Assembly: GCA_963817915.1 (NCBI GenBank)
Contig: CAWFQL010000012.1
Span: 416,001 to 480,000, forward strand
Reading direction: 5' to 3'
Length of the DNA: 64,000 bases
DNA from: an uncultured candidate division Zixibacteria bacterium
GTDB lineage: Bacteria; Zixibacteria; MSB-5A5; UBA10806
Shown here: positions 1-64,000 of the stretch, piece after piece
Position numbering within the stretch: the first letter of the stretch is position 1
Layout: each line of letters begins with the position of its first letter
Translations under genes and position numbers: made by a program
Notes under the pieces: generated by a model
Told to the model about the DNA's origin: nothing
Seen by the model: the letters and a program-made list of their open reading frames with translations, nothing else
Databases searched by the model: none

Positions 1-1183
1 AAATCCCAGTGCCAGCGTGGGGCTGGTCGCTGGTCATTATCGGCGCTGTCTCGGGAATTCTCGGAGTGCTTTACGCTATTGCTCAGCATGATTTGAAAAG
101 ACTGCTGGCATATCATAGTGTCGAAAATATCGGAATAATATTCCTCGGTATTGGTATCGGAATTCTGGGTATTTGCTGGGGCAACAGTCTCATGGCGATT
201 TTGGGACTTTGCGGTGGATTACTTGCATGTGATTAACCATGCCATATTTAAGAGCCTTCTTTTTATGGGGGCAGGGGCGATCAAGCATGCCGCGGGGACA
301 TTGGAAATCGATAAATTAGGCGGACTGCTAAAAAAAATGCCCTTGACCGGATTAACATTTCTAACCGGCTCAATCGCAATTTCAGGACTACCACCTTTAA
401 ATGGTTTCGTAAGCGAATTCTTTATTTATTTCGCGTCACTTTCCAGTGTTTCGAGTACTCAACGACCATGGGCGGGTGTCCTTGTAATCTCGAGTTTGGC
501 GATTATCGGAGCTTTGGCGGCCGCCTGTTTCAGCAAAGCGTTTGGAGTAATATTCCTCGGCGAATCCGAAGTAATATCTTTGCCAATGCTCATGAAGTTC
601 ATTCTGCCATGCTGACTCCAATGATTATATTGGCGGGACTTTGCGTTTTTATGGGGTTGAGCGGATTCTGGCTTCTAAAGCTCGTATTGCCGGCCGCGCA
701 TCAATTTTTGCCTAATTCAAATGGCAGTTATTTCGCTTGATTCGCCGCGTATGGCTCTCAAATGGATTACATTGATAGGAATAGCGCTGATCATATTGCT
801 TTTTGCGATTGCGATTTTTAGAAAAATACTAATCAATGGACGTTCGGTACGGCAGGATGTGACCTGGGGATGCGGCTATACGGCGCCGTCTCCGAAAATG
901 CAATATACGGCATCATCGTTTGCCCAGCCGATCGTAAATATGTTTCGGGCAATATTGAGGCCGTCATCTTCTCTAAATTTATCATCGGAGTATTTTCCTT
1001 CAGAGCGCAGCCCTGCATTCCCATACTGACGATTTTTTCCTGAAGCGAATCTTTAGCCCGATATTCAAAGCCATGATATGGTTTGCGGGCGGTTTCAGAC
1101 GAATACAAATGGGTCAGACACATCTATATATTCTATATATCGCTGTCACCATTCTAATTCTGCTAATCTGGAGACTTGGATAG
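1..1183 (+). CDS. hyfB: HyfB/NuoL-like proton-translocating membrane subunit; 5'-truncated by window edge, interrupted by about 4 frameshifts (probably sequence errors)
   Basis: ORF pieces 9-236, 151-615, 468-740 and 721-1029 join into a HyfB-type protein (DLKRLLAYHSVENIG, NHAIFKSLLF, GLPPLNGFVSE, TWGCGY..MQYTASSF). Final piece ...IQMGQTHLYILYI..WRLG ends at TAG 1181-1183. Confidence 0.85.
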
Positions 1184-1186
1184 CCG

Positions 1187-2107
1187 ATGAAATCACTCTG
1201 GTCATTATCTCACATAATTACGGCTATTCTCCTTAGTCCACTTCTTCTCAGTGTAATCAATAGAACCAAGGCCTTTTTCGGAGGGCGGCATGGTCAGCGG
1301 CTTTTGCAGCCATATTTCGATATATTCAAACTTCTCCGCAAAGGAGCTGTTTATAGCGGGACCACAACTTGGATTTTTAAGGCGGGCCCCATGGTCAGCC
1401 TGGCTTCGATAATATTGGCTCTTACATTAACGCCTCTCGGAACCATTCGCGCTCTGATTGTTTTCCCCGGTGATATTATCGCGTTGGTTTATCTTTTTGG
1501 ATTGGCGAGGTTTTTCGTAGTAGCCGCCGCCCTTGATACAGGATCTTCATTCGAAGGCATGGGCGCGAGCAGAGAAGTGCAATTTTCTGTTCTGGCGGAG
1601 TTGGCGTTGATGCTTGGAATAATCGCGCTGGCGATTTTTGGAAAAAGCTTCTCTCTCACCTCGCTATATAGCCAGATTGGAGTAAAAGAATTGCCGTACA
1701 TGATTACCATGGCGCATATGCTTGTCGCCGCGGCCCTTTTGATAGTTTTGCTTTCTGAGAATGCCCGAATACCATTTGATGATCCCAATACGCATCTGGA
1801 GCTGACTATGATTCACGAAGTCATGGTCCTGGATCACGGTGGAGTCGATTTGGGATTTATACAAATCGGCTCGGCCCTGAAGCTTTGGATATTCGGAGCG
1901 CTTTTTATCGGCGCTGTCCTGCCGATAAATACTGGTCATGCCGGAATTAATCTGATAATTGGCGTCGTGGCCATTTTCACATTAATGGTTATCGTTGGAA
2001 TAATAGAATCAGTCATGGCACGATTGCGTTTACTTCGAGTGCCGCAGCTTTTGGTAACGGCATGTATTTTTTCATTATTGGCCCTGATAGCGGCGGTGAG
2101 GCAATAA
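1187..2107 (+). CDS. hyfC: HyfC/HycD (NuoH-like) membrane subunit
   Basis: LLQPYFDIFKLLRK, ALDTGSSFEGMGASRE and ENARIPFDDPNTHLELTMIHEVM motifs. Confidence 0.9.
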   Translation: MKSLWSLSHIITAILLSPLLLSVINRTKAFFGGRHGQRLLQPYFDIFKLLRKGAVYSGTTTWIFKAGPMVSLASIILALTLTPLGTIRALIVFPGDIIALVYLFGLARFFVVAAALDTGSSFEGMGASREVQFSVLAELALMLGIIALAIFGKSFSLTSLYSQIGVKELPYMITMAHMLVAAALLIVLLSENARIPFDDPNTHLELTMIHEVMVLDHGGVDLGFIQIGSALKLWIFGALFIGAVLPINTGHAGINLIIGVVAIFTLMVIVGIIESVMARLRLLRVPQLLVTACIFSLLALIAAVRQ

Positions 2108-2752
2108 ATGGAATCACTAATTGGGGTTTTGACCGTCCTTTTGATCCTGCTTAATTTTCGGCTTTTGGGAACGAGTCGTTTGGGGGCAGGAATACAGACA
2201 GTCGCGATTCAGGCGATTGTATTGGGCATATTACCTGTATTGACAAATCCGTTGCCTTCGATACAATTTGGAATCGTGCTTTCAGCGGCGACAATACTGA
2301 AAGCCGGAGTAATGCCATCGCTCATTCGGCAGGCGGCTCGCGAGGCAGGTGTCCAACGGGAGATTGAGCCTATCGCTGGTTTTACAACATCGCTCTTGAT
2401 AGGCATCGGCCTTTTCGCCGTATGTATAGGCATATCTTATCGCCTTCATTTGCCGGCCCAGATGAAATCGGGACTGCTGGTTGCAGTTGCCTTGTTTACG
2501 GTTTTTTGCGGCTTCTTCCTGATTATCTTCAGGCGAAAAGCGGTTACTCAAGTACTTGGTTATCTAGTTATGGAAAATGGAATTTATCTTTTCGGAATGG
2601 CATTTGCAGTGCATGAAGTTTTCCTCGTTGAAATTGGCATTTTATTGGATGTCTTCGCGGCAGTATTCGTGATGGGGATTGCGATTTATCATATCAGCCG
2701 CGAATTCGATCATATCGATTCCGATAAAATGTCCTCATTGGAGGAACGATAA
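2108..2752 (+). CDS. hyfE: HyfE-like membrane subunit
   Basis: Hydrophobic; QVLGYLVMENGI and EIGILLDVF motifs; operon position. Confidence 0.85.
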   Translation: MESLIGVLTVLLILLNFRLLGTSRLGAGIQTVAIQAIVLGILPVLTNPLPSIQFGIVLSAATILKAGVMPSLIRQAAREAGVQREIEPIAGFTTSLLIGIGLFAVCIGISYRLHLPAQMKSGLLVAVALFTVFCGFFLIIFRRKAVTQVLGYLVMENGIYLFGMAFAVHEVFLVEIGILLDVFAAVFVMGIAIYHISREFDHIDSDKMSSLEER

Positions 2753-2753
2753 A

Positions 2754-4223
2754 GTGATCTGGGCGCTAATTTTCCTGCCTGTCGTCTCGGGCGGCCTGGC
2801 ATTTTTGATTAAAAACGATAGCCTTCGTCGAAGCTTGCTTTTGGCAGCTTCATTCATACATCTTGCCCTTATTGGAATTGTATTTTTAAGATTCGACGGC
2901 TTATCGCAGGAAAGCTGGCTGGGTATAGACGCGTTATCGCTCCTATTTCTGGGAATTACAGATATTTTATTTTTGGCGGCATCCATTTATGCTGTTGGAT
3001 ACCTGAGGCATAAATCCGAGAGCTCCGATCCCAAATCAATTTCACGCGTAGATTCCGGCCTCAGCGCGGAGACAGTTCTAACTGGATGCATGCTTTTATT
3101 TCTCGGTTCGATGACCCTCGTAATGGTAAGCCGCCACCTTGGCTTGCTCTGGGTTGGTATCGAGGCTACGACCTTAAGCAGCGCGCCATTGATATATTTT
3201 AACCGAAATCAGGGAAGCCTCGAGGCGACCTGGAGATACCTGCTGATCTGTTCGGTCGGTATCGCCCTGGCGCTATTGGGGAATTTCTTCCTGGCTGTCG
3301 CCACTTCAGTCGCGGCCAATGAACAGATGCGTCTGTCATTGGATCAATTAACCCGGCATGCTCGATACCTGGACCCGACCTGGCTTAAAGCGGGATTTTT
3401 ACTATTGCTTGTTGGCTACGGCACTAAAATGGGGTTGGTGCCGATGCATACCTGGCTCCCGGACGCCCATAGCGAAGCACCCGCGATGGTCTCGGCGTTA
3501 TTATCGGGGGCATTGCTTAACTGCGCCTTTGTCGGAATTCTTCGAGTTCTGACAATACTGACAGCTGCCGGTCTTGGCGATTTCGGAAGGCAGCAAATGC
3601 TTTTGTTTGGAATGATATCTATGGCAGTCGCGGCCTTATTTCTAATCCTGCAAACCGATTTCAAACGGATGCTTGCCTATTCGAGCATTGAGCATATGGG
3701 CGTGCTGGCGCTGGGAATCGGCCTCGGAAGCGCTGCAGGTTTCGGGGCGCTATTTCACGCGCTTAATCACTCATTGGCAAAGGCGGCCTTATTCTTGATT
3801 GCGGGAAATATTCTGATTATCTATAAAACTAAAAAAAGCGAAAATATCGTTGGCATATCGGCGAGCCACCCCTTAACAGCGGTATTATGGGCGGGAGGGA
3901 CTCTCGCGATTTTGGGATCGCCGCCATTCGGACTTTTCAGCAGTGAGCTAATGATTCTCAAAGGCATAATTTCAAATAGTCAATGGTGGATAGCCGCCGG
4001 ATATCTCATATCGTTGGCCGTCGCTCTTTCTGCGATTTCATACAAAGTTTTCAGAATGATTTTCGGAGCGCCGACCGAGCCGTCATTAAAGAAGTTCGAT
4101 AAGCCGTGGATGATTATCGCGCCATCGATATTGATATTGTGCGTGCTTATTATAGGAATTTATTTGCCGCAACCATTGGCAGATTTACTTACATCGGCGA
4201 GCGCGGCAATAGTGGGTAAATAA
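2754..4223 (+). CDS. hyfF: HyfF-like proton-translocating membrane subunit
   Basis: EATWRYLLICSVG, GTKMGLVPMHTWLPDAHSEAP, KRMLAYSSIEH. GTG start at 2754 directly after the hyfE stop. Confidence 0.88.
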   Translation: MIWALIFLPVVSGGLAFLIKNDSLRRSLLLAASFIHLALIGIVFLRFDGLSQESWLGIDALSLLFLGITDILFLAASIYAVGYLRHKSESSDPKSISRVDSGLSAETVLTGCMLLFLGSMTLVMVSRHLGLLWVGIEATTLSSAPLIYFNRNQGSLEATWRYLLICSVGIALALLGNFFLAVATSVAANEQMRLSLDQLTRHARYLDPTWLKAGFLLLLVGYGTKMGLVPMHTWLPDAHSEAPAMVSALLSGALLNCAFVGILRVLTILTAAGLGDFGRQQMLLFGMISMAVAALFLILQTDFKRMLAYSSIEHMGVLALGIGLGSAAGFGALFHALNHSLAKAALFLIAGNILIIYKTKKSENIVGISASHPLTAVLWAGGTLAILGSPPFGLFSSELMILKGIISNSQWWIAAGYLISLAVALSAISYKVFRMIFGAPTEPSLKKFDKPWMIIAPSILILCVLIIGIYLPQPLADLLTSASAAIVGK

Positions 4224-5713
4224 TGAATATCAAAGCATTAGAAATACATAATGGCAGCGCTATTTCTTTGAATGATTGTCCGCTTGTTTCAATCGAGGAT
4301 TTTAGAGAAGCAATTATTTCCGATATTGAAAATGACTGCCATATCTCGGCGCTATTTTGTTCGCCGATCGAAAATGATTTTAGATTATATGCGATCATAA
4401 ATAATCCGCCGCAGGGGATTCTGAAAGTTATTTCCTGCAATGTTGGAAAAGAATATCCTTCGATTACTCTCGAATGCCCTCAGGCGCATCTTTTTGAACG
4501 AGAAATATTTGAAAGTTGGGGCATCAATCCCATCGGCCATCCCTGGCTGAAAAAAGTGCGCTTTCCTTCATCAAATGATTCAAAGAAATCATCAGGCATT
4601 GGCAAGGTGGATTATTTTTCAATCAAAGGTTCCGATGTTCACGAGGTCGCGGTCGGGCCGGTTCATGCCGGAGTAATCGAACCGGGACATTTCCGTTTCC
4701 AATGCCACGGCGAGACAGTCTATCATCTGGAAATATCGTTAGGCTATCAGCATCGGGGAATCGAGCAGGCGTTGGTTGGAGGTCCCAATCAACGAACCTT
4801 GCATTACATGGAAACTCTCGCCGGAGATACGACAATCGGCCACGCTACCGCTTATAGCCAGATAATGGAATCGCTAAGTCGTATCAATGTCCCGCCATCG
4901 GCTCTGAGTATTCGAGGAATCGCTGAGGAATTAGAGCGGTTGGCCAATCATGCGGGAGATCTCGGCGCGATTGCCGGGGATATCGGCTTTTTACCGACTC
5001 AAAATTACTGTGGTCGGATTAGAGGCGATATTCTGAATATCACTGCCATGCTGTGCGGAAGTCGATTCGGCCGAGGGCTCGTAATTCCAGGCGGCGTGAA
5101 TTACAATATCAGCTCAAAAATGGCGGATCAAATATTGGCAAAGATCGAGACAATCTATTATGATCTCGAAAATGCAATTACTTTGCTTTTTGAGACACCG
5201 TCGGTATTGGCACGGTTGGAGGCTGTAGGAGTACTATCGAATACGGCGGCGAAAGAAATCGGTATCGTGGGTTTGGCGGCGCGCGCTTCGGGCCTCGAAC
5301 TTGATATCCGCAATCAGTTCCCATACGGAATCTACAGATTTTCCAGTTTGCCGGTATTCACACAAGCCGCCGGTGATTGCCTGGCGCGGGCCTATATTCG
5401 TTGGCTTGAAATAAAGCAATCAATTCTATTTATCCAGCAGCAGGTCAAATCACTCGGTAACGGGAAGAATGCCAATGAGCTCAGAGAAATTCAAACCGGA
5501 ATGCTGGCGGTGTCGTTGGTGGAGGGCTGGCGCGGAGAGATTTGCCATGTAGCTATTACAAATGAAAACGGGAAATTTTCTACATACAAAATAATTGATC
5601 CATCATTTCATAATTGGTTTGGATTGGCGTATGCGATGAGAAACCAGGAGATTTCTGATTTCCCATTGTGCAATAAAAGCTTCAACCTGTCTTACTGCGG
5701 ACACGATTTATAA
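4223..5713 (+). CDS. HycE/HyfG-like (NuoCD-like) large subunit of an Ehr complex, lacking NiFe CxxC motifs
   Basis: GPVHAGVIEPGHFRF, ELERLANH, VEGWRGE, DPSFHNW, DFPLCNKSFNLSYCGHDL. Confidence 0.88.
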   Translation: MNIKALEIHNGSAISLNDCPLVSIEDFREAIISDIENDCHISALFCSPIENDFRLYAIINNPPQGILKVISCNVGKEYPSITLECPQAHLFEREIFESWGINPIGHPWLKKVRFPSSNDSKKSSGIGKVDYFSIKGSDVHEVAVGPVHAGVIEPGHFRFQCHGETVYHLEISLGYQHRGIEQALVGGPNQRTLHYMETLAGDTTIGHATAYSQIMESLSRINVPPSALSIRGIAEELERLANHAGDLGAIAGDIGFLPTQNYCGRIRGDILNITAMLCGSRFGRGLVIPGGVNYNISSKMADQILAKIETIYYDLENAITLLFETPSVLARLEAVGVLSNTAAKEIGIVGLAARASGLELDIRNQFPYGIYRFSSLPVFTQAAGDCLARAYIRWLEIKQSILFIQQQVKSLGNGKNANELREIQTGMLAVSLVEGWRGEICHVAITNENGKFSTYKIIDPSFHNWFGLAYAMRNQEISDFPLCNKSFNLSYCGHDL

Positions 5714-5725
5714 AGGGATAATCCA

Positions 5726-6490
5726 ATGCTCGCTATCTTGAAAGCCAGATTTATACAAAAATATAGGACCATGAGATATCCAAACGGTCCATTGCCCGAG
5801 CTATCAGATCGCTTTATTGGGAGACCGATAATTAAAAAAGATTGCGTTAAAGACTGCCATTCCTGTCAGGATATCTGCCCCACAAAGGCAATCAAAATAG
5901 TATCGGGAAAGCTGCAACTGGACATGGGGCGATGCCTTTTCTGCAGAAGATGCGAGAAGGCGTGCAAACAGAATGTTATCGAATTTTCGATCAATCACAG
6001 GCTGGCGGCGGCAAAACGCAGCGACCTTATTGTAGGTATCGATTCCCCCGACCGGGCAGAGGCCGTAAATAAAACCGCGGTTAAGTTTTTTGCCAATTCA
6101 CTAAAACTCCGCCAGGTTTCATGCGGCGGTTGCAACGCCTGCGAGGCCGATTCCAATGTTCTCTCGACCCCTGCCTGGGATATGGGACGGTTCGGGATTT
6201 CATTCGTTGCCTCGCCGAGGTACGCCGATAGTTTACTGATTACCGGGCCAGTCACCGAGAATATGAGAGAGGCGCTTCTAATGACCTACAACGCCTTGCC
6301 TGAACCTCGAGTTGTAATTGCGGTTGGTTCCTGCGCGGTCAATGGCGGGCCGTATATCGATCACAAATCTGTCTTGAATGGCCCCGATAAAATATTGCCT
6401 GTCGACCTGTATATTCCGGGATGCCCGCCGCATCCCTTGACAATTCTCGACGGTCTCCTGAGATTCATAGGAAAAACGCCCAAAGATTAA
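5726..6490 (+). CDS. Ferredoxin-fused NuoB/HycG-like small subunit
   Basis: Two CxxCxxCxxxC-like motifs followed by GGCNACE, ASPRYAD, GSCA and PGCPPHP. Confidence 0.88.
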   Translation: MLAILKARFIQKYRTMRYPNGPLPELSDRFIGRPIIKKDCVKDCHSCQDICPTKAIKIVSGKLQLDMGRCLFCRRCEKACKQNVIEFSINHRLAAAKRSDLIVGIDSPDRAEAVNKTAVKFFANSLKLRQVSCGGCNACEADSNVLSTPAWDMGRFGISFVASPRYADSLLITGPVTENMREALLMTYNALPEPRVVIAVGSCAVNGGPYIDHKSVLNGPDKILPVDLYIPGCPPHPLTILDGLLRFIGKTPKD

Positions 6491-6554
6491 TCGGGCGGCG
6501 GAGTGCAGGAGTGACTAAACTTCTCGCGAATTCATATTCCGCAAAGGAGGAAAT

Positions 6555-7037
6555 ATCTTTAACGCAGAATCCCTTTCCGAATTCCACAAGCGGGTGCATG
6601 GCAATCTAACGAAATTGCTTGAGCACTGCAGTCAATTCAATGCAGAAGAGTTGAATCGAGAAATAGCTGGCTTTGGCTATCCGACCATTCGCCTGCAGCT
6701 GCATCATGAGATTGCCGGAGAAAAATACTGGATCGGCGTAATACAGGGACGGATGGATGTTGACGATGACGACCCGGATTATCCTACAATCGAATCATTG
6801 GAGGCATACTGCCAGCAGATATTTTCAGCGACCGAGAAATATCTGCATTCCGCCTCGCCGGATGAATTAAATTCCCCGCGCCGCATGATAACCTGGGGCA
6901 ACAAAGAACGCATATTGATACCGGCCCACATAATCATTCGAACACAGACTCATTACTACCATCATCAAGGCCAGATTGTCGCCATTTGCCGCCTGCTCGG
7001 CAAACCGCTCAATGGGAATGACTATCCGATAGAATAA
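6555..7037 (+). CDS. DinB family protein
   Basis: FGYPTIRLQLHH and THYYHHQGQ motifs. The open frame extends upstream of GTG 6594 to an ATC at 6555, just after an AAGGAGG RBS. Confidence 0.75.
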   Translation: MFNAESLSEFHKRVHGNLTKLLEHCSQFNAEELNREIAGFGYPTIRLQLHHEIAGEKYWIGVIQGRMDVDDDDPDYPTIESLEAYCQQIFSATEKYLHSASPDELNSPRRMITWGNKERILIPAHIIIRTQTHYYHHQGQIVAICRLLGKPLNGNDYPIE

Positions 7038-7088
7038 GAGACAAACATAGGTTCTGCTTTATATTAACGAGAATAAAGATTTAAGCTA

Positions 7089-9239
7089 TTATTTGTCCGA
7101 GTCGAGGCTGTCCGAATTACTTAATTTCATTCCGAAAGCGTTAAAAAGGAATGAATAAATATCGGTTTGTTCTTCGACAGTTTTCGATAATGGTTTTCCA
7201 GTGCCATGACCGGCTTCTGTCTCGACCCTTAGCAGTTTGGGTCTTTGGCCATCATCGATTGCTTGTAAGGCCGCAATGAATTTATAAGAGTGAAGAGGGG
7301 GGACGCGGTCATCGTTCTCTCCGGTCGTAACCAAAATGGGTGGGTACTTTTTCCATTTTTTTACATTGTGGATGGGTGAATAAGAATACAAATATTTAAA
7401 ACAGGAAAAGCCTTCATCAACACTTCCATATTCGCTTGTCCATTTACTTCCGACCGTAAATTTTTGATAACGAAGCATATCCGTAACCGGTACCTGGCAG
7501 ATTACAGCTCCGAAAAGGTCTGGGTGCTGTTCCATTGTAGCCGCAACTAATAAACCCCCATTACTGCCACCTTTTATCGCCAATTTCGATGGCGAAGTAA
7601 TTTTGCCTTTGATCAGCCATTTGGCTGCTTCCGTAAAATCGTCAAAGCAGTTCTGTTTGAATCTTCTCTTGCCGCCTTGATGCCAATTCGGTCCGAATTC
7701 ACCGCCGCCCCTTATATTTGCTACCGCGTATACGCCCCCACTCTGAAGCCACATTAAATTGGCTGCGGAAAATGAGGGCTCCATATTAACACCGAAGCCT
7801 CCGTAACCATAAAGCAAAGTGGGGTTATTTCCGTCGCATAGCAGGTCCCTATTGTAAGTAATAAACATGGGTACCGTTACGTGATCAGATTCATAGTAAA
7901 CCTGGCGAGTGACAAACTTTGAAAAATCAATATCATACTGAGGTCTATAAAATTGCTCAAATTTATCACTTTTGAAATCATAGCGGTATACTGTGGGGGG
8001 CACCACGAACGACTGGAATGTAAGAAACATCTCCGAATCTTCTTTCGCCCCCGAGAGAGCAGAAAAAGTGCCAATTGTCGGCAATTTTAATTCCCTGACA
8101 AATTTGCCGTCAATATCGAAAATCTTAATTATATTCTGAACGCTATATAGATATATCGCCACAAACTGATTATTGACCATGATGGCATATTCCAGGATAT
8201 CGTCACTTGGGGGAATGATTTCGCGCCATTCTTTCTTGGAAGGCTTATCCAAATCGATAGCCACGACTTTACCCGTGAGACTCTTGAGTCCCGTTTTGAA
8301 AAAGAACGTCTTTCCTTGATTGCCTATATAGTAATAGTTTACGTTTTCCTTTTTCATTAGCTGAACGAAATTGCCGCCTGATTCAAGGTCGCGATAAAAA
8401 ATATCTAGTTTACTGTCAGAGCCGCGATAAACATATATGAAGAAATATTTGCCATCATCGGAGATGAAAGGAACCGGAACTGATTCCTTATCTTTTGGTG
8501 TCTCAAAAATCAATGAATCCTGCGATTGAGGCGTGCCCAATTTATGCCAATAAATTCGGCTATAATTGTATTGATCGTTTTCCGCTACTGTTTCAGGATC
8601 AGGCCAACGATTGTAGAAAAAACCGCCGTCCGCCGGATCCCAGGCGATATCAACGAATTTGCACCATTTCAATATTTCGTCATAATTCTTGCCGGAATCA
8701 ATATCCCTGATATGAACTTCCTGCCTATCGCTGCCGCCATACGAGAGCGCGTAAGCGAGATATCTGCCATCGAGGCTAAATGCTGTATTGGTAATAGCAA
8801 CTGTTCCATCGGAGCTAAGTTGATTTGGGTCCAGGATAATAATTTGCTCGCTGTCGAGGGATTTTCGCATTCTCAGGATAGGTTGATTTTGAATGCCATC
8901 TCTGCCGAAGTAAAAATAGCGATCGCCATGTTTTAAAGGCATGGAATTATCTCTGAGGCTGCTATTATTGGTCAGAAAATTTCTGATATGCTCCCTTTGC
9001 GAAATTGTATCAAGATACGCATGTGTAAGGCTGTCCTGGGCATTGGCCCATGCTTTTGTTTCCGGGGATTCCGTTTCTTCCAGCCAACGATATGGATCCC
9101 TGACCTTCTCACCATTAAAATAATCGACAGCGTTCTCGGTTCTGGTTTTCGGATAGATGATATTTTGGGCAAAAATAATTGATGAACTCGCCAAGATTAT
9201 AAAGATGATTCCGAGGTTATTATTTTTGATTTTCATCAA
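7089..9239 (-). CDS. Prolyl oligopeptidase (S9A), secreted
   Basis: Signal peptide; DPYRWLE, LLYGYGGF, catalytic GGSNGG, DDRV, AGHG. Confidence 0.93.
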   Translation of the reverse strand: MMKIKNNNLGIIFIILASSSIIFAQNIIYPKTRTENAVDYFNGEKVRDPYRWLEETESPETKAWANAQDSLTHAYLDTISQREHIRNFLTNNSSLRDNSMPLKHGDRYFYFGRDGIQNQPILRMRKSLDSEQIIILDPNQLSSDGTVAITNTAFSLDGRYLAYALSYGGSDRQEVHIRDIDSGKNYDEILKWCKFVDIAWDPADGGFFYNRWPDPETVAENDQYNYSRIYWHKLGTPQSQDSLIFETPKDKESVPVPFISDDGKYFFIYVYRGSDSKLDIFYRDLESGGNFVQLMKKENVNYYYIGNQGKTFFFKTGLKSLTGKVVAIDLDKPSKKEWREIIPPSDDILEYAIMVNNQFVAIYLYSVQNIIKIFDIDGKFVRELKLPTIGTFSALSGAKEDSEMFLTFQSFVVPPTVYRYDFKSDKFEQFYRPQYDIDFSKFVTRQVYYESDHVTVPMFITYNRDLLCDGNNPTLLYGYGGFGVNMEPSFSAANLMWLQSGGVYAVANIRGGGEFGPNWHQGGKRRFKQNCFDDFTEAAKWLIKGKITSPSKLAIKGGSNGGLLVAATMEQHPDLFGAVICQVPVTDMLRYQKFTVGSKWTSEYGSVDEGFSCFKYLYSYSPIHNVKKWKKYPPILVTTGENDDRVPPLHSYKFIAALQAIDDGQRPKLLRVETEAGHGTGKPLSKTVEEQTDIYSFLFNAFGMKLSNSDSLDSDK

Positions 9240-9390
9240 GGTTATTTCGTTTCCTTAATTGTTGTCAAATTATAACAGCGTAATACTATGAATTATTATT
9301 AGAATCCGCCTCCATAGTCAAGCGTGAATTTGAAGGTTTTCTATTGGGGCTGAATAGCATCAAACGCCCTCAGCTTTAATTTCGTCAAAC

Positions 9391-9420
9391 AAAAAAGGGC
9401 CGGCACTTATGCCAGCCCTT
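9391..9420 (-). terminator. Intrinsic terminator of RRM gene 1
   Basis: Minus strand GGGCTGGCA-TAAG-TGCCGGCCC followed by a T-run. Confidence 0.8.
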
Positions 9421-9496
9421 AGCTTATCGGTCATCCGCCCTAGGGCGGAAGCATTCGATATTGCAGGTCGAAACCTTCACGGTTTCAACTTAGCCC

Positions 9497-9799
9497 TTAG
9501 TAGCGGGAACGTCCGCCGCCGCCGCCTCTACCGCCGCGATCGCCGCCGCCGCCTTCAGTGCGGGGCTTTGCGACGTTGACTGTCAATGCACGACCGTCGA
9601 GCTCTTTGCCATTAAGATTGGCAATAGCCGCTTCGGCCTCTGACTGATTGGGCATCTCGATGAATCCGAATCCCTTGGATTCTCCACTCATCTTGTCCTT
9701 AATGATGTTTGCTGACGAAACCTGTCCGTGGGCTTCAAATGCCGCACGAAGATCGTCTACTGCTGTCTGTCTTGAAAGATTTCCGACGAATAAATTCAT
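9497..9799 (-). CDS. RRM (RNP-1) RNA-binding protein with Gly/Arg-rich tail
   Basis: RNP2 LFVGNL, RNP1 KGFGFIEM, GGGGDRGGRGGG tail. Confidence 0.95.
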   Translation of the reverse strand: MNLFVGNLSRQTAVDDLRAAFEAHGQVSSANIIKDKMSGESKGFGFIEMPNQSEAEAAIANLNGKELDGRALTVNVAKPRTEGGGGDRGGRGGGGGRSRY

Positions 9800-9969
9800 C
9801 GTTTTCTCCTTTTTTCGTTCAACTTGCCGCTCACTTCGTTAGGAGCGATTTTTCCGGCAAAATTAAACACATTGGTGCGCGTCATTGCGCTTTGTGTCTC
9901 CCGATTAATTTCGTCCAAGGATTGAGTGTTAGGCAAGGCTTGAGAAAACTAATAACGGGGATCGTTACC
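9800..9969 (-). promoter_or_regulatory. Conserved structured 5' leader of RRM gene 1
   Basis: Near-identical to 52686-52854; several shared hairpins. Confidence 0.65.
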
Positions 9970-9975
9970 GCAATA

Positions 9976-10004
9976 AGGATAGCGGCTCCATTTTCTAATG
10001 TCAA
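9976..10004 (-). promoter_or_regulatory. Sigma70-type promoter
   Basis: TTGACA-17 nt-TATCCT; same geometry in the paralogous locus. Confidence 0.75.
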
Positions 10005-10157
10005 GGATTATTATTAAAAAAATCACAAATGCTGTTTTTGGCATTTAAACTTGCGTTATAGGCATTTGGGGCATTGTCTATGTTTGGATCCGGGATTCTT
10101 GATAAAATGGGCAGCCTGCAAAGCTGCCCTCGATTAATTACCATTAATTATTCGAAA

Positions 10158-10475
10158 TTATTCCACTCTGCTAACCTTGGGTTTGATATTCATATTCGGA
10201 GCTACAACCGACCGAATAGCAGGGCTATCGTTGAAGCCGGGATTCGGCGGAGCTAATTGACCCATAGGAGGGCAGCTTGGACAGGGAACTGGCAAATCCC
10301 CTCCCTTGAAGTAGTTTACCATATAGGTTATGTCCAAACCATTAAAGCTGCAACTTCCATTGACATCTCCCGGCGCGTAAAAAGGACGAAGCTGTCCTTC
10401 GCCAGAAACTTCATAGTAAATGCATGCCCCATTTATCTCCATAAATCCGTCAATATATTTCCCGCTATTTTTCAT
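10158..10475 (-). pseudogene. Chimeric remnant: alpha/beta-hydrolase N-terminus fused to a dockerin-like C-terminus
   Basis: INGACIYYEVSGEGQ (hydrolase start) joined directly to GDVNGSCSFNGLDITYMVNYFKGG. Confidence 0.6.
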
Positions 10476-10506
10476 ATAGGTAAGAATAAACCTTTATCGT
10501 CGTCGA

Positions 10507-11466
10507 CTATTTTCTATCTAATTTCCACAAGAAGGCGCGTATTGATTTTATATACTGTTCGGGTTCTTCTTGCATAGCCATATGCGAACTATTGTCAAAT
10601 ATCACAATTTTGGAGCCGGGCGTTAGCAGTTGGAAAGACCTCACGGTCGAGGGCACTGCCTGATCGTATCGGCCAGCCGTGATGAGTACCGGGATTTTAA
10701 TTTTTGATAATTCAGCCGTACGGTCATAATTTTTCAGAGAACCGGTCGCCCGGAATTCACTTGGACCCCACATCGTCGAATATACCTCGGTTCCCGTTTG
10801 CATGATTGAACTGTCAATGTCGACTGGTAGCGGATCAAGACGAGTAACATACCTTTTGTAGTATTCAATCATCAATTGACGGTATTCGCCTGTATTGGTA
10901 GTGCCTTCCAGTTCATGTTTTTTTAATGCGGATGTTATAGAGTCGGGAAGAGTCGCCAATAAGCTATCGGCGTCGTGGTGCCAAACTGGCGCGCTAATTA
11001 CGGGACTGGCGAGGATGACACCCTTTACGCCCTGAGGATTAGTCATAAGATAGTCAATGGCAAGCGACGCGCCCCAGGAGTGACCGAAGATATAAACCTC
11101 GCTTAATCCTAATGAATCTCGCACAGCCTGTAGCTCCGTGACAAATCGCGGAATATTCCACAAAGTGGTATCGGTTGGCCGTTCCGAATGGCCCGCTCCG
11201 AGCTGGTCATAGTAGATGACTGGTCGATCATCTGCTAACCGAGCTAACGGCTTCAAATAGTAGCTAGGGAATCCCGGCCCTCCATGAAGAACAAGTAACG
11301 GTGTCGCGGATTTATTGCCGACTATTCGATACCAAACGCGGCCCCCATCGACCTGAATGAAGCCCTCCCTGGTTAGAGCCTGCTGGCTGCAGCTTGATGT
11401 CAGAAGGGAAACTATGACTAGCGTGGTGATTATCAAAGCGGACGCGAAAATTTGTCTTTGTGTCAT
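10507..11466 (-). CDS. Proline iminopeptidase family alpha/beta hydrolase, probable lipoprotein
   Basis: LHGGPG, YDQLGAG, GHSWG, MWGPSEF; N-terminal hydrophobic segment ending TSSC. Confidence 0.88.
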   Translation of the reverse strand: MTQRQIFASALIITTLVIVSLLTSSCSQQALTREGFIQVDGGRVWYRIVGNKSATPLLVLHGGPGFPSYYLKPLARLADDRPVIYYDQLGAGHSERPTDTTLWNIPRFVTELQAVRDSLGLSEVYIFGHSWGASLAIDYLMTNPQGVKGVILASPVISAPVWHHDADSLLATLPDSITSALKKHELEGTTNTGEYRQLMIEYYKRYVTRLDPLPVDIDSSIMQTGTEVYSTMWGPSEFRATGSLKNYDRTAELSKIKIPVLITAGRYDQAVPSTVRSFQLLTPGSKIVIFDNSSHMAMQEEPEQYIKSIRAFLWKLDRK

Positions 11467-11616
11467 TGTAAAATCCCTTCCTTTTATTTGTCATTGATCA
11501 AAAATGACAATATTAATTAGAGATATAGGAAGTGTTTACGGGGCTTGCAAGCCTAATATGTTTTGCCTGAGCTAATCGAACATTGCGAGGAATATAAGAA
11601 ATTTATGATGTTGGAA

Positions 11617-12285
11617 TTATCTCGCCGATGGGCAATCCGAGCAAGGCTCGGGCGCAGGGCCACCCTTGAAGTAATTGACTAAATATGTTACGTCGAGGCC
11701 GTTAAATGAGCATGAATTATTCACATCGCCCGCGACAAACCAGCTATTATCGGGAGTGCATTCACACATATAGGGAGGAGGATCGCCTCCCTTGAAGAAA
11801 TTGACAGAGTAGGTGGCGTCGAGACCATTCAACGTACCGCTATTATTTGCATCGCCTACAACATACCTGCAGCTTGCGAAATACGCGGTGTCGGATATTA
11901 CCGATATGGATGTATCACTGAGAACCGAAATCGCTCTAATTGAGAATACTGCCCAATCGCCCGGCGATGATAAAATAACCGAACTGTCGCAGCGGGCATC
12001 AGATGGGGAGACCCCCGTGAGCGAATCACTTACACTAATGATTATATATGACCAAATATACGATTGAACCGTATTTCCATAACCTGGAGGAGACCAGTAA
12101 ATTTTTAGATGCCCATCGCTATCATCATAGCGGGCAAATGCGTTTTCCATAAGGCATAAAAGAGAAATGGCCATGATGATGATCATAAACACTGGTTTCA
12201 GGATTCTGTAAAGTTTCGTATTCTGTTTTTGACTTATCACAACTGGCCAATCAAGAAGATTGTAATTTGCCCTAAGTTTCTGCAT
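11617..12285 (-). CDS. Secreted protein: FN3-like domain lacking strand A plus a dockerin-like double Ca-binding repeat
   Basis: Signal peptide ending AFA; GHLKIYWSPP..YIWSY..GDWAVFSIRAIS; two GD(A/V)NNS..NGLD.TY.VN.FKGG repeats. Start codon uncertain. Confidence 0.75.
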   Translation of the reverse strand: MQKLRANYNLLDWPVVISQKQNTKLYRILKPVFMIIIMAISLLCLMENAFARYDDSDGHLKIYWSPPGYGNTVQSYIWSYIIISVSDSLTGVSPSDARCDSSVILSSPGDWAVFSIRAISVLSDTSISVISDTAYFASCRYVVGDANNSGTLNGLDATYSVNFFKGGDPPPYMCECTPDNSWFVAGDVNNSCSFNGLDVTYLVNYFKGGPAPEPCSDCPSAR

Positions 12286-12586
12286 TTACATTTGCCTTAA
12301 GGCGCTCTTAAGACAATATAAATAGCCAGAATCTACAGTCAATATCATTATGAATATCGGCAGTGACTGGGATTTTAAGAATATGTAAATAGTGCCAGGC
12401 AAGTTCGGGCTCCAAATCACTACGGACAATCGATTTAGATATTGGTGGATAAACGTCAAACATGCAAATCCGTGCGCATTTTATCTCGAATTCGCGAGTA
12501 AATGCCTGCTTTATCTCTTGCGTCTAAATTGAGTTTGATTATATTAGATATCGAATGTCGGCTTCTATTTATTTGAAAGGAGGCAA

Positions 12587-12964
12587 ATGAAATTAACGAT
12601 TGTATTAGCTTTGTTGGTAGTCATTATTGGGCTCACACCGCTAGTAGCGTTGGCACAATTTAATGATCATGACGGACATTTGGTTGTTAGCTGGCAGCCA
12701 CCCGCCTATGGCAACCCACTCGACCATTACATTTGGTCATATACAATTAACGGTGTAGTCGATTCAGTTACCGGGACTTCTGCCGGCGTTGACACGCTAA
12801 ATAACTCCGTAACCTTGACTGCGATAGGCGATTGGGCGGTTTTTCATATTCGTGCAGTTTCTACGGTCAATGATACTTCAACCGTAGCTTATTCTGATAC
12901 CGCCTTCTATAATACGGGAGAAGGAATAGGCCCTCCGAGGGGGGTGACCTGGCAGGGCCCGTAG
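12587..12964 (+). CDS. Small secreted FN3-like protein with C-terminal GIGPPRGVTW strand
   Basis: Strong AAGGAGG RBS; signal peptide ending ALA; paralog of the 11617-12285 domain. Confidence 0.8.
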   Translation: MKLTIVLALLVVIIGLTPLVALAQFNDHDGHLVVSWQPPAYGNPLDHYIWSYTINGVVDSVTGTSAGVDTLNNSVTLTAIGDWAVFHIRAVSTVNDTSTVAYSDTAFYNTGEGIGPPRGVTWQGP

Positions 12965-13221
12965 CCTTTGAGCTGCAGGCTCACCCCAATCCTACCAATA
13001 AATCGGGCCTTGTTTTAAGTTGGCAGGTTGAAAAAGAAAGTATCTATGATATCACGATTTATGATATTTTGGGCCGAAAAATTAAGACACTTCTCAAGCA
13101 GACAATGCCATCGGGTTTCTACAGTCAGCGGGCCGGCGAGGGTCTCGCGGCAGGCATCTATTTCGCTGTTATTTCTCGTCCTGACAATCACAGGGTTGTC
13201 AAGTTCACAGTCATTCGCTGA
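12943..13221 (+). CDS. T9SS type-A-like C-terminal sorting domain in the -1 frame of the 12587 gene, with no start or RBS of its own
   Basis: Translates GDLAGPVAFELQAHPNPTNKSGLVLSWQVEKESIYDITIYDILGRKIKTLLKQTMPSGFYSQRAGEGLAAGIYFAVISRPDNHRVVKFTVIR*; frame open from 12913. Confidence 0.75.
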   Translation, partial: GDLAGPVAFELQAHPNPTNKSGLVLSWQVEKESIYDITIYDILGRKIKTLLKQTMPSGFYSQRAGEGLAAGIYFAVISRPDNHRVVKFTVIR

Positions 13222-13624
13222 TGATGGCATAGCGTTCCCCGATACAGCAAGGGTATCATTTACGAGAACAATCGCAAACGATACTGTCATCATAACATTC
13301 AATAATTTATCCTCCGATTCGGTGAGGAATTTCTTTTTGTCCGATTTTACTGACTCGCAAGTTGTCGAGATTGAATGTCTGGTGGATAATGCTCCATGCG
13401 GTAATCTTGTTGTTGAACGGGAGTTTAATAGTGTTTATGCTGGAAAATTTTCGACCCGCTGGACTATGGGGGGCTTCCTTCATACTGCTTATTTGAAATT
13501 TTTCTCTGAAAGTTATTCGAGTAATGAACTCAGTTGGAGCGCCGGCCATCCTTATGCTATTTTTGGAACGATGTCGACCAATATCGGCATAGGCCCTCCC
13601 CGCGATTTACACTGGGAACAATAG
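13061..13624 (+). CDS. Secreted hypothetical protein ending in GIGPPRDLHWEQ
   Basis: Open frame 13028-13624; hydrophobic signal-like segment ending SQSFA; C-terminal motif shared with the 12587 protein. Start uncertain. Confidence 0.65.
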   Translation: MIFWAEKLRHFSSRQCHRVSTVSGPARVSRQASISLLFLVLTITGLSSSQSFADDGIAFPDTARVSFTRTIANDTVIITFNNLSSDSVRNFFLSDFTDSQVVEIECLVDNAPCGNLVVEREFNSVYAGKFSTRWTMGGFLHTAYLKFFSESYSSNELSWSAGHPYAIFGTMSTNIGIGPPRDLHWEQ

Positions 13625-13635
13625 AGGAAATGGTA

Positions 13636-14979
13636 ATGAAGCATATAGACCGTCGCAAATTTATAGGGGATGTTGGCAAGTTGGCCGGTGGGGCATTAAT
13701 GGGCGGCTATATACTGGATTCAGCGCTATTTTCCGCAGAACGGGCTAATGCAGCTTTAAGAAGCTATATATATTTGGCGAAAAACGGAACACCCGCCCAG
13801 AACGTTGCCAAGGTTTTCGAGATGCGTTTTGGAGGGATTGAAAATTTCATTGGGGCTGATGATGTAGTTGTTATCAATCCGAATGGGCAATGGCCAAATC
13901 AAGGCGGATCCAACTGTGCCTGTTGCATGGGGCTAATAGATCTTATTCTTGATCGGCCCGGCGGATTTAATGGCGAAATTATTTTTACCGAAAATACGCA
14001 GGGCTCGACTACTGGTTATTGGACCGCTTCCGGTGGCGAATTGCTTAGGAATGGACCATATAATTTCAATGACATGATCACTCATTATCACAATAATAGC
14101 CATCTGAATGTAAGCGGAGTACGGATAAGGAATAATCAATATGATGCCGCAAATTGGCCGATAATCAATGGCCCCGCCCAAGGGCAAGGATGGATCAGGC
14201 CGGAGTGGCAATCACAGACATATAGTTGCCTTTTTTACTTGCCATATCCTATTATTCGATCCCCCTACTCTAATAAGCTCATCGATTTGAAGAACGGCAT
14301 TTATGACAATGGCTATGATGGACAACCAGGTTTGAAATTTATAAAAATGCCAAATTTAAATAACCATGGCTATAATGGAAACCAGGACTATGCAGGTGTC
14401 ACAAGCGCAATCAAATCCTTTCTGGGGATAACTGAATTAGAGAATGGCACTGGCTCTTATTTCAATGATGGTGTTCATGCCAATATGCATGCCTATCACG
14501 CCAACGGCTGTTCCGGCAACGAACCTCAAAAGGCATTTTTGGCTGGAGAGGCGATCGGCGCTTGGATGAATCATTGCCGAAAACCCGATCTATTCTTAAC
14601 TACAGCCGAATGGGTAGGATGGGAATCTAGGACCGGTTCGGGCGCCAGTCAAGTTCGTACGGTTGGAATTGCCGAAGATCCTGTTTCTCTGGATTATTTT
14701 ATGAGTAAATATGTGTTATTGCCGAGCCATCCCCAATCACAATACTTTGATCCAGGCTTTGATATCTCGAACAATACGACCAGGCAGACACTCAATGGAT
14801 GTAATTCAATGGGGTACGGGACTGTGAATGAACAGGAAATGGCGGCGTATGTATACGATTTCAATTCGCCTTCAACATTCCGATTTGATATAGACCGAAT
14901 GATTAGAAAATTCAAATCTGGTGAAGCCACCCAACAGGACGTTTTGAATTTAATTGAAATGTATAATTCCGGTAATTAA
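13636..14979 (+). CDS. Tat-exported DUF362-like protein
   Basis: DRRKFIG twin-arginine signal; DDVVVINPNGQW, IKMPNLNNH..AGVTSAIKSFLG, DPVSLDY. Confidence 0.7.
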   Translation: MKHIDRRKFIGDVGKLAGGALMGGYILDSALFSAERANAALRSYIYLAKNGTPAQNVAKVFEMRFGGIENFIGADDVVVINPNGQWPNQGGSNCACCMGLIDLILDRPGGFNGEIIFTENTQGSTTGYWTASGGELLRNGPYNFNDMITHYHNNSHLNVSGVRIRNNQYDAANWPIINGPAQGQGWIRPEWQSQTYSCLFYLPYPIIRSPYSNKLIDLKNGIYDNGYDGQPGLKFIKMPNLNNHGYNGNQDYAGVTSAIKSFLGITELENGTGSYFNDGVHANMHAYHANGCSGNEPQKAFLAGEAIGAWMNHCRKPDLFLTTAEWVGWESRTGSGASQVRTVGIAEDPVSLDYFMSKYVLLPSHPQSQYFDPGFDISNNTTRQTLNGCNSMGYGTVNEQEMAAYVYDFNSPSTFRFDIDRMIRKFKSGEATQQDVLNLIEMYNSGN

Positions 14980-15019
14980 ATCATCTAAATAGATTTATAG
15001 AAATTAGATACTATGAGGA

Positions 15020-15985
15020 TTACTCCAGCCTGATATTTCCTATATAAAGCGAAAATTCAGCACGCAAATCGTATGCAAATAAATGGATTGCTCTCATCTG
15101 GCCCAAATCCATTTCACGGGTTTTTGGGGCCATTTTTATTTTTTCAATTGGGATATCGATACTATTTAATCCGGGAATAATCTTATAGGTTGCATTAAAG
15201 CGGTCATTGAATTCCTGATTGTGATGAAAATCTTCAATACGCACAGTTAGGCTGATCGTGCTATCCAATGGAGAATAGACCTCCATATGAAATAAATTAT
15301 AACCATGCCAGTCCGGATAAGGCTCTTCAATCGTTAAGGTTGGATACTGCGCCGGCAAAAAAGAAATCTGCGTTAGGTTATCATCGGCAAATCGATTTAC
15401 AAAAGAATCTGGCGGCTCTTTTAATATCGCATCGCGCGTGAATAGAAATTTCGATTGCCAAAAAGATTTGAAATCGCAAATTTGGGGAAAGATCCTATTC
15501 CGATATACATACGAGCCTGACCAGAGCGCCAGCGGTGTTGCAGCTGCAATGATTGCTATCGATGACAAACCGAGTATTATAGATTTTAAACTTTTAAATT
15601 TCCCAATTTGCCATAAACTTGCGGCTCCGCTGATCAATGAGTAGAAACCCAAGAATGAAATCGCGCCGCCAATATCGCGCATCCAATCGTAAATATCTGG
15701 TTCACCCGGCGCCCAAAATTGAATAATCTCCACTAAACCGCCCGTTAAGATGGAGGCTACACATGCTATTAAATAATTTCTGAATGAATTTTGCCGATTT
15801 GCAGGGGAGAGTCGATTCAGCAGGGCAAGAAGCAGCAGCCCCATAAAGCCGAATAAAGGCGTATGCCCCGAATTATGTATTTCGCGCCAAAGAAGAGTAT
15901 CACTTGGAAGATCCAAAAAGAAAATGATAATAAAAATCCCCATTACGGGGATTAAAATCAATATGATCGAGAAAATCTTCTTCAT
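15020..15985 (-). CDS. VanZ-family membrane protein with C-terminal carbohydrate-binding-like domain
   Basis: GHTPLFG, VEIIQFW..DIYDWMRDIGG; C-terminal beta-rich domain DWHGYN..LYIGNIRLE. Confidence 0.75.
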   Translation of the reverse strand: MKKIFSIILILIPVMGIFIIIFFLDLPSDTLLWREIHNSGHTPLFGFMGLLLLALLNRLSPANRQNSFRNYLIACVASILTGGLVEIIQFWAPGEPDIYDWMRDIGGAISFLGFYSLISGAASLWQIGKFKSLKSIILGLSSIAIIAAATPLALWSGSYVYRNRIFPQICDFKSFWQSKFLFTRDAILKEPPDSFVNRFADDNLTQISFLPAQYPTLTIEEPYPDWHGYNLFHMEVYSPLDSTISLTVRIEDFHHNQEFNDRFNATYKIIPGLNSIDIPIEKIKMAPKTREMDLGQMRAIHLFAYDLRAEFSLYIGNIRLE

Positions 15986-16059
15986 TTAATATTGCTAAGA
16001 TATCTCCGAATGAATCGCGATTTCACTATAAGCATCAAATAATTAACGCCTTCGTTTAA

Positions 16060-19000
16060 TCAACGAATGACTACTATTTTCCCTTGCGTAGTGCCGCCGC
16101 CGTAATCCACAACGTAAAGGTACACGCCAGAAGCCAGTTGGCGGCCCTTATCATTTCTGACATCCCAGACCCATTCCAATGGACCGATATCCGCAACGTT
16201 TCTGACCACATCGCCTGAGACAGTGGCGATGGTAATTTTTGATTTTTCGGGTAGATTCGTGAAGGTTATTCCGGGAAGCCCCTCGGACGCGCGGAATGGA
16301 ATCGGGTAAGCGTGAATATCCAGTACGGCTGAGAATGCTATTGGAGCAGTCCATAGCATGTTGTCGGAGCTTGCCCTCCAATAAAACGAACCATTTTTAT
16401 CAAGAGGATTCGTTGGTCGCCAAGAAATCGGCGATATGCCATCGGCGAAAATAGGGCCCGATTGAATCGGCGATGAAAAATCAATACTACTATCGACTTC
16501 AAAATAAACGATTGCCAAACCAGAGATATACCTGACCGTGAACGTCGGTCTATTAGACACAATTTGAGCGCCGGCAATAGGAGCTATACAATCGGCGCTT
16601 GTTAACGGCTGATTTATATCTGTTGTCATTAAATTGAAGCTTATGACCGGCGACCAGCCGCTGGAATCGGGGCCATCGTTCGATTTTGCCCGGCATTTCC
16701 AGTAGTAGGTAGTTCTCTGTGAGAGGCTGTCAAAAATAAAATCGGCGACTGTATCGGCAGATAATTCCTGCTCCAATCGAGGATTGGGGAAACTATATAC
16801 AGAATCCAATGCGAATTCGTAGAAGATATTCCTATATGATTCTACCAACGAGGCAACTACTGTCGCCGCATGAGCGGTAGTATCTATTAATGTTCTAATT
16901 TGCTCCGGCACTATTATTCCGCTCGAAAACGTATCTATAACAGCCTCAGGCGAGGCGTTGCCGACCTCATCGTAAGCCCGGATCGCGACAAAATATCTTT
17001 CACCCGGTGTCAAGCCATCTACAATACATACTTGCGGTGAATCAGCGGGTGCGGGTGCCGGTATTGATCCATTAAAGAACGACGCCATATTCCAATCAAA
17101 TGCGCTGCCGGTATCTGGCATATATTTTATTAAATAAGCGGTTGCTGTTCCGGACGTACTGTCATCTCCCGGAGCATTCCAATGTAACTCGATTGACCCA
17201 TGGCCATTGTATGGTTGGCCACGATAATTTGATGGCGCTGAAGGCGCTGTTGTATCCTGACCCGCCTCGGTTCCATATATTTCCATCTCGGTAAGCCAGA
17301 TAACCGTGGGATAAGAAGTTGGTCCCATATTGGGAGTTTGATAATATCTGATGCGACTCGTTACTCTTGGTTCGAACCAGGTAGTCGAAGTGCTGTCGAC
17401 AACCGAATTATTGACCGTATCAATATCCGCGAAAGCCCCGGTGGTTTCATTCCAATATTGTATCCTATACTGTCTCGAACACATCCAATAAGAGCTGTTC
17501 CAGGCCCAGTATATTTTCAAGCCCATAACTGAAACTCGTCGACCAAAATTAAATTGCACCCAATGCGGCAGCAAAGCGCTTTCGGCCGATGCCCAAGTAG
17601 TGAGAGTGCCGCCGCGGGGATTAACAACTGAATCGTTAATGCGAGCAATTGAATATCCGGCATATGAGCTATCAACTGTGGGCGTGATGCCTATGGCTAA
17701 ATCCGTATAAGCAACCGACGTATCCGTATGGAATTGATAATCGATACTTACCGCTTCATTATTTGATGCATCTTTGGAGCGAACTCGGAAATGATAGATC
17801 GTATCCGCAATAAGCCCGCTAAGATTCACCGAATGGCTCAACGTCAGCGAGGGGTTGAGGGCAGTCGTTGAATCATATCCGGTGGTCAAGCCGTAATTAA
17901 CCTGACTTGTAGCCAATTCATTTGTATTCCAATTGATTGTTGCGGCATGATCTGTGATATTGCCGGAGCCAACATTACTCAATGTCGGAGGAGTTGTATC
18001 CGGTAATGCGATATAATTCTGCCCCGAGCTATTGGAATTCACTCCGCTATAGCTTCTTGACGCCGGCGAAAATGTGTAGCCATTCAAAACAGGTGTAGCG
18101 GTACCCGACCAGTTGGAATCTATGGTTGCTGTATAGTTGCCGCTGCCATTTGTTGTGGGATTTCCGGGCAAGCCATTTATAGCCACTCCCGCCAAACCGT
18201 TGCCCGCGAGTGTAACCGTGCCCGAAATTGTGTAAGTAACCAGATTCGGCGCCAGGGCACCCATATAAGTCGGATAAGCCCCACCGCGCCCTCCGGTTTT
18301 GACCGCTGACGGCGACCCGGCCGTTAGGTGAAAATCGTGATTGACAGGATCTGCGAAGAGGGGATTGACGTTGACCGAGTTGCTATCATAGTGAATATTG
18401 GCAATGAAATTTGGCAAATTATAAGCCGTGCCGTTCCAAGAAGCAAAATTACTTGAGCCCGAATTCCAATAGCAGTTAAAATTTCCATATAGATTTTGAA
18501 CTATTCGGGCGGTGGGTTTCGTAAATCCATAGGAGGATTGTAAGACAATATTATTGAATATCTGCGGGGTTATTAATGGCTCGTCCTCGCCAGCGGCATA
18601 ACGAGAATATATTCCATTTCCCACATTGTAAATTGTATTATTATATACCGAATTCCCGATATTAGTGTATTGCGGTCTAGTGCCGTGGTTAAGCGTCCCA
18701 GGTTCTAGGTTAATGCCGTCTCCACAATTGTAAATGATGTTATTGCGAATTGTATTGCTATCGCAATCATAAAAGGCGGTGATACCCCTCGCCCCTATAT
18801 CATGTATTATATTATTACTGATTGTATTGTGGCTGTTTGTTTGTTTTAGGAAAATCCCACCATCGCAAGATCCGCCCGGTTCGTTGAAAACAAAATTGCC
18901 TGTAATCGTGGAATTTCGCAAATAATAGAAAAGCATACCGGCATGATTTACCCAAGTGCTATCAAATGTCTCATAATTGGCAAAGGAACTGCAAGCTTGA

Positions 19001-19566
19001 ATCGTCCAATAATCTTTATATTCTTCTAATCCAAGCAGGATAATACCGCCGTTGTTAGAGTCCCGGCTAACTCCACCCGTTGAATCAATGACACAATTCT
19101 TGATGGTAATATAGCTTGATATGCCCCAGCTTGCTATTCCTCTGGAAGTTTTCTTCTGCACTAAAGAATCAAACACGATGTCATGGATATAGTGATTAAA
19201 AATAAGAATACCATAACTACTATAATCTGCACCGACCGTTGTAATGATTGGTCTCGGATACGCCGAATGAGCTTTGTAGACAATGGGATGACCCGGTGTT
19301 CCGCTATTAATGGGAACAAGCGTTCCGTGCGCTCCGCTTTCGCCCCAACCCGGCGTAGCATGAGATTCTCTCCACGTTCCACCCATGATTAGCAATGTAT
19401 CGTTAGCCACGAGGGTGCTACAGGCATGACCTAATGTTAACCACTCATGTGTAGTGTCAATACCGGAATAGCTATTATTGCCATGGTTGCTCACGTAATA
19501 TGTACCGCCGTAAGCTAAGCCTGGAATTAGAATCAACATCATTATTATAGAAAGTCTGCGAATCAT
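16060..19566 (-). CDS. Large secreted/surface protein: right-handed beta-helix, Ig-like, FN3, discoidin-like and FN3 domains, T9SS-type C-terminal domain
   Basis: Signal peptide; TYYVS..GNN, NNII/NNTI repeats, DFHL; DTTPP FN3 repeats; AYPIPF..LASGVYLY..KIVVIR end; GGAGG RBS before ATG 19566. Confidence 0.85.
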   Translation of the reverse strand: MIRRLSIIMMLILIPGLAYGGTYYVSNHGNNSYSGIDTTHEWLTLGHACSTLVANDTLLIMGGTWRESHATPGWGESGAHGTLVPINSGTPGHPIVYKAHSAYPRPIITTVGADYSSYGILIFNHYIHDIVFDSLVQKKTSRGIASWGISSYITIKNCVIDSTGGVSRDSNNGGIILLGLEEYKDYWTIQACSSFANYETFDSTWVNHAGMLFYYLRNSTITGNFVFNEPGGSCDGGIFLKQTNSHNTISNNIIHDIGARGITAFYDCDSNTIRNNIIYNCGDGINLEPGTLNHGTRPQYTNIGNSVYNNTIYNVGNGIYSRYAAGEDEPLITPQIFNNIVLQSSYGFTKPTARIVQNLYGNFNCYWNSGSSNFASWNGTAYNLPNFIANIHYDSNSVNVNPLFADPVNHDFHLTAGSPSAVKTGGRGGAYPTYMGALAPNLVTYTISGTVTLAGNGLAGVAINGLPGNPTTNGSGNYTATIDSNWSGTATPVLNGYTFSPASRSYSGVNSNSSGQNYIALPDTTPPTLSNVGSGNITDHAATINWNTNELATSQVNYGLTTGYDSTTALNPSLTLSHSVNLSGLIADTIYHFRVRSKDASNNEAVSIDYQFHTDTSVAYTDLAIGITPTVDSSYAGYSIARINDSVVNPRGGTLTTWASAESALLPHWVQFNFGRRVSVMGLKIYWAWNSSYWMCSRQYRIQYWNETTGAFADIDTVNNSVVDSTSTTWFEPRVTSRIRYYQTPNMGPTSYPTVIWLTEMEIYGTEAGQDTTAPSAPSNYRGQPYNGHGSIELHWNAPGDDSTSGTATAYLIKYMPDTGSAFDWNMASFFNGSIPAPAPADSPQVCIVDGLTPGERYFVAIRAYDEVGNASPEAVIDTFSSGIIVPEQIRTLIDTTAHAATVVASLVESYRNIFYEFALDSVYSFPNPRLEQELSADTVADFIFDSLSQRTTYYWKCRAKSNDGPDSSGWSPVISFNLMTTDINQPLTSADCIAPIAGAQIVSNRPTFTVRYISGLAIVYFEVDSSIDFSSPIQSGPIFADGISPISWRPTNPLDKNGSFYWRASSDNMLWTAPIAFSAVLDIHAYPIPFRASEGLPGITFTNLPEKSKITIATVSGDVVRNVADIGPLEWVWDVRNDKGRQLASGVYLYVVDYGGGTTQGKIVVIR

Positions 19567-19622
19567 GGTTGTGCCTCCATCTTTCATATCGAAAATCTAC
19601 TATATCTTATATCGTCTATAAA

Positions 19623-19638
19623 AGCAAATTCTATTCCC
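19623..19638 (-). promoter_or_regulatory. Putative sigma54 (-24/-12) promoter
   Basis: Minus strand GG-AATAGAATTT-GC (GG-N10-GC), about 57 nt upstream of ATG 19566. Confidence 0.5.
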
Positions 19639-19930
19639 CTAAACAAAAATACTATTAATTTGAAATTTGATGCGAGTAAATGACTTGCGATAAATCACAA
19701 ATATGCATTTTAACGAGTAACTGCTCAAAAATCAATATTGTTCCATTAATGAACAATATTATATGCCGATAAAGAGGTATGTGATTCCATTAATGACACA
19801 GATAATATTTCTCTTCATATTCAAAAAGACTCTTATTAAACTTATTATCTAGGCGAATTGATTCTATAGCCTTTGGAAATTCACAAATTTAGCATTGCAT
19901 GTCCAGGACCACGAAAAATAGATTTTATTG

Positions 19931-19958
19931 TTGACTATTCCCTACTAATTAGTATAAT
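19931..19958 (+). promoter_or_regulatory. Sigma70-type promoter for the FkbM gene
   Basis: TTGACT-16 nt-TATAAT. Confidence 0.55.
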
Positions 19959-20062
19959 TGAACTGGAAGGTTTAGCATTGCTATTAATTTTAATTAAGAA
20001 ATATGATTTCGCACAAAGTAGATTTTAAATCTTAACCTTAATAAGTTATTAATGGGGAATTA

Positions 20063-20749
20063 ATGAGCAGGGCTGGAACATTGATACGATATATACCGAC
20101 AAATTTGCGAAATAGATTGAAGCAATCCTATTACCATTATCTAATCAAAAGAGATAAATTTGAATCTGAAGAACCAGAATATGATTTTATTGACAGCATC
20201 ATAACCTCTGGCGATTGGGTTATTGATATAGGAGCTAATATTGGAACATATACAGCCAAATTTTCCAAATTAGCCGGAGTGGAAGGTAGAGTAATTGCTA
20301 TCGAGCCGTACCCTGAGACTTTTGCAATATTAGCAGAAAACGCAAAACATTTTCGCCATCAAAATATTACTTTAATCAATGTAGCTGCTTCTGATATTCA
20401 TGGCAAAATTAGGATGAATGCCCCCATTTCAGCTACGGGTCAAAAAATTCATTGGCAGGCACATATTATAAGCGATCAAAGCCTTGATAAGGGCGTTAAT
20501 GTGCTATGCCTTCCGATTGATTCATTAAATATATCTGCGAATGTCAAGGCAATTAAAGTCGATGTTGAGGGTCATGAATATAACGTCATAATGGGGATGA
20601 TAAATCTTATAAAAAGGGACAGGCCCTTACTAATAATCGAAGATAATTCATCTGACATCGATAAAATATTGAGCGATATTGGCTATACTATACAGCGCCT
20701 GCCCGAATCCCCCAATAAGATTTTTAGCTTCCCGCTTTTAACTCAATAA
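20063..20749 (+). CDS. FkbM family methyltransferase
   Basis: IDIGANIG, IEPYP, IKVDVEGHE. Confidence 0.9.
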   Translation: MSRAGTLIRYIPTNLRNRLKQSYYHYLIKRDKFESEEPEYDFIDSIITSGDWVIDIGANIGTYTAKFSKLAGVEGRVIAIEPYPETFAILAENAKHFRHQNITLINVAASDIHGKIRMNAPISATGQKIHWQAHIISDQSLDKGVNVLCLPIDSLNISANVKAIKVDVEGHEYNVIMGMINLIKRDRPLLIIEDNSSDIDKILSDIGYTIQRLPESPNKIFSFPLLTQ

Positions 20750-20835
20750 TTTTTGTTTTCTATTGGGCTTTCCTATATCAATTTTCAAAATGAATTAGAT
20801 ATACAAGCTCAAGGTTTTCCCTGTTTGTACCCTGC

Positions 20836-22234
20836 TCACATTCCCAGAGGTACTTTCGAGATTACCCAGCGGAATTTGCCGGAAGCAGTGCGCGGGATTG
20901 AATCGACAAATTCTATTTTGATCTTCATATCGTCGCCGAGCCTTTTTCGGAATTCATCCATGAGGTACTGCGTGTCTTTTTCGCTGTAGGACGGCAGAGT
21001 AATAAGCTTGATCACCAGATGCTCGCGGTCTTCCTGTATTATCTGCGATTCCGCCACGTTGTGCATCGGCTTGAATGGATGAGTCAAAATCGATGATGAT
21101 ATATACCTGCCATCCGGCGTAGTGACAATATCCTCTGCTTTGGTCGTGACATCCTCCATAAGCGGGAAGCCTCGTCCGCAGTCGCATGGCTTTTCTTTAA
21201 TCCCGGTCATGTCGCTTGTGCGATATCTGATGAATCGGCATTCCATAATTATGCAGACCGGTAGCAACTAGCCGGCCCATCTGTCCCGGCGAGCAGGGCT
21301 GGCCATCCTTATCGATAATCTCGCTGATTCCAAAATCCATGTTAATATGATGACCCTGATGGCTGGGGCATTCTCCGGCAAATGCCACTCTCTCCGCGAG
21401 ACCATAAAAATCGTATAATTTGCATCCGAATGCTTTCTCGATCGTCTCGCGTTGAATCGGCAAAAGTGTTTCCGAAGATGTAAATACTGCCTTTACCGGA
21501 AATGTCTTTTTCACGCTAAGAAGATACCGAGCCATAATATAGACTGTCGAAGGATACCCTTCAACCGCGGATGGCTTTATCCGATTCAGATGATCGAGAT
21601 AGATGCCCAAATTATCAGCCGACATGTGAAAGCTGGAAAAGAACACATGATTGAAAACATAATTTGAACGCCAGAAAGGCGGTTTCTTTTGCGTAATCGG
21701 TACGACCATTCTGCCGAGAAAAAATGCAATCCTGTCGCCAAAATTAATACCGGCTCCGGTCTTTACTCTCCAATCGACCACATTCTTGATCAGGCATATT
21801 TGGCGATCATAGTAAAATTCAAGCGGCGAGCCGGTCGTGCCGCTTGTATGCCCGATTATAAGCTCAGATCGTTTGAAATTACGCGCCGTAAGCTCATCGA
21901 AATTGGCTTTGATGTCCTCACGAGTCAAAATCGGCATCTTAGGCAAATCATCGATAGTCTTGATATCATCCGGTCGAAGTTTGAGAGCATCCATCTTTTT
22001 TCGGTAGTAAGGGACATTCTCGTATGAATGCTTTATTATTGCCCTTAATTTCTCGTTTTGATATTCACGCAGCTCATCGACAGACAGCCATTGGTTTGCC
22101 TCGAACTCCGCAAGAGCCTTTCTGAATTTAGCCCCGTACTCTCGACGTAAAAGCTTGAAGCCGTAATAACTGACAGCCAGATTTTGCAGAAATGCCGGGC
22201 TGGAATCGTAAAGTTTTTCGCTCAGTTTACTCAT
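20836..22234 (-). CDS. Phenylacetate-CoA-ligase-like (CapK-type) adenylating enzyme; one frameshift near 21230
   Basis: HTSGTTGSP, YGLAE; GMP|FIRYRTSD split across ORFs 21197-22234 and 20836-21267; IPRTASGKFR. Confidence 0.85.
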
Positions 22235-23444
22235 TTGCTGTGTTGTTTAATACATTCCTGATTTTTTGTCCAATAATATGCCAGGAATATTTATCGACCA
22301 CAAGCTTGCGCGCGTTAAGTTCAAGTTTTTGCCGCAATTCGCTGTTTATCATCAGATTAATGACATGTTTGGCGAATCCTTCGGCCGTATCCGAGATCAA
22401 TATATCCTGACCGGGAGTAACTTCAATTCCCTCGCATCCAACTTTCGTCGATACCAATGCTTTGCCGCAAGCGAATGCGTCGAGTATCTTAAGCCGTGTT
22501 CCGCCTCCGACCCTGATCGGGCAGACATATACTGCCGACCTGGCGATAAAATCCCTCGTATCCTTAACAAATCCATGCACCTTTATCGAACTATCTTGTA
22601 GCGCCATTTTCTTAATTTCATTGGGCGGATCCTGGCCGATTATATTCATCACTACATCAGGGATCGCTTTCTTGACCAATGGAAGGACCTCATCGCAAAA
22701 AAATATCATGGCGTCGCGATTTGGATACCAATTCATTCCGCCAGCGAAAACCAACTCATTCGAAGGTTCACCTGATTGCGGCGTAAAATATTCAATATCG
22801 GTGCCGTTGGGGATAGTCTCGAATTTAGCATCGGGAGATAATTTTCTCAAGTTGTCCCCGTCGCCATCGGAAACAACGAAATTAACATCGAATTTCCCGA
22901 TTTGTTTCGTTTCATATCCCCGTAATTTCGCTCCCTGTATAAGCAGATATAGTTTCAATAATGGATTTTTCTCGTTGGCTCCTCTCCGCAGTAGCAAATC
23001 CGATTCTACATTATGATGATTGAGTATTTTGGGAATATTACCTACGGGACCGGCATATTGAGCCAGGTCGATGGTATCGAAGAATACCAGATCGAATTTG
23101 ATCTTATGAAGCTCTTTTTCGATTTCACGTCGCATTAACTTTGCTCTAAATTTCCATAATGAATATGGTGAGGTCGAAAGTAAATTGCTTAGAAGCAGAA
23201 AATTCCATTTTAATTCACTTTTCTCTGCTGGTATATCGAAGACCTTAATTGATTCGCAATAACCCGATAGCACCTTAACTGCCGCATCGACGCTGTCTTT
23301 ATCCTGCAGCAACGCCTTCTGATTTAATGCTAATAGATGCACTTTATTGTCTTTGGCAATTTCCCTTAAGACATTGAATGTTCGCTGGAGCGATCCCCCG
23401 TGCGGCGGATATGGTACAAAATGACAAATCATCAGAATATTCAT
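22227..23444 (-). CDS. Glycosyltransferase family 4
   Basis: PYPPHGG, HNVES, GGGTRLKILDA. Confidence 0.88.
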   Translation of the reverse strand: MNILMICHFVPYPPHGGSLQRTFNVLREIAKDNKVHLLALNQKALLQDKDSVDAAVKVLSGYCESIKVFDIPAEKSELKWNFLLLSNLLSTSPYSLWKFRAKLMRREIEKELHKIKFDLVFFDTIDLAQYAGPVGNIPKILNHHNVESDLLLRRGANEKNPLLKLYLLIQGAKLRGYETKQIGKFDVNFVVSDGDGDNLRKLSPDAKFETIPNGTDIEYFTPQSGEPSNELVFAGGMNWYPNRDAMIFFCDEVLPLVKKAIPDVVMNIIGQDPPNEIKKMALQDSSIKVHGFVKDTRDFIARSAVYVCPIRVGGGTRLKILDAFACGKALVSTKVGCEGIEVTPGQDILISDTAEGFAKHVINLMINSELRQKLELNARKLVVDKYSWHIIGQKIRNVLNNTANE

Positions 23445-24565
23445 TTTGATCTTAGCACCTCTGAATAGACTTCTAATATTCTTTTCTTCTGGATATCCGA
23501 TGAAAACTCTTCTTCGATTCTATTCCGCGCACCTGAACTTAATGACACTTTTAAATTTGAGTCATTTAGAATCGCCAGGCATGCGTCGGCAAGGGCATTT
23601 GCGTTCACGGCATCCACTAACAGTCCGGATTTATTATGTTCGATGATCTCCACTAAGCCGCCGACCTTAGTTGATACCACAGGTTTCCCCATTGCCATTG
23701 CCTCCAGGACAACCATTGGTATACCTTCGTGATGCGAAGAAACCACAAAAATATCCATGCAATTCATAATATCCGCGATATCGTCCCTGAATCCCAATAA
23801 TTTAACCGAATCACTTATATTCAATTCTTCCGTTTTTTTTTCGAGATCATTTCTTAAAGGCCCGTCTCCTACCAAAAGAAATTTCGCATTTTTTTGAGTT
23901 TTGCGGATATTAACTGCCATTTCAATAAAAATATCGTACGCCTTTATCGGCACGAGCCTTCCGGCAGTCCCTATGATAATATCGTTTTCACTAAGGCCCA
24001 ATTCTAATTTTATTTTATTTCGGTTTTCTGGACAATGGACTGCCGAGAAATCCACTGAATTATGAACCGCTGTAATTTTTTCAGCCGGGTATATATCGGT
24101 TAGCTGGCTTGCGAGATCATTAGAAACCGCGATTAGTCTGTCGAAATATTTTTTTGAATAATAAATATTGAGAGCATTAATAAAACCACTCTTTATCCTT
24201 TTAACGCCTCCAAATGGTTCCGCGGCGCCATGAACAGTCTGAACAAGCTTCTTAATGGCGCATCTATTCTTAACCATTCCCGCGAGAATATTTTCTTTAT
24301 ATCGATGAGAGTGCAATATGTCGATATTTTTTGCCCGAAGTTTTTCAGTGATTAAATGACGCAATTGAAAGAAGCCGTGTTTGCTTTCATCAAAAACCGA
24401 GACATCTATTCCAATTGACTTCAATTGTTCGGCAAGTTTACCGGGATTTAGCACAATCGCAGAAATATTAACTGATGGTTCAGTCGATAATGCCTTGACG
24501 AGAATATACATCTGAACTTCGGCCCCCGCCCAGAGATCGCCGGATGCCAAATGGCATACATTCAT
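23441..24565 (-). CDS. Glycosyltransferase family 4
   Basis: DLWAGAE, EGIPMVVLEAM. Confidence 0.9.
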   Translation of the reverse strand: MNVCHLASGDLWAGAEVQMYILVKALSTEPSVNISAIVLNPGKLAEQLKSIGIDVSVFDESKHGFFQLRHLITEKLRAKNIDILHSHRYKENILAGMVKNRCAIKKLVQTVHGAAEPFGGVKRIKSGFINALNIYYSKKYFDRLIAVSNDLASQLTDIYPAEKITAVHNSVDFSAVHCPENRNKIKLELGLSENDIIIGTAGRLVPIKAYDIFIEMAVNIRKTQKNAKFLLVGDGPLRNDLEKKTEELNISDSVKLLGFRDDIADIMNCMDIFVVSSHHEGIPMVVLEAMAMGKPVVSTKVGGLVEIIEHNKSGLLVDAVNANALADACLAILNDSNLKVSLSSGARNRIEEEFSSDIQKKRILEVYSEVLRSK

Positions 24566-25698
24566 CTTTTTGTCGATTGCCAGGTAATATACCTTTCACC
24601 TTTAAAATACTCAAACCATGCCACTAATATTGAGTAATTTGCCATTACAAAGAAATATGGAATTTTGAATAGCTTGTTTTCTCGAAGTCTTTTAATTGCG
24701 AATGCTAAAAATGCAATGCCATAGAAAATAATTTGACAGAGAAAGATCGCCCGGTAGATGCTACCCCGATGTAGTAGATAAGTGTTGGCGATAAAAGCGA
24801 CTATTAACGCAAATGGCACTAGCCATCTTGCTAATTTATGGCTTAGCATTTGAATAGAGTAAAAGCCATATTTTAACGGATTTAAGATATATTTAAAATG
24901 CATAAGTACATCAATCCCATGTACAACTGTGCGCACTTTACGCTTGAATTCCTTTTTATCATCCTCAATTATATTATAGTATCCTATGGCGTCATCATCG
25001 GAGACAGTCCGATAACCATTTTTATAAGCAACTATAGGCAGATAAAAATCGCTGGACATATCATCGTGCCATTCAGCACACAACGAATGTCGTGTCGCGT
25101 AAAACGATCCGCTAGCCCCGATTAAAGATCCCACTTTGCTCTCTAATGCTCTGAGCACCATCTCATACCTTACATAAAGGCCTTCGCCCTGTGATTCATT
25201 GTTTTCATTAGCAATAATGTCTGTTCCGGAAACCACTCCGATCTTAGGATCGGCAAAATTACTTACAATGATCGAAATCGCATTTTCTTTTAGGAAAGTG
25301 GTCGCATCGGACAAAATGATAATTTCGCCACTCGACTTTTCTACGGCTTTTCCCTGGCAAAAGTGTTTCCCATGTCTCTCTGGAAATGAGATTAATATTA
25401 CGCCTTTATTTTGGTACGATTTTACGATTTCATCCGTCTTATCCGTGGATCCATCGGATGCAACTATAATTTCCATCTTATCTTTCGGATAAACAGTTCT
25501 GAGGGTGCTATCCAATTTTTGTTGAATCCGTTTTTCTTCGTTGTAGGCTGTAATTATCACGCTCACAAAAGGGAAAAACTCCTTTTTATTTACATTTTTT
25601 TGGATCATGTATGAGAGTATTTTTAAAAGTACAAAATATCCCAAATATGCCCAAATGACCAAAAATATCGCGGAGGTGAATGCAAAATAGATGGTCAT
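24562..25698 (-). CDS. Glycosyltransferase family 2
   Basis: ITAYNEE, SDGSTD, SHKLARW; TM segments at both ends. Confidence 0.9.
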   Translation of the reverse strand: MTIYFAFTSAIFLVIWAYLGYFVLLKILSYMIQKNVNKKEFFPFVSVIITAYNEEKRIQQKLDSTLRTVYPKDKMEIIVASDGSTDKTDEIVKSYQNKGVILISFPERHGKHFCQGKAVEKSSGEIIILSDATTFLKENAISIIVSNFADPKIGVVSGTDIIANENNESQGEGLYVRYEMVLRALESKVGSLIGASGSFYATRHSLCAEWHDDMSSDFYLPIVAYKNGYRTVSDDDAIGYYNIIEDDKKEFKRKVRTVVHGIDVLMHFKYILNPLKYGFYSIQMLSHKLARWLVPFALIVAFIANTYLLHRGSIYRAIFLCQIIFYGIAFLAFAIKRLRENKLFKIPYFFVMANYSILVAWFEYFKGERYITWQSTKR

Positions 25699-26822
25699 TT
25701 AAGAAGCTCCAGATATAACTCTTGATATTTACTAATCATTGTCTTAAGAGAGAATAATGAAATCGCAAACTCTTTTCCTCTTTCTCCCATCTCAAGCCTG
25801 AGTTCGTTATTCAAAACAAGCTCTGATATTCTATCGGCCAAACTGACCGGATCCCCCGGATTTACGAGATAACCTGTCTGGCCCGATTTAACTACTTCAG
25901 GTATGCCACCGACATTTGTGGCAATTACGGGTCGAGCGGCCATCATTGCTTCGACGATAGATACGGGCAAACCTTCGGATATCGAGGCGAGCAGAAATAT
26001 ATCGATACTTCTTAGAATTTGTGGGATATCCTTTCTGAACCCGAGGAATTTAATTTTATCTCTTAGTTGATAACTGTCGATCTTATCCGATATTCTATTC
26101 TTGATAGTGCCATCGCCTTCTTCTCCTATTAGCAGAAATTTTGCGCGGCGATTTTTCGAACAGACTAGTTTGGCGGCATCGACTAAAATATCATGCCCCT
26201 TTGGTGTCCTGAAATTGGCAATATTGGCAATTAGAATTTCCCCATCATGAAAATCAATCTCTTTTTTAAATGCTTCAATACTATAATTATTGTCTTTCGG
26301 ATATTCTGGAACGCCATTATAAATTGTTTGGACCTTCTTTACAGGGAATTTGGCTTTTAATAGATATTCATTCTTCATGAAATCGGCGACGAAAATTAAA
26401 CTCGACGCGAAATTTCTGATCAAAAAATACCTTAAATTTCTATATCGTTCGTGAGCGCCCGGAAGCGCAAGCTCATTATGAAATGTGCAAATTACAGGGA
26501 TGCCTAGAATCTTTCCTGCTATACTTCCGTAGAGATTAGCTCCAGGAAGATGAGCGTGTATCACTTTAATTTCATTGTTTCTGCAAAATCTGATTAACCT
26601 AAACAAAAATGCGAAATCCCATGACTTCTGACTGGGAATTACGCTGACTTGAATTCCATGTTCAGCCAGAAAATCATAAAACCAACCTGGCCGAAACAAT
26701 GCCACGCTTGGAATAAAAAGATCGCGATCGAGATTATTGGCAATATTGAAAAGAACGGTTTCCGCCCCGCCAGGTCCGCTGGTCTCATTGAGAAAAAGAA
26801 TATTGAAAGGCTTCCTCGTCAT
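25695..26822 (-). CDS. Glycosyltransferase family 4
   Basis: GPGGAE, EGLPVSIVEAM. Confidence 0.9.
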   Translation of the reverse strand: MTRKPFNILFLNETSGPGGAETVLFNIANNLDRDLFIPSVALFRPGWFYDFLAEHGIQVSVIPSQKSWDFAFLFRLIRFCRNNEIKVIHAHLPGANLYGSIAGKILGIPVICTFHNELALPGAHERYRNLRYFLIRNFASSLIFVADFMKNEYLLKAKFPVKKVQTIYNGVPEYPKDNNYSIEAFKKEIDFHDGEILIANIANFRTPKGHDILVDAAKLVCSKNRRAKFLLIGEEGDGTIKNRISDKIDSYQLRDKIKFLGFRKDIPQILRSIDIFLLASISEGLPVSIVEAMMAARPVIATNVGGIPEVVKSGQTGYLVNPGDPVSLADRISELVLNNELRLEMGERGKEFAISLFSLKTMISKYQELYLELLK

Positions 26823-26873
26823 CTATTTAACTGTCCAAAGTCATGCTGAATAAGAAAGTTGCCTTTTCTAAAT

Positions 26874-28739
26874 TTACAGGATTTCATTATCTATATAAAT
26901 CCTATGCCACAATTCGAGACTAACCAATTCCCACAATAATTCCCCATGGTCAAATTTGCCCGATAAATGCTCATTCGCTAAATTTCTGACGACGGCAGAA
27001 TCTATATAACCTCTTTGGGCATATTTTTCCTCCGAGAACAGCTTTAGATATCGTCCCATCCCTTTATCATCGCGGAACCAACGAGATAATGGCACTCCAA
27101 ATCCCGATTTTTTCCGGGTTATTATTTCCATTGGCAGGGATTTTTCGGCTAATTCTTTGACAATCGCCTTTGTATCAAATCCTTTGATTTTTAGATTTAG
27201 AGGGACTGTCGTAGCCCATTCCACTAATCTATGATCAAGAAATGGAACTCGGGCTTCAATGCTCGCCGCCATACTCATTTTATCCTGACGATTCAATATC
27301 GATACTAAATAATTTTTCAGATCGATCCTCAGAATCGATTCAGTCAAATTGCCCGGATTTATTTGCCAGCCAGGGATTAAAGACAGTCTATCTCGGATAT
27401 AGCTGTACCCGCTCGAATTAGCCAGTATTGCACTCGCCTGTTGCGGGGTGACAAATGATGAATTCAAGACGGCCATTTCCTGCAATTCCAGTGGAAGCAA
27501 TTGAGCAAGCTTATTCATCCTTCTCATATTACCATATTTAGCGACTTGGCTAAATACATTCTTGGCAAAGCGCGGAAATCCATATAGGCGTGAGTAGATT
27601 TTCGCGATATTATACCTTGGATAGCCTCCAAAAAGCTCATCGGAGCCTTCGCCTGTCAGGACAACGGTGACAAATTGCTTAGCTAATTGGCTTATAAGAA
27701 ATATTTGCACGGAATTCGCATGGTTGAGAGGTTCATCATTATGCCAGATCATTTTGGGCAAAACATCGGCAAAAGTCTGATTATTCACAGTGATAGTATG
27801 ATGATTCGTGCCGAATTTTTGCGATACCATAAGGGCGTAACGGCTTTCGTCAAAATCCTTTTCCTCAAAACCCACTGAAAAAGTATTGAGATTAAAGTTC
27901 CCTAAGCGGGAGGCGTATGCGGAAGTTAGACTGGAATCGACTCCACCGCTGCAAAACGTGCCGAGGGGTACATCGCTCATCAACCGATACTTAACCGAAG
28001 CATTCAGCAGCTCATCGAGTTTGGTGACTGCTTCCGACTCGCCCATACGGAGATATTCATTCGAATTCGGCAGATCCCAGAATTTCTTAGTCTCGATTTT
28101 GCCGTTCTCCAGAATTAAAATATGCCCCGGCAATAGATTATAGATATTCTTAAACATTGTTTTCTCGCCGGAGACAAACCTGAATATCAAATATTCTTCC
28201 AGTCCATCTGCGTTTATCTCGGGGCGAAGGAAATCACTTTTGAAGATTGATTTTATCTCTGACGCAAACGCGAATCCCTTATTAGAATGATGATAATAAA
28301 GCGGCTTGATACCCAATCGATCCCTTACCAATATCAGGCGCTTCTTTTTGTCGTCCCAAATGGCAATCCCGAACATGCCATTCATTTTCTTGAAGCCGTC
28401 AATTCCTTCTTCTTCGTATAGATGCAGAATGCTTTCAGTGTCACTCTTGGTCTTATATTGATGTCCCTTGGCAATAAGATCTTTTCTAAGGTCCTGATGG
28501 TTGTATATTTCGCCGTTGAATATCAACCAGATATTTCCGTCTTCATTGCATATAGGCTGATGTCCTGTGCTAAGATCAACTATGCTAAGTCGTCGAAAGC
28601 CCAATCCGGCATTATTATTGATATATATTCCGTCATCATCGGGACCGCGGTGCGTCATGACATCTCTCATCTGAATGAGGATATCCTTATCAACTATATT
28701 ATCTTTATCTCTATTAACTATTCCGCAAATCCCACACAT
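26874..28739 (-). CDS. asnB: Asparagine synthase (glutamine-hydrolysing)-like amidotransferase
   Basis: MCGICG, HRGPD, FNGEIYN, SGGVDSS, EARVPFLD. Confidence 0.93.
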   Translation of the reverse strand: MCGICGIVNRDKDNIVDKDILIQMRDVMTHRGPDDDGIYINNNAGLGFRRLSIVDLSTGHQPICNEDGNIWLIFNGEIYNHQDLRKDLIAKGHQYKTKSDTESILHLYEEEGIDGFKKMNGMFGIAIWDDKKKRLILVRDRLGIKPLYYHHSNKGFAFASEIKSIFKSDFLRPEINADGLEEYLIFRFVSGEKTMFKNIYNLLPGHILILENGKIETKKFWDLPNSNEYLRMGESEAVTKLDELLNASVKYRLMSDVPLGTFCSGGVDSSLTSAYASRLGNFNLNTFSVGFEEKDFDESRYALMVSQKFGTNHHTITVNNQTFADVLPKMIWHNDEPLNHANSVQIFLISQLAKQFVTVVLTGEGSDELFGGYPRYNIAKIYSRLYGFPRFAKNVFSQVAKYGNMRRMNKLAQLLPLELQEMAVLNSSFVTPQQASAILANSSGYSYIRDRLSLIPGWQINPGNLTESILRIDLKNYLVSILNRQDKMSMAASIEARVPFLDHRLVEWATTVPLNLKIKGFDTKAIVKELAEKSLPMEIITRKKSGFGVPLSRWFRDDKGMGRYLKLFSEEKYAQRGYIDSAVVRNLANEHLSGKFDHGELLWELVSLELWHRIYIDNEIL

Positions 28740-28968
28740 TATCCAGCTCCATTTAAGCGATTCCGACTTTCCTTATTACCGTAAATCAAATTCCATCTTA
28801 ATCCAACTTGTCCATTTCTGAAGTCTTAATCGATATTTATCATATGATTTATATCGGCGGCGGCATTGTTGAAATTATATTCAAAGCCTTTCAAAGGCAC
28901 GCGAATTTTGCCATGTTTTCGCTTGTATTCATTATAGTCAATATCTCTGCGCAATAGCCGCCTATTTT

Positions 28969-29715
28969 TCATCTATTAACATAATCCCTTATATACCTAA
29001 TCAAGTTTATTATAGAGCCGCCGCAATAAATGAATAGTATCTTATAAATATTCAGTTTCCCATTAGAATTTACAGAAAAAATGCGGCTTTTCGAATAAAA
29101 ATTGCCATTTTTTAGGGACAACAGCAAATCCTCCGCCGAGTTTCTTGGCGAGCTGACAATTGTTGAAATATGGTAGAAATTCGCCGGACTATGAAGATCA
29201 AGTCCGCAAAATGCCTTAAGTTCCGGATGCCATTTCTTAAAACGAGAAAACATTCCAACCGACCTGTATTGAGGCAAATATTTCCTTTCCTGTCTGTTCC
29301 AGATTTCGCACCCGTCCAACATCCTGATCCAATTAGAATCAAATGGATAGTTCCTGACCGTAGGGTGAGCCAATACAGCCGCGCCGCCATTTGATTGAAT
29401 ATGCTTGATTATTGTGGCGGGATCATCAGAGGTACATGTCTTAACAACTCCATAACCCAGAATATCGATATCGTCATGGCATCTAAATTCAATCCCTGGG
29501 ATTATCAAGAAATCGGATGTGGATAAATGCGCACATCGATTAGCCAGATCGGCCATAGATGATTCATTAATGTCATACGAATGTTCGGTAATGGCAATAA
29601 ATTGAAATCCTTTGCCCTTTAGAAAATCGGCTAATTGTTCCAGGGAGAGCGTGCCGTCATGGGAAAGATTCGTATGAAGATGTAATGCTCCCTGCAGTTG
29701 CCCGATACCATTCAT
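28969..29715 (-). CDS. PHP-domain metallophosphoesterase
   Basis: HLHTNLSHDG, ITEH, LAHP, GLDLH. Confidence 0.8.
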   Translation of the reverse strand: MNGIGQLQGALHLHTNLSHDGTLSLEQLADFLKGKGFQFIAITEHSYDINESSMADLANRCAHLSTSDFLIIPGIEFRCHDDIDILGYGVVKTCTSDDPATIIKHIQSNGGAAVLAHPTVRNYPFDSNWIRMLDGCEIWNRQERKYLPQYRSVGMFSRFKKWHPELKAFCGLDLHSPANFYHISTIVSSPRNSAEDLLLSLKNGNFYSKSRIFSVNSNGKLNIYKILFIYCGGSIINLIRYIRDYVNR

Positions 29716-29751
29716 TATCGATTGCCCTGAGCCTGGTTTGTCAATTTCACC

Positions 29752-30975
29752 TCATTTAATCCTGAATATTTGCTTGCACCATACAATAAGCTCATGAAAA
29801 AACGGCCTGATATCGCTTAATTTTAGGACTTCATATTTCATGTTTGGTTTGTAGAATTTGCAGAATTCGAAAATTGTCCTGATTCGTCCGAATGATCCGT
29901 CAGGCAAATGCAATTTCTTTCTAGATTTGAACAACCGTGCCAGGAGATGATCGACATCTCCCATGAGCCATCGCGATTGAACTCCAATCTTATAGTCAAA
30001 CTGAGGTTTTATATCGCCATCGATTGTCATTTTATAGAGCATATATGGAAAATCCATATCCGAATCAATTGCCAATTGCAGTGATCCCCAGAATCTGGCA
30101 TTGATTTCCATTATCTTAGGAATATTATTCTTGGCATCCAATTTGAATTCTACCATCGCCACGCCATGCCAATTCAGAGCTTTAAGAAGCTTAAGCGAGT
30201 AATCACTGATAATGGAATCAGGAGCTATAGATTCTCTCAATACGCTTACCCCTCCGGAAGGGGGTATTTCGCGAATTCTCCTATGAAAGAAGATCGCCTT
30301 CGCATCGCCCTTATTAAATAGAGCAAATGCTCCGAGGCCCGGCCCCTGTATTCGCTCCTGGATTATTGGAAGCGGCATAGACTTATCGCTATTTTTCAAT
30401 TTAGCAATTAACTCATTTTTTGTATTAGCGTAGCCCACACCGGTGGCAACCCACCCAGCGTCTGATAAATATTTTGATCGCCTGGGTTTGATAACGACGG
30501 GATAATCAAAATCAATATTTGAATTAATTATATCTTCTACACAACCGGGGCTATAGCTTTTAGGGAATGGTATTCCGATTTTCTTGCATAGATCAATGAC
30601 TTCCGATTTTTCGGATGCCCGCATAAATTGCTCTCGTTCAACGATTGGAACTTTAGTCAATTTCGCGATTTCCTCTTTGTATTGTGCCACAAGATAGCAG
30701 GTCAAATCGGTTGTTGGAATAATCATGGCATATTTATTCCTTTTAAGCTCCTGCAATAGAGATTCTATGAATTTCAGAGGATATTTAAGAGGGGAGATGT
30801 ATTCAAACTTAGCAGCGCAATATTTGGATCTTGAGGCCAGACAGGGAATATTGTCCTCCCCAACAGTCACATTTATGCCTCTTCTTCCCAGCGATCTTAC
30901 GATAGCCAATGACGAACGTTGCCGTCCATCCAATACCAATACGGATTCCATATTATTTTTGCTTAAGCCCGCCAT
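29752..30975 (-). CDS. ATP-grasp ligase
   Basis: YPVVIKP, IIQERIQG, EINARFWGS. Confidence 0.85.
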   Translation of the reverse strand: MAGLSKNNMESVLVLDGRQRSSLAIVRSLGRRGINVTVGEDNIPCLASRSKYCAAKFEYISPLKYPLKFIESLLQELKRNKYAMIIPTTDLTCYLVAQYKEEIAKLTKVPIVEREQFMRASEKSEVIDLCKKIGIPFPKSYSPGCVEDIINSNIDFDYPVVIKPRRSKYLSDAGWVATGVGYANTKNELIAKLKNSDKSMPLPIIQERIQGPGLGAFALFNKGDAKAIFFHRRIREIPPSGGVSVLRESIAPDSIISDYSLKLLKALNWHGVAMVEFKLDAKNNIPKIMEINARFWGSLQLAIDSDMDFPYMLYKMTIDGDIKPQFDYKIGVQSRWLMGDVDHLLARLFKSRKKLHLPDGSFGRIRTIFEFCKFYKPNMKYEVLKLSDIRPFFHELIVWCKQIFRIK

Positions 30976-30983
30976 TTCATTGT

Positions 30984-32066
30984 TTATTCAAATCTGCTAA
31001 GATGCAATGAAAACATCGCTCTTGAGAATTTGCCTAGAGGTCCGATTGAAATATCATTGTGAATTCCAACCCTTCCTAAGGCGAATATATTTTTTACTTT
31101 AATTCCTGAATTCTCGTTTCCTACAATAAATGCGTATTGATATCCGGCCTTTTCGACAGCCTTTTCAATTTCCTCATTATGGTTACCATTGGGATATGAA
31201 AATGAAATTATCGGCTTTTCGATTTTCTCTTCAATAATCTTTTTTGATTTATGCAACTCTTCATTGACCTCATTTAGTTCAATGATAGTCAATAGCCTAT
31301 GCGACATCCCATGAGATCCAAATTCTATATGAGCCTTGCTCATTTCTTTCACTTCGTCCCAATTTAGCATTAAACGATCTTCTTCTGCGCGCGCGGGGGC
31401 AGAGCTCGCCGCATTCTTTAATTTGCCTATTATATCGTAGATGATACTAATTTCTACTGATTTTAATTTTTCTATTAAACTGTCTTTATCTTGGATTATG
31501 AAATCCAAATCGTCAGCCAGCAAATTTTGAGCAGATTTTGAATCCGGTAATTTCCCCAACGAATTCGTTAATACGCTCTTTAACATATCCCGCGTAATTG
31601 CCGGATTCGCCAATATCGAGCTAATTTCATAAAACCAAAATATCCTGCCACTACCAATAAAATCAACTGCCAAAAATATCGTCGCCGAAACGCCATATTT
31701 GTTTAGTATGGGATAAGCGTGAATGAAATTATCCCGCCATCCATCATCAAATGTGATTAGCACTGATTTTCGGGGCAAAAGGTTATTGTTTTTGATGGAA
31801 TTATCAAATTCCCTCATAGAAATCGGCTTATATGTTTTTGCAAGAAATTCAATCTGCTTTTCAAATACTTTATTATTCACGTACAGACCGGGCTGAAGGG
31901 AATCCTTGTCAGTGGTTTCGTCTATTATTCGGTGATACATCAGGATTAAAGGACGGGCTTCGCCCGAAAATTTCCCTTTCAAATAAGTAATTATGGCCAG
32001 GATGCCTGAATAATACATGGCAACAGCAGCCAGATACTTTGCGATTCTTTTTAACTGTGCGATCAT
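30984..32066 (-). CDS. Polysaccharide deacetylase
   Basis: ILMYHR, ITFDDGW, FGSHGMSH, SYPNG. Confidence 0.9.
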   Translation of the reverse strand: MIAQLKRIAKYLAAVAMYYSGILAIITYLKGKFSGEARPLILMYHRIIDETTDKDSLQPGLYVNNKVFEKQIEFLAKTYKPISMREFDNSIKNNNLLPRKSVLITFDDGWRDNFIHAYPILNKYGVSATIFLAVDFIGSGRIFWFYEISSILANPAITRDMLKSVLTNSLGKLPDSKSAQNLLADDLDFIIQDKDSLIEKLKSVEISIIYDIIGKLKNAASSAPARAEEDRLMLNWDEVKEMSKAHIEFGSHGMSHRLLTIIELNEVNEELHKSKKIIEEKIEKPIISFSYPNGNHNEEIEKAVEKAGYQYAFIVGNENSGIKVKNIFALGRVGIHNDISIGPLGKFSRAMFSLHLSRFE

Positions 32067-32074
32067 ATTAAAAA

Positions 32075-33277
32075 CTATTTTCCAGTTAGGCATTCAAGAA
32101 TTTTATCTACATCGCGGTTCGTTAAATAAGGATGAGTGGGCAGAGTAAAAAGCCGATCTACAACAGTCTGAGCCCCATTAAAATCGAATTCCTGATTTGC
32201 CAGGTATCTTCCAATTCCCGGTATTTGACTAATTGTCGATGGATACATCGCACTAGCCTTTATGCCATATTTCGAAAGTCTGAAAATGGCCTTATCTCGC
32301 TCATTTCTGTTGCGAGCCATGACGGGAAGACGCACGTAAATCGTATTATTGTTTTCGCTATATCCGGGAATTTTATAACGATCATCGCATGATAGTCTTT
32401 CACCAATCATTTTTGCATTTTGGGATCTAATCGCATTAAAATGATTTAGCTTATGAAACATCGCGGCTCCGGCGCACTTCTGCAACCGCGAGAGACCGCC
32501 TATTTCAAAGTTTGGCTCAAAGACCGTCTGGCCCAAGTTGAGGAATGGCATCTTATTGGGCAGCCAGTATAATCTTGGATGAAGCATTAAGGCATACGCG
32601 ATAATCTTCAAAAGCGCAGATAATTCATGAGCCGTTGAATATTGGCGCATTTTCTTAGCAGTTTTCTCTACAATTACAGCGAGCTCATCCTTATTTGTGA
32701 TTAAAATGCCGCCAAGATATGTAGACAAGGGTTTGCCGCGATCAAGACTGAATATGCCAGCATCACCAAAACTGCCCGCCGGTCGATTTCCAAATCTTGA
32801 TCCCATTGCCTGGGCTGAATCATCTATTATAAAAACATTATGATCTCGACGGATAGGCAATAAATTATCCCAATTACTGACAATTCCGAACAGATTGCTT
32901 GGTACAATCGCCAGGACTTTATCGAAATTCAGTTTCAATAGTTGTCCATAATCGAAATCCATGGTCGATGGGTCAATGTCGACCAGCCGAATCTTCAGTC
33001 CAAGCTTAGCGACCGGAGCCGCAACCGTAAAACAAGTATAAGCGGGGATAATCACTTCATCCCTTGATGAATCTGATAGCTTCATCATGCCATCAAGCGC
33101 ATGATAGAGAGCGGTTCTTCCCAGATTAAAAAGAAAACAATGCTTCGCTCCGGTTAGAGTCTTTATTTGGTTAATAAAGATTGAAGAGTTCGCTTCGGGC
33201 TTAAAACGAGAACCGAGCATTTTAAAAATGTCTGCAGTCGAGATCGGAAAGCCTGCTGGAGGAACTAAATATGGCAT
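32075..33277 (-). CDS. DegT/DnrJ/EryC1/StrS aminotransferase family
   Basis: IIPAYTC, IDDSAQ, FSLDRGKPL, TLPTHP. Confidence 0.85.
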   Translation of the reverse strand: MPYLVPPAGFPISTADIFKMLGSRFKPEANSSIFINQIKTLTGAKHCFLFNLGRTALYHALDGMMKLSDSSRDEVIIPAYTCFTVAAPVAKLGLKIRLVDIDPSTMDFDYGQLLKLNFDKVLAIVPSNLFGIVSNWDNLLPIRRDHNVFIIDDSAQAMGSRFGNRPAGSFGDAGIFSLDRGKPLSTYLGGILITNKDELAVIVEKTAKKMRQYSTAHELSALLKIIAYALMLHPRLYWLPNKMPFLNLGQTVFEPNFEIGGLSRLQKCAGAAMFHKLNHFNAIRSQNAKMIGERLSCDDRYKIPGYSENNNTIYVRLPVMARNRNERDKAIFRLSKYGIKASAMYPSTISQIPGIGRYLANQEFDFNGAQTVVDRLFTLPTHPYLTNRDVDKILECLTGK

Positions 33278-33345
33278 AAATTAATTTCTCGCCAAATTCC
33301 AATTTTAGACGATTTTGTCCGACGATAGTGCTCAGCCATCAAAAT

Positions 33346-34467
33346 TTAACGCCCCAATTGCCTTCTGATTATTGGCCCTAAATATCTCGTCATTGACAGG
33401 GGCACAGTCTTATTCCAGGCCGTGCTGAAAAATTTCATTGTATTGGATGAGGAATCAATTGGGCCATGCGAAGGCCTATCATTCTTAGGGTCAGCATTCA
33501 ATAGATAATGATTGTAATCTACAAGTTCTGCTCCCCATTTTTCCTTAAATATCTTTTGCCCATCGTACCGTATCGATCCAAAGTCAAAAAACTCATATTT
33601 ATTTTCAATTCCCCATTTGATGAAACGCCAATGACAAAGATCGTTAGGCCGCTTATCCCAATAAGCAGGGTCCGAAACAGTATTGATAATATGTATGCCT
33701 TTACCAACAGCAAAACCCAATAATGACGCGATAATTTTGCCTTCATATTCCGCCCAGAATATTTTTAGATATTTACTGAGATTTTCGGCTATTTGGGAAT
33801 AATAGGTAAGAGGGTGGGCCGGAACTCCGAGCCTTTTCATCGATTGCAAAAACAGCGGGTAAAAATTATCTTTTATCATCCCGGGATCGGATTTTTCATA
33901 GCAGGTCACATTATTGCGTTCAGCCTTTCGAATAGCCTTGCGAACCATTCGATCAACTTTGGTCTCGAAAAATAGATCTGCATCAGCCTCCAATTTTAAT
34001 ATCCCGCGATAATGCTGATTGGTAGGAATTAGATATTTGTCCCGTATATTTTGGGGGATACCAAACCCGCCATGAATTTCGGCGGACTTGACCTTTGCCT
34101 GCACCAGTACTTCTCTGGTCAGATTGAAGACATCATCATATTCTTCTGCTTTCAAATCTCCAAGCAGCAAGCCACCATATTCTGAGAATGGTTGAGAAAG
34201 TAATTTTTTTCCGAAGAAAACACTATTGAATATAAAAAATGGGATTATTCCGACTACGTTCTCGTTTTTTTCCAAAAGATAATAATGAGGCTGATAACGA
34301 TATGAATTCTCGACGACCTTTTTATACCCAATTAGATGGCAAAATCTGCCTTCCGGGTGATTAATAACAAAATTGTCCCAGGACGTCTGATAAGATTCAT
34401 CCGATGAAAGCGGCGTTAAATTTATTCCGGATAATAGTTCTATTTTTTTATTCAACTTCTTTTCCAT
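33346..34467 (-). CDS. FemAB-related GNAT acyltransferase
   Basis: SQPFSEYGG, RKAIRKA, FDFGS..FKEKWGA. Confidence 0.8.
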   Translation of the reverse strand: MEKKLNKKIELLSGINLTPLSSDESYQTSWDNFVINHPEGRFCHLIGYKKVVENSYRYQPHYYLLEKNENVVGIIPFFIFNSVFFGKKLLSQPFSEYGGLLLGDLKAEEYDDVFNLTREVLVQAKVKSAEIHGGFGIPQNIRDKYLIPTNQHYRGILKLEADADLFFETKVDRMVRKAIRKAERNNVTCYEKSDPGMIKDNFYPLFLQSMKRLGVPAHPLTYYSQIAENLSKYLKIFWAEYEGKIIASLLGFAVGKGIHIINTVSDPAYWDKRPNDLCHWRFIKWGIENKYEFFDFGSIRYDGQKIFKEKWGAELVDYNHYLLNADPKNDRPSHGPIDSSSNTMKFFSTAWNKTVPLSMTRYLGPIIRRQLGR

Positions 34468-34503
34468 TGGATAAATTCTAAATTAATTTGATTCACATTT
34501 CAT

Positions 34504-35934
34504 TTATTTTAGGAGGTTACAGCTTGCGCTACAAATTCTCGAATTTTCCTTTTCTGCTATATTTTTCAAGATGAAAGTAAGGGAGTAAAGAGTCCACATT
34601 TGTGGGTAGTATGCGGCCGATAAAAATGTTGCTGTCACAATATACCCTATTATTGAGGCTGGAATCGCGCTTGATATAACCATTATGGTCTCATCGTGAT
34701 TTGCAATAGGCAGCTTTCTTATATTTGCCACTGTCTTTAGCGCATAGATCATCAAAGCCAGATACATTATTATTCCAAAGACCCCCAGCTCTCCCATAAC
34801 TTGGGGAATCGTCCCATGAAAAGTCCTTCCCCATTGCGTATTTCGATCCCGAAATCCTTGCACATATTCAGGCATCCTGACCGGACCATTGCCTGCGCCC
34901 ACACCCGTTAATGGATTATCCATCATCATCCTGACTCCAGCCATCCAATATAGTCGCCTTAGACGTGCTGTGCCTTGGTCAGTCTGCTTTATAGACATTA
35001 TCTTTTGCCAGTAATCGGATGATGCGAATAGAGTCATGGCAATAGCGGCAAAGATTGTCATTGCGATTCCCAGCCATTTCTTTTTGGAGTAAAATATACT
35101 AAAAACCATTAGAGTTACCAAACCGACAAAGCCTCCCCTGGATGAACTGATCATTACGCCTATCGTAAATACGAAAAAAACAATAAGGCTAAAGTATTTT
35201 TTAGATGGTGTTTTGGCGTACACAAAATAATAATACGCAAATGGTATGACGGCAATTAATGCTAAAGCAAAATCAGCCTCGTCTCCGATAAATCCACTCC
35301 CCGTTCGTCCGCTCGAACGGTCTCCGGCTGCATTAATAAATCCTACCACAAAGTAATTTACAAAACCCTTATATGAGTGATAGAGATGAATAATCAAAAT
35401 CAACCATACTATGCCGCTTAATCTTTCTTTGGTGTCGACCACATTAGTTGCAATCAGGAATATTACAAAAACAGTAAACATGGCTTGGGTAGTATCGTAA
35501 GCAAATCGGTTATTGGCAGCTGTTATTATTGTCAGGCCCATCAATGCAATGAGAAGGATATAAATTGTATTAAAACGCTCCCAGCGGATATTCCTATGAT
35601 TTCTCGAAAGGCTCACAATCCAGGAAATAAGCATAAGCAATTCGATAATCATTGTGACTCGTAATGCTTCGAAGGCGGGGAATATATCAACAGGTCTTAG
35701 ATATTCACACAAAAAATATAACAGTACGCCGGCGTATACATTCATTAATACTACGATACCTACAACAACTGCGGGCACTATCGCGATTACGGCAAACTGC
35801 AATTTAAATGGCAATAATGCGAGAAGAATGGCCGCTATAATTGAAAAGATCAAAAAGAAGATAAATCCAAGCCGCCTGTTTGTAATCAGGTCGTCTTTGG
35901 TTTTAATCCAATTGGAATTTATGAAATCAGCCAT
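34504..35934 (-). CDS. O-antigen ligase/Wzy-like membrane protein
   Basis: Multiple TM segments; SSRGGFVG, NPLTGVGAGN, H..GELG. Confidence 0.85.
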   Translation of the reverse strand: MADFINSNWIKTKDDLITNRRLGFIFFLIFSIIAAILLALLPFKLQFAVIAIVPAVVVGIVVLMNVYAGVLLYFLCEYLRPVDIFPAFEALRVTMIIELLMLISWIVSLSRNHRNIRWERFNTIYILLIALMGLTIITAANNRFAYDTTQAMFTVFVIFLIATNVVDTKERLSGIVWLILIIHLYHSYKGFVNYFVVGFINAAGDRSSGRTGSGFIGDEADFALALIAVIPFAYYYFVYAKTPSKKYFSLIVFFVFTIGVMISSSRGGFVGLVTLMVFSIFYSKKKWLGIAMTIFAAIAMTLFASSDYWQKIMSIKQTDQGTARLRRLYWMAGVRMMMDNPLTGVGAGNGPVRMPEYVQGFRDRNTQWGRTFHGTIPQVMGELGVFGIIMYLALMIYALKTVANIRKLPIANHDETIMVISSAIPASIIGYIVTATFLSAAYYPQMWTLYSLTFILKNIAEKENSRICSASCNLLK

Positions 35935-36000
35935 TGTAAATAGCTCTTAGCATTAATTACTACTTCTACTCCTCGCATCCCTTCCAGGATCGATCTTAGC

Positions 36001-37476
36001 TCAGCCGCCAATAAATTGCCTTATTTTTAATGGATTTCTAACGCATTTTTTTACAAAATCCTTTTCATCTTGATTGAATATACCCGTAAAATAAAGCAAG
36101 GCTGGGAATAAAAATGTTAAAAACAAACTCGAAATCGATGATAAAAATACATTTTGAATGTTAATCACAAACGAACAGGTTAATAATATCGCATAAATGA
36201 TGGTCACCTGGAGAATTTTTGACCAGGCATATTCGATATGCAAAAGATATTGTCCAAATAAATAGATAAGCACAGCGCGAATAGCGTATGAGAATAATGT
36301 CGAATAAGCTGCTCCGATACTACCCCAACGTGGTATAAATAGAAAATTTAGCAAAAGATTAATTATACCGGCAATTGCTGATGAAAGCGCGAAATATTTG
36401 GTCTTATCATTGACCAATATACCCACTCCGACTATAAGAATAATCCCATTCAAAACGTACGCAAAGCTAATGAGTGGTACCAGTTTATAAGCGCTCCAGT
36501 ACGAAGGGTTAGAGATTAAACGGAGAACGTCCTTGGATAGTATTGAAAGCGCTAAACTTAAAAACATGGAGCCTAAGAGAAAATAAGTAAATACCTTGGA
36601 TATTGTCTCCTTGGCGCCGTCCTGTTTCACGATATCGAACATACGGGCGTGCCATATTTGTTGGAATGGAGCCACAAATAAAACTGATATCAGCATCCCA
36701 AACTTATAAGCCAAAGAATATAGTCCTACAGAATCCAAGTCGCGATAGTGGTTTAGGAAAAATCGGTCGGCAAAGGTCAGCATAAAGGCGGAGAGATCAG
36801 AAACCAGGAGTGGCGCCCCAAATTTGAACATATGCAATATTATATTTCCACTGAATTTAAATTTCGTTTCGCGGAAAGTAGACCAAAGGAGATATGCACT
36901 GATCGTAACAGAGGCAATTAGTGAGCTGTAGAGAATTCCGGCAACACCCATTCTAAAATACACAAGAAACACAATATTGAGTATCAGGCTAAGTATCAGT
37001 CTAACAGTTCCAACTAATATGTATCGCAAGCTCTGTTGTTTTGCTCTTAGATACACAAGTGGAATTTCTATTCCGGCTGAGAAGAACATGGTTGTGAACA
37101 TAATGCGGAAATAGCCAGAATATTCCACTGTTCCGAACACCAGTTTTGTAATAGAATTAGAGAGCAAGTAACCGGCCGTGGCCGTAAATCCCATTATCAC
37201 TAGCGTACTTATAATTGATGAACTGACGACCAATTTTCGTTCGTCTGTGTTTCCGAATTTGTAGTAGAAACGCATGACGGCCGCCGTCATACCGGCACCG
37301 ACTATGGTGGATATTACATCAATCGTGAGCGTAAGAAGCTCCAATATGCCATATTCGGCCGGTACCAGCAGATTTGTATAAAGCGGAATCATAAGGAACG
37401 ATATAATTTTGCTTAGAACAATACCAAGCGTATATATCGATCCATGTTTAGCTATATTTTTTATTTCATTATACAT
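36001..37476 (-). CDS. Wzx-type oligosaccharide flippase
   Basis: About 12-14 TM segments; EYGILEL, DRFFL..VGLYSLAYK. Confidence 0.85.
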   Translation of the reverse strand: MYNEIKNIAKHGSIYTLGIVLSKIISFLMIPLYTNLLVPAEYGILELLTLTIDVISTIVGAGMTAAVMRFYYKFGNTDERKLVVSSSIISTLVIMGFTATAGYLLSNSITKLVFGTVEYSGYFRIMFTTMFFSAGIEIPLVYLRAKQQSLRYILVGTVRLILSLILNIVFLVYFRMGVAGILYSSLIASVTISAYLLWSTFRETKFKFSGNIILHMFKFGAPLLVSDLSAFMLTFADRFFLNHYRDLDSVGLYSLAYKFGMLISVLFVAPFQQIWHARMFDIVKQDGAKETISKVFTYFLLGSMFLSLALSILSKDVLRLISNPSYWSAYKLVPLISFAYVLNGIILIVGVGILVNDKTKYFALSSAIAGIINLLLNFLFIPRWGSIGAAYSTLFSYAIRAVLIYLFGQYLLHIEYAWSKILQVTIIYAILLTCSFVINIQNVFLSSISSLFLTFLFPALLYFTGIFNQDEKDFVKKCVRNPLKIRQFIGG

Positions 37477-37554
37477 GCCAAAGATTTGAAAGATTCTCCC
37501 GTATCCAATGTGATAGTCGAAATTTGAAAATCTTTAGAATCTAATTTGAATCCC

Positions 37555-38898
37555 TCAATTCGTTAAATTGCTCATGATCTGAGCCAATTTCTCAGTTTGT
37601 TTGCGTCTTGTAATTTCCCGCAGTTTTACTTTGTCGCTTTCGATAGTATTTGTCCCGATATTTCTTTCATTCATAAGTTTAGTTATGCAATTCTTTATTG
37701 CTTTCTTGTCGTTAATCCCAGCTTCTAAGACACTATTAAATTGGCTCAAAAACTCACTCGTCATTCCTGGCGGTATTAACGCGAGAATCTTATTGCCGGT
37801 TGCCAGATATTCGAATGTCTTACCGGGGATTGCGGAATTTGCCATTTCGGATTGTATTACCAACAAAACATCGGCATTCATAATCTTGTCGAAATATCTA
37901 TCTTTCGGAATCGGCCCGGAACTGAAAACAATTCCGTCCAATTTTAATTCCCTAATCAAATTTCTTATCTTCGCGTCGCCGAGATCATTCTTGCCCACAA
38001 ATTCAATCCGAATCTCTTCTTTATTTATGAGATTTTCTGCAATCAATTCGGAAACTGCCTCGAAAAAGGCAGATGGATCCCGGCCCATATATAATGTGCC
38101 AGCATAAAGAAAGCTTAATGGTTCATTTTTATTTTTTGTCATCTTCACTCGGCCTTCAAAATCCTCTTCATCATAGCCATTGAAAATTGTCGAACATTTC
38201 CCGTCCTTCAAATAATACTTATTTTTGAATTGACTGGCTATTAACGGTGTAGCTGTAATGATAAGTCTCGCTTTCGTGATTACGGCCCTTTCAAGGCATC
38301 GTTCTACAAAATCGGAAAGCTTGTTTGAATGAGCGTATAATCTGACTCCCATCGTCCACGGATCCCGAAAATCGACGACCAATTTTCGGCCCGTGAAAAA
38401 TTTGGCGGCCAAGCCAATCAGATGTCCAGTGAATGGCGGACCTGAAGCATATATGATATCTATTTTATTCTTCCTTATCAGCTTGATCGCGGCAAATACT
38501 CCGGGGAAAAACCAGCCGATATGTTCATCCGGCGTGGCAGATAATGAATCTATTAATTTTTTCCATAATGGCCTCCTAATTGGGAGTCTTTCACCGGCAG
38601 AAGCGGTACTATCACTGATTTTTTGCCCGGAATTATTTTCCGGATTCTTATGTCGTTTGATTTTTTTTTTCAACATCGAAATAAGATCATCGAGCGTAAG
38701 CCATTTTGAAGTGCGATGAATTTTAAAACTATATTCGTGGTCAGATGTGTCTACAGTGGGATAATATCTGGTTTCTACGGTTAAAATATATGGATCCCAG
38801 CCATAACTAGGCAAATATTTGGCAAATTTGACGCTTCGAACAGCTCCTACTTCCAAATCAGGATGGAAATGATAGGCAATGATTAATACTTTTGGCAT
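37555..38898 (-). CDS. Glycosyltransferase family 4-like
   Basis: IIAYHFHP..GAVR, DFRDPW, PGKTFEYL. Confidence 0.85.
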   Translation of the reverse strand: MPKVLIIAYHFHPDLEVGAVRSVKFAKYLPSYGWDPYILTVETRYYPTVDTSDHEYSFKIHRTSKWLTLDDLISMLKKKIKRHKNPENNSGQKISDSTASAGERLPIRRPLWKKLIDSLSATPDEHIGWFFPGVFAAIKLIRKNKIDIIYASGPPFTGHLIGLAAKFFTGRKLVVDFRDPWTMGVRLYAHSNKLSDFVERCLERAVITKARLIITATPLIASQFKNKYYLKDGKCSTIFNGYDEEDFEGRVKMTKNKNEPLSFLYAGTLYMGRDPSAFFEAVSELIAENLINKEEIRIEFVGKNDLGDAKIRNLIRELKLDGIVFSSGPIPKDRYFDKIMNADVLLVIQSEMANSAIPGKTFEYLATGNKILALIPPGMTSEFLSQFNSVLEAGINDKKAIKNCITKLMNERNIGTNTIESDKVKLREITRRKQTEKLAQIMSNLTN

Positions 38899-39087
38899 TT
38901 TACATACTCTAATAACAAAATTACCTGATGAAAATAATCATTCCCATATCGCGGGAGATGCCGCATTTCTATCACTATTATCACATATCCCATATCTACG
39001 CTAATTCCAAATTATTCTTTCATTGAGTCGATACAAATCATATTGAATTTCCATCTCGGAAACCCCATCTGCTTTCTGAATTGGTTC

Positions 39088-39729
39088 CTAAATCATCCCC
39101 AATTCCTTAAGTTCCTTTTCAAATCTTATTTTATACATATATGGAAGTATCTCGTCATAATTTCCAACCGCTATATCCTGGAAATTGCCATCTTTTTTGC
39201 ATTTATAATAATGCTCCTTGCTCCTATAACCGATGACTTCGGCCGGATTTCCGAGGACTATTGCCAAGGGAGGAACATTCTTGGTTACTACCGCGCCCAT
39301 GCCTATAATTGCGCCTTCTCCAATTTCGATTCCCGGCATTATCATGACTCCGGCGCCTGTCCAGACGAATTCCCTTATGACTACAGGCTTGAGTTCGACA
39401 CCGTTATCGAATGGTATCCTTTGGGCGTTGCGATATTTATGCTGGACTGTAAAAATAGTACAATTGTATCCAATGCCAGTGTTTTGGCCAATATAAAGAC
39501 CACCCTGTGAATTGATCATCGTCCCACTATAAATTGAGACCCTATCTTTTAAAACAACCCTGTTCGGCATATTTATAAGTACATTATTGTCGATTTTAAT
39601 GTCTTTCCCATATTCCTTGAACTGCTCGGGTAAATATTCTCTTGATTGGCTTCTTAGAAATTGGTCATAATTCCATGATAGGAATTTGTAAATCAGGCTT
39701 TTACCAAATAGCTTCTTAATTATATTCAT
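39088..39729 (-). CDS. Hexapeptide-repeat acyltransferase
   Basis: IGEGAIIGMGAVVTKNVP..GNPA. Confidence 0.88.
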   Translation of the reverse strand: MNIIKKLFGKSLIYKFLSWNYDQFLRSQSREYLPEQFKEYGKDIKIDNNVLINMPNRVVLKDRVSIYSGTMINSQGGLYIGQNTGIGYNCTIFTVQHKYRNAQRIPFDNGVELKPVVIREFVWTGAGVMIMPGIEIGEGAIIGMGAVVTKNVPPLAIVLGNPAEVIGYRSKEHYYKCKKDGNFQDIAVGNYDEILPYMYKIRFEKELKELGMI

Positions 39730-40050
39730 ATGGTGATTAATTGACTCAAGTCGAAATTGTCAATCCCTAAAATTGTTGCTTATCCCCGGTTTCCTGCAAA
39801 ATACCGAACAGGCTGCTTAATATCATATCGGCATCCTAATGTCAACTTACAGCTTGTCACCGGAGCTAAATATATCAACTTCCTCAACTTAAAAGAAAAT
39901 TCTTGCGGAATTCAACCTTATTCCATAATCTAATAAATTCATTTCCACTGCCGACAAAAAAAGGGAGGCATTTGATGGGAAATATTTGCTGTTTTGAATC
40001 CAGTGGAGTGATATGCCGAATCGATAACTATAGGAAGACAACTGAGAATT

Positions 40051-41148
40051 ATGGCTAAAAAGATTATCCTAATTACAGGCGCCAGACCCAATTTCATAAA
40101 GGCGGCGCCGCTATTGTCGGAATTGCATAAACATTCCGACAAAATCCAAACAATTTTGGTTCATACCGGACAGCATTATAATCATAACCTTTCTCAGCTT
40201 TTTTTCGAGGAATTGAAAATGCCCAAACCCGATATTTATCTCGGGATCGGCTCCGGAAGCCATAGCCAGCAGACCGCTGGCATGATGACTGGCCTCGAAA
40301 AGGCATTTGAAGATCATAAACCGGACATGGTCGTGGTTTTTGGAGACGTTAATTCGACTCTGGCAGGTTCGTTGGTAGCCTCGAAAATGTGTATTCCGAT
40401 CGCTCACGTCGAATCGGGATTGAGAAGTTTCGACATGACAATGCCCGAGGAAGTAAATCGAATCGTTACCGACCGACTATCAGATATCTGCTTTGTCTCC
40501 GAAAATTCAGGCATGGTGAATTTGCGAAATGAAGGAGTATCGTCGGAAAAGATGTTTTTTGTAGGCAATATTATGATTGATTCTCTGATTAAACATCTCG
40601 AAGTTTGCAGGAAATCGGCAATATTGGATACGTTAAAATTGACCCCCAAAAACTATGTGGCGATCACACTTCATCGTCCATCCAATGTCGATAACGCTGA
40701 TATTCTCAAGAAGGTCCTAATGGTGCTTAAAAATATAAGTAAAAGAATACCGATTGTATTTCCTTGTCATCCAAGGACTAAGAGCGATTTAGAAAAATTC
40801 GGACTATTGGATTTTGCTGAAAAAGATAATATTCGAATAATTGAGCCGTTGGGGTATATCGAATTTCTCAGGCTCCAGAGTGACGCTAAATTTATCTTAA
40901 CGGATTCCGGGGGAATTCAGGAAGAAACCACATATCTGCATATTCCCTGCGTTACTTTGAGGTACAATACCGAACGACCTGTCACAGTTGATGTTGGTAG
41001 TAATGTGCTCACCGGGCCGGAACCTGAAAAGATATTGGCGGCGGTCGACCAAATTTTTAATAGCACCTTTAAGGCCGGCCAAATCCCGCCGCTCTGGGAT
41101 GGGGCTACCGCCGGTAGAATCGCCGATATCATATTGAAGAAATGCTAA
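40051..41148 (+). CDS. wecB: UDP-N-acetylglucosamine 2-epimerase (non-hydrolysing)
   Basis: GARPNFIK, HTGQHY, HVESGLRS, TDSGGIQEE. Confidence 0.93.
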   Translation: MAKKIILITGARPNFIKAAPLLSELHKHSDKIQTILVHTGQHYNHNLSQLFFEELKMPKPDIYLGIGSGSHSQQTAGMMTGLEKAFEDHKPDMVVVFGDVNSTLAGSLVASKMCIPIAHVESGLRSFDMTMPEEVNRIVTDRLSDICFVSENSGMVNLRNEGVSSEKMFFVGNIMIDSLIKHLEVCRKSAILDTLKLTPKNYVAITLHRPSNVDNADILKKVLMVLKNISKRIPIVFPCHPRTKSDLEKFGLLDFAEKDNIRIIEPLGYIEFLRLQSDAKFILTDSGGIQEETTYLHIPCVTLRYNTERPVTVDVGSNVLTGPEPEKILAAVDQIFNSTFKAGQIPPLWDGATAGRIADIILKKC

Positions 41149-41220
41149 AATCTTTTGTACAATCCATATTACAGGAATCAAGCTTATTGCGGATTCGTAA
41201 TCTATTGAGCTCCTCTTAAG

Positions 41221-42108
41221 GTGATAATGACAGAAAAGATTAATTCCAAATTCGAACGATATTTTGAAAATGCGAATCTTCCCAACGCAAATGTCACGGA
41301 GGAACAGGGGTACTTTTCGCGGGAAGACAAGCATCTATATTATTTTTTGTGTGCCCCTAAAAGTCCTTCGAATATCGGCATGGTACTCTGTAGCCCATTC
41401 GGTGAGGAGAAAGTACGAACGATAAGGATTTTTATGTCGTTCGCGCGTATCATGGCGGCGCTGGGTATCACGACTATGTGTTTTGACTACTACGGCGATG
41501 GCGACAGCGAGGGGAATTTCGAGGATGCTACTTATGATGATAGAATAAGGGATATTCATGCTGCTATCGATTTTCTAAAAATTAAGAAATCAATCAAGAA
41601 AACCGGTCTGTTAGGCTTGCGTTGGGGCGGTACCCTTGCTGCCTTAGCTGCAGAGGATATCAAGCCAGATTTTCTTGTTTTGTGGGATCCTATTGTAGAC
41701 ACTGCCAAGTATTTTTTCAATGCGCTTAGATTAAATATCGCGTCTCAGACCCTGATTTGGGGTAAAGTGAAAAAAAATCGGGAAGCGCTAATTAAAGATA
41801 TGGAAGCCGGCGAAAATGTGATAATTGAAGGCTATCCACTAACTGGAAATCTTTACAACAACGCTATCAAGAATGATTTGAAGAAGCAGAATTTTAAATT
41901 TAGCGGCAAGGCTTTAATAATCCAAATTTCAAAAAGCTCTGGCGAAATAAAGCAGGAGATAGCAGACTTGGGCAGGGCTTACAGCTATTCCGAAATTCAT
42001 GCCGTTGACAAGGAATTCGAATGGGACAAAAGTATAATCTGGGAGCCTTCGCCGCCCCAGCTTTTTGACACAACCATAACTTTTTTGGAAAAAAATGGAT
42101 TTGTTTAG
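41221..42108 (+). CDS. Alpha/beta hydrolase, similar to exosortase-A-associated hydrolase 2
   Basis: PFGEE, FDYYGDGDSEG, GLRWGG elbow. Confidence 0.75.
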   Translation: MIMTEKINSKFERYFENANLPNANVTEEQGYFSREDKHLYYFLCAPKSPSNIGMVLCSPFGEEKVRTIRIFMSFARIMAALGITTMCFDYYGDGDSEGNFEDATYDDRIRDIHAAIDFLKIKKSIKKTGLLGLRWGGTLAALAAEDIKPDFLVLWDPIVDTAKYFFNALRLNIASQTLIWGKVKKNREALIKDMEAGENVIIEGYPLTGNLYNNAIKNDLKKQNFKFSGKALIIQISKSSGEIKQEIADLGRAYSYSEIHAVDKEFEWDKSIIWEPSPPQLFDTTITFLEKNGFV

Positions 42109-43048
42109 AGAAGAAGCCTTTAGTATTAAGAAGGATAATCAACAAACTCTTTACGGCATTATCCATAATCCAGTGAAACCCAACGGTTCATTGGTGATAT
42201 TGCTTAATATCGGGATGCAATTTCGAGTATGCCATTCACGGTTATTTGTTCTGCATGCCCGCTTTTTACAAGAGGCGGGATATACGGTTGTGAGAATTGA
42301 TACGACCGGGGTTGGTTACAGTCAGGGAGAGCATCAAATTGAACGCTCGGTTGATTTATTTGACTCAATTCAAACAGGTTTTTTCAAAAACGATGTTCTG
42401 GAAATAGTAAAATATTTCAAGCAAAAGCTGAATCCTGCGAAAATATTTCTTGTTGGCCTCTGCGGTGGAGCGTTATCGGCGATTTTCTCAGCCATCGAAG
42501 ACGAAAGTATCAACGGCATTATATTTACTGCGGGGCCCATAACATTGACATCAGCCGAATTCTCATTATCAGCCTTACATCCATTTGAGGCCGAGCAAAT
42601 GATGAAGGGATATCTCGGTAAAATAGCAAATCCAAAGGCCTGGGGCAGATTTTTTTCCGGAAAAACTTCTTATAAGGATATTTATTACTCGATCAAAGTC
42701 AGATTGACCGGTAAATCGGTCGTCAGCCGTCAGGATTCCGATGATGGTATTGCTGCTACGAATAGTTCAGAGGAGTTTAAGGGTGAAATTTTCAATCAGG
42801 CGTTTTTTGAAGCATTTAAGTCGCTCATGAAATTCCGCAGACCAATTCTATTCATAATGCCTCAGTTAGATCGCACCACTTATGATTTTGATAAGATATT
42901 CCTGCCCATGCTTGTTAATTTTAAAGCCGAACAGGCGTTTTATAGTGTTGCACGCATTGAGAAGGCCGACCATACTTTCACTCAACCAGAATCCGTCAGG
43001 GAAATGTTCAATATCACTCTTGACTGGCTAAATAAAAATATAAAGTAA
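42095..43048 (+). CDS. Alpha/beta hydrolase, similar to exosortase-A-associated hydrolase 1
   Basis: FRVCHSRLFV, GVGYSQG, GLCGGA elbow, ADHTF. Confidence 0.75.
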   Translation: MDLFREEAFSIKKDNQQTLYGIIHNPVKPNGSLVILLNIGMQFRVCHSRLFVLHARFLQEAGYTVVRIDTTGVGYSQGEHQIERSVDLFDSIQTGFFKNDVLEIVKYFKQKLNPAKIFLVGLCGGALSAIFSAIEDESINGIIFTAGPITLTSAEFSLSALHPFEAEQMMKGYLGKIANPKAWGRFFSGKTSYKDIYYSIKVRLTGKSVVSRQDSDDGIAATNSSEEFKGEIFNQAFFEAFKSLMKFRRPILFIMPQLDRTTYDFDKIFLPMLVNFKAEQAFYSVARIEKADHTFTQPESVREMFNITLDWLNKNIK

Positions 43049-43109
43049 TTATTGCCTTATAAAAATTAATCGTCAGCTTTGATGGAAATTATACTTATTC
43101 TAATTCGGA

Positions 43110-44108
43110 CTATATACCGAGTTTTGTCCTGAAGACTTCTATGCCTGATACATATTGCTTGAATTTCGTATAGTCGCTTGGAATCGGGTAGCGTCGCAAT
43201 GCAAATAGATTCGGGTTAGCAATTGTAAAATCAAAACCCTCCATACCGGTAACTGCCGCTATATACCCGGAGGTTTTCAATATCTCGATAGTCTCATTGT
43301 CGAAATCATCCTGTTGTCCGTTGGGATAACAAAAAATATCGGCTTTTGAACCCAAATGCTCTTCAATAATCCGTTTGGGTTCGACTAATTCTTCAACCTT
43401 TTGTTTTCTGGGAATTTTGGTGATTATTGGATGAGTAATCGTATGAGGATGGAAATCGATTTTTGATTTATGCATTTCGTCTATTTCATTCCACTTTAGC
43501 GGTTCGTATTTTCCCATCGGCTGGCCGGAGATATCAATTCCCATCACTTGCATCAGCTTATCAATCAGAGTCAATTTTTCTTCATTTTGAAGTTTTTTGC
43601 AGTAGCGAGTGACGGTCAACGCCAATCTGGCACGATTGCTGAAATCCAATAGCTGTTCTTTCCCCATGCCGCAGAAGCTGAGATCGACCTCGGTTAATCT
43701 GCACTGTTCAAACGCGAATTCGATCTTATCCCACCATAAAAACAGCCTTTTTTCAATAAAATCGCTCGTTAGAAATATTGTCGCGGGATAATCATATTTG
43801 CGAAATGTCGGGAAGGCGTTGAGATAGAAGTCGCGATATCCGTCATCAACAGTAAAGACAACCGACTTATAAGTATTCCGTTTTTCGATAATTGCCGCTA
43901 TATAATCTGATAGCGATAGTACCTTATAATTATTTCTCCTGAGAAAATCAAAGTACCGTTCCAGTAAATCGTTAGTGATCAGCCCATTGCTGCTATCTTT
44001 TTGGTGGATGCTATGGAGCATGAATACAGTTGCCGTGTTTTTAGTAAAGCCCGCGAAAAATGGATATAGGTTTAATGCGTCGGCGATCTTAAGAATGAGT
44101 TTTTTCAT
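43110..44108 (-). CDS. Polysaccharide deacetylase
   Basis: TVDDGY, HPHTITHP, CYPNG. Confidence 0.88.
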   Translation of the reverse strand: MKKLILKIADALNLYPFFAGFTKNTATVFMLHSIHQKDSSNGLITNDLLERYFDFLRRNNYKVLSLSDYIAAIIEKRNTYKSVVFTVDDGYRDFYLNAFPTFRKYDYPATIFLTSDFIEKRLFLWWDKIEFAFEQCRLTEVDLSFCGMGKEQLLDFSNRARLALTVTRYCKKLQNEEKLTLIDKLMQVMGIDISGQPMGKYEPLKWNEIDEMHKSKIDFHPHTITHPIITKIPRKQKVEELVEPKRIIEEHLGSKADIFCYPNGQQDDFDNETIEILKTSGYIAAVTGMEGFDFTIANPNLFALRRYPIPSDYTKFKQYVSGIEVFRTKLGI

Positions 44109-44145
44109 ATTGCCTTAATTTTTAATATCGAGAAATTTCGGAGCT

Positions 44146-44763
44146 CTATTTTGTTCTTACAAGGCATTCGCCGTCTTCCACCATAGCGGTATACCCTCCG
44201 ATGATATAGCCGTCGCATTTTAATAATCTGTCAAGCATCTCTCGTTTTTTTTCGGGGGTTATGTATTTCATATCGTACTCTTTATATGGGAATAGAGGCA
44301 GGTTTTTCATGGCATTCTTTTGTTTTTCGAGATATTCCTCCAATGTGCAAATAACCTTGGCAGGATTCCCCGCGGCGACCGAATGTGGCGGTATATCGGA
44401 AGAAACTACCGAATTTGCCCCCACGATGGACATAGGGCCGATTTCTACACCGGGCAGAATAACTGTTCTGGTTCCGAAATGGCATGATTCATGGATAATG
44501 ATTCTGCCAATTCTCGTGGCGTCGATATATTCATTCGGCATGGCGTCATGGGCCAGGATGACGCACAATTCTCCAAAACCGCAATTGTCTCCAATCGATA
44601 TCAGAAAGCAGTGAGGAGCATCGATCCATGTTGACATCGGCAGGTTGACGCCTTTGCCAATCTGCATGCCCATCTCGCGCAAATTTTCCCAACGGCGAAT
44701 TTTCCTTTGAGTTTCAAACTTTTCCTTTATATGTCCAGCAGTCCGATATATAAATGACAACAT
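44146..44763 (-). CDS. Hexapeptide-repeat acyltransferase
   Basis: ILAHDA, IVGANSVVSSDIP..AGNPA. Confidence 0.85.
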   Translation of the reverse strand: MLSFIYRTAGHIKEKFETQRKIRRWENLREMGMQIGKGVNLPMSTWIDAPHCFLISIGDNCGFGELCVILAHDAMPNEYIDATRIGRIIIHESCHFGTRTVILPGVEIGPMSIVGANSVVSSDIPPHSVAAGNPAKVICTLEEYLEKQKNAMKNLPLFPYKEYDMKYITPEKKREMLDRLLKCDGYIIGGYTAMVEDGECLVRTK

Positions 44764-45102
44764 TATATATACCTCCTATCATCACTATTAAGGCGAGGGC
44801 GATTCAACATCCGCGATCCCAATTAATCCAATTTCCTGGTAAATATCGGCCGCATCTTCAAGCCAACATAATCGTCCAAATTAGTATATATTCAATTTTC
44901 GAGGATTTCCACCAAAAATGGAGGCTAATATCTAATGTGGATATGTAGTATCTTGAAAAGCGTTATTTTCGATTAGTTTTTTTGTGCTTGAAAGAGCCCG
45001 AAATCAGAATTAGCTTGCGGATAAAATTATGCGTATTTAGTTTAATTATACTTGTAGCGTATTGGGATTACCTAATTACGCTTGCGTTTCCGGAGGCCTA
45101 AA

Positions 45103-46074
45103 ATGGCAAAACTCGCAGTGATTGTCGTTAGCTGGAATACGGAAGAATTAACCAGAAATTGTCTAAAATCCGTAGAAGCTGAACTTAATAATATAGACAG
45201 TGAAATCTGGGTGGTCGATAATGCTTCATCTGACCTCTCGGTTGAGATGATAAACAATGAATTTCCCCGTATCAAAATTATTGAAAATCGTGAGAATTTC
45301 GGATTTGCCCGCGCAAATAATCAGGCCCTGAAAGCCGCTGAGGCAGACTATTATCTATTGCTAAATTCCGATACTATTATTCCACAAAATTCCATCAAGA
45401 ATATGCTGAGTTTTCTTGATTCCAATCCTCAGGCCGCGGCTTGCGCCCCCAGGCTGATTAAGAAAAATGGCGAAGCCATCAATCCGATTCAATCATTACC
45501 GTCGATCTTCGGAGAAATCAGAAATTGTTTTAATTATCACTTCTTTCCAGTGGGCAATATCATGAGGAGGCTATTATCTTCCAATACTAAACTCAATAAA
45601 AACGATCAGCGTCCTATTCAAAAAGAAATATTATCCGCGGCATGTTTGATTATCAGAAGGGAAACTATCAAAAAAATCGGCTATTTAGGCGAAGAGTTTT
45701 TTCTTTTTTCAGAAGAAAACGACTATTTTACCCGTCTGAAAAATGCCAAACTCGATAGCTATTATTTACCTAATATTGATGTCATTCATTTAATAGGGAT
45801 GAGTAGAATGAACTTGAATCAATATGAATCGGATTACAATTTCTTTAAATCCAGAATATTATATTTCAAAAAATACTGCAGTTATAAATCGGGAATATTA
45901 AAGCTGGTTTATTGTTTCTTTTTTTATTGGTCCATAATGACATTGACACTTTGGAGAATCATCAAGAAAAAAAAGAATGAATGCGGAGAAAATCTATATA
46001 AAAGCTTGCTTAAAACATTGTATTTGCTCACTCTGATTACCGAAGCCTTTTCACCGGCCATGGAAGCCTTTTAG
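45103..46074 (+). CDS. Glycosyltransferase family 2
   Basis: IVVSWN, VDNASSD, NFGFARANN, LLNSD; GGAGG RBS before ATG 45103. Confidence 0.9.
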   Translation: MAKLAVIVVSWNTEELTRNCLKSVEAELNNIDSEIWVVDNASSDLSVEMINNEFPRIKIIENRENFGFARANNQALKAAEADYYLLLNSDTIIPQNSIKNMLSFLDSNPQAAACAPRLIKKNGEAINPIQSLPSIFGEIRNCFNYHFFPVGNIMRRLLSSNTKLNKNDQRPIQKEILSAACLIIRRETIKKIGYLGEEFFLFSEENDYFTRLKNAKLDSYYLPNIDVIHLIGMSRMNLNQYESDYNFFKSRILYFKKYCSYKSGILKLVYCFFFYWSIMTLTLWRIIKKKKNECGENLYKSLLKTLYLLTLITEAFSPAMEAF

Positions 46075-46308
46075 CCGTAATTATTAGTAGTATTCCGATC
46101 TGAATGCAGGTAAACGCTACGAAAAATAGTTACTGCGCGAATTATGAGCAATGCTCAGATTTCAATAAGCGACTTAAGCTTATATGCTGCATGGGAGAGC
46201 TGTTATGGGCATTATATACAGCCTTTCATTGTACATATGGGCTCTTGAATCGCCCGGAATGTCCGTGCTAAGCCGTTGTCTCACAATGCATTTTTGAATC
46301 ACATTAGA

Positions 46309-46324
46309 GGGCATGATTGTTGCA
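46309..46324 (+). promoter_or_regulatory. Putative sigma54 promoter
   Basis: GG-CATGATTGTT-GC(A), about 64 nt upstream of ATG 46388. Confidence 0.6.
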
Positions 46325-46387
46325 TTAAAGTCATTGTATAAGGATTCTTTCCGATATTAATTTTGAAGGACAATAAATGGAGGTTTT

Positions 46388-47503
46388 ATGAATAGATTTC
46401 TTTCATTCGCTTTAATAATCAGCCTTGTCATATTGGGAGCCAATCTCGGAGTTGCCGGCAATTTTTCGAATATCATGATGCTCCACCATTCTACCGGAAA
46501 TAATTTAATTAATCAAGGTGGAGTGCGTAGCCTGATCGCGGCCTACAACACCGCGCATGGCACAAACCTCGAGTTTTGGGACCACGGCTATAATGCAGAT
46601 GGCGTGCACAATCAGAGCGGTAGTTATTTTGCCAATTACAATATTCCCAATGATAATACCAACCCAGACGGTTTGTATGCATTGTTTATGTTGCCAATTA
46701 ATAATCCTCCTGATAATGCATTAAGCCGATTTCTCCTTGCGCATCCAATGGGGGTCGACACCGTTACCCATGATGTGTTTATTTTCAAATCCTGTTTTCC
46801 AGCCAGCGATATTTCGAGCGAGCAAATGCTGACTGATTACCAAAATTGGTATTTGGCTATGCGCACTATTATGGATGCCCATCCCGAGAAGATCTTTATC
46901 CCGTTTACTCCGCCGCCATTGGTCAGGAGCGCTACGACAACCGCAAATGCCGCACGCGCCCAGCGATTCGCCGATTGGCTGACGTCTTCGACGTACCTAT
47001 CCGGCCATCCCAATATTATTGTCTTTGATTTCAGACATTATTTAATGGAACATGACTCGACTTCAATTTATTACAATTGCCTGCGCGAAGTTTATGGTGG
47101 AGCTGGAAGCGATTCTCATCCCAATTTATTGGCCAATCAAACGGTTGCTCCGATATTTGTGACCTTTCTGACTGACGCAATCACTGCTTATCAGAATCTT
47201 CAGGGCCTTGACCCCGAAGATATTGGTTTGAGCATTCCGGGAAAATTGAGTATTCTGGGGAATTATCCTAACCCCTTTAATTCGTCTACCATAATTGAAT
47301 ACAGTCTGTCATCGGCAGGCGAAGTTACAATTGATATTTTTGATATTTTGGGGCGGAATTTAAAAAGCGTTCCAATCGGACTGCGGGAAGCGGGCCGATA
47401 TTCCTATAATTGGCAGGCCAATGGTTTGTCTTCGGGCACCTACATATTTAGGATAGGCGCCAATAATTCATTTGTCTCAAAAAAGATACTATATTTGAAA
47501 TAA
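46388..47503 (+). CDS. Secreted SGNH-like protein with T9SS-type C-terminal sorting domain
   Basis: Signal peptide; LHHSTG, FKSCFP, DSHPN; NYPNPFNSST..DILGR..SSGTYIF. Confidence 0.8.
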   Translation: MNRFLSFALIISLVILGANLGVAGNFSNIMMLHHSTGNNLINQGGVRSLIAAYNTAHGTNLEFWDHGYNADGVHNQSGSYFANYNIPNDNTNPDGLYALFMLPINNPPDNALSRFLLAHPMGVDTVTHDVFIFKSCFPASDISSEQMLTDYQNWYLAMRTIMDAHPEKIFIPFTPPPLVRSATTTANAARAQRFADWLTSSTYLSGHPNIIVFDFRHYLMEHDSTSIYYNCLREVYGGAGSDSHPNLLANQTVAPIFVTFLTDAITAYQNLQGLDPEDIGLSIPGKLSILGNYPNPFNSSTIIEYSLSSAGEVTIDIFDILGRNLKSVPIGLREAGRYSYNWQANGLSSGTYIFRIGANNSFVSKKILYLK

Positions 47504-47729
47504 ATTTGAATTTGCCCGAATTTATTATGGAGAAAATGAAAGCGTCCTATTAACTGTAGGGCGCTTTTTCTTTCAGCTAATTGAGATGAGTAGTAATCTA
47601 TCGAACGGCCATTATGGGAAATGGCGAATTCTATCTTCAATAACTTCGAAATATTCTGCTAGTGGAAGAATGAGCGATAACGCTAAGGCTTTTCCTTCGC
47701 TAAAGATTAAAGTATGGCAAATTATCTTA

Positions 47730-49082
47730 CTACTCCTTCTTTTCCCGCAAGCATTTTCTGATTGCCTGTATTGCACTTTCTCCAACTGCGCCCCACGCAG
47801 TCTCTCCTTTTTTGCTTAAGTCAAAATTTGGATCTTTTATGTGAATGGAGAATTTGGTTCCGGCGGATGTTGTAATTGTAAACTTTTCAATATCAATCAA
47901 TATTTTTTCGTCATGTATCGATCGCTGTTTCTCAAAATTTGTTGACGCTGAAACAATATCCTTATAAAAAAATTCATGTGTAGTCTCATCTGAGGCCTTG
48001 CCCGTAATTAGATCAAATGAGCACGAGTAGCATAGCAATTGATCTTGACCAAATGATATTACGGACAGTAGCAGGGGTGTAAATCTCCATTTCTTATCCC
48101 TGCCGAATTTTTGACGATATTGGGCATTGGTTCGATCCGCGATATAGGTCAATTCCGAACGAGCAACTATCTTGGCATGATCGAAAGAGAATTTATCCAT
48201 CGAAATGACATTGATCAGATTTTCTTTGTCTTCGGCCAGATACCAGTCCATTTCTCCGGTCGAGGGCATTTGCCATTGATGCCACGAGATTCCAAAGAGT
48301 CCCATGCAAATTACAATCGCCGCTGCGATTATGATTTCCTGTGAAATACTTAAACCCATAATTAATGCGATTGCGCCTACAAACAAACAGAGGCGAGCCC
48401 AATTTGGAGATTGATCAAAGTAATTCTTTATACGGAATCTCTTCGTTTCTTCATGAATGTTGTCCGGTTTATTCTTCCTGACTTTATCTTTTACGTACTT
48501 GTTTTGGAAATCCAAATGGCCAAGCATTTTTTCTATTTCGGCCTTATCCTGGTTTAATTTACTGACTTCAATCATAATACTACCGGGGCCCGGGGGAGGG
48601 ACAATGAGCCCATTGTCTTCATAATACCCCCATTTTATTATGGCGGATAAATGAAGATAATGTGCTTTAGAATTGTCAAGTTTGATTGCGGCGTTTAGAT
48701 GGCTTTCTATTTCCTGTACTTCTCGCTTTGTAATTGACTTTGGCCGTCGGCCTTTTAATAACGATAAGGCAAGATAATAACGCGCGTTTGCGTTCTTATA
48801 ATTCAGATTGACAACTTTCCTGAATCTATCAATTGCCTCATCGTATAGCCTAAGTTCGAGACAGCCCAATCCAATCGCATGATGGTATTCTTCATTATCC
48901 GGATTTGATTCGGATAAAATCTTAAGCTGATCTATATATGCCCGAGCATTGTCATTTTTAATTTTGTTGAAGTCGGCCAAATTCTTGATATAAAGCTTAT
49001 TTTGGCACTTGTCGCATTCGTCGAGAGGTTCATTTTTCGGGGGACCCGCAAGGCAATAAGGGCATTCAAATCTTATGGGCAT
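47730..49082 (-). CDS. Zn-ribbon + TPR + 2-TM protein with C-terminal soluble domain
   Basis: CPYC..CDKC; TPR-like helices (LRLYDEAIDRF, ARYYLALSLL); two hydrophobic segments. Confidence 0.7.
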   Translation of the reverse strand: MPIRFECPYCLAGPPKNEPLDECDKCQNKLYIKNLADFNKIKNDNARAYIDQLKILSESNPDNEEYHHAIGLGCLELRLYDEAIDRFRKVVNLNYKNANARYYLALSLLKGRRPKSITKREVQEIESHLNAAIKLDNSKAHYLHLSAIIKWGYYEDNGLIVPPPGPGSIMIEVSKLNQDKAEIEKMLGHLDFQNKYVKDKVRKNKPDNIHEETKRFRIKNYFDQSPNWARLCLFVGAIALIMGLSISQEIIIAAAIVICMGLFGISWHQWQMPSTGEMDWYLAEDKENLINVISMDKFSFDHAKIVARSELTYIADRTNAQYRQKFGRDKKWRFTPLLLSVISFGQDQLLCYSCSFDLITGKASDETTHEFFYKDIVSASTNFEKQRSIHDEKILIDIEKFTITTSAGTKFSIHIKDPNFDLSKKGETAWGAVGESAIQAIRKCLREKKE

Positions 49083-49173
49083 GATATTTTACCAGGATAA
49101 TCGAGTTTTCATTGATCCAGTTTCCAATTAGACCTCATAAATATAATGATATCAAAGCTTCGTTTTTTCTGTC

Positions 49174-49950
49174 TCATTGGATCGCAACCCGATTTGCGAT
49201 TGACCTTAGCCCGATAGCTCGCTGTCCCAAGAGAATCAAATCCGCCCTATTATCGATTCCTGATAAGTCCAAATTCGAAATGTCTGTGCAAAGAATTTTA
49301 ATATTATCAGCAAGCAATAGATATTCTTGATTGCCCTTAAAAGAACCAGCATGATTTATTGAATACTTAAATTTCTCTTTCAATAACTTTATTTCATTTC
49401 GAATCTTTTCTAATTCATCATGCGAATCCGAATATCCTTTTGCTTCAGATAAACGATCTTCTTGTGCTTGAAGCAATAAGCATAATTCTCTTGATGCGAT
49501 GACATTGTCTATGGCTTCCGGACCTATGCTTGACGCAGAATCGGCATGCATAAGAAATACGCATATTACAGTTGCCAAGACAAATGCAAGGATCTGGGCA
49601 ATTAAAAAATATCTACCTGAAATGAAAGTATCGGGCGTAAATGCCCCACCGACTGTCAGTAGAAATGATATGCCAATATAGCCAAGTATAATCATTCCGA
49701 GTGCCGGCAAGATCCCAGAAGATTCTGTCAACTTGATCTTTGATATAAATATTTTCTTTAGTAAACCGCCGATCACCCCCCATGCCAAGGCAGTCAGAAT
49801 CTCAATCCAAATTATCCTGAGCCAGAAATATGGAGATCGATTGTTCCCCGGGACTAGCAAAAGGGGTATTATTATTGCTGATACCGCTGTAATTATATAG
49901 CCGAATATCGAGATGGCGCCCATTCTTTTATTCTCGTTAAATCTATTCAT
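49174..49950 (-). CDS. Membrane protein (about 4 TM) with C-terminal helical domain
   Basis: Hydrophobic N-terminal half; operon position. Confidence 0.65.
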   Translation of the reverse strand: MNRFNENKRMGAISIFGYIITAVSAIIIPLLLVPGNNRSPYFWLRIIWIEILTALAWGVIGGLLKKIFISKIKLTESSGILPALGMIILGYIGISFLLTVGGAFTPDTFISGRYFLIAQILAFVLATVICVFLMHADSASSIGPEAIDNVIASRELCLLLQAQEDRLSEAKGYSDSHDELEKIRNEIKLLKEKFKYSINHAGSFKGNQEYLLLADNIKILCTDISNLDLSGIDNRADLILLGQRAIGLRSIANRVAIQ

Positions 49951-49958
49951 AAGGGCAG

Positions 49959-50981
49959 CTAAATCTTGTCTAATATATCCTTCTTTTTCATATCGTATTC
50001 TTCTTTGGAAATTAGCCCGGCATCAAGCATTTTCTTGATATCGTTCATTTTGGCGAAAGCGTCTCCGGGTATCGATTTGTTAACCTGACTTGAACCTTCC
50101 TCAGTCGAACCGGCAATATTCTGACCTATTCGCCTGCCAGCCTCGGCCCCAATACTTATACCCGCGCCGCCCAGCAGAAAAGCGTTTGCAATACCGCTAT
50201 CATTTTCAGCCGCCTTTTCGATAGAATCGAGTATTTTCATTGTAGTATAGGCGGAGCCCACTTTCGAATTGCTAATTAGATCTATTTCCATCTTTTTACC
50301 ATAAACTTCTTGGATTTTCGCCATCTCTTCTTGAGGAATTCTGATTGACTCAATATTAAAATTGGTTATCTCAATACCGAATCGATCAAATTCCTTGAAT
50401 AGATTATTCTCCATTTGTTTAGAGAGCTCATTCAATTTTGAATTTATATCAAATATTGAAACTTTATTTTCAACCATTATTTTTGACAGCATATCACCGA
50501 CTCGCTGAGCAATTTCGCCTGTAAAATATTTTACAATCTTCCGGGCATTAGTTATCCCTATTGTTCCGACGACCTGAGAATAAAAATTTCGAGAATCCTT
50601 GATCCTCAAACCCCAGTAGCCATTTGCGCCCAAATTTATGGGTACATTAATTTTGGGATCCATAAGCGGAATCAGCCCATTGGTCCCCCATCCTAGATCT
50701 CGCTTTGCCGTCTTATTGAAAAACCAAATTTCGGCGGTAAATGGAGTTTGATTGCCAAAGGCTAAATTTACAATCTTATTCAATAATGGAAAATTAGGAG
50801 TAACCAGCGTATGAGTCCCGGGGCCGTATAAATCAAGCGCCTGTCCGCCTTTGACTAAAATCGCTTCCTGGCTCTGATTCACTATTAATTGACTGCCTAT
50901 TTTAATCTCATCGCTTGGATATTTCCAGACTAAAATATCGTCAGATGAGGCATCGAATTTTATTCTATCAAGTGTATCCAT
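49959..50981 (-). CDS. SPFH/band-7 domain protein (YdjI-like) with C-terminal SHOCT-like motif
   Basis: LVWKYP..GSQLIVNQSQEA..GPGTHTL..TPFTAEIWF; LDAGLISKEEYDMKKKDIL. Confidence 0.82.
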   Translation of the reverse strand: MDTLDRIKFDASSDDILVWKYPSDEIKIGSQLIVNQSQEAILVKGGQALDLYGPGTHTLVTPNFPLLNKIVNLAFGNQTPFTAEIWFFNKTAKRDLGWGTNGLIPLMDPKINVPINLGANGYWGLRIKDSRNFYSQVVGTIGITNARKIVKYFTGEIAQRVGDMLSKIMVENKVSIFDINSKLNELSKQMENNLFKEFDRFGIEITNFNIESIRIPQEEMAKIQEVYGKKMEIDLISNSKVGSAYTTMKILDSIEKAAENDSGIANAFLLGGAGISIGAEAGRRIGQNIAGSTEEGSSQVNKSIPGDAFAKMNDIKKMLDAGLISKEEYDMKKKDILDKI

Positions 50982-51438
50982 TTTTTTCTCCAGGATTAAT
51001 TTTATGCCACTCTTTTTGATAAATGCTACAGCCAGGAAGACGATCTAATATTAGTGTAAAATCCGTTTTGAATTTTTACGAGTTTTAATTGTCGAATTAA
51101 ATCGAAAGCGATTCTTCGGCAGATTTCGTCCGGCATGAGTATTATTAGAACCATGCACGCGCTCCTTAAATACTATCATCAGCGTTTCTGGGGAAAACGC
51201 ATAACGACTAATATTTAATTATAGAGTCGAAGCTCTAATTTGTCAAATTATAAAAAGCAAATGATCGATGCAGAAATAATGATTTCAAAACCTGATAACG
51301 GTGCATTAATCGCGTTACCGGCATGATATCGCAGGAACATTTTAGCAGAAAAAAGGTTAAGTTTATCCAATGGGCAATTGACCATCCCATGGCAAATGCC
51401 CGCGTGGCAATTGATAAATATCAATAAGGAGCGGCAAC

Positions 51439-52059
51439 ATGCGTAAACTCATTGTCTGTAATTTTGTCACATTGGATGGTCTTTATGAAGGGAAGGATAA
51501 ACGTATAAACTCGTTATTTGCCGACCTGCATGAAGATTACGCGAATGACGATAGTTTCGATTTTTACAATGCTGAACTGATGCGATCCTCGGACTTTCTG
51601 CTTCTAAGTCGCAATTCATTCCTGGGCAATAAGGATTACTGGTCGGGCGTCCCGAATAATCCCAAATCAACTAATATCAGACGTGAGATCGCGGGGCTAA
51701 TGACCTCTATCGAGAAAATCGTCATTTCGGACAAACTGAAAGAAGCGGAATTAGCGCCTTGGGGAAATACGCGTATCATCAAACGATTGGATGCATACAA
51801 AGAGATTGCCGAACTCAAACAACAACCTGGCAAAGACATCCTTGTGATCTTGAGCCGTCTGCTCTGGAATGATTTGCTTGTACATGATTTGGTGGATGAA
51901 TTGCATCTTGCTTTTTTCCCATTGATCGGCGGCGAAGGCACTCCGTTATTTGACGGCCACCCACGAGTGTCACTTAAGCTCGTTAAAACTCGTACTTGGG
52001 AAGGTTCGGGTAATATCCTCGCCCGCTATGAAGTCAGCCGCAAGCCGTCAATAAAATAA
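51439..52059 (+). CDS. Dihydrofolate reductase/RibD C-terminal domain family protein
   Basis: [35 protein letters not shown]. Confidence 0.85.
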
Positions 52060-52120
52060 TAGTTTAGGGCCTGACCGGAACGGAATATCACCCTAAGTTC
52101 AATAGAACCACATTAAATTG

Positions 52121-52152
52121 ATTCAACGAAGGCGGGGGGAATCGAATCCCGT
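52121..52152 (-). repeat. Degenerate copy of tmRNA 3' end (att-like site)
   Basis: ATTCAACGAAGGCGGGGGGAATCGAATCCCGT versus ATTCAATGGAGGCGGGGGGAATCGAACCCCCGT at 58130. Confidence 0.75.
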
Positions 52153-52295
52153 TTTCCTTAAATAGAGTGTGGGTTTATGACTGCGGTGCCCAAATGGGGC
52201 CAAGTTTTGGTAACGTAAATTTTTGGATTTCGGCCTATCGCGGCCTCCAATCAAATATTACTCGAAGTTTCTCTGAAATGAAAAATCCATCAAAT

Positions 52296-52326
52296 AAAAA
52301 AAGGGCTGGCAAAATACCAGTCCTTT
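52296..52326 (-). terminator. Intrinsic terminator of RRM gene 2
   Basis: Minus strand AAAGGACTGG-N7-CCAGCCCTTT continuing into a T-run. Confidence 0.75.
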
Positions 52327-52409
52327 ATTTTATCGGCTATCTGCCCTCAATGGAGCAGAATCGTTCGATATCTCAGCCAGCTAATGCTGGCCTCGCCTTG
52401 CGTCCTTCG

Positions 52410-52685
52410 CTAATAGCGGGAGCGACTGCTACTGCTACTCTCTGAACGTGGCTTAGCAACATTTACAGTCAACGCGCGGCCATCAAGCTCTTTGCCATTC
52501 AAATTGGCGATCGCGGCTTCGGCCTCGGACTGGGTAGGCATTTCGATAAAGCCGAATCCCTTGGATTCGCCGCTCATCTTGTCCTTAATAATGTTCGCAG
52601 ATGTGACCTGTCCATGGCTTTCGAATGCCTGACGAAGATCGTCTACTGCTGTCTGTCTTGCTAGATTTCCGACGAATAAATTCAT
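52410..52685 (-). CDS. RRM RNA-binding protein, paralog 2 with Ser-rich tail
   Basis: Nearly identical to 9497-9799 over the RRM domain. Confidence 0.95.
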   Translation of the reverse strand: MNLFVGNLARQTAVDDLRQAFESHGQVTSANIIKDKMSGESKGFGFIEMPTQSEAEAAIANLNGKELDGRALTVNVAKPRSESSSSSRSRY

Positions 52686-52854
52686 CGTTTTCTCCTTTGT
52701 TCGTTCATCTTGCCGCTCACTTTGTTAGGAGCGATCCTTCGGCAAAATTAAATACATTTCTGCGCTTTATTGCGCTTTGTGACCTCAGATTAATTTTTAC
52801 CAAGGATTGAGTGCTGGGCAAGGCTTGAGAAAACTAATAACGGAGATCGTTACC
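52686..52854 (-). promoter_or_regulatory. Conserved structured 5' leader of RRM gene 2
   Basis: Near-identical to 9800-9969. Confidence 0.65.
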
Positions 52855-52860
52855 ATGACA

Positions 52861-52889
52861 AGCATAGCGACTATGTGCTTGAATGTCAA
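52861..52889 (-). promoter_or_regulatory. Sigma70-type promoter
   Basis: TTGACA-17 nt-TATGCT. Confidence 0.75.
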
Positions 52890-52952
52890 GAACTATTATC
52901 ATGTGTTTTCGATTCGGCCTGGCGAACACGGCTGGTGACGTCAGGTACTTTA

Positions 52953-53893
52953 TTAGTGTTTTTCAAGCCATTCCAGTATAGCGCGAAGACTGCCTGTGGC
53001 CAAAGCGATACTCGTATCCGCCGCGCCGTAATACATGCGGATGGTGTCGCCATCGGGAGCTAAAGTGCACCCGCAGGGAAAGACTACATTGTCTACATCG
53101 CCTCGCTGCTCGTAAGATTTTTCCGGACCAAAAATCCACTCGTTGCTTCGCTTAAGACATAGCTCCGGTGCCTGCAAATCGAACAACGCCAGGCCAAGTC
53201 GATAAATAGCGCCAGCTGCATTTTGTCGAACCCCGTGATAGATTACAAGCCAGCCTTTCCCAGTCTCGATAGGCGGAGACGATAGACCAATTTTATTCGC
53301 ATCCCACCACCCGCCAAGCCTGGCCTCCAACATTAATTTGTGATTGCCCCATTGGCGCAAGTCGGATGAATAGGAAATCCACATGTGGGCGCCGGGCGAA
53401 CTTACCGGGCGGTGAATCAATGCCCAGTTTCCACCGATACGATGAGGCAGTAGGGCCGCATCTTTATCTTCAGGCTGCATTATCAAACCATAGCGCTCGA
53501 AGTGATTAAAATCCTCGGTAAGCGCCAGGGCTACGCCCGCGCCGTCACGCGTGTAGGCGGTATAAACGATAGCGAATTTCCTTAATTCGGGCACATAGGT
53601 TATGCGCGGATCTTCAATGCCCCACAATTCTTCCGGGAAATTACTCGGGATCCGCGAGTAAAGTGGGCTGAGAATCAATTTTCCAGTTATCTATGCCGTT
53701 GGCCGAGCGGGCAGCGCAAAGGTGGGAATGGCCGCGACGGTCTTCCACGCGACACAACAAAAGAGTGGTTCCGTCGGCCAACAATACCGCTCCAGGGTTA
53801 AATACGCTATGCGCCGGATAGGGCCAATCTATCAGCGCTCAATATTGGATTTTGGTTATGGCGAATAAAAAGTTCGGGATATTGATTGCTCAT
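52953..53893 (-). CDS. GH130-like glycosidase/phosphorylase; two frameshifts near 53830 and 53660
   Basis: MSNQYPELF..NPIL | WPYPAHSVFNPGA..CRVEDRRG | WGIEDPRIT, KDAALLP, NVVFPCG, YYGAADT. Confidence 0.82.
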
Positions 53894-56175
53894 TTTGATT
53901 CTGCCTCGATAGTTAGAAGTGGATTTTCAGCTAGTCGTAATTCAAGCAATGATTGTAGAAAGGCCAGTGTCGACTCGGCCCCTTGATTCTCGTTAGGCCG
54001 GTCCGGATGCAGGCCATCCCGGCAACCTCCAGTTGTTGGATCGTAAACTGGAAGATTCAGGTCGTTGCGTCCGAGAAACCATTCGAAAGCGCGACGGGCT
54101 TCCTTGCGCCAACGTTTATCTCCCGTGATCCGGTAAGCTTCGAGGCAGGCGGAGACCATCGCCTGAGCCTCTACCGGTTGTTGATCGAATCGGGCGCGCA
54201 CGCCATTTTGCTGATAAAAGCCATTGGATCCGATAGGCACAAAATGCCCTTTCTCTGACCGTTGAAGATCGGCCAACCAGCCAAGCGCTTCCAGTCCGGT
54301 TTCGGTCATGGCGGCATTCGGTATTGATTGGCCGCACATGAGCAACGCATGCGGTAAGGCAGCGTTACAATAAGTCAGTTTATCTTCATACCAGTGCCAG
54401 TTCTCCGAGCGATTATCTTGATACAATTTCAATAATCGTCCGGATAATTCCTCGCTGACCTGGTTGGCTCTACTGTCACCGGTAAACCGCTGTAAATATT
54501 CATGGATTCCAATAAGCGCGAATGCCCAGGCGCGCGGACTGGTTGTGTTAAGGATCGCTGGCAAAGCCTGTTCAAACAAGCGGCCGGCCATACTTTGTAA
54601 GGCTGGTATGTTCGATCGTCCTAAGACAATGCCCAAGCGCCCATAACGTGCGGCCGTGGCTATCATCGGAACCGTTAACTTCCAGCCAATTACGCTGATA
54701 ATCCATAAAGTTACGAAAACATCCCGTTTCAGTATTGAAAGCATACCAGATAAATGCAAGATAACGGGAGGCCAGTTCCGGGGCTTCTCGATTACCTATT
54801 GCTTCCAGAAGAGCGCTTACCATCAACGCACGGGCGTTGTCATCGGTGGTGTATCCCTCTATATAATTGGGGATCGTGAAAATGGCATGTTGTAATATGC
54901 CGGTCTCATCTGTCATATGATGCAAGTGGTCTGTTTTAAGAGGCGGCAATTCACCGGGACGTTTGTCCAACGGCTTAACCGCGAATTCCTGCCGAGCAGA
55001 AATGACGCCGCTCCGCCCGCGCGCGTTCGAAGCTTTCCATATAACGACTCGCCACCTGCGGCCAGATCATATCTCTTCCAAATATGTAGGCTTTCTTGCG
55101 CATAGCATGTCGCTGGGATTCGTTGTCCAGGAGACTGATTACCTGATCGGCCAGCGCCGCCGGGTCCCGAAAAGGTACCAACGCTCCACGTCCGTCGGCC
55201 AGCATCTCTTCGGCATACCAGTATGGTGTTGAAATTACAGCCTTGCCGGCCCCTACAGTATAAGCAAGCGTGCCCGATGTAATTTGTGCGGCATCAAGAT
55301 AGGGCGTGATATAAATATCCGCTACGCTTATAAATTGAATAAGCTCTTCCAAACTGACAAAGCGGTCATAAAAAATCACTTGACCCTCTACACCTTTCTC
55401 CTGAGCCAGCCATTGCAGTGATAGCCTGTATGATTCGCCGTCATTCCGCAATACATGGGGATGGGTAGCGCCAAGAATTATGTATACTACATTTGGGTAT
55501 CGGGCTAAAATATTGGGAAGGGCTGAAATGACATTCTCGATCCCTTTGTTTGCCGAGAGCAAACCGAAGCTAAGTAAGACAATTTTGCCTTCGACTCCAA
55601 ACAGGTCTTTGTGAAAACTTGGATCGACAAATGGCACGTCAGGAATGCCATGAGGGATTAAATCGATCTTTCCCCGGGTCTACACCATATACTTCTTGCA
55701 GAAATTCCACGCCGCGCGCGCTCATAACCACCAACCGATCGGACAGGGCCGCCACTTCCTTTAATACTCGAAGCTGATTGGGATCGGGGTTTCGCAATAT
55801 GGTATGTAGAGTCGTGACAATAGGCATCCGCAATTCTCGCAAGAGGGCCAGAATATGGCTGCCAGCATGCCCTCCGAAAATACCATATTCGTGCTGGAGA
55901 GATATAAGATCTACATCGTTGATGTTCAAGAAATCGGCGGCGCGACGATAGGAATTAATGTCTTTTTCGGTAAGTTCAAACCGAACACGGGTTGGATATG
56001 CGTAGCCGGCCTCGATATCATTTACCGGAAGCACGATGCAGGTTTTTTGACTGTACTGGGTGGCAATGGCCTCACACAAATCAGTAGTAAAGGTGGCAAT
56101 GCCGCAATGGCGCGGCAGGTAGTTGCCGATAAATGCGATGCGATCAAGTTTGGAATTATTAGAATCGTTATCCAT
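53890..56175 (-). CDS. GT4 glycosyltransferase fused to an (alpha/alpha)6 hydrolase-like domain; about 3 frameshifts
   Basis: GNYLPRHCGIATFT, QHEYGIFG, QITSGTLAY, STPYWYAEE; GYTTDDNARA, DSHGR, FDQQPVE, NQGAESTL spread over four ORF pieces. Confidence 0.82.
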
Positions 56176-56612
56176 ATATTAAATCTCTTTTCTGTCGGCC
56201 AGATTCCGTTGCAGCAAATTATGACCTGTTAACTAAAAGAGGCGGTTGTTCCAACAACTGCCATTACGGGTTCGGTATAAGACTCTTGCAAATCCCTGCA
56301 ATCTAGGATGGCTGAACCGTTAATACCTATAGTAGCCATTTTGCGTTTCGAGTGCAAGCCATATCTAGATCGAGCACCATTGGCTGCATTATTGATAACT
56401 GAGGGTATTAATGAAAAAAATAATTCGATCTATAAATAATCCATAGGGGATTGAATGGGAGTTTGAAGTTTCATCTCTAAATGCAAGCCACTTAGGAAAA
56501 TTTGACAACTTAAAATCTGCTAGGGAGACCTCGCGACCATAAGGCCAAGCTTAGGAAATAGAAGTAAACTTGAGTGTCAAAATAAAATACGAATGTTTTC
56601 AACTGCATTTGC

Positions 56613-56661
56613 ACGATTTAGGAAGCCTCAAATCATTGTGGAGGCGGGGGGAATGGAAGTC
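56613..56661 (-). repeat. Copy of tmRNA 3' end with flanking repeat
   Basis: TGGAGGCGGGGGGAATGGAAGTC (56639-56661), preceded by ACGATTTAGGAAGCCTCAA, which also occurs at 57776-57794 with one mismatch. Confidence 0.8.
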
Positions 56662-56820
56662 TAGCAGTAAGCAAATTCAACATTGTATTAAAATGAAGAG
56701 CGATGATCCGCTAATTTTTTATCATTCATTTGCAAAAGAACATATATAGCAGTTTTATTCGCCCTCGCAATTCATCTAATTAATATAGGGTTAGATTTTA
56801 ACGTGGCAATGTTAGGCATT

Positions 56821-57261
56821 CTATTGGAGGCTATGTATTTCGATTTTTCTTCTTTCACACACATCATTAAAATGATGGATATCGGAAGTAACCAAATAAT
56901 CAATGTGCAAACTTTCATTTTGAAGCATATTTCGAATAATCATATCTACAAAACTAACGCGCCTTTTACCTCTAGCTGCCAATTCAATGGTCTCTTTTAG
57001 TGCCCTATCTCTATAAGGAGAATCATCTATATATGATACAGATAATTCTGCCATACTTCTTTCAAATTGAGCTACGCACAAACTATTTCCTAATAATCTA
57101 GTATTTAGAAATTCATAAAGAGTGGGCCAAGGCAATGCAAAATTAAAAAGCCTAATTTTCTCAAAGGCCATAATAGATTTCTGATGATATTGATCGTTTT
57201 TATCAAGTAAACCAATCCAGAATACAGTATCGGCTAATATGAAACGCGGTATCTTATTCAT
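56821..57261 (-). CDS. PIN-domain (VapC-like) protein
   Basis: ILADTVFWIGLLDKNDQYH..TLYEF..SFVD..VTSD..F; ATG overlaps the upstream gene's end. Confidence 0.8.
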   Translation of the reverse strand: MNKIPRFILADTVFWIGLLDKNDQYHQKSIMAFEKIRLFNFALPWPTLYEFLNTRLLGNSLCVAQFERSMAELSVSYIDDSPYRDRALKETIELAARGKRRVSFVDMIIRNMLQNESLHIDYLVTSDIHHFNDVCERRKIEIHSLQ

Positions 57262-57571
57262 CCTGACCACTTCCCACTGTTTTCGCTGCATATCCGAGCC
57301 AAGGAGCCACTTTTCTCTGTCCTTTGATAAAACTCCCAATTGATTTGCCATTTTCAACACGCACAATGTAAATTCTATCTTGTAATCTTAAATTCATCGC
57401 TGCAGACAAATCTCTCTTTATTTCATCCAAAATATTCTTTTCATATTCATAATAAAAAAAAGAAAAATTACCTACGCATTCCTTGGCTTCTTTTGAATCT
57501 AGCCAATGAAATAAATTCATATAGTCGCCATCTATCCCCAAATCGTAAGATAACCAAATTGCCATTTTCAT
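57254..57571 (-). CDS. Hypothetical protein with Cas2/VapD-like N-terminal motif
   Basis: AIWLSYDLGIDGDY start; GGAGG RBS before ATG 57571. Confidence 0.6.
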   Translation of the reverse strand: MKMAIWLSYDLGIDGDYMNLFHWLDSKEAKECVGNFSFFYYEYEKNILDEIKRDLSAAMNLRLQDRIYIVRVENGKSIGSFIKGQRKVAPWLGYAAKTVGSGQDE

Positions 57572-57792
57572 TTTTACCTCCATGCTAATCTAGACCAAGA
57601 CTTTAGCTAATATAATAAATAAAACGAAGTCTATCATTATTTTTTATTTAATTCGCTTTTTATATTTATCGACAAGATTTTAAGCAATTAAATTTATGAA
57701 TAAAGTTAAGTCGTATTTTCTGCTAAGCAGCAAAATCTAATATTTCAAAATATAAAGGCTTCTTCAAATCCCTTAACGACTTAGGAAGCCTC

Positions 57793-57819
57793 AATTCAAT
57801 GGAGGCGGGGGGAATCGAA
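57793..57819 (-). repeat. Exact 27-bp duplication of tmRNA 3' end and flank
   Basis: AATTCAATGGAGGCGGGGGGAATCGAA at 57793-57819 and 58129-58155. Confidence 0.9.
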
Positions 57820-57860
57820 GTCGCCATAGGCGACCAAGCCCCTGGCTTGCCTTGCCCGCC

Positions 57861-58112
57861 TCAGGCGGGCCACGTCCGAGGATATCTTTCGTCTAACCAT
57901 TTACGGCCAACGCCTGATTTTAAAAATATTTCCCTTTCCCGTGCAGCATCGTAATTTTCAAATTGCTCGGTATGGATCAATTTAAATTCGCCAATGATTT
58001 GGCCGCCCTTGGTCTGTCCTGAATGATGTTCAGATAGACGACGTTTAAGATTGTTGGTTATTCCAACATATCGCTTGCCCTCTTCTCCCTGTAATACATA
58101 AAGATGAACCAT
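57861..58112 (-). CDS. Small GIY-YIG nuclease
   Basis: LYVL..YVGITNNLKRRLSEH..AREREIFLKSGVGRKWL. Confidence 0.88.
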   Translation of the reverse strand: MVHLYVLQGEEGKRYVGITNNLKRRLSEHHSGQTKGGQIIGEFKLIHTEQFENYDAAREREIFLKSGVGRKWLDERYPRTWPA

Positions 58113-58135
58113 TTAAAATTCTTTATTAAATTCAA

Positions 58136-58490
58136 TGGAGGCGGGGGGAATCGAACCCCCGTCCGAAGATGCCTCAGAAAAACCTTCTACACGCATAGGC
58201 AGTCATTTGATTCTCGACAATTGGAACGCCGACAGCCAGGCTTTCCTTTTGTCCAGCCCCCTTTTTTTTCGCCCCGCAGCCGGAGACATTCCGCAAGGCT
58301 ATCTTATCAGTATCGACGCTCTATCCCAAGCCGATAAGCAAGCTTAAGTAGAACGAGCCACCAGTGTTTTAGGCAGCTAGTGCGTACGAATAATCGTTGG
58401 CACTTGTAGTGTTTCCCGGTGTTTAACGAGATACTGGGACCTCGGCGCGCCAGTTTGACCTCGACTATCCCGTCGAAACCAATCGCCCCC
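58136..58490 (-). ncRNA. ssrA: tmRNA; tag peptide ANDYSYALAA at 58369-58401
   Basis: 5' GGGGGCG pairs with 3' CGCCTCC-A including the G3.U70 Ala identity pair; TTCGAC near the 5' end; GGTTCGATTCC T-loop; internal ORF ending YALAA*. Confidence 0.96.
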
Positions 58491-58769
58491 ATGTTTTCAA
58501 AGAGCAAAAATAACACTTCATCAAATCAATATAAACATCGACTTCAAGGCGGTCAATCTATCTATACATTTATTTTACTCCATTTTTTGTTCCAATGTTT
58601 CGAAATATACTTTCAATTAATGTCCGGATTTGGTATAATAAGCGGCGGTATGAATTGGTTATCATTAAACCAATTGGGAATTGAATGACCCTGTTCGGGA
58701 TACTGGCAGGGCTTTGCCGGGGATAAAATTGAGACCGGGATCTCCGGTACAATTTTAAAATACAAACTC

Positions 58770-59853
58770 ATGAAATCAGACATTTTTTCAATAATAGCAG
58801 GTACAGGAAGCTATATACCCACAAGAATTGTCAGCAATGATGACTTCCTCCAGAATGAATTCTATAATGTCGATGGCATCAAAATCGATAAAGACAATCA
58901 CGAAATAATCAATAAACTCAAAGAGATTACCGGTATTACCGAACGACGATATGTTACCGACGATCTTAAAGCATCCGATATAGCCCTAATGGCCGCCCAG
59001 AATGCTTTGCAGTCATCCGGTATCGACAAAGAAAGTTTGGATTATATCATTGTCGCTCACAATTTCGGCGATATCGGAGCCAATAATAGAAGATCGGAAT
59101 TCGTGCCGTCACTGGCAGCGAGGGTAAAGCATAAATTGGCCATAGCGAATCCTTATACAGTCGCCTATGATTTGCCATTCGGATGCCCCGGGATGGCTCC
59201 AGGGTATTATTCAGGCCGATTACTACATTCGATCCGGCGATGCCAAACGGATCATGGTTATAGGTGCAGAGACATTATCCCGAATTTCTGACCCGCACGA
59301 CCGCGACAGCATGATTTACGCTGACGGAGCCGGCGCAACAATTCTGGATGCCAGGGAAAGCTCGTCGCCTGTCGGGATTCTGGCTCATGCCACACGTTCG
59401 GATACGCTTAATGAAGCGTTTATGCTCTGGATGGATAAATCCAATAATCCCAATCATAAAGAAAATGATTTATTCCTCAAGATGGATGGCCACAAGCTTT
59501 ACGAATACGCGATCAAGACAGTTCCTCAAGTCGTAAAAGATGCTCTGACCAAGGCAGGGCTGGCTCTGCGCAATGTCTCAAAGGTTTTGATGCATCAGGC
59601 CAACGCCAAATTAGATGAAGCTATTTTAAAACGAATATACAAACTCTACGACGAAAAAGATGTGCCCGACGATATTATGCCGATGACCATTTATCGCCTT
59701 GGCAATAGTTCAGTTGCCACCCTGCCGACAATGCTTGATTTCCTGCGGCAGGGGATTCTCAACGGCTATAAATGGAAAAGTAATGATATACTGGTGCTTG
59801 CCTCGGTAGGAGCTGGTATGAATATCAATGCGGTAATCTATAAAACACCCTAA
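58770..59853 (+). CDS. fabH: Ketoacyl-ACP synthase III; one frameshift near 59190
   Basis: GTGSYIP, TGITERR, DLPFGCP|GW, DGAGA, HQAN, GNSSVAT, SVGAG. Confidence 0.88.
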
Positions 59854-59860
59854 GTAGTAA

Positions 59861-60648
59861 ATGCTTCATAGAATTAATATTAACGTCGCCGATATCCGCA
59901 AAAAGCCCAAATTCAAATCCGAGCGAAGAACTCAAGCATTATATAATGAGCCCGTCGAGATTTTAAGCAAGGGCAAGCTGTACTCGCGCGTAAAATTGCA
60001 TGACGGTTTTAAGGGGTATATTAATAACCTTTTTATATCGAACGATGAAAGTCGACCTGGAGTAGATTATACCGTCAAATCAGTTCTGGCCTCTGCCTAT
60101 TCTATCCCCGGCAAAAAATCTTCTATAATCACAATGCTGCCGTTCGCGGCAGAAATTAAAGCCGAAGTTTATTCCGACAGTTTTGTCTTATGCAAATGCC
60201 ATAGATATGGTGATTTCTATATCGATAGAAATGATCTTGATTTTATCTAGCGAAAAACCGAAATTGACATTCGATAAGGTCCCCGAAATGATCGATCTAC
60301 GCCATGAAATTTATGGGTGTTCCATATCTCTGGGGCGGCAGGTCTTATTTCGGAGTCGATTGTTCAGGTTTTGTAAATATTATTCTGAAATACTTTGGCC
60401 TGATAATGCCAAGAAAATCGAGACATCAGAAAGAAATTGGCAGGAAAATCGGGCAGACCGAAATTCGGCCCGGAGATTTACTCTATTTCCCGAAACACGT
60501 GGGAATTGCCCTGTCTCCAACCGAGTACCTTCACTCCAGCCTCTCACAGGGCGGTGTCCATATCAATTCATTCGATCCGACTCAAAAAAGCTATCTGAGA
60601 TATCGCGATTTGACTTTGAAGGCTATTAGAAGAGTGACTTTAGATTAG
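59861..60648 (+). CDS. SH3-like + NlpC/P60 peptidase; frameshifts near 60245 and 60300
   Basis: TQALYNEPV..DGFKGYI; GVPYLWGG..GVDCSG, PGDLLYF..HVGI. Confidence 0.8.
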
Positions 60649-60675
60649 ATAATCGCATTTAGGATAATTCATCCG

Positions 60676-62034
60676 TTAGATTTCTTTAATCCCATATTTT
60701 TTCATTCTATAAATAAGCACATGGCGCGGAATTCCAAGTCTCTTTGCGGCTTTGCTCTGGTTCCAGCCGCAGGCTCCCAATGCCTCCGCGATCATCTTTA
60801 TTTCTGAATCAACTAAAATAGATGGGCTTCTGGCGTTGTCATTTTGAGAAATAATGCCATTGGGTTTTTGGTTTAGTATTTCGTCCGGCAGATCAGTGAT
60901 CTTTATCTTTTTGCCTTTGGCAAGAATTATGATTCTCTTTATGAAATTTTCCAATTCTCTGACATTGCCAGGCCATGAATAATTCGTCAAAGCGTCTAAA
61001 GCTCTATTATCAAATGAAACAGCTTCGTCATCCGAAAATCGCCTGGCAAAATAATCGATCAGCATCGGAATATCATCGCGCCGTTCCCGCAAAGGCGGTA
61101 TTGTAATTGGAATAACATTCAGTCTATAAAATAGATCCTCGCGAAATAGGCCATTCTTGACTCTCGAAGACAGGTCCTGATTCGTGGCGGCTATCACTCG
61201 AATATCAATCGAAATTGATTCGTTCGATCCCACCGGCTCGACGATTTTTTCCTGCAATACTCTCAGTAATTTGGCTTGCAATTCAGGGTGAAGATCCGCG
61301 ATTTCATCGAGGAAAATTGTGCTATTATTGGCGAGAATAAATTTTCCTGTTTTATTCTTTATCGCGCCTGTAAATGACCCCATGATATGCCCGAAAAGCT
61401 CGCTCTCTAGAAGATCGCGCGGGATGGCGGCGCAATTTACAGTAATCATCGAGTTCGCTGCTCTGTCGCTGTAACGGTGAATTGCCTTGGCCACTAACTC
61501 CTTACCTGTTCCTGATTCGCCCGTGATAAGAATAGTGGCGTCGGTAGCGGCGACTTTCTTAATAGTTAGAAATATCTCCTGCATCGGTCTTGAGACACCA
61601 ATAATATTCGAGAATGAATATTGACCATCAAGTTCGCGCCGCAGCCTGATATTCTCATCTTTTAATCTTTGGAATTCCAATGCCTTTTCAACAGTCATAA
61701 GAAAATCATCTCTGTCAAACGGCTTGGTTATATAGTCGAATGCCCCTAATTTCATCGCCTCGACTGCTTTTTCAATTGTGCCGAACGCGGTGATGCAAAT
61801 AACGGGCATATCAGGGTAAATCGCTTTTGCCTTCTGCATCAATTCCATTCCGCTGAGACCGGGAAGTTTCAGATCAGTTATGAGGAGGTTGTAAGCGGAT
61901 TTCTTTAATAATTCCAGGGCTTGCTCGGCAGATTCCACCGATGTCGAGAGATAACCTCTTTGCTTGAGATTATAATCGATAATTCTTCTCAACGATTCAT
62001 CATCGTCGACTGCTAATATGCGATATTCTTCCAT
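60676..62034 (-). CDS. Sigma54-dependent response regulator (NtrC/AtoC family)
   Basis: Receiver DDD..D; GESGTGKE; ESELFGH..GSFTGA; WPGNVRE; Fis HTH. Confidence 0.95.
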   Translation of the reverse strand: MEEYRILAVDDDESLRRIIDYNLKQRGYLSTSVESAEQALELLKKSAYNLLITDLKLPGLSGMELMQKAKAIYPDMPVICITAFGTIEKAVEAMKLGAFDYITKPFDRDDFLMTVEKALEFQRLKDENIRLRRELDGQYSFSNIIGVSRPMQEIFLTIKKVAATDATILITGESGTGKELVAKAIHRYSDRAANSMITVNCAAIPRDLLESELFGHIMGSFTGAIKNKTGKFILANNSTIFLDEIADLHPELQAKLLRVLQEKIVEPVGSNESISIDIRVIAATNQDLSSRVKNGLFREDLFYRLNVIPITIPPLRERRDDIPMLIDYFARRFSDDEAVSFDNRALDALTNYSWPGNVRELENFIKRIIILAKGKKIKITDLPDEILNQKPNGIISQNDNARSPSILVDSEIKMIAEALGACGWNQSKAAKRLGIPRHVLIYRMKKYGIKEI

Positions 62035-62049
62035 AATTATTCGTGTACG

Positions 62050-63102
62050 TCAGGCAACCGGTAATGTAATCGTAAAGGTAGTGCCATTTGCTGGCGCGCT
62101 ATCTACCTTGATCTGTCCGCCATGTTCGTCAACTATCGTCTTGGCAGTCGCCAAACCTAAGCCTGTACCGTGCGCCTTGGTCGAGAAAAAAGGATCGAAT
62201 ATTTTCACCAGGTTGTCGGGCGCGATTCCTTTTCCGGTATCGGCAATTGTAATTTCGACAGATTTTGGTGAGTCATCTGATCTTAGACGATTTTCAATCA
62301 TTATCGTGCCGCCGTCGGGCATGGCCTGCATGGCGTTGATAATTATATTCAAGAATAGCTGATGCAGCCTGTTCTTGTCGCCCATAATATGGGGGAAACT
62401 GCGCGGTTCGAATTGAATCTCTATATGATGTTTCTCGAATTCATTTAGCATCTGCCTTAATATGGTCGAAAGTAATTCACCCGCGTCCAGATCAGTCTTA
62501 TTGATTGGGGTCGGTTTAGCGTATGAAAGATAATCGCCCACTACAGAATCAAGGCGATTGACTTCTTTTTCTATTATCGATGTGAATTCGGTTCTATCAT
62601 TTGCCGGCGTGGTTTTATCTTTGAGAATCTGCACCGCTCCTTTTATCGACCCCAATGGATTTTTTATCTCATGCGCGATAGAAGCAACCATCTGCCCCAT
62701 CAACGATAACCGTTCAGATTGACGAAGCTTATTTTCAGCTTCATCCTTTTTCTTGCGAGAGGCTTTTTCGCTTTCAAGCAATATCCCTGAAAATCCGCCA
62801 ATTGCGAAATAGAATACTATTTCCACCAATTCGCTATAAAGCTCATTGGGATCGTTAACTGGCTTTATTCCTATATAAATTATTGAAAAGACACCAATGA
62901 CTGTTGCTGTAAGCAGCCCGCCACGCAATCCAAACCAGATCGCGCCAAGCACAATCGGGATATAGCAAAGCCGCCCATGGATCGCGTGGATGAAATGGGA
63001 GTGCCCGATCATCGAGCCGAAAAGTATATCGTAATAATGAAATGTAAGTGTCAATGATGTGATTATGATCACCAGAATCAATTTTGTCCGTTGAGTAAGC
63101 AT
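62050..63102 (-). CDS. Membrane sensor histidine kinase
   Basis: Several TM segments; AHEIKNPL, N box, DTGKG, GTGLGL. Confidence 0.93.
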   Translation of the reverse strand: MLTQRTKLILVIIITSLTLTFHYYDILFGSMIGHSHFIHAIHGRLCYIPIVLGAIWFGLRGGLLTATVIGVFSIIYIGIKPVNDPNELYSELVEIVFYFAIGGFSGILLESEKASRKKKDEAENKLRQSERLSLMGQMVASIAHEIKNPLGSIKGAVQILKDKTTPANDRTEFTSIIEKEVNRLDSVVGDYLSYAKPTPINKTDLDAGELLSTILRQMLNEFEKHHIEIQFEPRSFPHIMGDKNRLHQLFLNIIINAMQAMPDGGTIMIENRLRSDDSPKSVEITIADTGKGIAPDNLVKIFDPFFSTKAHGTGLGLATAKTIVDEHGGQIKVDSAPANGTTFTITLPVA

Positions 63103-63120
63103 GAGATATTAATAGCCATA

Positions 63121-63158
63121 ATTCTACAAATGTCAACAAAATTGTAGAATATTCTACA
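63121..63158. promoter_or_regulatory. Putative enhancer-binding-protein sites
   Basis: ATTCTACA at 63121 and the perfect palindrome TGTAGAATATTCTACA at 63143-63158. Confidence 0.55.
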
Positions 63159-63257
63159 TAATACGATCTTTACCACCATTTATTCAACCCTCAGTATATG
63201 CCGGTAATTCATTGAGTTATATTGCCTTAGACGTTTTCATGTCGATCTATATGAATA

Positions 63258-63273
63258 TGGTATGTTTCTTGCA
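63258..63273 (+). promoter_or_regulatory. Sigma54 promoter for the TolC-family gene
   Basis: TGG-TATGTTTCTT-GCA; adjacent to the divergent sigma54 activator genes. Confidence 0.7.
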
Positions 63274-63402
63274 TTAGGACAGATAGTATGAAGCAATGAT
63301 GGTGAAGCAAAAAAATAGGATGACAAAGTAGAATTTTAGTAATTAGTTAGATATCAAATATGGTATAGGATCAATATAATGTGATGAAAGAACGAAATAG
63401 GA

Positions 63403-64000
63403 ATGAATAATCTCAAATACATTATCGCCTTATTATCGGCGTTAATTCCTCTAACTCTTCAGGCTCAGGTAAATGATACACTCACCTTGAATGATGTCCT
63501 CAAACAAGTGATAAGCCACAATGATCGGCTTACCGCCGCGCGCTACATGGAAAAAGCAGCATACGCCAAAATCGGTCCCGCAGGCGCCTGGGATGATCCC
63601 ATGCTGATGCTGGGTGTGGTCAATGTTCCTACATCATTTGATTTCAAAATGGACGATATGACCATGCGAATGATTGGTATCAGCCAGAATATTCCTTATG
63701 CAGGGCAAAAGCATATGCAGACTAAAGCGGCCAGAGCGGACGCCGAAGCTTCGGGAGAAGAAAAACGAGGCATGGTAGTGGATATGGCTACCGCCGCAAA
63801 GTACGCTTATTACGATCTTTATTATCGCCAATTGATCCTGAAAGATATGAATGATCAAAAACAACTGCTTCAAGATATCCTGAATTCGGCGATGGCGAAA
63901 ATTCAAACGAACCAGGCAAATCAATCTGATGTATCAGCTGCTCAAGCCGATCTCTGGCGGCTCGAATCAGAGATCCTATCGACTCAGCAAATGATCGATG
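63403..64000 (+). CDS. TolC/CusC-family outer-membrane efflux protein, runs off the window
   Basis: MNNLKYIIALLSALIPLTLQAQ signal; WDDPMLMLG..MTMRMIGISQNIPYAG; KYAYYDLY. Not in the ORF track because it has no stop in the window. Confidence 0.82.
   Translation, partial: MNNLKYIIALLSALIPLTLQAQVNDTLTLNDVLKQVISHNDRLTAARYMEKAAYAKIGPAGAWDDPMLMLGVVNVPTSFDFKMDDMTMRMIGISQNIPYAGQKHMQTKAARADAEASGEEKRGMVVDMATAAKYAYYDLYYRQLILKDMNDQKQLLQDILNSAMAKIQTNQANQSDVSAAQADLWRLESEILSTQQMID

Follow-up and report, generated by a model that had tools for sequence, protein, structure and literature searches.

Protein A of an uncultured Zixibacteria bacterium is probably made in two forms by programmed -1 recoding, one untagged and the other anchored through a type IX secretion system (T9SS) sorting domain, a prediction in which we infer both the shift and its efficiency. 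The gene lies in a window of 64,000 nt (assembly GCA_963817915.1, contig CAWFQL010000012.1), in whose numbering all positions are given. The locus around it may also encode a surface system in two parts, based on an FN3 fold that is split between them, a prediction to which we give about an even chance. Anatomy, conservation, frame-specific selection and the capacity for RNA pairing are directly shown here; binding of any kind is predicted. The initial annotation of this DNA had read it as an FN3 donor-strand system of shaft, tip and anchor subunits. That interpretation is partly supported: the incomplete domain and the shared terminal peptide stand, polymerisation of A as a universal function does not, and protein C alone is the less likely anchor.

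The open reading frames and termini of the three proteins A, B and C match those already described. Protein A (125 aa, 12587-12964, + strand) is preceded by the strong ribosome-binding site that had been reported, AAGGAGG, 5 nt upstream of its ATG, and ends in GIGPPRGVTWQGP followed by a TAG stop. Its signal peptide comprises 23 amino acids (12587..12655, + strand), with cleavage at ALA|QF judged by eye without a signal-peptide predictor, and forms a helix at residues 3-24 of the AlphaFold2 model. The remainder of the body (12656..12922, + strand) is an FN3-like domain with strands B-G only, as indicated by Pfam fn3, AlphaFold2, Foldseek and collinearity with tandem FN3 units. Pfam fn3 aligns residues 31-102 of A with model positions 15-77 of 84 (E 0.0076), with a score of 16.9 bits that is below the cut-off of 25. 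The AlphaFold2 model, only moderately confident (pLDDT 72.5), contains six strands, at 30-32, 45-54, 57-66, 75-77, 84-92 and 97-102, with none before residue 30, and residues 105-125 have pLDDT below 50. All listed Foldseek matches of A are FN3 domains, the best with E 0.012 and none reaching E 0.001. With a Pfam match that begins only at model position 15 and a model without the corresponding strand, the suggestion that the domain has no strand A holds, and the fold of A is predicted to be short of this one strand. Among sequencing runs, no RNA run was listed, and a soil DNA run yielded a 162-nt contig covering only 12600-12761 of A, short of the junction described below.

Directly 3' of the stop of A, in the -1 frame, lies a T9SS type A sorting domain (CTD; 12958..13221, + strand), which was missed in the initial annotation. 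It has no start codon, ends in VVKFTVIR followed by TGA, and passes both curated cut-offs (TIGR04183, 32.3 bits against 23; PF18962, 28.7 bits against 27). An intact sorting domain is found at this place and in this frame in 11/11 loci of the short form, representing eight distinct lineages, each time stop-free over 85-86 codons, and its frame has no upstream ATG, GTG or TTG in 9/9 loci. Pairwise comparison of 8 sequences (28 pairs) gave pN/pS values of 0.39 (codons 1-45) and 0.43 (codons 46 to the end) for the CTD frame, against 0.91 to 1.61 in the other two frames (0.91 and 1.16 where the CTD frame gives 0.39). Diversity at the three codon positions of the CTD frame is 0.36, 0.22 and 0.53. 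The frame of the sorting domain is under purifying selection. It does not share one frame with the signal-peptide part of A, and the two would be joined only if the proposed shift occurs. A sequence of A that always reads into the sorting domain had been named as evidence against the donor-strand system; no such reading exists in frame here, and a conserved -1 shift is proposed in its place. Among 285 genomes of the phylum, a profile picked out the same 12 genomes as the single protein had, and scans of genome contigs with the distant short forms P0053 and P0054 found no relative.

The frame break could be an inherited lesion or an assembly error, with A a decaying CTD fusion that gives a short product or none. 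Other frame-broken sorting domains occur here (e.g. C17:468077, C11:1606, C12:6832 and C16:392782), and relatives exist in which A and the CTD are fused in frame (P0032, P0033, P0040 and P0042). This explanation is already disfavoured and appears highly improbable, since the stop falls at the same place in 31/31 short proteins from many sources and in 11/11 loci, the CTD frame is open and selectively maintained in the clade, and the junction is invariant. The genome also holds T9SS machinery, with SprA (741.7 bits summed), PorU (688.1 bits) and at least 150 sorting-domain matches; PorV-like matches in this genome were all under the cut-off. Against the proposed system, no route is evident by which untagged A and B would cross the outer membrane.

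The proposed recoding site is GGC CCG TAG C (12956..12965, + strand), and GGC CCR TAG C is invariant in 11/11 short-form loci. The stop is enclosed by a hairpin (12961..12976, + strand) of 6 bp in the consensus, with a UUUG loop here and UUCG in 6/9 loci. Around it, an outer helix (12941..12987, + strand) pairs GGGGUGACCU (12941-12950) with GGCUCACCCC (12978-12987), and its 5' arm is also Shine-Dalgarno-like. Compensatory changes are seen at one pair of the hairpin (in 3 sequences) and at two pairs of the outer helix. Across the alignment from which the structure was itself derived, 96.6% of cells are paired, against 27-56% when the structure is slid, and the covariation score is 0.107 against 0.076, a value reached by 3/500 shuffles. 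Single-sequence folding energies are not unusual (z -1.3 and -1.6). Four-fold degenerate sites are invariant at 4/7 positions in the tail of A and at 0/10 in its body (Fisher one-sided p ~0.015, calculated by hand), and third-position diversity is 0.28 in the tail against 0.62 in the body; the variable tail sites are synonymous in the frame of A up to the stop. All these counts overstate independence because the loci are related.

Re-pairing of the P-site tRNA-Pro on CCC is permitted by C_CCR in 11/11 loci. Two features speak against recoding: the X_XXY_YYZ heptamer is fitted in only 4/9 loci (CAG GGC CCG), the other five having CAA, and the hairpin begins at the A-site codon, whereas classical -1 frameshift sites place it 5-9 nt further downstream. 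When Pro-tRNA occupies CCR in the P site and UAG stands in the A site, this tRNA would re-pair one base back on CCC (12958-12960), after which translation would run into the 86-codon sorting domain. Other origins of the shift were rejected. A slip at the G run (AGG GGG GTG) as the main site is contradicted by locus L003, which has CGT GGG, and by variable sites downstream of the run that are synonymous in the frame of A and not in the -1 frame. Transcriptional slippage finds no homopolymer at the junction. As for the other frame-broken sorting domains of the genome, they are either broken within the domain or are ordinary genes, and none has a GGC CCR TAG junction.

The take-off site of T4 gene 60, according to PMC5462505, has UAG right after the P-site codon within a small hairpin with a UUCG loop, and this hairpin hinders RF1. 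The same layout here, with UAG beside the P-site codon inside a hairpin whose loop is so often UUCG, might point to a short bypass, by which peptidyl-tRNA-Pro leaves CCR-UAG and lands 23 nt downstream on the CCC of HPNP in the CTD frame; the CCC at this landing place never varies and forms part of the outer helix, in its 3' arm. We regard such a bypass as quite unlikely. The eight codons that it would skip retain the F-x-L-x-x-H/Y pattern found ahead of PNP in those relatives whose CTD is in frame, and they show synonymous CTD-frame changes and no indels in 8 lineages, a test that is weak because the same sites are under RNA-pairing constraint. By the one-base slip, a single gene would give both untagged A and a T9SS-targeted A-CTD, and the anchor of A itself would be reachable solely by recoding.

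The tail of A (12923..12961, + strand) appears to serve as a strand-A-like peptide as well as a carrier of recoding signals. Its terminus had been given as GIGPPRGVTW, and this peptide is confirmed, though GIGPPRGVTWQGP runs three residues beyond it. The tail is kept in 31/31 close short homologs, each stopping 3-4 residues past the W, and in 27/32 more distant short relatives; few features of the A family are as well conserved, in line with the expectation that the motif persists in homologs. Protein B has the same kind of terminus, as had been claimed: it ends in GIGPPRDLHWEQ followed by TAG at 13622-24, and its tail (13586..13621, + strand) is kept in 16/16 B homologs, with the stop 2 residues past the aromatic position.

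The suppression of synonymous changes in the tail of A would also be expected if this tail were a recoding cassette only, comprising an arrest peptide and RNA signals, with no role in docking and with the likeness to B as a relic of duplication. Proline followed by UAG-C is a slow-termination context, and the end of A supplies it. This explanation is very unlikely, as the tail of B is conserved as protein while its codons vary freely and no frame follows it, and as 21/32 distant short forms stop 1-4 residues past the W, the GP-stop ending being absent from most of them. In six distant short forms the tail is followed by a further 15-16 residues, so that a free C-terminus is not required.

The conserved terminal extension of A matches the strand that its domain is missing. 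As had been proposed, it resembles strand A of FN3: it fits the consensus and aligns collinearly with the strand A that opens the following repeat in P0067, a tandem FN3 protein of 3033 aa. Self-complementation of A had been judged unlikely, and the monomer models agree, the tail not being self-inserted. The tail is absent from relatives that end in a CTD or a dockerin-like module. The same tail is borne by an unrelated enzyme-like family, at the C-terminus in P0147 and at the N-terminus in P0139 (2 of 120 matches listed), whose other members end in a CTD or dockerin. A search of this genome for further tail-bearing proteins, as the initial annotation had suggested, gave two occurrences of GIGPPR, in A and B, in the six-frame translation of 3.33 Mb; a looser pattern, applied to the 17,323 frames that reach 60 aa, recovered only A and B plus two unrelated short frames. 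The terminus shared by A and B thus exceeds what chance would give. That A and B are the only tail-bearing genes of this genome counts against the docking model.

Protein B (13046..13624, + strand; mature protein 13220-13621) is a secreted 10-strand beta-sandwich. Its start is likelier at ATG 13046 or 13061 than at TTG 13028, the mechanical start of the open reading frame, and its signal-peptide-like stretch ends at SQSFA|DDG; both start and signal peptide lie, in a different frame, over the 3' end of the sorting domain. Pfam and NCBIfam scans gave no family for B, for a neighbour with a Tat signal or for a 268-aa enzyme-like protein. The best Foldseek match of B is the cohesin-like module 2jh2 (E 5e-4), a weak likeness at TM 0.38, while VIA-align ranked pilin and MSCRAMM Ig-like domains first, above cohesin. 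The tail is coil in the model of B, with block-mean pLDDT 59-69. An acceptor that bears an anchor precedes B in 16/19 loci, the dockerin-type locus L009 included.

Protein C (11617..12285, - strand) consists of a signal peptide, a strand-A-less FN3-like domain and two dockerin-like repeats, without a tail. It was said to carry the same domain as A, and the two are indeed 47% identical. Its match to PF00404 extends over two stretches and is just below the Pfam cut-off (21.6 bits against 22.9; E 2.5e-4). Relatives of the dockerin type are P0041, P0044, P0045, P0047, P0049 and P0055. C had been assigned the part of the anchor subunit. Because A probably reads into the sorting domain by the conserved -1 shift, the trans-frame A-CTD product is more likely to be the anchor than C alone.

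In the proposed split fold, the acceptor would be the strand-A-less FN3 domain of A and C, and the donor the missing strand A, supplied by the C-terminal G-I-G-P-P-x-x-[VL]-x-W peptide of A and B. The tail would leave its domain as in a tandem FN3 array and so could not fill its own domain; it would complete the acceptor of another molecule. Such docking in trans is predicted from sequences and models, and we hold the arguments for and against it to be evenly balanced. B, an Ig-like sandwich of the pilin or adhesin type, would dock on an acceptor that bears an anchor, either the T9SS sorting domain or the dockerin-like module, and within the clade of A, A could also chain head to tail. Polymerisation of A with A, put forward earlier as the general scheme, cannot be a universal function, since in the sister clade A lacks the tail and continues in frame into the CTD. 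The conserved pairing is predicted to be the docking of B to the acceptor.

The tail might instead be a signal by which some other machinery, for instance a protease, transpeptidase or export shuttle, sorts or recognises the protein, and the lack of strand A would then be no more than a trait of this FN3 subfamily. Its short length, its terminal position, its exchange with the CTD or dockerin in the enzyme-like family and its unstructured state in both monomer models (A and B) are compatible with a signal of this kind. We consider it rather unlikely, for the tail fits the FN3 strand-A consensus collinearly with the next repeat, occurs specifically alongside a domain in which just that strand is missing and is also used at an N-terminus (P0139), and no candidate processing enzyme is conserved among the ORFs within ~1.5 kb of the loci.

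Docking and recoding can be joined tentatively in a surface fibre, a doubtful reading in which an FN3 array would form by strand-A exchange, with B as tip, the trans-frame A-CTD product as base and enzymes carrying the strand as a tag. Untagged A subunits would chain head to tail, B would cap the free acceptor end as an adhesin-like tip, and the rare A-CTD product, made at the gene-60-like stop-codon hairpin, would form the base. The efficiency of recoding would set the ratio of shaft to anchor and thereby the length and number of fibres, and enzymes, too, would be tethered to the surface by this strand tag.

If the recoding is true, it would be a bacterial chromosomal case in which a change of ribosomal frame determines if a type IX secretion tag is added to a protein, at a site whose stop-codon hairpin recalls the otherwise near-unique site of T4 gene 60. 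It would then extend what is known of the uses of recoding and also of the regulation of T9SS cargo. We know of no described frameshift that adds a T9SS sorting domain. A full-text literature search returned no recoding of type IX cargo by frameshift, as judged from titles and the first parts of abstracts, nothing on ribosomal frameshifting with T9SS and nothing on Zixibacteria with type IX secretion. If the docking is true, it would constitute a natural split-FN3 system, with a seven-strand fold shared by two polypeptides, a modular tether interchangeable with the CTD or dockerin, a new principle by which an uncultured phylum assembles surface structures, and a docking pair ready for use without protein ligation.

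Several known systems may be compared with this locus. Programmed -1 frameshifting gives two products from one gene in dnaX and in B. subtilis cdd, and these cases share with A the overlapping frames, the conserved site, the upstream Shine-Dalgarno-like G run and the common N-terminal part. In contrast to them, 5/9 loci here have no canonical heptamer, the shift is placed at the stop codon itself and the hairpin follows without a spacer. The T4 gene 60 take-off site (translational bypassing), to be compared together with 'shifty stop' frameshifting, is alike in its UAG stop inside a small hairpin and in the conserved nascent peptide before the site. In T4, tRNA-Gly makes a 50-nt hop, whereas tRNA-Pro here would probably re-pair one base backward, from CCR to CCC, in a bacterial host, in the gene of a secreted protein and with an added sorting domain as the result. 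T9SS type A cargo (TIGR04183/PF18962) resembles A in a sorting domain above both cut-offs and in the presence of SprA and PorU in the genome, but the sorting domain of A is out of frame with the N-terminal part that bears the signal peptide.

Donor-strand filaments (chaperone-usher pili, the type V pili FimA/Mfa1, TasA, archaeal threads and cannulae) complete an incomplete Ig-like fold with the strand of a neighbour, and their tip and anchor subunits have the donor only or the acceptor only, much like the parts proposed here. By comparison, the fold here is FN3, the missing strand is strand A and the donor would be a C-terminal tail equivalent to the strand A with which the following unit of a tandem array begins; neither a chaperone nor an usher nor an activating protease is seen, the part of the anchor is taken by a T9SS CTD or a dockerin-like module, and assembly is a prediction. 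Cohesin-dockerin scaffolds likewise provide modular docking of secreted proteins onto anchored partners, and C and its relatives end in dockerin-like repeats; however, the dockerin match of C is under the Pfam cut-off, and the cohesin likeness of B is weak (TM 0.38) and not the top result of VIA-align. Finally, the tandem FN3 arrays of large surface proteins such as P0067 have a repeat unit and an inter-domain junction, TVP-x-PPG-x-PRNL-x-A, that are collinear with strands B-G plus the tail of A. Unlike these arrays, A comprises just one unit, its phase being B-G-A', and the link between units would thus be non-covalent.

Gene A (12587-12964, + strand) is preceded by AAGGAGG and encodes a signal peptide (cleavage judged by eye to fall between ALA and QF), an FN3-like domain and the terminus GIGPPRGVTWQGP, followed by TAG. 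Gene B, on the same strand, ends in GIGPPRDLHWEQ and TAG (13622-24); for its start, ATG 13046 or 13061 fits better and is more plausible than TTG 13028 of the mechanical ORF call, as is a signal-peptide-like stretch ending in SQSFA before DDG. Gene C (11617-12285, - strand) encodes an A-type domain, 47% identical to A over the common domain, and two dockerin-like repeats (PF00404 21.6 bits, slightly below the cut-off of 22.9). Inspection of ORFs and translations bore out all three genes as described in the initial annotation, which read them as shaft, tip and anchor of a donor-strand-complemented FN3 filament. The terminus common to A and B is not a chance likeness: the 3.33-Mb genome, translated in six frames, contains GIGPPR at just two places, A and B, and a whole-genome scan with a looser tail pattern returned no further gene. 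Dockerin-like repeats at C4:1997-2129 and C17:262905-264421 of this genome end in NY[LY]KG[IL]GPPP, resembling the start of the tail (GIGPP). A possible gene fragment, an ORF of 105 aa at 10158-10475 (- strand) with no obvious signal peptide, carries one dockerin-like repeat (GDVNGSCSFNGLDITYMVNYFKGG, PF00404 at 14 bits). The ORF directly after B (13636-14979, + strand) encodes 447 aa starting with a twin-arginine-type leader (MKHIDRRKFIG...); neither Pfam nor NCBIfam matches this protein at E up to 1.

Pfam fn3 aligns with residues 31-102 of A from model position 15 to 77 of 84 (E 0.0076, below the cut-off). The AlphaFold2 model of A, built from 33 sequences (mean pLDDT 72.5), contains six strands, the first not before residue 30, and all Foldseek matches listed for it are FN3 domains (best E 0.012, none reaching E 0.001). 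These predictions point to an FN3-like fold beginning at strand B, and thus agree with the proposed acceptor domain without strand A. Self-insertion of the tail, which the initial annotation had considered unlikely, is absent from the monomer model, and the tail is not ordered there (residues 105-125, pLDDT < 50). Large tandem FN3 proteins also match the A-family profile. The junctions of one of these, P0067, all read TVP-x-PPG-x-PRNL-x-A-(5-6 residues)-L-x-V-S-W, and a BLASTP segment pairing A 29-121 with P0067 1297-1384 (E 0.027, gap-free there) sets GIGPPRGVT on VPGPPRNLS, strand A of the next repeat. The suggested resemblance of the tail to an FN3 strand A is upheld by this alignment, and the collinearity indicates that A is a single FN3 period cut in phase B-G-A'. 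Judged by this alignment, the tail would thus exit the domain as in an array, toward a next domain absent from its own chain.

A word-indexed protein search with A returned 33 proteins, one labelled candidate division Zixibacteria in one source. The 31 homologs of 109-140 aa all contain I[GNS]PPxxxxW and stop 1-4 residues past it, 29 of them with a GP ending, while the two longer ones (211 and 202 aa) lack the tail and have PF18962 fused in frame. Of the 100 matches obtained by searching 1.84 billion representatives with a profile, all 32 of 114-147 aa were inspected. Conservation of the motif extends to these distant forms: 27 have xPPxxxxW near the C-terminus, F replaces the W in P0077, and the W tail is absent in P0076, P0078, P0100 and P0116. 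The chain ends 1-4 residues after W in 21 of the 32, mostly as WK, WE or WTD without GP, and runs 15-16 residues beyond the tail in six; at 28-47% identity, few columns remain nearly invariant, P116, P117 and W122 among them. In the longer relatives the C-terminal part is either a sorting domain, as in P0032, P0033, P0040 and P0042, or a set of dockerin-like repeats, as in P0039, P0041, P0043-45, P0047, P0049 and P0055; none of these carries the tail, and no in-frame tail-plus-sorting-domain form was seen among the profile-search relatives. Anchors, whether sorting domain or dockerin-like, thus sit on tail-less acceptors.

A T9SS type A sorting domain (CTD) lies at 12958-13218 (+ strand) in the -1 frame of A, matching TIGR04183 at 32.3 bits (cut-off 23) and PF18962 at 28.7 bits (cut-off 27); it lacks its own start codon. 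SprA (741.7 bits) and PorU (688.1 bits) are encoded in the genome, along with at least 150 sorting domains of T9SS type; its PorV-like matches are all below cut-off. One cargo protein of 1175 aa (16060-19587, - strand; TIGR04183 at 23.4 bits) also has beta-helix, purple-acid-phosphatase-N-like, F5/8 type C and FN3 domains. A lone frame break at A would be little informative, because sorting domains with internal frame changes exist elsewhere in this genome (C17:468077, C11:1606, C12:6832, C16:392782); these could be pseudogenes or assembly indels, and none has the A-type junction.

Relatives of A were found in 12 of 285 genomes of the phylum, and seven further loci came from metagenomes. In all 11 short-form loci, which represent eight distinct lineages (over the stretches compared L014 equals L003; L016 closely resembles L015, as L019 does L005), the junction is GGC CCR TAG C and a sorting domain of 85-86 codons is open in the -1 frame, reading P-V/I-A-F/L-x-L-x-x-H/Y-P-N-P past the junction. 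In eight sequences (28 pairs; L014, L016 and L019 excluded), the CTD frame has a pN/pS of 0.39 over codons 1-45 and of 0.43 from codon 46 to the end, against 0.91 and 1.16, and 0.93 and 1.61, in the other two frames. Codon-position diversity in the CTD frame is 0.36, 0.22 and 0.53, and no ATG, GTG or TTG precedes the domain in its frame in nine of nine loci. Together these data argue that the sorting domain is translated and would be reachable only from A. The initial annotation had asked whether A reads into a sorting domain: A's own frame stops first, as in the 31 short homologs, but a selected domain follows in the -1 frame. The start and signal peptide of B fall within the alternative frame of the last 30-60 CTD codons (13046-13221), a dual-coding overlap kept in all CTD-type loci seen, with pN/pS, from CTD codon 46 to the end, of 0.43 in the CTD frame against 0.93 in that of B.

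Variable sites of the tail (ATA/ATC/ATT, GTG/GTA, CAG/CAA, CCG/CCA) are synonymous in the A frame and residue-changing in the -1 frame, so the A frame is read to its stop and the frame change must occur at C_CCR_TAG. The stop is invariably TAG followed by C. In every locus the Gly codon ends in C, which makes CCC available for possible re-pairing of tRNA-Pro. At conserved four-fold codons the third base is invariant in 0 of 10 in the body of A versus 4 of 7 in the tail (GGC, CCT, GGG, GGC; Fisher one-sided p ~0.015, worked by hand on related sequences), third-position diversity is 0.62 versus 0.28, and the tail of B, unlike that of A, draws on every Gly and Pro codon. In the RNAalifold consensus of nine loci the TAG falls inside a 6-bp hairpin, whose loop is UUCG in six loci and, in the remaining three, UUUG (the window), UUUC (L006) and UUAG (L017). 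A 10-bp helix encloses it, in which GGGGUGAMCU, also Shine-Dalgarno-like, pairs with the sequence encoding the HP of the CTD. Paired cells make up 96.6% of the consensus structure, versus 27-56% with partners slid, on the same alignment that yielded the structure. Compensatory changes occur in three pairs and most pairs are invariant; 3 of 500 shuffles reached the covariation score (0.107 versus 0.076), and the z-scores of single sequences are modest, at -1.3 and -1.6. Ribosomes quite probably shift -1 at the A stop, which would yield untagged A and A-CTD. The CTD frame would also be entered by a hop of 23 nt, leaving CCR and landing on the invariant CCC of HPNP, but the eight codons it skips keep the pattern of in-frame relatives and show synonymous changes, and the -1 slip is ranked above it.

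Co-occurrence of tail proteins, for which the initial annotation had suggested a search, was also found. Of 19 loci examined, 16 have a B homolog directly downstream, and all 16 homologs carry the tail, stopping exactly two residues past the aromatic position (W in 14, Y in two); B is absent from L003/L014 and from L020, at a contig end. The synteny is tight: the signal-peptide region of B shares DNA, in a different frame, with the 3' end of the sorting domain, and in L009 B follows a dockerin-type acceptor with a 4-nt overlap. In L008 (~2076-2120) the B homolog is split across two frames near the end of the signal peptide, through either a frameshift or an assembly error. The model of B is a ten-strand sandwich (pLDDT 85.4, pTM 0.79) with the tail as coil (block-mean pLDDT 59-69), and its best Foldseek match is a cohesin-like module with a TM of only 0.38. 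In L003/L014 (L014:2050-2853) a Cys/His/Trp-rich secreted protein of 268 aa replaces the B body and has IGPPRNVSW directly past its signal peptide. Its unnamed family has 2428 matches, many ending in a sorting domain or dockerin; two of the best 120 contain the motif, which lies at the N-terminus in P0139 and forms the C-terminal tail GIGPPRNVDWLQSH of P0147. Going by sequence, then, the tail acts like a portable module, occupying the position of anchoring modules.

The strand-A-like tail is conserved in sequence on A, on B and sometimes on an enzyme-like protein, and the selected sorting domain follows an invariant Pro-UAG junction whose pairing potential is conserved. Tails may complete the acceptor of another molecule, and such docking in trans would tether B, and in A's clade more A units, to an anchored acceptor; from the sequences, we consider the chances of this roughly even. 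That the docked assembly would be a fibre seems doubtful. Neither donor-strand complementation nor programmed frameshifting is new as a kind of mechanism. A search of the literature outside subscription journals gave no account of an FN3 domain divided at strand A whose donor is C-terminal, and none of recoding by which a T9SS sorting domain is added. Compared with the tandem array of P0067, A has the same unit and junction order, but the next domain is not in the chain. The junction of A is like the take-off site of T4 gene 60, where a UAG beside the P-site codon lies in a small UUCG-closed hairpin hindering RF1 (PMC5462505): both have a UAG after the P-site codon and a small hairpin, the one here being predicted and having the UUCG loop in six of nine loci.

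Follow-up and report, generated by a model that had tools for sequence, protein, structure and literature searches.

Programmed -1 frameshifts that give one bacterial or phage protein two C-terminal variants are known from dnaX (tau/gamma), the phage tail chaperones G/GT, and IS transposases. On bacterial chromosomes programmed frameshifts are few, and most of them are found in dnaX, prfB, IS elements, and prophage tail genes. The locus described here is like the dnaX, tail-chaperone, and IS cases in its predicted nested products with a common N-terminus, its startless downstream frame, the structured RNA nearby, and a layout kept across species. It is unlike them in that it has no conserved X XXY YYZ heptamer and that the shift would add a secretion/sorting domain, so altering cellular location and not enzyme or chaperone function.

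A second point of comparison is T4 gene 60, in which the ribosome makes a 50-nt forward hop. The take-off hairpin there, as set out in an excerpt of one report (PMC5462505), has three C-G pairs and a UUCG loop with the stop inside, forms in the A site, and hinders RF1. Here, too, the last sense codon runs straight into a UAG placed at the 5' foot of a CC-UUCG-GG hairpin, and the take-off codon lies on the 5' side of a longer stem; the match to the T4 hairpin runs to 14 identical nt in one locus (L003) and 13 nt in two others (L004 and L018), that is, in three of nine loci. Part of this likeness may be due to chance, as once a GCC-UUCG-GGC hairpin is present the extra identity comes to only a few bases. 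There are also differences: the move that we propose is one base back and not a 50-nt hop, the tRNA is Pro and not Gly, neither an AU-rich gap nor a mini-SD was found, nor any evident signal in the nascent peptide, and this is a chromosomal gene of an uncultured bacterium and not a phage mobile cassette. In addition, the hairpin in our own sequence is the weaker one, with a UUUG loop and a C-A mismatch.

The window (the whole stretch analysed, 64,000 nucleotides of an uncultured Zixibacteria bacterium) contains a small gene, gene A, which on comparative sequence grounds is likely to be read in two ways, through a conserved and programmed -1 recoding event on the ribosome within the final 12 codons (12929-12964). 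We infer the ribosome shift itself, its position, its frequency, and the roles of both products. The coding features concerned are as follows.

12587..12964, plus strand: gene A, 0 frame, 125 aa; signal peptide at about residues 1-23, FN3-like domain without strand A, and tail GIGPPRGVTWQGP.
12913..13221, plus strand: -1 frame ORF with no start codon; T9SS type A C-terminal sorting domain, HMM match at about 12982-13218, TGA 13219-13221.
13028..13624, plus strand: gene B; mature protein from 13220, tail IGIGPPRDLHWEQ at 13583-13621.
11617..12285, minus strand: paralogue of A, sharing its FN3-like domain but with a dockerin-type repeat pair where the T9SS domain would be.

In the 0 frame, gene A ends at TAG 12962-12964, and its translated C-terminus reads ...GEGIGPPRGVTWQGP. 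The short product is predicted to be Sec-exported and to have about 102 residues once the signal peptide is removed. The Pfam fn3 match is weak (16.9 bits, under the gathering score). The AlphaFold2 (AF2) model has six strands and no strand A, with the tail (residues 105-125) at pLDDT <50; when this model was searched with Foldseek, all top matches were FN3 domains (best E 5.5e-3), with none at E 1e-3 or better. The paralogue is 47% identical to A, and its Dockerin_1 match (21.6 bits) lies slightly below the gathering score of 22.9. Among six-frame ORFs of at least 50 aa in the 3.33-Mb genome, A and B are the only ones to end with this kind of tail motif.

The -1 frame is open from 12913 to the TGA at 13219-13221, overlaps gene A over 12913-12964, and reads ...PSEGGDLAGPVAFELQAHPNP...GIYFAVISRPDNHRVVKFTVIR. 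The initial annotation had described it as a hidden T9SS-type sorting domain lacking a start of its own, and this stands: the frame scores 28.7 bits with PF18962 Por_Secre_tail (gathering score 27) and 32.3 bits with TIGR04183 (cut-off 23), passing both curated cut-offs, and the match stops 3 residues short of the stop codon, that is, at the C-terminus. The two proteins that it had named as carrying the same type of domain also match TIGR04183, with 39.7 bits (46388-47503) and 24.4 bits (at the C-terminus of 16060-19587). In the corresponding frame of the eight other distinct loci the model matches every time (29.1-35.9 bits against the cut-off of 23). No ATG, GTG, or TTG was present in the -1 frame from the upstream stop to 10 codons past the junction in any of the nine distinct loci. 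Separate initiation of the sorting-domain ORF, which has neither a start codon nor a signal peptide, was ruled out.

The genome also encodes PorU (688.1 bits, cut-off 420) and SprA (741.7 bits, summed). PorV-like matches were under the cut-off, and about 50 more partial matches lie wholly in the C-terminal part of the PorU model, which resembles a sorting domain. Both the passed cut-offs and the presence of PorU and SprA are as one would expect of type A cargo of the type IX secretion system (Por_Secre_tail, TIGR04183/PF18962); what sets this locus apart is that the domain sits out of frame with its passenger. In the in-frame relatives L007, L008, and L010-L013 the sorting domain is joined directly to the passenger, whereas in gene A it would be joined only via a frame shift.

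The layout is widely kept. Among 45 candidates, 33 are protein homologues of A at E ≤0.001; of the 32 that are not A itself, 30 are 109-140 aa long and share one end point in the alignment (28 in GP, one in GQ, one in QD), and the other two are in-frame fusions of FN3 and sorting domain without the tail. A match to A was found in 12 of 285 genomes of the phylum, with short forms in five of the 12, the window's genome included. The TAG together with a complete -1 sorting domain is present in all five short-form genomes and in six of seven metagenome loci, so that all 11 short-form loci with DNA keep it; these represent nine distinct sequences from at least three families. Median pN/pS over 28 pairs is 0.25 for A and 0.40 (maximum 0.65) for the -1 domain, with synonymous divergence saturated (pS 0.72-0.82). 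Both frames are, as read from these ratios, under purifying selection. The earlier proposals that the arrangement is programmed and not an error and that both endings are functional are supported, and the check that the initial annotation had named, whether homologous loci hold both the 0-frame stop and the -1 domain, came out positive. A DNA search of the 285 phylum genomes for further copies of the cassette returned the same five genomes and one 30-nt partial match; similarly, a covariance model of the element, run on 151 sampled genomes of the class, found only four training loci, one per genome.

The region around the stop appears to be constrained as RNA as well as protein, and its structural features are these.

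12929-12933 with 13005..13009, plus strand: outer helix P0; the 3' arm is GGGCC.
12941..12950, plus strand: 5' arm of stem P1, GGGGUGACCU, taking in four G of the G-run (from RNAalifold and pair counts).
12961..12976, plus strand: hairpin P2, G UAGCC UUUG AGCUG C, with the UAG at its 5' foot.
12978..12987, plus strand: 3' arm of stem P1, GGCUCACCCC, which in the sorting-domain frame encodes (A)HP of the HPNP motif.

Between loci, pairs of identical residues use identical codons at a rate of 0.69 in the tail (276/401) and 0.725 in the head of the domain (319/440), as against 0.40 in the body of A (782/1956) and 0.48 in the rest of the domain (630/1311). The rare codons CCT and GGG are invariant across loci, whereas the identical peptide motif of B has varied codons. 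At the 3' arm of P0, the synonymous sites of the xCG GGC codons are invariant in 9/9 loci while the amino acid varies among S, T, and A. To judge from codon use, then, RNA-level constraint on the junction region is present.

The RNAalifold consensus has 23 pairs, with 96.6% of cells paired versus 27-56% when it is slid. Both sides change at 3 pairs, and the observed score was reached by none of 500 shuffles; the covariation support comes from these 3 pairs and 5 cells, from related lineages. P1 is a 10-bp stem around the stop codon (GGGGUGAaCU with aGGUuCACCCC), with compensatory changes from G-C to A-U in L003 and from A-U to G-C in L017, and with a C-C mismatch in the window, L003, and L006. 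P2 reads UAGCC-UUCG-GGCUG in other loci and changes C-G to U-A in L005, L015, and L019; its tip is exactly CC-UUCG-GG in three of nine loci, CU-UUCG-AG in three, and another UUNN loop in three. A small alternative hairpin, AAGGC with GCCUU, is also compatible. Folds of single sequences were ordinary for their composition (z -1.14 and -1.44, not significant), and folding energy was dropped as evidence. A scan of 12500-13400 against Rfam gave nothing beyond a chance-level sroH match (14.5 bits, gathering score 80).

We propose that most ribosomes would end at UAG 12962 and release a short FN3-like protein that lacks strand A and has its tail free. A fraction would move to the -1 frame and read on through VAFELQAHPNP..., giving an FN3-linker-T9SS sorting domain protein, and this long form would be the one open to export and anchoring by the type IX secretion system. 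The part played by the G-run would be that of the 5' arm of the 10-bp stem (12941-12950 with 12978-12987) enclosing the stop, not that of a slippery run; within the stem, the UAG would stand at the foot of a small CC-UUNG-type hairpin. A non-standard genetic code or a missing RF1 was considered and rejected: TAG ends 378 of 1432 long ORFs and RF1 is encoded, so the code is standard.

Two positions for the shift deserve serious discussion, and neither is a textbook slippery site. No X XXY YYZ heptamer is conserved in the nine loci (G GGC CCG occurs in four and A GGC CCR in five), and only the tetranucleotides C CCU and C CCR are invariant at the candidate sites.

12929..12934, plus strand: candidate shift site 1, GGC CCT; tRNA-Pro CCU to CCC, 6 nt 5' of P1.
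12958..12964, plus strand: candidate shift site 3, C CCG TAG; P-site tRNA-Pro CCG to CCC, UAG in the A site.

Our favoured site, which we put forward tentatively, is the stop itself. Peptidyl-tRNA-Pro on CCG 12959-12961 would re-pair one base back, on CCC 12958-12960, and decoding would resume at GUA, giving the junction peptide GVTWQGPVAFELQAHPNPTNK. Three things would slow termination there: the Pro at the C-terminus, the C that follows UAG, and a hairpin in the A site resembling the one in T4 gene 60. GGC CCR TAG is found in 9/9 distinct loci, and a GP terminus in 28/30 short homologues, while none of 12 B tails carries this extra GP. The terminal Pro is missing in P0004 (which ends in GQ) and P0031 (which ends in QD); site 3 is therefore not universal.

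A shift at site 1 would follow the more classical geometry and is possible, if on the doubtful side. The -1 shift would take place as tRNA-Pro slips from CCU to CCC at 12930-12933 within GGC CCU 12929-12934, with P1 lying 6 nt downstream; a pseudoknot that reinforces P1 may arise from GGCCCG 12956-12961, which can pair with CGGGCC 13004-13009 as an alternative partner for the 3' arm of P0. The long form would then read GIGP-SEGGDLAGPVAF..., with junction peptide GIGPSEGGDLAGPVAF and without the donor tail, like the ancestral in-frame proteins. CCT is kept in 9/9 loci and GGC in 8/9 (AGC in L019), despite CCT being the rarest Pro codon in the genome (8.7 per 1000), and in the Gly-Pro-Pro motif of protein B the codons vary freely. 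A variable 4-nt stretch followed by an invariant stem is a slip-spacer-stem pattern; P1 starts 6 nt past GGC CCU, whereas it encloses, and does not follow, C CCG UAG, and its single-sequence z-scores are weak. Site 1 is a better fit than site 3 to the invariant T12933 and the 6-nt distance from P1. In addition, the genome encodes a tRNA-Pro(GGG), for which CCC would be a better partner than CCU; in a BLAST alignment, the -1 reading from SEGGDLAGPVAFEL lines up with the in-frame homologue P0032 (SDGGNPGGQDLPSSFEV); and a long form without a tail would give a simple chain stoichiometry. However, N GGC CCU is no slippery heptamer, since tRNA-Gly(GCC) would form one good pair on moving back to NGG. 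Little constraint is visible in the overlap when it is read in the -1 frame, as synonymous changes in the 0 frame (ATC/ATA/ATT and CAA/CAG) freely alter the -1 residues (P/T/S and R/G), and the A-specific terminal GP and the hairpin at the foot of the stop are left unexplained.

The initial annotation had placed the switch elsewhere, in a run of G.

12939..12944, plus strand: G6 run; run length not conserved, G4 to G6.

It was right that one added G, or a -1 slip, joins the two frames. The run is improbable as the switch itself, whether the mechanism is slippage of the ribosome on G GGG, slippage during transcription, or heritable phase variation between G6 and G7. It measures G5-G6 in 8/9 distinct loci, no Gly codon is rarer than GGG, and the 45 tRNAs found in this genome, which is 94% complete, include no tRNA-Gly(CCC); a slip here would give the junction peptide GIGPPRGGDLAGPVAF. 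Against this, L003 and L014 read CGT GGG GTA, with G4 preceded by T and the layout still intact, and the Gly codon is absent from homologues P0025 (PRLVNW) and P0030 (PRMVDW), which have Leu or Met instead. Such conservation as the run has is explained by its pairing with CACCCC, 35-40 nt downstream, and there is a compensatory change at the neighbouring pair. DNA phase variation is not supported by the sequences: an "ON" state, in which an in-frame product bears the tail, was seen in 0/11 loci and 0/30 short homologues. For slippage of a polymerase or in replication, 4-6 G is a short tract. The one public contig piece that could be placed on the locus spans 12600-12761, 5' of the run. The likeness to phase-variable homopolymer tracts, which change by slipped-strand mispairing, is that the G-run lies at the frame junction; the run here differs in being short, in not being conserved in length, and in having been seen in a single state.

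Bypass of the kind seen in T4 gene 60, with take-off from CCG 12959-12961, landing on CCC 12985-12987 (the Pro of HPNP), and 23 nt skipped, is quite improbable. VAFELQAH would stay untranslated and the junction would read ...QGPNPTNK. There is a take-off-like hairpin with the stop at its foot, a cognate CCC lies 26 nt downstream in the correct frame, and the sorting-domain HMMs start only at (A/V)H-PNP. Nevertheless, AFELQAHPNP is close to the translated AFSIATYPNP and SFEVHAYPNP of in-frame homologues, codons 2, 3, 5, and 6 of the VAFELQAH stretch vary synonymously, and neither an AU-rich gap nor a conserved SD-like element precedes the landing codon. A cognate CCC for the take-off CCG is found at -1 as well as at +26, and the codons between look translated.

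Finally, the reading that the true gene is a plain in-frame fusion split by an assembly or homopolymer error, or that the domain is a decaying relic of a dead gene, is highly improbable and on comparative grounds already contradicted: its sole support is the caveat in the initial annotation about indel errors elsewhere in the window, whereas the identical -1 offset recurs in nine distinct sequences from independent assemblies, the tail and stop of the 0 frame are conserved in 30 of the 32 homologues, and the domain remains whole, with purifying selection acting on it at saturated pS.

The signal peptide of protein B is encoded in the +1 frame of the 3' end of the sorting domain, and the C-terminus of B reads GIGPPRDLHWEQ. 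Pfam and NCBIfam gave no family for B or for the Tat-signal protein at 13630-14979; the latter was dropped as a member of the module, being absent after B in other loci. The AF2 model of B (pLDDT 87.5) gave just weak matches in a fold search (TM about 0.35), to cohesin-like, pilin, and adhesin sandwiches.

The modelled A:B complex scored 0.69, against 0.00 for the best of three controls; of 157 solved complexes, 116 scored at least this high, as did 2 of 215 mismatched pairs, a calibration that holds only roughly, as custom alignments were used. Runs agreed in at least 76% of contacts, with partner pLDDT of at least 76. In the modelled interface, B residues 122-134 run antiparallel to A residues 33-37, which form strand B of the FN3-like domain of A, and the matching tail of B fits the missing FN3 strand of A. 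The idea of a donor strand, raised in the initial annotation, has gained support from this pairing. The groove of A might accept the tail of B or that of another short A, so that short A would polymerise and long A would be the exported anchor.

Donor-strand complementation in chaperone-usher and type V pili is similar in that an Ig-like or FN3-like subunit lacks an edge strand and the terminal strand of a neighbour is modelled in its place, and a short form with both groove and tail could polymerise. It is dissimilar in that here the fold is FN3-like, strand A is the missing one, and export would be by the T9SS. Six nearby proteins scanned with Pfam and NCBIfam showed no match to a chaperone or an usher, and no lipoprotein pilin signature was seen. 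Full-text literature searches on frameshifting together with type IX secretion or with Zixibacteria, and on donor strands together with T9SS or FN3, returned nothing describing such a system.

Taken at its widest, the proposal is speculative, and we hold it to be rather unlikely in its entirety: a T4 gene 60-like A-site hairpin at Pro-UAG would step the ribosome back and add the T9SS domain, the efficiency of recoding would set the ratio of tail-bearing, self-polymerising FN3 subunit to surface anchor, and B would plug in by the same tail, making a new T9SS-dependent, strand-complemented surface fibre whose length is set at the ribosome. If true, recoding would decide whether a protein receives its secretion/sorting domain, and one gene would yield a periplasmic or polymerising form as well as a surface-exported form. 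It would also mean that a near-identical T4 gene 60 take-off hairpin exists in a cellular gene, so that the diversion of ribosomes by a hairpin in the A site at a stop could be studied in a second natural system, independent of the phage one. For the biology of type IX secretion, the locus suggests that cargo may be loaded by strand complementation, as with protein B, which has no sorting domain of its own.

The initial annotation described a hidden sorting domain in the -1 frame behind a run of six Gs, and both its identity and its setting hold. The features concerned are as follows:

12587-12964, + strand: gene A, 125 aa, comprising signal peptide, beta-rich domain and the C-terminal GEGIGPPRGVTWQGP; stop TAG 12962-12964
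12939-12944: the G6 run, within the 3' part of gene A
12913 to TGA 13219-13221: the -1 ORF, open throughout, reading ...PSEGGDLAGPVAFELQAHPNPTNKSGLVLSWQVEKESIYDITIYDILGRKIKTLL...GIYFAVISRPDNHRVVKFTVIR

The -1 ORF scores 28.7 bits against Pfam PF18962 (gathering score 27) and 32.3 bits against TIGR04183 (cut-off 23), so that by both curated thresholds it is a T9SS type A sorting domain; the same domain was found in the two proteins with which it had originally been compared. As that annotation also stated, the frame has no start of its own: ATG, GTG and TTG are absent from the upstream stop to ten codons past the junction in 9/9 loci. Because there is no start codon, a sorting domain lacking a signal peptide would be useless, and TAG serves as a normal stop in this genome (378 of 1432 long ORFs end in it), which also encodes RF1, the domain can only be entered from gene A, through a frame change. 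PorU and SprA of the T9SS are encoded as well. A PorV-like ORF lies immediately 3' of PorU on contig C17 of this genome (G000); the genome's best PorV-like match, G000:C9:137760-138506, is broken by three TGA and one TAA and may be a broken paralogue.

Of 45 candidates from a search of the protein collection with A, 33 proteins had E≤0.001. Thirty of the 32 non-self homologues are 109-140 aa long and share the same aligned stop position, ending ...GIGPPxGVxW(I)QGP, with GP as the last residues in 28, GQ in one and QD in one; in the other two (P0032 and P0033) the domain is fused in-frame to a sorting domain and the tail is absent. One homologue has the source label candidate division Zixibacteria. 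Among 285 genomes of the phylum there were 12 matches, comprising five short forms in which A ends at TAG (including the window's own), six in-frame FN3-sorting-domain forms and one dockerin-type paralogue; the five short-form genomes belong to one class and to three or more of its families. A metagenome scan added seven loci, six of them short. Whether homologous loci keep both the 0-frame stop and the -1 domain could thus be answered: the TAG and a complete -1-frame sorting domain are present in all 11 short-form loci (nine distinct sequences), and all eight other distinct -1 ORFs exceed the TIGR04183 cut-off (29.1-35.9 bits). With pS of 0.72-0.82 (synonymous divergence near saturation), median pN/pS is 0.25 for gene A and 0.40 for the -1 domain (maximum 0.65, 28 pairs). 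On this evidence the layout is not an error.

Synonymous sites around the junction are unusually fixed. The fraction of identical codons among same-residue pairs, a measure independent of any fold, is 0.69 in the A tail (276/401) and 0.725 in the sorting-domain head (319/440), against 0.40 in the body of A (782/1956) and 0.48 in the rest of the sorting domain (630/1311). The rarest Pro codon, CCT (8.7 per 1000), and the rarest Gly codon, GGG (11.2 per 1000), never vary within the tail of A; the same Gly-Pro-Pro motif in B, the protein encoded downstream (13028..13624), serves as an internal control, its codons varying freely across 12 loci. An 11-nt string, ATAGGCCCTCC, is common to the A and B tails (12926-12936 vs 13583-13600) only in this genome, and elsewhere the B tail is encoded by different codons than the A tail, which may point to recent exchange of sequence between these tails here.

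RNAalifold, applied to the nine distinct sequences, predicts a nested structure:

12929-12933 with 13005-13009: P0, GGCCC with GGGCC
12941-12950 with 12978-12987: P1, GGGGUGACCU with GGCUCACCCC (consensus GGGGUGAaCU with aGGUuCACCCC)
12961-12966 with 12971-12976: P2, a hairpin containing the UAG

By pair count, 96.6% of cells are paired, vs 27-56% after sliding partners by 1-3 columns. Both-sided changes occur at three pairs of the consensus: G-C to A-U in L003 (0-frame GTG to GTA, synonymous, together with CAC to TAC), A-U to G-C in L017, and C-G to U-A in L005, L015 and L019. The observed pairing score was reached by 0/500 shuffles, a count that gives no probability because the lineages are related. 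Single-sequence folding energies are unexceptional (z -1.14 and -1.44), and an alternative small hairpin is also compatible with the sequences.

The only invariant slippery tetranucleotides are C CCT (12930-12933) and C CCR before TAG (12958-12961). We tentatively place the shift at the stop, on the C CCR that directly precedes it. GGC CCR TAG is found in 9/9 distinct sequences, the tail of A carries an extra terminal Gly-Pro seen in 0/12 B tails, and the first strand of the sorting domain, VAFELQAHPNP, which matches AFSIATYPNP and SFEVHAYPNP of in-frame relatives, starts exactly at the stop. Termination is poor both after a C-terminal Pro and in a UAG-C context. The terminal Pro is, however, missing in P0004 and P0031.

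The hairpin is also placed as in T4 gene 60, whose take-off sequence is GGA TAG CCT TCG GGC TAT C. L003, L004 and L018 read CC(A/G) TAG CCT TCG GGC TGC A, with 13-14 bases identical, and in three further loci the loop is UUCG and its closing pair is compensated, whereas the window's hairpin has a UUUG loop and a C-A mismatch. This genome alone has 13 GCC-UUCG-GGC hairpins, a common type, so only a few flanking bases count as extra identity with T4. In the passages drawn on here, the T4 take-off has an A-site hairpin of 12 nt, three C-G pairs capped by a UUCG loop, that includes the stop codon and impedes RF1 (PMC5462505); the CC-UUCG-GG tip is conserved and UUUG loops occur too (bioRxiv 10.1101/2022.08.31.505936).

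A shift at GGC CCT instead strikes us as somewhat less likely. Its third base T is invariant, P1 begins after a 6-nt spacer, tRNA-Pro(GGG) is found in the genome and the -1 reading is similar to the P0032 linker, but N GGC CCU makes a poor heptamer. Across 12941-12957 the -1 residues change freely through 0-frame synonymous substitutions, so this stretch, if translated in -1 at all, is a tolerant linker. ARAGORN found 45 tRNAs, with only GCC and UCC anticodons for Gly (no CCC) and CAC and GAC for Val (no UAC), even though the genome uses GGG and GTA codons; the missing tRNAs may simply be unassembled, the genome being 94% complete.

Slippage on the G6 run or phase variation, as first proposed, is highly improbable. 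Run length across the nine sequences is G6, G4, G6, G5, G6, G6, G6, G5 and G5, L003 and L014 read CGT GGG GTA, and the Gly is replaced by Leu or Met in P0025 and P0030. No in-frame "ON" state with the tail was seen among the loci and protein homologues examined; this and the unfixed run argue against both, and the G-run is most probably structural rather than slippery. A 23-nt hop is equally hard to credit.

Programmed frameshifting itself is a known kind of event. Full-text literature searches gave no earlier case in which it attaches a T9SS sorting domain and a gene 60-like hairpin sits at the stop codon, and the element matches no Rfam family.

The signal peptide of B is encoded inside the sorting domain's 3' end, relative to which it lies in the +1 frame (window 13028-13221), its hydrophobic core and AxA site ending shortly past the TGA. 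This overlap is present in 15/15 loci examined, in-frame and frame-shifted (window, L003-L019). The start codon of B (ATG or TTG) lies 19 to about 53 codons upstream of the cleavage site; the window has none nearby, and ATG 13061 would be required. In L003 and L014 the sorting domain is followed not by B but by a 244-aa protein with the mature N-terminus DIGPPRNVSWI, the tail motif standing at the front, in the normal place of FN3 strand A. The 447-aa product of 13630-14979 (+) bears a twin-arginine signal (MKHIDRRKFIG...) and matches no family in Pfam or NCBIfam; its reading frame stays open for a further 96 nt on the 5' side, into the B tail, and it was not found after B in other loci. A divergently transcribed paralogue at 11617-12285 (-) has a strand-A-less FN3-like domain and then dockerin-type repeats, and a 105-aa ORF at 10158-10475 (-) has a dockerin-like repeat. 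Given these repeats and the weak cohesin-like neighbours of the B model (TM about 0.35), a cohesin-dockerin-style assembly around the locus is possible.

The AF2 model of A is a six-stranded sandwich (pLDDT 72.5) with an unstructured tail (105-125). Every Foldseek neighbour of the model is an FN3 domain, with a lowest E of 5.5e-3 and none reaching 1e-3; FN3 strand A is missing, since the mature N-terminus begins at the loop preceding strand B. B, mature from 13220, is modelled as a sandwich (pLDDT 87.5) with weak cohesin- and pilin-like neighbours; it ends in IGIGPPRDLHWEQ, and only A and B among the genome's ORFs have such an ending. The complex model of mature A and B scored 0.69 (best of three controls 0.00), a mark met by 116/157 solved complexes and 2/215 mismatched pairs, a calibration that applies only approximately because A and B were modelled from our own alignments; runs share at least 76% of contacts, with partner pLDDT at least 76. 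B residues 122-134 lie antiparallel to A 33-37, at the place of FN3 strand A. The modelling supports A-B binding, short of demonstration.

The tail is absent in 6/6 in-frame relatives of A, and tailed A is frame-shifted in 11/11. From this we infer, in line with the model of the initial annotation, that the groove of A would accept the tail of B or of another short A, that short A may be able to chain, and that long A would be the unit exported and anchored by the T9SS.
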